From: Octopus sinensis
Taxonomy: Eukaryota
NCBI RefSeq assembly: GCF_006345805.1
Contig: NW_021827048.1
Span: 1-11,235 of the forward strand
Reading direction: 5' to 3'
DNA: 11,235 nucleotides
Shown: piece after piece, positions 1-11,235 of the stretch
How the letters are laid out: each line of letters opens with the position of its first letter
Numbering within the stretch: position 1 is the first letter of the stretch
Notes under the pieces: generated by a model
The model's input: the letters and a program-made list of their open reading frames with translations, nothing else
Databases searched by the model: none
Told to the model about the DNA's origin: nothing
Made by a program: the position numbers and the translations under genes

Positions 1-24
1 TGTACCAAGTCAACAAATGTCACC

Positions 25-314
25 TGACTCATCGCGACCTCCTATTTGTATATATTTGTATAGAAACAGGTAAATAAAAGGTAAACTATACATTGTATAA
101 AACGTTCTGGATAATTTAACCTCGCTGAAAATAAACATGTGTCCCGTGTAGTAAAAAAAGCAAAACTTTCCACTATTCAGTTCCTTTTTCTCAAATAGAG
201 ACTCTTTTGTATTTATAGTTTAGCGTATAAAATATGAATCATATGGTATTTCCCCTAACTGAGTCTGATAGTATATATATACATATAGCTAAGCTCAAAG
301 CAACTAATATCAGT
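25..314 (+). promoter_or_regulatory. Candidate IL-17 promoter region: AP-1 consensus, kB-like motif, TATA-like elements, Inr-like TCAGT
   Basis: TGACTCA at 25-31; GGTATTTCCCC at 245-255 (reverse strand GGGAAATACC, one mismatch to GGGRNWYYCC); TATAAAA at 226-232 and TATATATATA at 272-281; TCAGT at 310-314. No ATG lies between 246 and 420. The motifs are short and individually weak, and the call depends on exon 1 being right. Confidence 0.3.
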
Positions 315-420
315 AAGATCGAATACCTCCTCGGTAAACGGACTGACTTAGATCCAATTTAAGAAAAAGTATTATACTGCTAAAGTCCTCTTTTGAATTG
401 TAAATTGTAGACACATAAAA

Positions 421-435
421 ATGAAGATGATCCAA
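421..435 (+). CDS. IL17: Putative first coding exon of the IL-17-like gene (MKMIQ)
   Basis: aaaaATG AAG ATG ATC CAA|GTAAGA: A at -3, strong donor at 436, phase 0. This matches the phase-0 acceptor at 5542/5543 and yields MKMIQFLFKFAIFLLNFTSIVLSA, a typical signal peptide (basic N-region, hydrophobic core, small residues at the cleavage site). Confidence 0.7.
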
Positions 436-500
436 GTAAGAATATTCAATTTATATATACTCTCATCTCTTATGTTTAACTTGCTTGAATTATAGTGGGG

Positions 501-778
501 CATCACCTTCAAAGTTTTAGCTGCAGAAGATCAAACCCAGTACCTAATTTTTGAAGTCGGGTATATATGCTATGGCCCGAGTTCAAATTCCGCCGAGGTC
601 GACTTTGCCTTTCATCCTTTCGGGGTCGATAAATTAAGTACCAGTTACGCACTGAGGTCGATGTAATCGACTTAATCCCTTTGTCCGTCCTTGTTTGTCC
701 CCTCTGTGTTTAGCCCCTTGTGGGTAGTAAAGAAATATATATATATATGCTATGGCCCTTCTCTCGTTAAAACGCTGA
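501..778 (-). mobile_element. Old, diverged 3' fragment of the main SINE family, interrupted by the younger SINE at 579-741
   Basis: With 579-741 and one TSD removed, the sequence cacc..ttttag..acccagtacctaatttttgaagtcgggtatatatgctatggcccttctctcgttaaaacgctga aligns by eye with cacc..tttag..acccgggacttattcttttttgtaagcccagtacttatgctatcggtctcttttgccgaaccgctaa of the copy at 943-1358. Confidence 0.5.
579..741 (+). mobile_element. 5'-truncated tRNA-derived SINE of a second family, with a 17-bp target-site duplication
   Basis: Begins at a Pol III B-box-like GAGTTCAAATTC. Central GGTCGACTTTGCCTTTCATCCTTTCGGGGTCGATAAATTAAGTACCAG resembles, from memory, the Nin-type SINE central domain. Ends in AAAGAAATATA. 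Flanked by identical TATATATGCTATGGCCC at 562-578 and 742-758. Confidence 0.85.
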
Positions 779-855
779 TACTACAGAAAAAAATGTCAAG
801 CGCATTGGGGTGTGACAAACACAAGCGTACACATACCCACGCGTTCATACAAACG

Positions 856-857
<2 letters not shown>

Positions 858-935
<78 letters not shown>

Positions 936-938
936 GTT
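858..938. repeat. Compound (TA)n-(TG)n microsatellite
   Basis: Directly visible; source of the YIYIYI/VCVCV pseudo-ORFs. Confidence 0.95.
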
Positions 939-942
939 TGTA

Positions 943-1358
943 TACTCTTTTATACTCTTTTACTTGTTTCAGTCCTTTGACTGCGGCCATGCTGGAGCAC
1001 CGCCTTTAGTCGAGCGACTCGACCCGGGACTTATTCTTTTTTTGTAAGCCCAGTACTTATGCTATCGGTCTCTTTTGCCGAACCGCTAAGTAACGGGGAC
1101 ATAAAACACAACACCAGCCTCGGTTGTCAAGCAATGCTAGGGGGACAAACACAGACACACAAACAAACACACATACATATATATACACATATATACGACA
1201 GGCTTCTTTCAGTTTCCGTCTACCAAATCCACTCACAAGGCATTGGTCGGCCCGGGGCTATAGCAGAAGACACTTGCCCAAGATGCACGGCAGTGAGACT
1301 GAACCCGGAACCATGTTTTTTGTTAGCAAGCTACTTACCACACAGCCACTCCTGCGCC
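943..1358 (-). mobile_element. Full-length tRNA-derived SINE (main family, copy 1)
   Basis: Reverse complement closely matches 7912-8265 and 9114-9552. Head GGCGCAGGAGTGGCTGTGTGGTAAG with A-box and B-box-like GGTTCAGT; CORE-like TCTTGGGCAAGTGTCTT; internal TA/TG microsatellite; tail of AAAAGAGTA repeats. Resembles octopus tRNA-derived SINEs from memory. Confidence 0.92.
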
Positions 1359-1436
1359 TATGTATATATATATATGTATGTATATATATATATAATATAT
1401 ATAATATATATATATATTATTATATATATATATATA

Positions 1437-1483
<47 letters not shown>

Positions 1484-1484
1484 T
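1359..1484. repeat. Imperfect (TA)n microsatellite
   Basis: Directly visible, abutting the SINE head. Confidence 0.95.
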
Positions 1485-1672
1485 GACGTGATAAAATACA
1501 GGAGGATCGATTAATTGTAATTTTCTTTAGCATATTCCCCTCTCATATTCATACACATACTGCAGCAGAACTTTGTTTTTCTAAGTCCTATAAAAGAACT
1601 CGGAAGGTTGAGCTTTCAACCAGACCTTTCGTGACACCCTTAAAGTCAGGAAATATTCAGCATCTCACAGTT

Positions 1673-2000
1673 TGTATGTACGTATGCATGTATGTATGTA
1701 TGTATGTATATATATGTGTGTGTGTGAGAGGGGGTGGGCTTGTATGTGTACATATATATATGTGCATATATATATATATGTATATATGTGTATATGTATA
1801 TATATATGTATGTGTGTATCTGTATATATGTGTGTGTATGTATATGTGCATATGTGTGTGTATATATATATGATGTATGTGAATACGTATTTATTAATTA
1901 TATTGTTTGTATCTTCCCATACACTCACGTATGTGTATGTGTGAGAGTGTGTGTGTATGCTTTTGTGCATGCATGTGTGTATGTATGTGTGCATATTCTT
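1673..2000. repeat. Degenerate TA/TG/TATG low-complexity tract
   Basis: Directly visible; source of five overlapping pseudo-ORFs. Confidence 0.9.
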
Positions 2001-2440
2001 ATGTGTTAGGTGTATACATATATATTCCTTGTGAATTGATAATAAATTTTTCCTTCATATATTTGTTTCTTATTCATTTTTGAATGTCTTCCCTAATCAG
2101 GGCAATTTTTGAGTGGGGATTTTTTAAAAATAAATCATATATGTTCAAATATAGAATCAATTTAAATATAGTTTTGTTATTTAGCTAGAAGCTTCTAATA
2201 ATATTTTTTTCCGTTTTCTCTATAAATATGTATACACCCGACATTCTATGGGTTTTTTTCCTATTAGTGAACGTGGTGTTTATATCTGCTAGACACACGT
2301 GTTTTTGTTTACATTATATTTCGTCTCGATCTTTTACTATTTTTAAGTATATCCGTCAGACTTTTTAAGTTATAGCTTTCTGCACAAATAGACTTCCATA
2401 CACATTGGTATGTCTTTCTTTTTCTTTAATATTTTCCCTA

Positions 2441-2606
2441 TTACTCCATGTTTTTTCCTTACTCTTTTTTCCTTACTTGTTTCAGTCAGTTGACTGCGGC
2501 CATGCTAGAGCACCGCCTTTAGTCGAGCAACTCGACCCCGGGACTTATTCTTTGTAAGCCCAGTGCTTATTCTATCGGTCTCCTTTGCCGAACCGCTAAG
2601 TGACGG
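2441..2606 (-). mobile_element. 5'-truncated 3' fragment of the main SINE family (copy 2)
   Basis: 2473-2606 is near-identical to 959-1096 and to the reverse complement of 9398-9532. A degenerate ttactc...ttttttcc tail repeat occupies 2441-2472. Confidence 0.9.
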
Positions 2607-2683
2607 TGAATTTTATTAATAACTTTTTGATGCTTTTCCTAAAATTTCCTCTCACTGATGAGAATGACAATGCATACCTCAAA

Positions 2684-2685
<2 letters not shown>

Positions 2686-2724
<39 letters not shown>

Positions 2725-2734
2725 TTATTATTAT

Positions 2735-2766
<32 letters not shown>

Positions 2767-2793
2767 TATTATATTATTATTATTATTATTTTA

Positions 2794-2829
<36 letters not shown>

Positions 2830-2886
2830 CATCATCATCATCATCATCATCATCATTATTATAATAATAATATATAATATTATTAA

Positions 2887-2970
<84 letters not shown>

Positions 2971-3006
2971 CATCATCATCATCATCATCATCATCATTAT
3001 TATTAT
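2686..3006. repeat. Compound (ATT)n/(ATC)n trinucleotide microsatellite
   Basis: Long ATT runs with three ATC blocks starting at 2735 (10 units), 2828 (9) and 2969 (9). Source of the poly-I/L/Y/M pseudo-ORFs. Confidence 0.95.
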
Positions 3007-3186
3007 TTTTAAATATTTGTATTGTCTTTTGAAAAGTGCGTATGCATTGAATTCAATTTTGTATTAAATCCAAGTTTGATTTTAACATATAATCTTTCCA
3101 TTTTTATACTTGTTTATGGTATTTTTATACCTATAAAGAATTTTTCATTTATATATGTTTATATGTATGCATCATGGGATTCGACA

Positions 3187-3290
3187 CAGTTTCCGTCTGC
3201 CAAATTCGCCTACAATGCTTTGGTCGAGCCGGTGTGAGACAGGAAGCGACTTACCCATTGTGCCACGCGATGTGGTGAATTCTGAAACAT
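3187..3290 (-). mobile_element. Diverged internal fragment of the main SINE family or an older relative
   Basis: cagtttccgtctgccaaattcgcctacaatgctttggtcgagccgg...gaagcgacttacccattgtgccacgc aligns with cagtttccgtctaccaaatccactcacaaggcattggtcggcccgg...gaagacacttgcccaagatgc at 1210-1286. Confidence 0.75.
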
Positions 3291-3721
3291 AAAACTGTAT
3301 ATTCGCATACATTAATGTATGAAAATATCCATACATTAATATTATTACATGCTTTATGATATTTCCATTATTAAGCATACATATTTTTGGAATGTTAATA
3401 AGAAAATGATAAACGTAGACAAAGCATGTAGCTATGCTCAAAGGAACATAACCTCCATCAGTCAAGCGACTTTTGATGAATATTTAGCTTGCAGTTGATT
3501 TCTAGGGCACATTTAGGTATGATATACATAACTCTGGTTTATGTACAAGAAATTACTTATTTGATTTGCATATTGTCTTTTATATCATAGGGGTACTAAT
3601 TTAATTAGAATTACAGAATGGCAGATGAGTTCAAATGAATCGATTCTTCGTAATGCTTTGTAGAGTATATTTACAAACGCTTCAAAACATTTTAACTATG
3701 GAAAGCTTCCAAAAACCATAA

Positions 3722-3808
<87 letters not shown>

Positions 3809-3818
3809 GTATCTATCC

Positions 3819-3878
<60 letters not shown>

Positions 3879-3909
3879 CCTGTCTGTCTGTCTATCTATC
3901 TATCTATCT
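3722..3909. repeat. (ATCT)n tetranucleotide microsatellite in two blocks
   Basis: Directly visible; interrupted near 3808-3822 and by (GTCT) units near 3881-3891. Confidence 0.95.
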
Positions 3910-4384
3910 TGTAATAATCTGATGGAATAGACGACGATGATAAAGATTTTACAAATCTTAAGACATTATTTTCATAGAGAGGATTGTCGGTGTGTTTATT
4001 TAAAATCACTGAATCAATGACCGAAATATATTAGTTCCTGCGATGAATGCTGTATTCCAACGAGAAGATATATATATCTCCATATAACTACAATTTATTT
4101 CTCTTTTTCCATCACCTTCCTCTCCTCCCCACCAAATACACAGAGAAATACATACATAAATCAATCAGCCCTTGCACTGGTCAAAAGCGATAAACATCCC
4201 TGTGTTAACCATCTATTAATGTTATATCGCTTGAAGTAATGAATCCAGACAGATGATGAACCCGGCGCCCACAGGTACTACGGATTACACTGTAACTCAG
4301 TATCGATTTATGAGGAAGTAGCCTGAGGATGGTTGGAAATGACACAAATATGTGAAAACACCTGTACTCTTTCACTACAACTTT

Positions 4385-4583
4385 GTCTTACTCTTCCCGT
4401 TGCACCTGCGTTTCAAATGGTTAGCCTTGCCACACTCTGTGTTACGCTGAATCTCCCCGAGAACTACGTTAAGGGTACACGTGTCTGTGGAGCGCTCAGC
4501 CACTTGCACGTTAATATCACGAGCAGGCTGCTCCGTTGATTGGATCAACTGGAACCCTCGACGTCGTAACCGACGGAGTGCCA
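4385..4583 (+). mobile_element. Probable 3' fragment of a third interspersed retroposon family
   Basis: GC- and CpG-rich block in an AT-rich intron, ending in GTCGTAACCGACGGAGTGCCA followed by a TGATA/TA-repeat tail. It resembles an abundant octopus repeat end from memory only; there is no second copy in the window. Confidence 0.45.
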
Positions 4584-4668
4584 TGATATATGATATGATA
4601 TATATATACATCTGTATATATATATGTATATATATATATGTATATATATATATATGTATATATTATAT

Positions 4669-4876
4669 ATTACATATAATAGAAATATTAAAATTAAAAT
4701 AATAATAATATACCAATGATTAAGTAGATTGCAAAATAATAATAAAAACGTATATATTTGGTAGAATAACTATATTATATTATATTTAGTGAAATTTGAT
4801 TTAGTATTTCTAAATTGAATTTTCCTTCTTTAAGCTGGGAATAATATTCCCTCAAATAATTATTATATATATATGA

Positions 4877-4923
<47 letters not shown>

Positions 4924-4959
4924 ACGTATATATATATGCATGCATACACACACACAAAC

Positions 4960-5053
<94 letters not shown>

Positions 5054-5108
5054 ATGTTTGTGTGTGTGTATGCATGCATATATATATAGCGTATATATAT
5101 ATATATAT

Positions 5109-5160
<52 letters not shown>

Positions 5161-5358
5161 TATATATATAATTATTTGAGGGAATATTATTCCAGCTTAA
5201 AGGGAAAATTCAATTTAGAAATACTAAATCAATTTCACTAAATATAATATAATATAGTTATTCTACCAAATATATACGTTTTTATTATTATTTTGCAAAA
5301 TACTTAATCATTGGTATATTATTATTATTTTTATTTTAATATTTCTATTATATGTAAT
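4669..5358. repeat. ~690-bp near-perfect inverted duplication (palindrome) centred on a TA tract
   Basis: 4669-4863 is the reverse complement of 5168-5358 with 3 substitutions and 4 indel bases. The inner marker TGCATGCATACACACACACAAACA (4937-4960) is mirrored exactly at 5055-5078. Centre ~5008. Confidence 0.95.
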
Positions 5359-5409
5359 TTTCTAGATGTAATTTAATTTTGAATGGATAAAATGTTTCTT
5401 TTTCTAATT

Positions 5410-5410
<1 letters not shown>

Positions 5411-5476
<66 letters not shown>

Positions 5477-5488
5477 GTAATAATATAT
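5411..5488. repeat. (TA)n microsatellite
   Basis: Directly visible, ending ~30 bp upstream of the branch point. Confidence 0.95.
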
Positions 5489-5542
5489 GATAAATTGAAA
5501 GTGAAATCCATCACTCGACTAACATATTTTCTTTATTTGCAG

Positions 5543-6070
5543 TTTCTCTTCAAGTTTGCCATATTCCTCTTGAACTTCACCTCGATTGTGTTGTCAGCCG
5601 CAATTCCGAACCAGTGTGAAATACCAACGAATCTGAAAGTCCAATATGAGAGTCTCTCCAATGCAGCCATTGGCAATAATTTTTTTCTACCAGCTGAAAT
5701 GTCTCCAGCCGGAAGTAAACAATCACTGACCGACGGGGATAAAACTTGCCCAACATCTACTGCTTCTACAAATAACATACGCGAGCGCTCTACCTGTCCT
5801 TGGTACCTGACCATAACTCATGATACAACAATTTTCCCTCCATCACGTACTGAAGTTATGTGTCGATGTACAAAGTGTTTAGACACTGACAGTGGCAACC
5901 ATGAATGTGTGATGGTTTATACTCCAATGACTGTCCTGAAACGTACAGGCGAATGTGTTGATGGACTGTACGTTTATAAACCAAGTGTGATTAAAGTGGC
6001 CACAGCCTGTGCGTGTGCACGGAAGGTTGATGTCATTGAGAAGGAAACTGAGCATGACTATGAGTCATAG
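5543..6070 (+). CDS. IL17: Interleukin-17 family cytokine, main coding exon (175 aa + TAG)
   Basis: RSTCPW (5786-5803; vertebrate RSxSPW), FPxxxxEVMCRCxKC, CVxVYxxMxVLKR, GLYVY and VATACAC (cystine-knot CxC), plus a hydrophobic signal-peptide segment at the exon start. The track's start at 5495 is an intronic TTG; the real boundary is CAG|TTT at 5542/5543. The symbol denotes the family, not orthology to a vertebrate IL17A-F. Confidence 0.93.
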   Translation, partial: FLFKFAIFLLNFTSIVLSAAIPNQCEIPTNLKVQYESLSNAAIGNNFFLPAEMSPAGSKQSLTDGDKTCPTSTASTNNIRERSTCPWYLTITHDTTIFPPSRTEVMCRCTKCLDTDSGNHECVMVYTPMTVLKRTGECVDGLYVYKPSVIKVATACACARKVDVIEKETEHDYES

Positions 6071-6170
6071 CAAATGTTAAAATAATTAATTGTACACTGC
6101 GTATCCCGCAAGAATTTTTCATAGTTTTATGAAATTTGATGTACACCATTATGTGGTGATTAATGGATGG

Positions 6171-6270
6171 ATGCATGCATGCATGCATACATGCATACAC
6201 CACATACATACATACATACATACATACATACATACATACATACATACATACTACATACATACATACATAT
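6171..6270. repeat. (ATGC)n-(TACA)n microsatellite
   Basis: Directly visible, 100 bp after the stop codon. Confidence 0.95.
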
Positions 6271-6455
6271 ATTAATATGTATGTGTGTGTATTTGCTTTA
6301 ACATACGCTTTATAACATCGACATTTGCATATTTAAAACAAAAATCTTGTTGCAATTTTATTTAATCGCCTGTAAGTTATTTCATTATATCTGTACATAT
6401 GAAATCATTCACAAAATCATTTACGAATCATTTAACCACACAAAATGCTATGTCA

Positions 6456-6790
6456 CCTTTTATTTAAACACACACGTGCCTTTTATTTAAACACACACGC
6501 GCCTTTTATTTAAAGATACACGTACCTTTTATTTAAACACACACGCACTTTATATTTAAACACACACGTATCTTTTATTTAAACACACACGCACTTTATA
6601 TTTAAACACACACGCGCCTTTTATTTAAACACACACGTGCCTTTTATTTAAACACACACACACCTTTTATTTAAACACACACACACACACCTTTTATTTA
6701 AACACACACGTACCTGTTATTTAAACACACACACCTTTTATTTAAATACACACACACCTTTTATTTAAAGAAGCACACACACACACACGT
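6456..6790. repeat. Minisatellite, 14 copies of a ~23-bp unit, consensus CCTTTTATTTAAACACACACGYR
   Basis: Units start at 6456, 6479, 6502, 6525, 6548, 6571, 6594, 6617, 6640, 6663, 6690, 6713, 6734 and 6757. The period is exactly 23 for the first nine units, then varies with CA slippage. Confidence 0.97.
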
Positions 6791-6983
6791 TGACGCAGTC
6801 AGACGCATACAGGCACAATTTCGCACATACCTACAGATTTATGTGTATACTTCCTATTTTCCTACTTGACGCCGATTAGTTAGCTGAAATTAGAAGGACC
6901 AGACTTTTCCCATACATTTAAGGATCAGAATGTGTCAATTGACGCAAAGATGTTTTCCAATTTGAAAGGAAATGAAAAAAAAA

Positions 6984-6997
6984 ATAAATAAATAAAG
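6984..6997 (+). terminator. Candidate polyadenylation signal (three overlapping AATAAA)
   Basis: First canonical AATAAA I can find after the stop codon at 6070, at 6984, 6988 and 6992. It follows an A-run and could be incidental. Confidence 0.4.
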
Positions 6998-7861
6998 GAA
7001 ATGACGAGGTAGAAAACTTTTATTAAATACATAAATCTATTGAATTTTATGATTTCATGATGATATTAGTCACAATAGTTTGATACTTTGAATGAAATAT
7101 ATCCTTACAAAATAAAAAGATATTTATAGAAATTCAAATAATTCATCTCGATGTCTTAGCATGTATGTCTGACTTTATGTGTAGAGGTGAATGTTTCCTC
7201 ATTAAGGTGTTCGATAGTACATGAACAGCCGTGAGATGAATCACTATGACGTTCTTCAACAACTTTTTGAATATATTCCCTTTGGACCGGCGACTGAGTT
7301 GCAAACACTTGTGTATGCTACCCAGACGTTAATAAGAGCAACATCTCAAATATTATATTAAATAAAAGAAAAACGTGCATTGGTCATCGTCTACTGCTTG
7401 CTTTGCTTAAATGAAGCTTTGCCATTTGGTCAAGCACGTTTACGCCTACCATAGTTTTACTATAAAAATATTACGGTGTCAAATTTCTTCTGGGAGTTAT
7501 TCTCAGAAGGAACTTCTACATGTTGATGTAAGGTACAGAAAACAAAACAGAGTTTGATTTTTCGCACTGATATAATGTGTGACAGTAGGCTTTGTGGATT
7601 TCATAACCACATTATCATGGACTGGTTTCACCTGTTTTATTGCTTCCAGTAGAATTGTTCTGACTGAACTGCGGTTTTGTTTTGCGAACTGTAAAGGCTT
7701 TGCAATTACTGAATATCTAAAATGTTGTCACATGTATTTATAAACAAAAAACAAGTGCAAGGTTCAAAAGTTGACCATGCGTTAATTGATGTGTGCGGTC
7801 CTTATGACAATATGTGCTTATCATTTTTACAGTTGGTGCAAACACCCTATAATTATAGAAC

Positions 7862-8082
7862 CTCGTGAATTCCACTTTTTTCTCTTTCTCATATATATAT
7901 ATATATATATAGGCGCAGGAGTGGCTGTGTGGTAAGTAGCTTGCTAACCAACCACATGGCTGCGGGTTCAGTCCCACTGCGTGGCATCTTGGGCAAGTGT
8001 CTTCTGCTATAGCCCCGGGCCGACCAATGCCTTGTGAGTGGATTTGGTAGACGGAAACTGAAAGAAGCCTGTCGTATATATG

Positions 8083-8113
<31 letters not shown>

Positions 8114-8263
8114 CTGTGTTTGTCCCCCTAGCATTGCTTGGCAACCGATGCTGGTGTGTTTACGTCCCCGTCACTTACAAAGAATAAGTCCCGGGGTCGA
8201 TTTGCTCGACTAAAAGCGGTGCTCCAGCATGGCCGCAGTCAAATGATTGAAACAAGTAAAAGA

Positions 8264-8304
<41 letters not shown>

Positions 8305-8335
8305 AGCGGAAGAGAAAGAAAGTGGAATTCACGAG
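7862..8335. repeat. Inverted repeat pair bracketing SINE copy 3
   Basis: CTCGTGAATTCCACTTT (7862-7878) is the exact reverse complement of AAAGTGGAATTCACGAG (8319-8335). It extends inward by TTTCTCTT (7879-7886 vs 8310-8317) after a 1-base indel. Confidence 0.85.
7912..8265 (+). mobile_element. tRNA-derived SINE, main family copy 3, with a 42-bp internal deletion
   Basis: Intact GGCGCAGGAG head, A/B-box-like motifs, and AAAAGAGTA tail. Lacks the segment equivalent to 9408-9449 of copy 4. Confidence 0.92.
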
Positions 8336-9113
8336 ATTATATATATACATTTCTGATTTGATGTGTGAGGAAGCAATACTAAACAGGTGAAATGCTAACA
8401 TCACTGCATTGACAGAATTTCGGTTCTTCGATTCAAAATTATGACATTATAAAAGGGTGTGTGCTTCATTTACACAAGTGTAAATTGCCATTTTCCCTGT
8501 AAAGTGATCTGTAATATAATTAGATGATCTCACATACATAAACCCAACACACACATAGATATATACTCATAGACATACGCACACACACACACACATACGC
8601 TCCCTCATATATTCGTATTTATTATATAAAACATTGTATATATTTATGTTAGTTTATATACGCACTCATGTAACATATAAATTGAATAAATATATCTCTA
8701 TAACTATTTATATTTTTGTATTATATATATTTCTCTGGATAGAAATATATATACATTCATTTGTATTACATCATTAAAATTTTAATTTATTTCTTTTATA
8801 TTGTAATAAAACAACATTTGAAAAACACTCGGCTGTTTTACTTTCAATTCTTACCCTTCTATTTCCTTGAATCATTCTGTAGGGGGTCGATTTATTATCT
8901 GCATAACCGATTTCATTTGGGTATATTGCTCGTCTTACTACATTAGATTCCTTTGATGTATGTATGTATGCCGCGCCATTGTAATTATTCAAGACGAATT
9001 ATAATTACCGCAGCTCTGCTCTGCTTATTGATCATGTTAATGAATATCATATGCCTTTATTTACATCCTATAATTTCTCTCCATTTTAAACATGTGTCTA
9101 CAAAAAATTTAAA

Positions 9114-9286
9114 AGTGACTGTGTGGTAAGTAGCTTGCTAACCAACCACATGGTTCCGGGTTCAGTTCCACTGCGTGGCATCTTGGGCAAGTGTCTTCTG
9201 CTATAGCCCCGGGCCGACCAATGCCTTGTGAGTGGATTTGGTAGACGGAAACTGAAAGAAGCCTGTCGTATATATGTATATATATG

Positions 9287-9334
<48 letters not shown>

Positions 9335-9552
9335 TTTGTGTGTCTGTGTTTGTCCCCCTAGCATTGCTTGACAACCGATGCTAGTGTGTTTACGTCCCCG
9401 TCACTTAGCGGTTCGGCAAAAGAGACCGATAGAATAAGTACTGGGCTTACAAAGAATAAGTCCCGGGGTCGATTTGCTCGACTAAAGGCGGTGCTCCAGC
9501 ATGGCCGCAGTCAAAATGACTGAAACAAGTAAAAGAGTAAAGAGTAAAGAGT
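9114..9552 (+). mobile_element. tRNA-derived SINE, main family copy 4, missing ~8 nt at the 5' end
   Basis: Near-identical to copy 3 and to the reverse complement of copy 1; tail AAAAGAGT AAAGAGT AAAGAGT. Confidence 0.92.
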
Positions 9553-10384
9553 TGTAAATTTCTGATATTAGCATGACCCATCGGTACATTTGACCAAGCT
9601 TTAATTTCAGCAGGCCATGTTTAATTTCAGCTGGCGTTTATTAGCATATATCTTACATTTGCATTGTAATTTAAACACAATGTTCGAATTTGAAAACATT
9701 ACTTGTTGCTGTTCCGCAACAGTGTGCAACATAATGCACAACTATTATCATTATCAATAATAAATAGTTTGGAGAAACAATGCATTCTGCGTTGCACAAT
9801 GATACTGCCTTCAAATTCTATCGTATATTGTAATGATATTGGAATTTAAACTGTAGCATTGTTGCTTTAATTCTTACTGTAAATGCTTTTTGATATATCA
9901 GAATATTAATTCATGAGATTCACGCCGAACAGAGAGAATCCAGACAATGACGTATCCATACTCAATACGTGTTGAAAGATTCGAACGCGGATATCTGATC
10001 GTCATTTGAGATTACCTCACTTTAGACGTTTATTTATGGCACATGCGATTCACCGGTGTAGGTGGTAGAATTTCAGACACTAGTATAAAAAGAAATCTTT
10101 AAAATATAAATATAAGCTCATTACATAAAATGAGAAACACGCATACGAAGAAGGAAAATGCCAATTAAACAGCAATAAAAGAAATCAATGACGCCAATCA
10201 GAAAGCAGTATAGGTAATATGCATCGATTAGATTGAAGCAAAATGGTTCGGATCACGTTTAAATTCTCGAGAAACACCTCCAGCCCATTGTGATATCCCT
10301 CACGGCCCGGAAACTAGTAAGTTTTAATTATTTCCAATGATCTTAATTTTTTAAACATGGAAATTAGTCAAACATCAAGCAATG

Positions 10385-10421
10385 CACACACACACACACA
10401 CACACATACACACACACATAC
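10385..10421. repeat. (CA)n microsatellite
   Basis: Directly visible. Confidence 0.9.
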
Positions 10422-10784
10422 ATCACTTGTTAGTTTACATTTATACAGATACGGTTGTCCTATAAAGCTAAAGTATTTAACATCCATTTCGGGCTGAATT
10501 TGTCAGCGAGCAGCTTAGGTTTATAATAAAGCACTCAGCCGGAGTCTTTCATGGATAGGGTTTCGAGACATATGACCGCTTTATGAGGGTAAGTTATACA
10601 GTATCTCTGTTGTTCTATGTCCTAACGGTAACTCTGCGTTTGAAAAGATATCAACTTCTTTGCATCGTACAATATAAACATACATATACACAAACAACAC
10701 ACAAACAACACACACACACACACATATCTATGTGTGTGCGTGTGTGTATGTGTGTATAGCTGAAATTTATACAAAAATAAAAGA

Positions 10785-10872
10785 GGAAGACAGGTGTATG
10801 AACAGCAAGCAGGTGCATCAGTTCGATGCTCGGGAACTTTTACGTTTCGAGCCTACGGTCTTTAACAGAAAG
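10785..10872 (-). mobile_element. Possible Penelope-like element terminal-repeat fragment with a degenerate minimal hammerhead motif
   Basis: Minus strand of 10837-10872 reads CTTT CTGTTAAA GACC GTAG GCTC GAAA CG TA AAAG, the layout of a minimal type I hammerhead with a mutated core. No RT or GIY-YIG coding sequence is seen. The surrounding sequence resembles an octopus repeat from memory only. Confidence 0.4.
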
Positions 10873-11235
10873 AAATAAGAGAAAATAAACAGAGTGAGTA
10901 AAAAAAATCTTGTCGACTTCAGCAGTCCAGCATGGCTAAAAATTATATATATATATATATTAATAAATTAAATAATATAAATATAAAAATATACATACAT
11001 ACATATATATATATATATTTGTATATATATATAAAATTTATAAGTTTAAATTTTTTATTCTTAACTTTTATATTTTTAAATTAATTTTATGTATTGGCTT
11101 ATGTTCTTCACTGTTTGATTTGCCTAATAGTGGTTTTATCTCTAATTTAATATAATAGCATATAATATAATATATTTATACTATAAAATTGGATTTAATC
11201 CTAAATCTCATTTTTCCCTGTAAGTTTGGATTTAT

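What the first reader, a model, noticed from the sequence alone, without database searches (positions are those of the whole stretch)
4669..5358. ~690-bp near-perfect palindrome in the IL-17 intron, 184 nt upstream of the acceptor
Seen: ~190-bp complex arms are reverse complements (3 substitutions, 4 indel bases) and the symmetry continues through the inner microsatellite, so there is almost no spacer. The left end abuts a TA tract and the right end runs into unique intron sequence. I see no clear TSD beyond TA-rich flanks. Inference, three options: (1) a real fold-back duplication by template switching at self-complementary TA repeats; (2) a foldback/MITE-like element; (3) a long-read hairpin chimera, which the homopolymer-type indels would fit. 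If real, the pre-mRNA forms a ~340-bp AU-rich duplex. Established: such duplexes are ADAR substrates, and coleoid cephalopods edit RNA extensively. It could affect splicing or yield small RNAs.
Basis: partly seen in the sequence, partly recalled or inferred. Interest (0 to 1): 0.75.

Follow-up and report, generated by a model that had tools for sequence, protein, structure and literature searches.

The report
AT-rich palindrome in octopus IL-17 intron
A 690-base, 86% A+T near-perfect palindrome really is written in the intron of an Octopus sinensis IL-17-like gene; it most likely arose when a stretch next to a TA microsatellite was copied backwards, a common and probably harmless kind of rearrangement in octopus DNA, though an assembly error cannot be excluded.

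Summary
Window 4669-5358 aligns with its own reverse complement end to end, with about 190-nt complex arms (3 substitutions, 4 indel bases) and a TA-rich centre that holds symmetric non-TA landmarks. The predicted RNA hairpin has 327 bp and -401 kcal/mol.

The window is a whole 11,235-bp unplaced PacBio contig of Octopus sinensis. The palindrome ends 184 nt upstream of the acceptor of exon 2 of an IL-17-like gene.

- **Origin.** The right arm plus its unique right flank has a single-arm paralogue on the O. sinensis chromosome. An O. bimaculoides paralogue has the same core beside a TA tract, with no partner. So the right arm is parental, the left arm is a derived inverted copy, and the palindrome edge is not a transposon end. 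No target-site duplication or further arm copy appeared in about 174 kb of octopus DNA.
- **Background.** Comparable close inverted repeats occur about once per 20 kb in that sample, across Illumina, PacBio and ONT assemblies. The orthologous O. bimaculoides intron has a different one.

Best reading: a lineage-specific fold-back duplication at a self-complementary TA tract (about 0.6). Assembly artefact is about 0.25 and mobile element about 0.08. ADAR editing is plausible but untested, and small RNAs are unlikely in molluscs. This is ordinary, with low-to-moderate interest.

The parts
421..435 (+). Exon 1 of the IL-17-like gene (MKMIQ), followed by the GT donor at 436
   Evidence: P0001 sequence and the gene range 421-6070 on contig VCDQ01012336.1; sequence read
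4362..4583 (+). SINE copy just upstream of the left TA tract
   Evidence: 84-86% matches to copies in L002, L003, L004 and L006; alignment A1 shows the element ending at ...CGACGGAGTGC
4586..4668 (.). TA-rich microsatellite forming the left junction. The derived arm is joined directly to it.
   Evidence: TRF row 4586-4678; alignment A2 shows only TA tract to the left of the left arm
4669..4863 (.). Left complex arm, the inferred derived inverted copy
   Evidence: Reverse complement of 5171-5358 with 3 substitutions and 4 indel bases. Unlike the right arm, it lacks the flank seen in the paralogue.
4864..5170 (.). TA-rich centre (9.8% G+C) with mirrored non-TA landmarks at 4937-4960 and 5056-5079. 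The predicted apical loop is at 5005-5012.
5171..5358 (.). Right complex arm, the inferred parental copy
   Evidence: Contiguous with flank 5359-5409 exactly as in the single-arm paralogue L006 19961-20146. The inner core beside a TA tract is also present in O. bimaculoides L008 8235-8330.
5359..5409 (+). Unique right flank outside the palindrome, homologous to the paralogous block
   Evidence: Window 5321-5429 matches L006 20080-19961 at 86%
5410..5488 (.). Second TA microsatellite bounding the parental block
   Evidence: TRF row 5410-5488; a TA tract occupies the same place in L006
5475..5542 (+). Conserved 3' end of the intron with the acceptor AG at 5541-5542. Orthologous alignment with O. 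bimaculoides resumes here.
   Evidence: Window 5475-6192 matches L001 11225-11941 at 90%
5543..6070 (+). Exon 2 of the IL-17-like gene, including the stop codon
   Evidence: Pfam PF06083 at 1.3e-14; 100% match to P0001

Best explanation
The palindrome is a lineage-specific inverted (fold-back) duplication of pre-existing non-coding DNA, not a mobile element.

The parental block was (TA)n, a TA-rich stretch with a few CA/GCAT landmarks, a roughly 190-nt AT-rich core (now the right arm) and a 51-nt flank. During replication or repair the nascent strand switched to the complementary strand at or near the self-complementary TA tract. It copied the core and the TA-rich stretch backwards and then switched back inside the TA tract. 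The result is TA tract, left arm, centre, right arm, flank. The product is a 690-bp, spacer-less, 86% A+T palindrome that resembles human palindromic AT-rich repeats.

Shown here: the symmetry, the asymmetric flanks, the single-arm paralogues, the absence of the palindrome from the O. bimaculoides orthologue, and the frequency of similar structures.

Inferred: the template-switch mechanism. I also infer that the palindrome is a neutral passenger of the intron. At DNA level it should be prone to hairpin or cruciform formation, which may be why this contig stayed short and unplaced. In the pre-mRNA it should fold into a roughly 330-bp AU-rich hairpin that ADAR could hyper-edit before the intron is degraded.
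For: - **Real sequence feature.** The palindrome is far beyond chance.
- **Right arm is parental.** Window 5321-5429, which is the outer 38 nt of the right arm plus the unique flank plus TA, matches O. sinensis chromosome locus L006 20080-19961 at 86%. Window 4771-4819 / 5209-5256 matches L006 20097-20146 at 90-92%. That site has no long inverted partner like the window's.
- **Core beside a TA tract is old.** O. bimaculoides L008 8235-8330 carries the same core abutting a TA tract, with unrelated sequence on the other side. The split is dated at 34 My.
- **Left arm is the derived copy.** It is joined directly to a TA tract and lacks the flank.
- **Lineage-specific.** The orthologous O. bimaculoides intron is 1.27 kb and lacks window 3226-5474 altogether.
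- **Same kind of event nearby.** The O. bimaculoides intron has A (L001 10775-10947) followed by the reverse complement of A plus a SINE fragment (11041-11213), 173 nt at 98%, in an Illumina-based assembly. L006 19316-19884 has 243-nt arms at 90%, too diverged to be a hairpin read artefact. L006 also holds a 32/35-nt inverted copy inside the paralogous block.
- **Common in the sample.** About 10 close inverted repeats occur in 174 kb across three sequencing technologies.
- **Arm differences.** The arms differ by a T/A substitution, a GA/TT dinucleotide and 3- and 10-base indels that are not homopolymer errors.
- **Literature.** O. bimaculoides has an exceptionally high fraction of loci able to form long near-perfect dsRNA (PMC5625713).
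Against: - The window is a whole 11,235-bp unplaced PacBio contig, the class of sequence most prone to error, and no independent reads or assembly of this locus could be reached.
- Three of the five arm differences are 1-2-base indels, which fits residual long-read consensus error.
- The contig ends exactly where, in the paralogue L006, a copy of the arm block follows. Confusion between repeats during assembly is therefore conceivable.
- The O. bimaculoides orthologue lacks the whole 2.2-kb segment, so it provides no one-arm 'before' state at the orthologous site.
- The sister species O. vulgaris could not be examined at this locus.
- The template-switch mechanism is inferred from the end product only.
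Confidence: 0.6

Rival explanations
1. Assembly artefact. The left arm, or the whole insert between the two TA tracts, does not exist in the animal. It was created by a palindromic chimeric long read and/or false overlaps inside TA microsatellites, possibly involving a true copy of the arm block lying just beyond the contig end.
For: - The window is a short unplaced PacBio contig.
- All block boundaries are TA tracts, where false overlaps are easy.
- Several arm differences are 1-2-base indels.
- In paralogue L006 the arm-like block follows the sequence at which this contig stops.
Against: - A missed-adapter read gives a palindrome that runs to the read end. Here the arms are 345 nt and the two flanks are different unique sequences.
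- No SMRTbell adapter remnant was found (the adapter sequence was taken from memory).
- The arms differ by substitutions (T/A and GA/TT) and by 3- and 10-base indels containing non-TA bases.
- Outside the O. sinensis-specific intron segment 3226-5474 and SINE insertions, the contig is collinear with the O. bimaculoides orthologue out to about 10900, where detectable homology ends.
- Palindromes of the same design exist with 90% arms and in an Illumina-only assembly.
Confidence: 0.25
2. A foldback or MITE-like mobile element of about 690 bp that inserted into a TA tract in the intron.
For: - The element is short, AT-rich, fully hairpin-forming and next to TA repeats.
- TA-CATATAAT...ATTATATG-TA can be read as a TA target duplication.
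- Other hairpin elements that look like MITEs occur nearby, for example L006 21674-21957.
- The inner arm is weakly similar to another local repeat: score 67 against 46 +/- 6, reached by 2 of 500 shuffles.
Against: - No other copy of the arms was found in about 174 kb (non-N) of octopus DNA.
- The only homologues are single-armed.
- Their homology continues 51 nt or more past the right 'terminus' into the flank, so the palindrome edge is not an element end.
- The TA reading of a target duplication is indistinguishable from two more palindromic bases.
- The left side lacks the flank that the right side has.
Confidence: 0.08
3. A selected regulatory hairpin. The intronic dsRNA is maintained because it recruits ADAR, modulates splicing or expression of this IL-17-like gene, or yields small RNAs.
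For: - A very stable hairpin is predicted 184 nt from the acceptor.
- Coleoids edit heavily.
- The orthologous O. bimaculoides intron also carries an inverted repeat.
Against: - The two species' inverted repeats are unrelated in sequence: alignment scores lie within the shuffle distributions.
- Such structures are common in non-coding DNA here, so recurrence is explained by mutation bias.
- There is no conservation and no Rfam match.
- Molluscs show no endo-siRNA pathway.
- The hairpin does not cover the conserved acceptor region.
Confidence: 0.05

Closest known systems
Human palindromic AT-rich repeats (PATRR11, PATRR22, PATRR8, and the intronic PATRR17 in NF1)
   Same: [quoted passage not shown] A PATRR also lies in an intron of NF1. 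That location is from my own knowledge. PMC4940405 lists only the title of the NF1 study in its references, and the study itself could not be fetched.
   Different: A+T is 86.4% here against more than 90% for PATRRs. The core here is a TA microsatellite with complex arms outside it. There is no evidence of cruciform formation, polymorphism or translocation. PATRR is a structural class, not a homologous family, and it is defined in humans.
Template-switch or fold-back inverted duplications (replication-based mechanisms such as FoSTeS/MMBIR and short template switches; named from established knowledge)
   Same: A parental segment sits beside its inverted copy, the junctions lie in self-complementary or microhomologous sequence, and one arm keeps the ancestral flank. 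The O. bimaculoides intron shows the classic duplication-inversion-with-deletion layout.
   Different: The mechanism is inferred from the product only. No ancestral one-arm allele at the orthologous site was available.
MITEs and foldback transposons, including the palindromic Harbinger-derived repeat of Xenopus that is heavily edited (PMC5625713)
   Same: Sub-kilobase, AT-rich and folding into a long hairpin on its own.
   Different: No target-site duplication, no dispersed copies in the sample, and homology to paralogues crosses the would-be terminus.
Inverted-repeat ADAR substrates (Alu pairs in primates; hyper-edited loci in octopus)
   Same: A long, nearly perfect intramolecular duplex inside a pre-mRNA intron. 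Octopus is reported to be rich in such loci and in hyper-editing.
   Different: It is made by local duplication of unique AT-rich DNA rather than by two SINE copies. Editing was not tested here.
Long-read hairpin (missed-adapter or fold-back) chimeras
   Same: Palindromic sequence in a PacBio contig, with some small indel differences between the arms.
   Different: The arms are short with unique, different flanks. There is no adapter remnant, and there are substitution differences between the arms.

Membership tests
Palindromic AT-rich repeat (PATRR-like structural class) | Several hundred base pairs long | tested here: met
   690 bp
Palindromic AT-rich repeat (PATRR-like structural class) | Nearly perfect palindrome without a spacer | tested here: met
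   327 of about 345 possible pairs and an 8-nt loop. The symmetry continues through the centre.
Palindromic AT-rich repeat (PATRR-like structural class) | More than 90% A+T (PMC4940405) | tested here: not met
   86.4% A+T overall, 90.2% in the centre and about 83% in the arms
Palindromic AT-rich repeat (PATRR-like structural class) | Cruciform or hairpin extrusion, size polymorphism, breakage at the centre | not testable with these tools
   Needs population data and wet-lab assays
MITE / foldback transposable element | Target-site duplication flanking the terminal inverted repeats | tested here: inconclusive
   The flanks are TATAT|ATTACA... and ...TGTAAT|TTTCTAG. The only candidate is a TA that is itself palindromic.
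MITE / foldback transposable element | Multiple dispersed copies sharing the same termini | tested here: not met
   No further two-armed or full-length copy in about 174 kb of non-N DNA from three octopus assemblies. The sample is small, so a low-copy family cannot be excluded.
MITE / foldback transposable element | Homology between copies stops at the element ends | tested here: not met
   Homology with L006 continues from the arm through the 51-nt flank into the TA tract
Fold-back / template-switch inverted duplication | One arm retains the ancestral flank and the other is joined to new sequence | tested here: met
   The right arm plus flank is collinear with L006. The left arm abuts only a TA tract.
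Fold-back / template-switch inverted duplication | Single-arm state in relatives | tested here: met
   Single-arm paralogues in O. sinensis L006 and O. bimaculoides L008. The orthologous site in O. bimaculoides lacks the whole segment, so no orthologous one-arm state was seen.
Fold-back / template-switch inverted duplication | Junctions in microhomology or self-complementary repeats | tested here: met
   The TA tract 4586-4668 is at the outer junction and a TA run is at the axis 5005-5012
Long-read hairpin chimera (artefact) | The palindrome extends to the end of the read or contig, so the flanks are mirror images | tested here: not met
   The alignment stops at 4669 and 5358. The flanks are unrelated.
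Long-read hairpin chimera (artefact) | Adapter remnant at the axis | tested here: not met
   No match with up to 3 mismatches. The centre is pure TA-type sequence. The adapter sequence was taken from memory.
Long-read hairpin chimera (artefact) | No independent read support for both arms | not testable with these tools
   No raw reads were available. P0001 is on record on one contig only.
ADAR hyper-editing substrate | Long near-perfect intramolecular dsRNA within a transcribed region | tested here: met
   Located in the intron of an annotated gene; -401 kcal/mol, helices of 31, 46 and 68 bp, z = -62
ADAR hyper-editing substrate | Clusters of A-to-G mismatches in RNA reads | not testable with these tools
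   No RNA-seq access

The most novel reading that the evidence does not exclude
Fold-back duplication at self-complementary microsatellites (TA and similar AT-rich tracts) may be a frequent, ongoing mutational process in octopus genomes. It would keep creating new long hairpins inside introns. In that case it, and not only inverted SINE pairs, would be a major source of the unusually large pool of near-perfect dsRNA that coleoid ADARs hyper-edit. This IL-17 intron and its O. bimaculoides orthologue would be two independent snapshots of that process.
Probability: 0.2. Interest if true: 0.55.

Novelty: new member of a known kind. Interest (0 to 1): 0.25.

Why it matters
On its own the palindrome matters little. 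It is one intronic inverted duplication in a genome where such structures are common, and nothing ties it to IL-17 function.

It has three practical uses.
- It is a clean example with an identifiable parental arm, a derived arm and single-arm paralogues, which suits the study of how AT-rich palindromes are born at TA microsatellites.
- It flags a spot where the O. sinensis assembly should be checked against reads.
- If transcribed, it is a ready-made test substrate for hyper-editing in an immune gene.

The broader pattern may deserve a genome-wide count. Independent inverted duplications sit in the same intron in two species, and there is roughly one close inverted repeat per 20 kb of the IL-17 cluster.

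Tried and rejected
- **Independent assembly of the locus.** The protein search found the gene product on one contig only, with no near-identical product from sequencing-run assemblies. The O. vulgaris orthologue is not annotated. The three O. vulgaris IL-17 loci fetched (L002-L004) are paralogues, so the sister-species test could not be made.
- **Homology between the two species' inverted repeats.** I tested whether the O. sinensis arms and the O. bimaculoides intron arms are related. They are not: the scores fall inside the shuffle distributions.
- **Known RNA families.** There were no Rfam matches at gathering thresholds and no tRNA genes.
- **Adapter remnant.** None was found.
- **Repeat-finder hits in L001.** The hits at 15538-16556 are runs of N, not repeats.
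- **Census filter.** My first census script missed self-overlapping palindromic alignments, including the window's own palindrome. I corrected it, and the L001 palindrome had to be added by hand because its full-length identity of 84% fell below the filter.
- **Literature.** The original O. sinensis genome paper and the NF1-palindrome paper are not in the held library.

Full report
**What the window is.** The exon downstream of the finding encodes an IL-17 domain (Pfam PF06083, 1.3e-14). Its product is identical to 'interleukin 17-like protein [Octopus sinensis]', P0001, 180 aa. That protein is on record on a single contig of exactly 11,235 bp, GCA_006345805.1 VCDQ01012336.1, which is the window itself. 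The window is therefore a complete, short, unplaced contig of the PacBio/Hi-C assembly of O. sinensis. Exon 1 is 421-435, the intron is 436-5542 and exon 2 is 5543-6070.

**The observation.** A local alignment of 4600-5420 with its reverse complement spans exactly 4669-5358. An ungapped search finds arms 4669-4796 / 5231-5358 at 98%.
- The complex arms (about 4669-4863 and 5171-5358) differ by one T/A substitution, one GA/TT dinucleotide and four indel bases.
- The TA-rich centre (4864-5170, 9.8% G+C) carries a mirrored non-TA landmark at 4937-4960 and 5056-5079, so the symmetry is not merely that of (TA)n.
- As RNA, the 690 nt fold into one hairpin of 327 pairs (282 A-U, 44 G-C, 1 G-U) at -401.4 kcal/mol, with an 8-nt loop at 5005-5012.
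- With short flanks the energy is -408.6 kcal/mol against -154.6 +/- 4.1 for dinucleotide shuffles, z = -62.

**Flanks.** To the left lie a SINE copy (4362-4583) and a TA-rich tract (4586-4668) that touches the left arm. To the right lie 51 nt of unique sequence (5359-5409), a second TA tract (5410-5488), and then the intron's 3' end, which is conserved with O. bimaculoides from 5475. There is no target-site duplication. The only candidate is a TA dinucleotide, which, being self-complementary, cannot be told apart from two more palindromic bases.

**The orthologue.** The O. bimaculoides orthologue (P0002, 87% identical; locus L001) is collinear with the window outside the intron segment discussed here and SINE insertions, out to about window 10900. 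Its intron, however, is only about 1.27 kb, and window 3226-5474, including the palindrome, has no counterpart there.

That intron has its own inverted repeat: L001 10775-10947 and 11041-11213, 173 nt at 98% with a 93-nt spacer. It is built from sequence that is single-copy in the window (about 2990-3225). Its layout is A followed by the reverse complement of A plus a SINE fragment. This is what a switch to the opposite strand and back would produce, together with loss of the intervening DNA. The arms of the two species are unrelated in sequence. O. bimaculoides was assembled without long reads (stated from my own knowledge of that assembly), so close, high-identity inverted duplications exist in this very intron independently of long-read artefacts.

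**Which arm is the original.** Among nine loci fetched around IL-17 paralogues, I found no second full copy of the arms. The loci come from O. sinensis, O. vulgaris and O. bimaculoides and total 174 kb of non-N sequence with the window.
- On the O. sinensis chromosome (L006, CM016859.1 at about 27.59 Mb), positions 19961-20146 match the reverse complement of window 5321-5429 at 86%. That stretch is the outer 38 nt of the right arm, the whole unique flank and the start of the TA tract. Positions 20097-20146 match the middle of the arm at 90-92%.
- In the three-way alignment, the chromosomal copy runs TA tract, flank, arm, exactly like the right arm read backwards. The left arm has only TA tract where the flank should be.
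- L006 has no long inverted partner like the window's at that site.
- In O. bimaculoides, L008 8235-8330, which lies 1.7 kb upstream of paralogue P0007, carries the inner core of the arm directly beside a TA tract. The sequence on the other side of that tract is unrelated.

Three things follow. The arrangement TA tract, core, flank is old; the split is dated at 34 My. The right arm is the parental copy and the left arm is a derived inverted copy. The right edge of the palindrome is not the end of a mobile unit, because homology runs straight through it.

**How common such structures are.** A census asked for arms with at least 90 non-microsatellite bases, at least about 84% identity and a spacer of at most 1 kb. 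It finds about ten cases in the 174 kb, in all three assemblies (Illumina, PacBio, ONT).
- Some are SINE pairs or look like MITEs, for example L006 21674-21957 and L002 14192-15118.
- Three are AT-rich with a microsatellite at the axis: the window's palindrome, the O. bimaculoides intron, and L006 19316-19884.
- The last has arms only 90% alike, so it is old and cannot be a hairpin read. One of its arms is the homologue of the window's last 300 bases (10938-11235).
- Even the paralogous block in L006 carries a 32/35-nt inverted copy of its own TA-plus-flank edge.

Published work agrees. O. bimaculoides has an exceptionally high fraction of loci that can form long, nearly perfect dsRNA (4.4e-3), and one of the two strongest hyper-editing signals among the animals compared (PMC5625713).

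**Best explanation.** The palindrome is a lineage-specific fold-back duplication. The nascent strand left the TA tract, copied the core and the TA-rich stretch from the opposite strand, and returned within the TA run. The product resembles human palindromic AT-rich repeats in size, symmetry and lack of a spacer (PMC4940405), although at 86.4% A+T it falls short of their >90%. I give this 0.6. The steps shown are the asymmetry of the flanks, the single-arm relatives, the absence from the O. bimaculoides orthologue and the recurrence of the pattern. The mechanism itself is inferred.

**Artefact.** This cannot be dismissed (0.25).
- For it: the contig is short and unplaced, every boundary is a TA tract, three arm differences are 1-2-base indels, and the contig stops exactly where the paralogue continues into an arm-like block.
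- Against it: a missed-adapter read would be palindromic to its end. Here the arms are 345 nt and the flanks differ. No adapter remnant is present (sequence from memory). The arms differ by substitutions and by 3- and 10-base indels containing non-TA bases. The rest of the contig agrees with the orthologue.

I could not reach raw reads, another O. sinensis assembly or the O. vulgaris orthologue.

**Mobile element (0.08).** This is disfavoured for the reasons given above.

**Selected regulatory hairpin (0.05).** This has no support. The two species' hairpins are unrelated. Such structures are frequent in neutral DNA. There is no Rfam match. The hairpin does not cover the conserved acceptor region.

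**Consequences.** The intron should carry an AU-rich duplex of about 330 bp with uninterrupted helices of 31, 46 and 68 bp. From established knowledge of ADAR, that is long enough for promiscuous editing, but the intron is removed, and no RNA data were available. [quoted passage not shown]

**Verdict.** The feature is real as written in the assembly and is correctly described. It is an ordinary member of a known and, in octopus, abundant class. Interest is 0.25.

Noticed in passing
L001 10744-11244 (O. bimaculoides orthologous intron); corresponds to window ~2990-3225: The orthologous intron in O. bimaculoides has its own inverted duplication, unrelated in sequence: 173-nt arms at 98% with a 93-nt spacer. 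Its layout is A followed by the reverse complement of A plus a SINE fragment, next to an (ATT)n tract. It appears to have been accompanied by loss of about 2.2 kb that O. sinensis retains, or else O. sinensis gained that segment.
   Followed up: partly
window 10938-11235; L006 19316-19884; L005 ~2368-2514, 11558-11839, 13444-13935: The last 300 bases of the contig are a local AT-rich repeat. In the chromosomal paralogue it forms a 570-bp palindrome with arms 90% alike, and in L005 it occurs as several copies on both strands. In L006 the arm-like block follows it directly, and the window contig ends exactly at that point. The inner part of the palindrome arm is weakly similar to this repeat (2 of 500 shuffles reach the score).
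   Followed up: partly
L006 19960-19992 and 20080-20113: The single-arm paralogue of the palindrome block carries a small inverted copy (32 of 35 bases) of its own TA-tract-plus-flank edge. This copy replaces about 65 nt of the arm and looks like a short template-switch footprint.
   Followed up: yes
L006 1397-1814 and 2910-3328 versus L003 10837-12608: Two copies of a tRNA-derived SINE sit in opposite orientation 1.1 kb apart in O. sinensis. They are 95% alike and each lies in a TA microsatellite. Both are absent from the orthologous O. vulgaris sequence, although the DNA between them is present there. Either two recent insertions occurred or the two assemblies differ.
   Followed up: partly
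L006 21674-21957: A 284-bp near-perfect hairpin (135-nt arms, 14-nt loop, 37% G+C) is flanked by TA and GA microsatellites. It looks like a MITE. Its copy number is unknown.
   Followed up: no
window 6454-6769: A 23-bp minisatellite (consensus CACCTTTTATTTAAACACACACG, 13.7 copies, 84% matches) begins about 385 nt after the stop codon. BLAST found no O. bimaculoides counterpart for window 6476-6754, and the flanking matches are contiguous in L001, so the array appears absent or much shorter there.
   Followed up: no
window 579-737, 941-1365, 2458-2609, 7891-8266, 9114-9548: Several SINE copies are present. The intronic copy at 941-1365 is inverted relative to the two downstream copies (239 and 206 nt at 90%). 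If the gene's transcript extended that far, these would be further dsRNA-forming pairs.
   Followed up: no
window 2683-3011 and 3722-3909: Large microsatellites lie in the same intron: a compound (ATT)n/(ATC)n array of 329 bp with partial internal mirror symmetry, and (TATC)47. About a fifth of the intron (roughly 1.1 of 5.1 kb) is simple repeat.
   Followed up: no
L002 14192-15118 (O. vulgaris, within the annotated range of paralogue P0034): An inverted repeat with arms of about 400 nt (89%, inner 130 nt at 99%) and a 137-nt spacer, richer in G+C than the window's palindrome. It looks like a transposon with long terminal inverted repeats.
   Followed up: no

What the first reader, a model, noticed from the sequence alone, without database searches (positions are those of the whole stretch)
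6456..6790. Minisatellite that arrays AU-rich-element nonamers in the probable IL-17 3' UTR
Seen: 12 of 14 units carry TTATTTAAA on the sense strand, and the two variants (6548, 6594) keep ATTTA. Most units also contain TTTTAT. Each AU block is spaced by a CA-rich linker. The array begins 386 nt after the stop and precedes the first canonical AATAAA (6984). Another TTATTTAAT lies at 6358-6366. Established: UUAUUUA(U/A)(U/A) is the functional ARE nonamer that destabilises cytokine mRNAs via TTP/HuR-type proteins; UUUUAU is a CPE-like motif. Inference: tandem amplification of an ARE could make mRNA stability depend on copy number, a VNTR-tuned control on a cytokine. Units 4-5 and 6-7 show a dimer-level duplication, suggesting recent expansion.
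Basis: partly seen in the sequence, partly recalled or inferred. Interest (0 to 1): 0.75.

Follow-up and report, generated by a model that had tools for sequence, protein, structure and literature searches.

The report
Young AU-rich minisatellite behind octopus IL-17
A 23-base unit carrying an mRNA-instability-like motif has been copied 14 times in a row just downstream of an Octopus sinensis IL-17-like cytokine gene, where a sister species has one copy; it is a real, recent repeat expansion, but nothing yet shows that it is transcribed or controls the gene.

Summary
Window 6455-6781 is a 14-unit, 23-bp minisatellite (TRF score 435). Twelve units carry TTATTTAAA and all 14 carry ATTTA. It starts 386 nt after the stop codon of an intact two-exon IL-17-like gene of Octopus sinensis (Pfam IL17, 54 bits).

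The main new fact is comparative. The O. bimaculoides orthologue has one copy of the unit at the same site, next to a short (CA)n tract, so O. sinensis has 295 extra bp.

- Outside the array the nonamer is at chance frequency.
- Ten other octopus IL-17 genes show no ATTTA enrichment after their stops (54 observed, 48 expected).
- The unit is absent from about 180 kb of other octopus DNA.
- The 3' flank is no more conserved than the intron or intergenic DNA (all about 0.89-0.92).
- No unit has the preferred tristetraprolin (TTP) core UAUUUAU.
- The same flank carries two other species-specific microsatellite expansions.

No AATAAA or ATTAAA lies before the array in O. sinensis, so it is probably in the 3' UTR. 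No transcript evidence could be obtained.

Best reading: a young slippage-born minisatellite that multiplied an ARE-like motif and is probably neutral. Modest interest.

The parts
421..435 (+). Exon 1 of the IL-17-like gene: ATG AAG ATG ATC CAA (MKMIQ), followed by the GTAAGA splice donor
   Evidence: Pattern search. It matches the N-terminus of annotated protein P0001. The same structure occurs in O. bimaculoides at L001 10001.
436..5542 (+). Intron of 5.1 kb, swollen by microsatellites ((TA)n, (ATT)111, (TATC)47, (TA)155); ends in ttatttgcag
   Evidence: In the O. bimaculoides orthologue the whole coding span, both exons and the intron, is 1,820 bp.
5543..6070 (+). Exon 2: the rest of the signal peptide, the IL-17 cystine-knot domain and the TAG stop (6068-6070)
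   Evidence: The translation equals P0001 residues 6-180. Pfam IL17 scores 54.4 bits. Best solved-structure match is IL-17F, E = 2.5e-6. dN/dS against O. bimaculoides is 0.26.
6071..6454 (+). Proximal 3' flank, the putative first part of the 3' UTR; it has no AATAAA or ATTAAA
   Evidence: Ungapped identity to O. bimaculoides is 0.923 +/- 0.018 over 6254-6475.
6163..6269 (+). (ATGC)n/(CATA)n microsatellite, 80 bp longer than in O. bimaculoides
   Evidence: insertion at 6174-6253.
6358..6366 (+). Solitary TTATTTAAT nonamer, not conserved in O. bimaculoides (TTACTTAAT)
6455..6781 (+). The minisatellite: 14 units of consensus ACCTTTTATTTAAACACACACGY. Each unit is an AU block (CUUUUAUUUAAA) plus a CA/CG linker. 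The array runs into a terminal (CA)n tract ending at 6788.
   Evidence: TRF, unit parsing and alignment. The RNA is essentially unstructured: -25 kcal/mol over 361 nt, z = -1.55.
6478..6772 (+). The 295 bp (12.8 units) present in O. sinensis and absent from the O. bimaculoides orthologous site, which has a single unit
   Evidence: Pairwise alignments. The single copy is at L001 12125.
6983..6996 (+). Three overlapping AATAAA hexamers inside an O. sinensis-specific (AAAT)n expansion; the first canonical poly(A) hexamers after the stop
   Evidence: gap in O. bimaculoides.
7022..7027 (+). ATTAAA conserved in both species, followed by the best-conserved stretch of the flank (0.96-0.98 at 7027-7102); candidate ancestral poly(A) signal
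7111..7116 (+). AATAAA conserved in both species; alternative poly(A) signal candidate

Best explanation
This is a lineage-specific minisatellite. An ancestral single-copy segment, an AU block (CTTTTATTTAAA) abutting a short (CA)n microsatellite about 390 nt after the stop codon of an IL-17-like gene, was amplified in tandem in the Octopus sinensis lineage to 14 units. The likely process was replication slippage or unequal exchange between the flanking CA tracts, with at least one later two-unit duplication. Units then diverged mainly by transitions in the CpG-containing linker and by changes in CA-tract length.

The array probably lies inside a 3' UTR of about 0.95-1.05 kb that ends at the AATAAA/ATTAAA cluster at 6983-7027 or at 7111 (inferred, not shown). 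The transcript would then carry 12 spaced UUAUUUAAA nonamers (14 AUUUA) in unstructured, CA-spaced RNA. From established ARE biology, the expected consequence is some recruitment of ARE-binding proteins (ZFP36/TTP family, ELAV/HuR, AUF1) and faster deadenylation.

The evidence favours an unselected by-product of a genome that expands simple repeats everywhere, not a purpose-built regulator.

Shown: the array, its anatomy, the IL-17 gene, the single-copy state in the sister species, and the lack of family-wide ARE enrichment or extra conservation. Inferred: the direction of change, the slippage mechanism, UTR inclusion, and any effect on the mRNA.
For: - Array and motifs.
- Single unit at the orthologous site in O. 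bimaculoides, with well-aligned flanks on both sides and a clean 295-bp gap.
- The same 900-bp flank has two more O. sinensis-specific tandem expansions, 80 bp of (CATA)n and 10 bp of (AAAT)n. The intron is also full of microsatellites, and TRF lists 52 rows for the 11 kb window.
- Unit variation is concentrated in the linker (CGYG to CACA-type transitions, CA-length changes). The 13-nt AU block shows 4 inferred substitution events in 182 nt, which suggests the array is younger than the species split at about 0.10 substitutions per site.
- The nonamer is at chance level outside the array.
- Ten other octopus IL-17 genes have ATTTA at composition expectation (54 against 48.2) and 0-1 nonamers.
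- Ungapped identity of the 3' flank (0.923 and 0.904) is indistinguishable from intron (0.88-0.90), upstream (0.898) and distal downstream DNA (0.89-0.91).
- For UTR inclusion: there is no AATAAA or ATTAAA from +1 to +912 in O. sinensis. Paralogues commonly have their first hexamer 400-970 nt after the stop.
- Molluscs have a ZFP36 gene (PMC3546996).
Against: - With only two species the direction is not proven. O. bimaculoides could have collapsed an older array.
- Mean unit-to-unit identity (0.87) is no higher than the between-species identity, so an older origin cannot be excluded if linker sites are counted.
- This is the only high-copy minisatellite with a complex unit in about 121 kb of octopus DNA scanned with TRF. 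It is therefore less ordinary than the surrounding microsatellites.
- The AU block is much better kept than the linker, which could also reflect selection on the motif.
- The ancestral single nonamer is conserved between the species.
- No transcript data were available, so UTR inclusion is unverified.
Confidence: 0.6

Rival explanations
1. One reading: the array is a functional, selected cis-element. It is a tandem battery of AREs in the IL-17 3' UTR that recruits ZFP36/TTP- or HuR-type proteins, so that mRNA half-life, and with it cytokine output, scales with repeat number (a VNTR rheostat).
For: - 12 perfect UUAUUUAAA nonamers and 14 AUUUA.
- The AU block is nearly invariant while the linker varies.
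- The RNA is unstructured, so the motifs would be accessible.
- There is no canonical poly(A) hexamer before the array.
- The ancestral single nonamer is conserved in O. bimaculoides.
- Copy number differs 14 to 1 between sister species.
- Vertebrate IL-17A mRNA is ARE-regulated; the CTLA-8 and HuR papers are cited in PMC8353272 and PMC8484758.
- Longer (AT)n alleles in the CTLA4 3' UTR shorten mRNA half-life (PMC555850).
- A ZFP36 gene exists in molluscs (PMC3546996).
Against: - There is no ARE enrichment behind 10 other octopus IL-17 genes.
- The 3' flank shows no excess conservation.
- The second nonamer, at 6358, is not conserved.
- 0 of 14 units have the preferred TTP core UAUUUAU; they read UAUUUAA (PMC8484758).
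- The motifs are spaced at 23 nt and do not overlap as in potent class II AREs.
- Hypermutable CpGs and CA slippage explain the linker-biased variation without selection.
- Neighbouring neutral-looking repeat expansions lie in the same flank.
- No expression or polymorphism data exist.
Confidence: 0.15
2. The array is not part of the mRNA. Cleavage and polyadenylation occur upstream of 6455 at a non-canonical signal, and the minisatellite is plain intergenic DNA with no RNA-level role.
For: - The array starts at +386, about the median octopus 3' UTR length of 350-380 nt (PMC9699675).
- O. bimaculoides has ATTAAA at +15 and +248, ahead of its single unit. O. sinensis has near-cognate ATTAAT and ATGAAA there.
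- There is no drop in conservation anywhere that would mark a longer UTR.
- No contig other than the window carries this exact protein in the collection searched.
Against: - O. sinensis has none of the 12 common hexamer variants I listed between +1 and +385; only the AAAATA string at 6079 turned up in that scan.
- Most paralogues also lack a canonical hexamer in their first 400-600 nt.
- A conserved ATTAAA at 7022, followed by the best-conserved 75 nt of the flank, is a plausible true site.
Confidence: 0.2
3. The element acts on the other strand or at the DNA level. On the minus strand each unit reads GTGTGTGTTTAAATAAAAGG, that is AATAAA plus a GU-rich tract. The array could be a stack of poly(A)/termination modules for a convergent transcript. 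Alternatively it could be an array of TATA-like or forkhead-like (TAAACA) protein-binding sites acting as a downstream regulatory or matrix-attachment element.
For: Read directly from the sequence: the 11 units that read CTTTTATT contain TTTATT, the complement of AATAAA. All 14 contain TATTTAAA, and 11 contain TAAACA.
Against: - There is no credible ORF or gene on the minus strand in the 4.4 kb to the right.
- No gene is called within 10 kb downstream of the O. bimaculoides orthologue.
- O. bimaculoides manages with one unit.
- There is no conservation signal.
- The motif matches are short and AT-rich in a 68% AT window.
Confidence: 0.05

Closest known systems
AU-rich elements (AREs) of cytokine mRNAs, e.g. 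the TNF UUAUUUAUU repeats and the AREs of vertebrate IL-17A (CTLA-8)
   Same: It lies downstream of a cytokine stop codon. It has multiple AUUUA pentamers in a U-rich context. Twelve copies fit the functional nonamer UUAUUUA(U/A)(U/A). The RNA is predicted to be single-stranded.
   Different: The copies are identical tandem duplicates of one ancestral site at a 23-nt spacing. They are not overlapping (class II) or independently evolved motifs. They end in AA, so the preferred TTP core UAUUUAU is absent. They are not shared by paralogues, and neither transcription nor activity is shown.
The CTLA4 3' UTR (AT)n microsatellite: longer alleles give less stable mRNA
   Same: It is an AU-rich tandem repeat of variable length in the 3' region of an immune gene. 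This is the precedent for a repeat number that tunes mRNA stability (PMC555850).
   Different: CTLA4 has a dinucleotide repeat with documented human polymorphism and half-life data. Here the unit is a complex 23-mer, the difference is between species (1 against 14), and no functional data exist.
3' UTR minisatellites/VNTRs such as the 40-bp DAT1/SLC6A3 VNTR
   Same: It is a minisatellite with a unit of tens of bp placed after the stop codon, has variant units, and has been proposed to modulate expression (PMC1325255 and PMC549191, listed).
   Different: The DAT1 unit is not an ARE and its polymorphism is established. Within-species polymorphism here is unknown.
CA-rich elements bound by hnRNP L
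   Same: Each unit's linker is a (CA)3-7 run, the kind of sequence hnRNP L binds in some UTRs and introns.
   Different: This is motif resemblance only. The CA tract is more simply the microsatellite that seeded the duplication.

Membership tests
Minisatellite / VNTR | Head-to-tail tandem copies of a 10-100 bp unit | tested here: met
   Period 23, 13.7 copies, 84% matches, TRF score 435; 14 parsed units.
Minisatellite / VNTR | Copy number varies between genomes | tested here: inconclusive
   Between species the count is 14 in O. sinensis and 1 in O. bimaculoides. Within-species polymorphism, the actual VNTR criterion, could not be tested because only one O. sinensis haplotype was available.
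Minisatellite / VNTR | Locus-specific array as opposed to a dispersed satellite or TE-borne repeat | tested here: met
   Allowing up to 3 mismatches, the unit is absent from about 180 kb of other octopus IL-17 loci except the orthologous single copy. There are 0 hits in metagenome contigs. A whole-genome scan was not possible.
AU-rich element (ARE) | AUUUA pentamers / UUAUUUA(U/A)(U/A) nonamer in a U-rich context | tested here: met
   14 ATTTA and 12 TTATTTAAA in the array. The total of 18 against 4.97 expected is due entirely to the array.
AU-rich element (ARE) | Location within the 3' UTR of the mature mRNA | not testable with these tools
   No transcript data. For: no AATAAA or ATTAAA from +1 to +912. 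Against: the array starts at +386, about the median octopus UTR length (PMC9699675), and O. bimaculoides has ATTAAA at +15 and +248.
AU-rich element (ARE) | Preferred ZFP36/TTP core UAUUUAU, or overlapping nonamers (class II) | tested here: not met
   There are 0 TATTTAT in the 1 kb after the stop; units read UAUUUAA. The nonamers sit 23 nt apart and do not overlap. TTP preference is from PMC8484758.
AU-rich element (ARE) | Confers instability or translational control in an assay | not testable with these tools
   Needs reporter decay assays.
AU-rich element (ARE) | Evolutionary maintenance (conserved in orthologues, recurrent in paralogues) | tested here: inconclusive
   One nonamer is conserved in O. 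bimaculoides and the one at 6358 is not. Paralogues are not enriched. Flank identity equals background.
Cytoplasmic polyadenylation element (CPE) | UUUUAU close to the poly(A) hexamer; the usual distance of about 100 nt is from my own knowledge | tested here: not met
   The last TTTTAT is at 6759 and the first AATAAA at 6983, 224 nt away. The motif is part of the same AU block, so it is not an independent feature.
Interleukin-17 family (the gene upstream) | IL17 domain above the Pfam gathering score, with similarity to solved IL-17 structures | tested here: met
   PF06083 scores 54.4 bits against a cut-off of 24. IL-17F matches at E = 2.5e-6 and IL-17A at about 3e-3. The protein is 100% identical to annotated O. 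sinensis IL-17-like protein P0001. dN/dS is 0.26.

The most novel reading that the evidence does not exclude
In the O. sinensis lineage, a single ancestral ARE in the 3' UTR of one member of the expanded octopus IL-17 family was amplified into a 12-14-site battery that is transcribed and bound by the mollusc ZFP36/ELAV machinery. This would give this paralogue a much shorter, copy-number-dependent mRNA half-life. It would be a repeat-length rheostat on an invertebrate cytokine and a way for recently duplicated cytokine genes to diverge in expression kinetics.
Probability: 0.12. Interest if true: 0.65.

Novelty: new member of a known kind. Interest (0 to 1): 0.3.

Why it matters
If the array is transcribed and active, it would be a clean natural experiment. 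Two sister octopus species carry 1 and 14 copies of an ARE-like motif behind orthologous IL-17 genes. That contrast could show how tandem-repeat dynamics rewire post-transcriptional control of a cytokine in an invertebrate, and how members of a 30-plus-gene IL-17 expansion diverge in expression kinetics.

If it is neutral, as I think more likely, it is one more example of the strong tendency of octopus genomes to expand simple repeats. It is also a caution against motif-based inference: a short AU-rich motif inside a repeat unit is multiplied by copying, not by selection.

Tried and rejected
- **Dispersed satellite or TE-borne repeat: rejected for the sample available.** The unit (up to 3 mismatches, both strands) is absent from nine other octopus loci, about 180 kb, except the orthologous single copy. 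A two-unit pattern had 0 hits in metagenome contigs, which is weak evidence because that collection holds little animal DNA.
- **Shared feature of IL-17 paralogues: rejected.** Paralogue 3' flanks share only microsatellite similarity with this one and carry no ARE excess.
- **Convergent minus-strand gene using the AATAAA/GU-rich reading of the unit:** no ORF or called gene found.
- **Structured RNA: rejected.** No Rfam match in the window, and the fold has z = -1.55.
- **tRNA-derived element:** no tRNA found.
- **Locating the transcript end by conservation: failed.** Identity is about 0.9 everywhere.
- **Finding an O. vulgaris orthologue to set the direction of the expansion: failed.** P0034/L002 is a paralogue; only the exon matches, at 82%, and the flanks are unrelated.
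- **Transcript contigs:** the one Logan contig I fetched, L003 for P0024, is genomic DNA with an intron acceptor, not cDNA.
- **Literature:** I found no open-access report of octopus IL-17 cDNA 3' UTRs or AREs.

Full report
**What the window is.** The 11,235-bp window is a whole unplaced scaffold of Octopus sinensis. The protein search returned a 180-aa 'interleukin 17-like protein [Octopus sinensis]' that is 100% identical to the query and whose longest contig is exactly 11,235 bases.
- Exon 1 is at 421-435 and encodes MKMIQ, followed by a GTAAGA donor.
- The intron is 5.1 kb, is packed with microsatellites and ends in ...ttatttgcag.
- Exon 2 is at 5543-6070, and its translation equals residues 6-180 of the annotated protein.
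- The product scores 54.4 bits on Pfam IL17 against a cut-off of 24. Its best solved relative is IL-17F, E = 2.5e-6.
- Against the O. bimaculoides orthologue (P0002, 88% identical over the 157-aa query; 87% over exon 2), dN/dS is 0.26, so the gene is under purifying selection and is presumably functional.
- Octopus genomes carry 31-36 IL-17 genes (PMC8353272).

**The observation.** Tandem Repeats Finder reports one array at 6454-6769 with period 23, 13.7 copies, 84% matches and score 435. I parsed 14 units between 6455 and 6781.
- Each unit is an AU block (C)CTTTTATTTAAA followed by a linker CACACACG(Y)(R).
- Twelve units carry TTATTTAAA, all 14 carry ATTTA and 11 carry TTTTAT.
- The two variants (starting 6547 and 6593) read CTTTATATTTAAA.
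- The array starts 386 nt after the stop. A solitary TTATTTAAT lies at 6358-6366, and the first AATAAA starts at 6983.
- The 46-bp blocks 6531-6576 and 6577-6622 differ at 3 positions, consistent with a two-unit duplication. The lag-46 signal is only slightly above lag 23 (0.892 against 0.868).

**Is it more than chance?** As a repeat, yes. As evidence for an ARE, no. TTATTTAWW occurs 18 times on both strands against 4.97 +/- 2.22 in shuffles. Outside the array there are 6 matches, which is the chance level. The motif count therefore reflects one sequence copied 13 more times, and each copy is not independent evidence.

**The orthologous site.** I fetched the O. bimaculoides orthologue (L001, chromosome CM046601.1) and aligned the 3' flanks.
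- The flanks align cleanly on both sides of the array.
- At the site itself O. bimaculoides has a single ...CATCTTTTATTTAAACACACACACACACACGCAC..., one unit abutting a short (CA)n tract (L001 12125).
- O. sinensis has 295 extra bases (6478-6772), which is 12.8 units.
- The same 900-bp flank holds two further O. sinensis-specific tandem expansions: 80 bp of (CATA)n at 6174-6253 and 10 bp of (AAAT)n at 6984-6993.
They do not exist in O. bimaculoides.

**How it arose (inference).** The unit boundaries fall in CA tracts and the ancestral copy sits against a CA microsatellite. This points to slippage or unequal exchange between CA runs as the amplifying mechanism.
- Variation among units is concentrated in the linker: CGCG, CGTG, CGCA, CGTA and CACA, all related by transitions at CpG, plus changes in CA length.
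- The 13-nt AU block shows 4 inferred substitution events in 182 nt.
- Set against a between-species divergence of about 0.10 per site, this fits an expansion after the species split.
- With only two species the direction is not proven. I could not retrieve an O. vulgaris orthologue, because P0034/L002 turned out to be a paralogue.

**Is it in the mRNA?** This is unresolved.
- For: O. sinensis has no AATAAA or ATTAAA from the stop to +912, and none of the common variant hexamers before the array.
- For: ten other octopus IL-17 genes typically have their first canonical hexamer 194-973 nt after the stop.
- For: a conserved ATTAAA at 7022 is followed by the best-conserved part of the flank, 0.96-0.98 at 7027-7102. 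A conserved AATAAA lies at 7111.
- Against: the median O. vulgaris 3' UTR is 350-380 nt (PMC9699675), and the array begins at +386.
- Against: O. bimaculoides has ATTAAA at +15 and +248, ahead of its single unit, where O. sinensis has ATTAAT and ATGAAA.
- No transcript-derived contig was obtainable. The one Logan contig I fetched is genomic.
- I put UTR inclusion at roughly 60-65%.

**Is there evidence of function?** I found none beyond the motif match.
- Ungapped identity between the two species is 0.923 +/- 0.018 before the array and 0.904 +/- 0.015 after it. It is 0.88-0.90 in the intron, 0.898 upstream and 0.89-0.91 further downstream. The 3' flank shows no detectable excess constraint.
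- In the 1 kb after the stop of ten other octopus IL-17 genes, ATTTA totals 54 against 48.2 expected from composition, with 0-1 nonamers each. ARE loading is not a property of this family in octopus.
- The solitary nonamer at 6358 is TTACTTAAT in O. bimaculoides.
- The preferred core of ZFP36/TTP is UAUUUAU (PMC8484758). No unit has it: all read UAUUUAA, and TATTTAT occurs 0 times in the 1 kb after the stop. The nonamers are 23 nt apart and do not overlap as in potent class II AREs.

Some points do favour a possible effect if the array is transcribed.
- The array RNA is essentially unstructured (-25 kcal/mol over 361 nt, z = -1.55).
- Molluscs have a ZFP36 gene (PMC3546996).
- The unit fits the broader functional nonamer.
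- There is a precedent for an AU-rich repeat whose length lowers mRNA stability in an immune gene, CTLA4 (AT)n (PMC555850).

**Alternatives examined.**
- Dispersed satellite: the unit is absent from about 180 kb of other octopus DNA and from metagenome contigs. It is also the only high-copy minisatellite with a complex unit in the roughly 121 kb I scanned with TRF; the other long-period hits are compound dinucleotide repeats.
- Minus-strand reading: in the 11 units that read CTTTTATT, the minus strand gives AATAAA plus a GU-rich tract. No minus-strand ORF lies in the 4.4 kb to the right, and no gene is called within 10 kb downstream in O. bimaculoides.
- Known RNA families and tRNAs: none found.

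**Verdict.**
- The finding is a real, locus-specific, evolutionarily recent minisatellite sitting behind an intact IL-17-like gene.
- It multiplies an ARE-like nonamer from 1 to 12 copies relative to the sister species.
- It is a new member of known kinds: 3'-flank minisatellites and AU-rich repeats in immune-gene UTRs.
- The most likely reading (0.6) is a neutral slippage product that probably rides in the 3' UTR.
It is directly testable, because nature supplies a 1-copy and a 14-copy orthologue pair.
- Interest is modest at 0.3.

Noticed in passing
window 946-1486 (+), 7889-8134 (-), 9098-9548 (-); also L001 5970-6401, 9222-9419 and 18934-19171, and several places in L002: A dispersed repeat of about 430 bp, bordered by TG/TA microsatellite, occurs three times in the window and repeatedly in other octopus loci at 70-90% identity. 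Its spurious ORFs share the string RQASFSFRLPNPLTRHWSARGYSRRHLPKM. It is probably a SINE-like or MITE-like element. ARAGORN found no tRNA in the window.
   Followed up: partly
window 6983-6996: The first canonical AATAAA hexamers after the IL-17 stop codon were created by an O. sinensis-specific (AAAT)n expansion and are absent from O. bimaculoides. A microsatellite may thus have created a new poly(A) signal about 35 nt upstream of the conserved ATTAAA at 7022.
   Followed up: partly
window 436-5542 against L001 10016-11290: The single intron is 5.1 kb in O. sinensis. In O. bimaculoides the whole coding span, both exons and the intron, is 1,820 bp. The difference is largely simple repeats ((TA)60, (ATT)111, (TATC)47, (TA)155) plus an inserted copy of the dispersed repeat.
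   Followed up: partly
L002 9935-10408 (O. vulgaris OX597814.1): A complete IL-17 exon 2 (77% identical to the window protein) starts 66 bp upstream of the annotated gene range 10001-17386 for the 140-aa protein P0034. That model therefore looks truncated or chimeric. A second IL-17 exon lies on the opposite strand at 18791-18303.
   Followed up: no
window 5543-6070 against L001 11296-11817: Synonymous divergence of the coding exon (dS 0.236, from about 121 sites) is about twice the divergence of the surrounding non-coding DNA (about 0.10-0.12). This may be sampling noise, CpG effects, or alignable non-coding DNA being biased towards conserved pieces.
   Followed up: no
window 421-435 and L001 10001-10015: The gene has a tiny first exon encoding five residues, with the whole IL-17 domain in exon 2. 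This is the layout described for sea-urchin SpIL17-1 and SpIL17-4a genes (PMC5457136).
   Followed up: no
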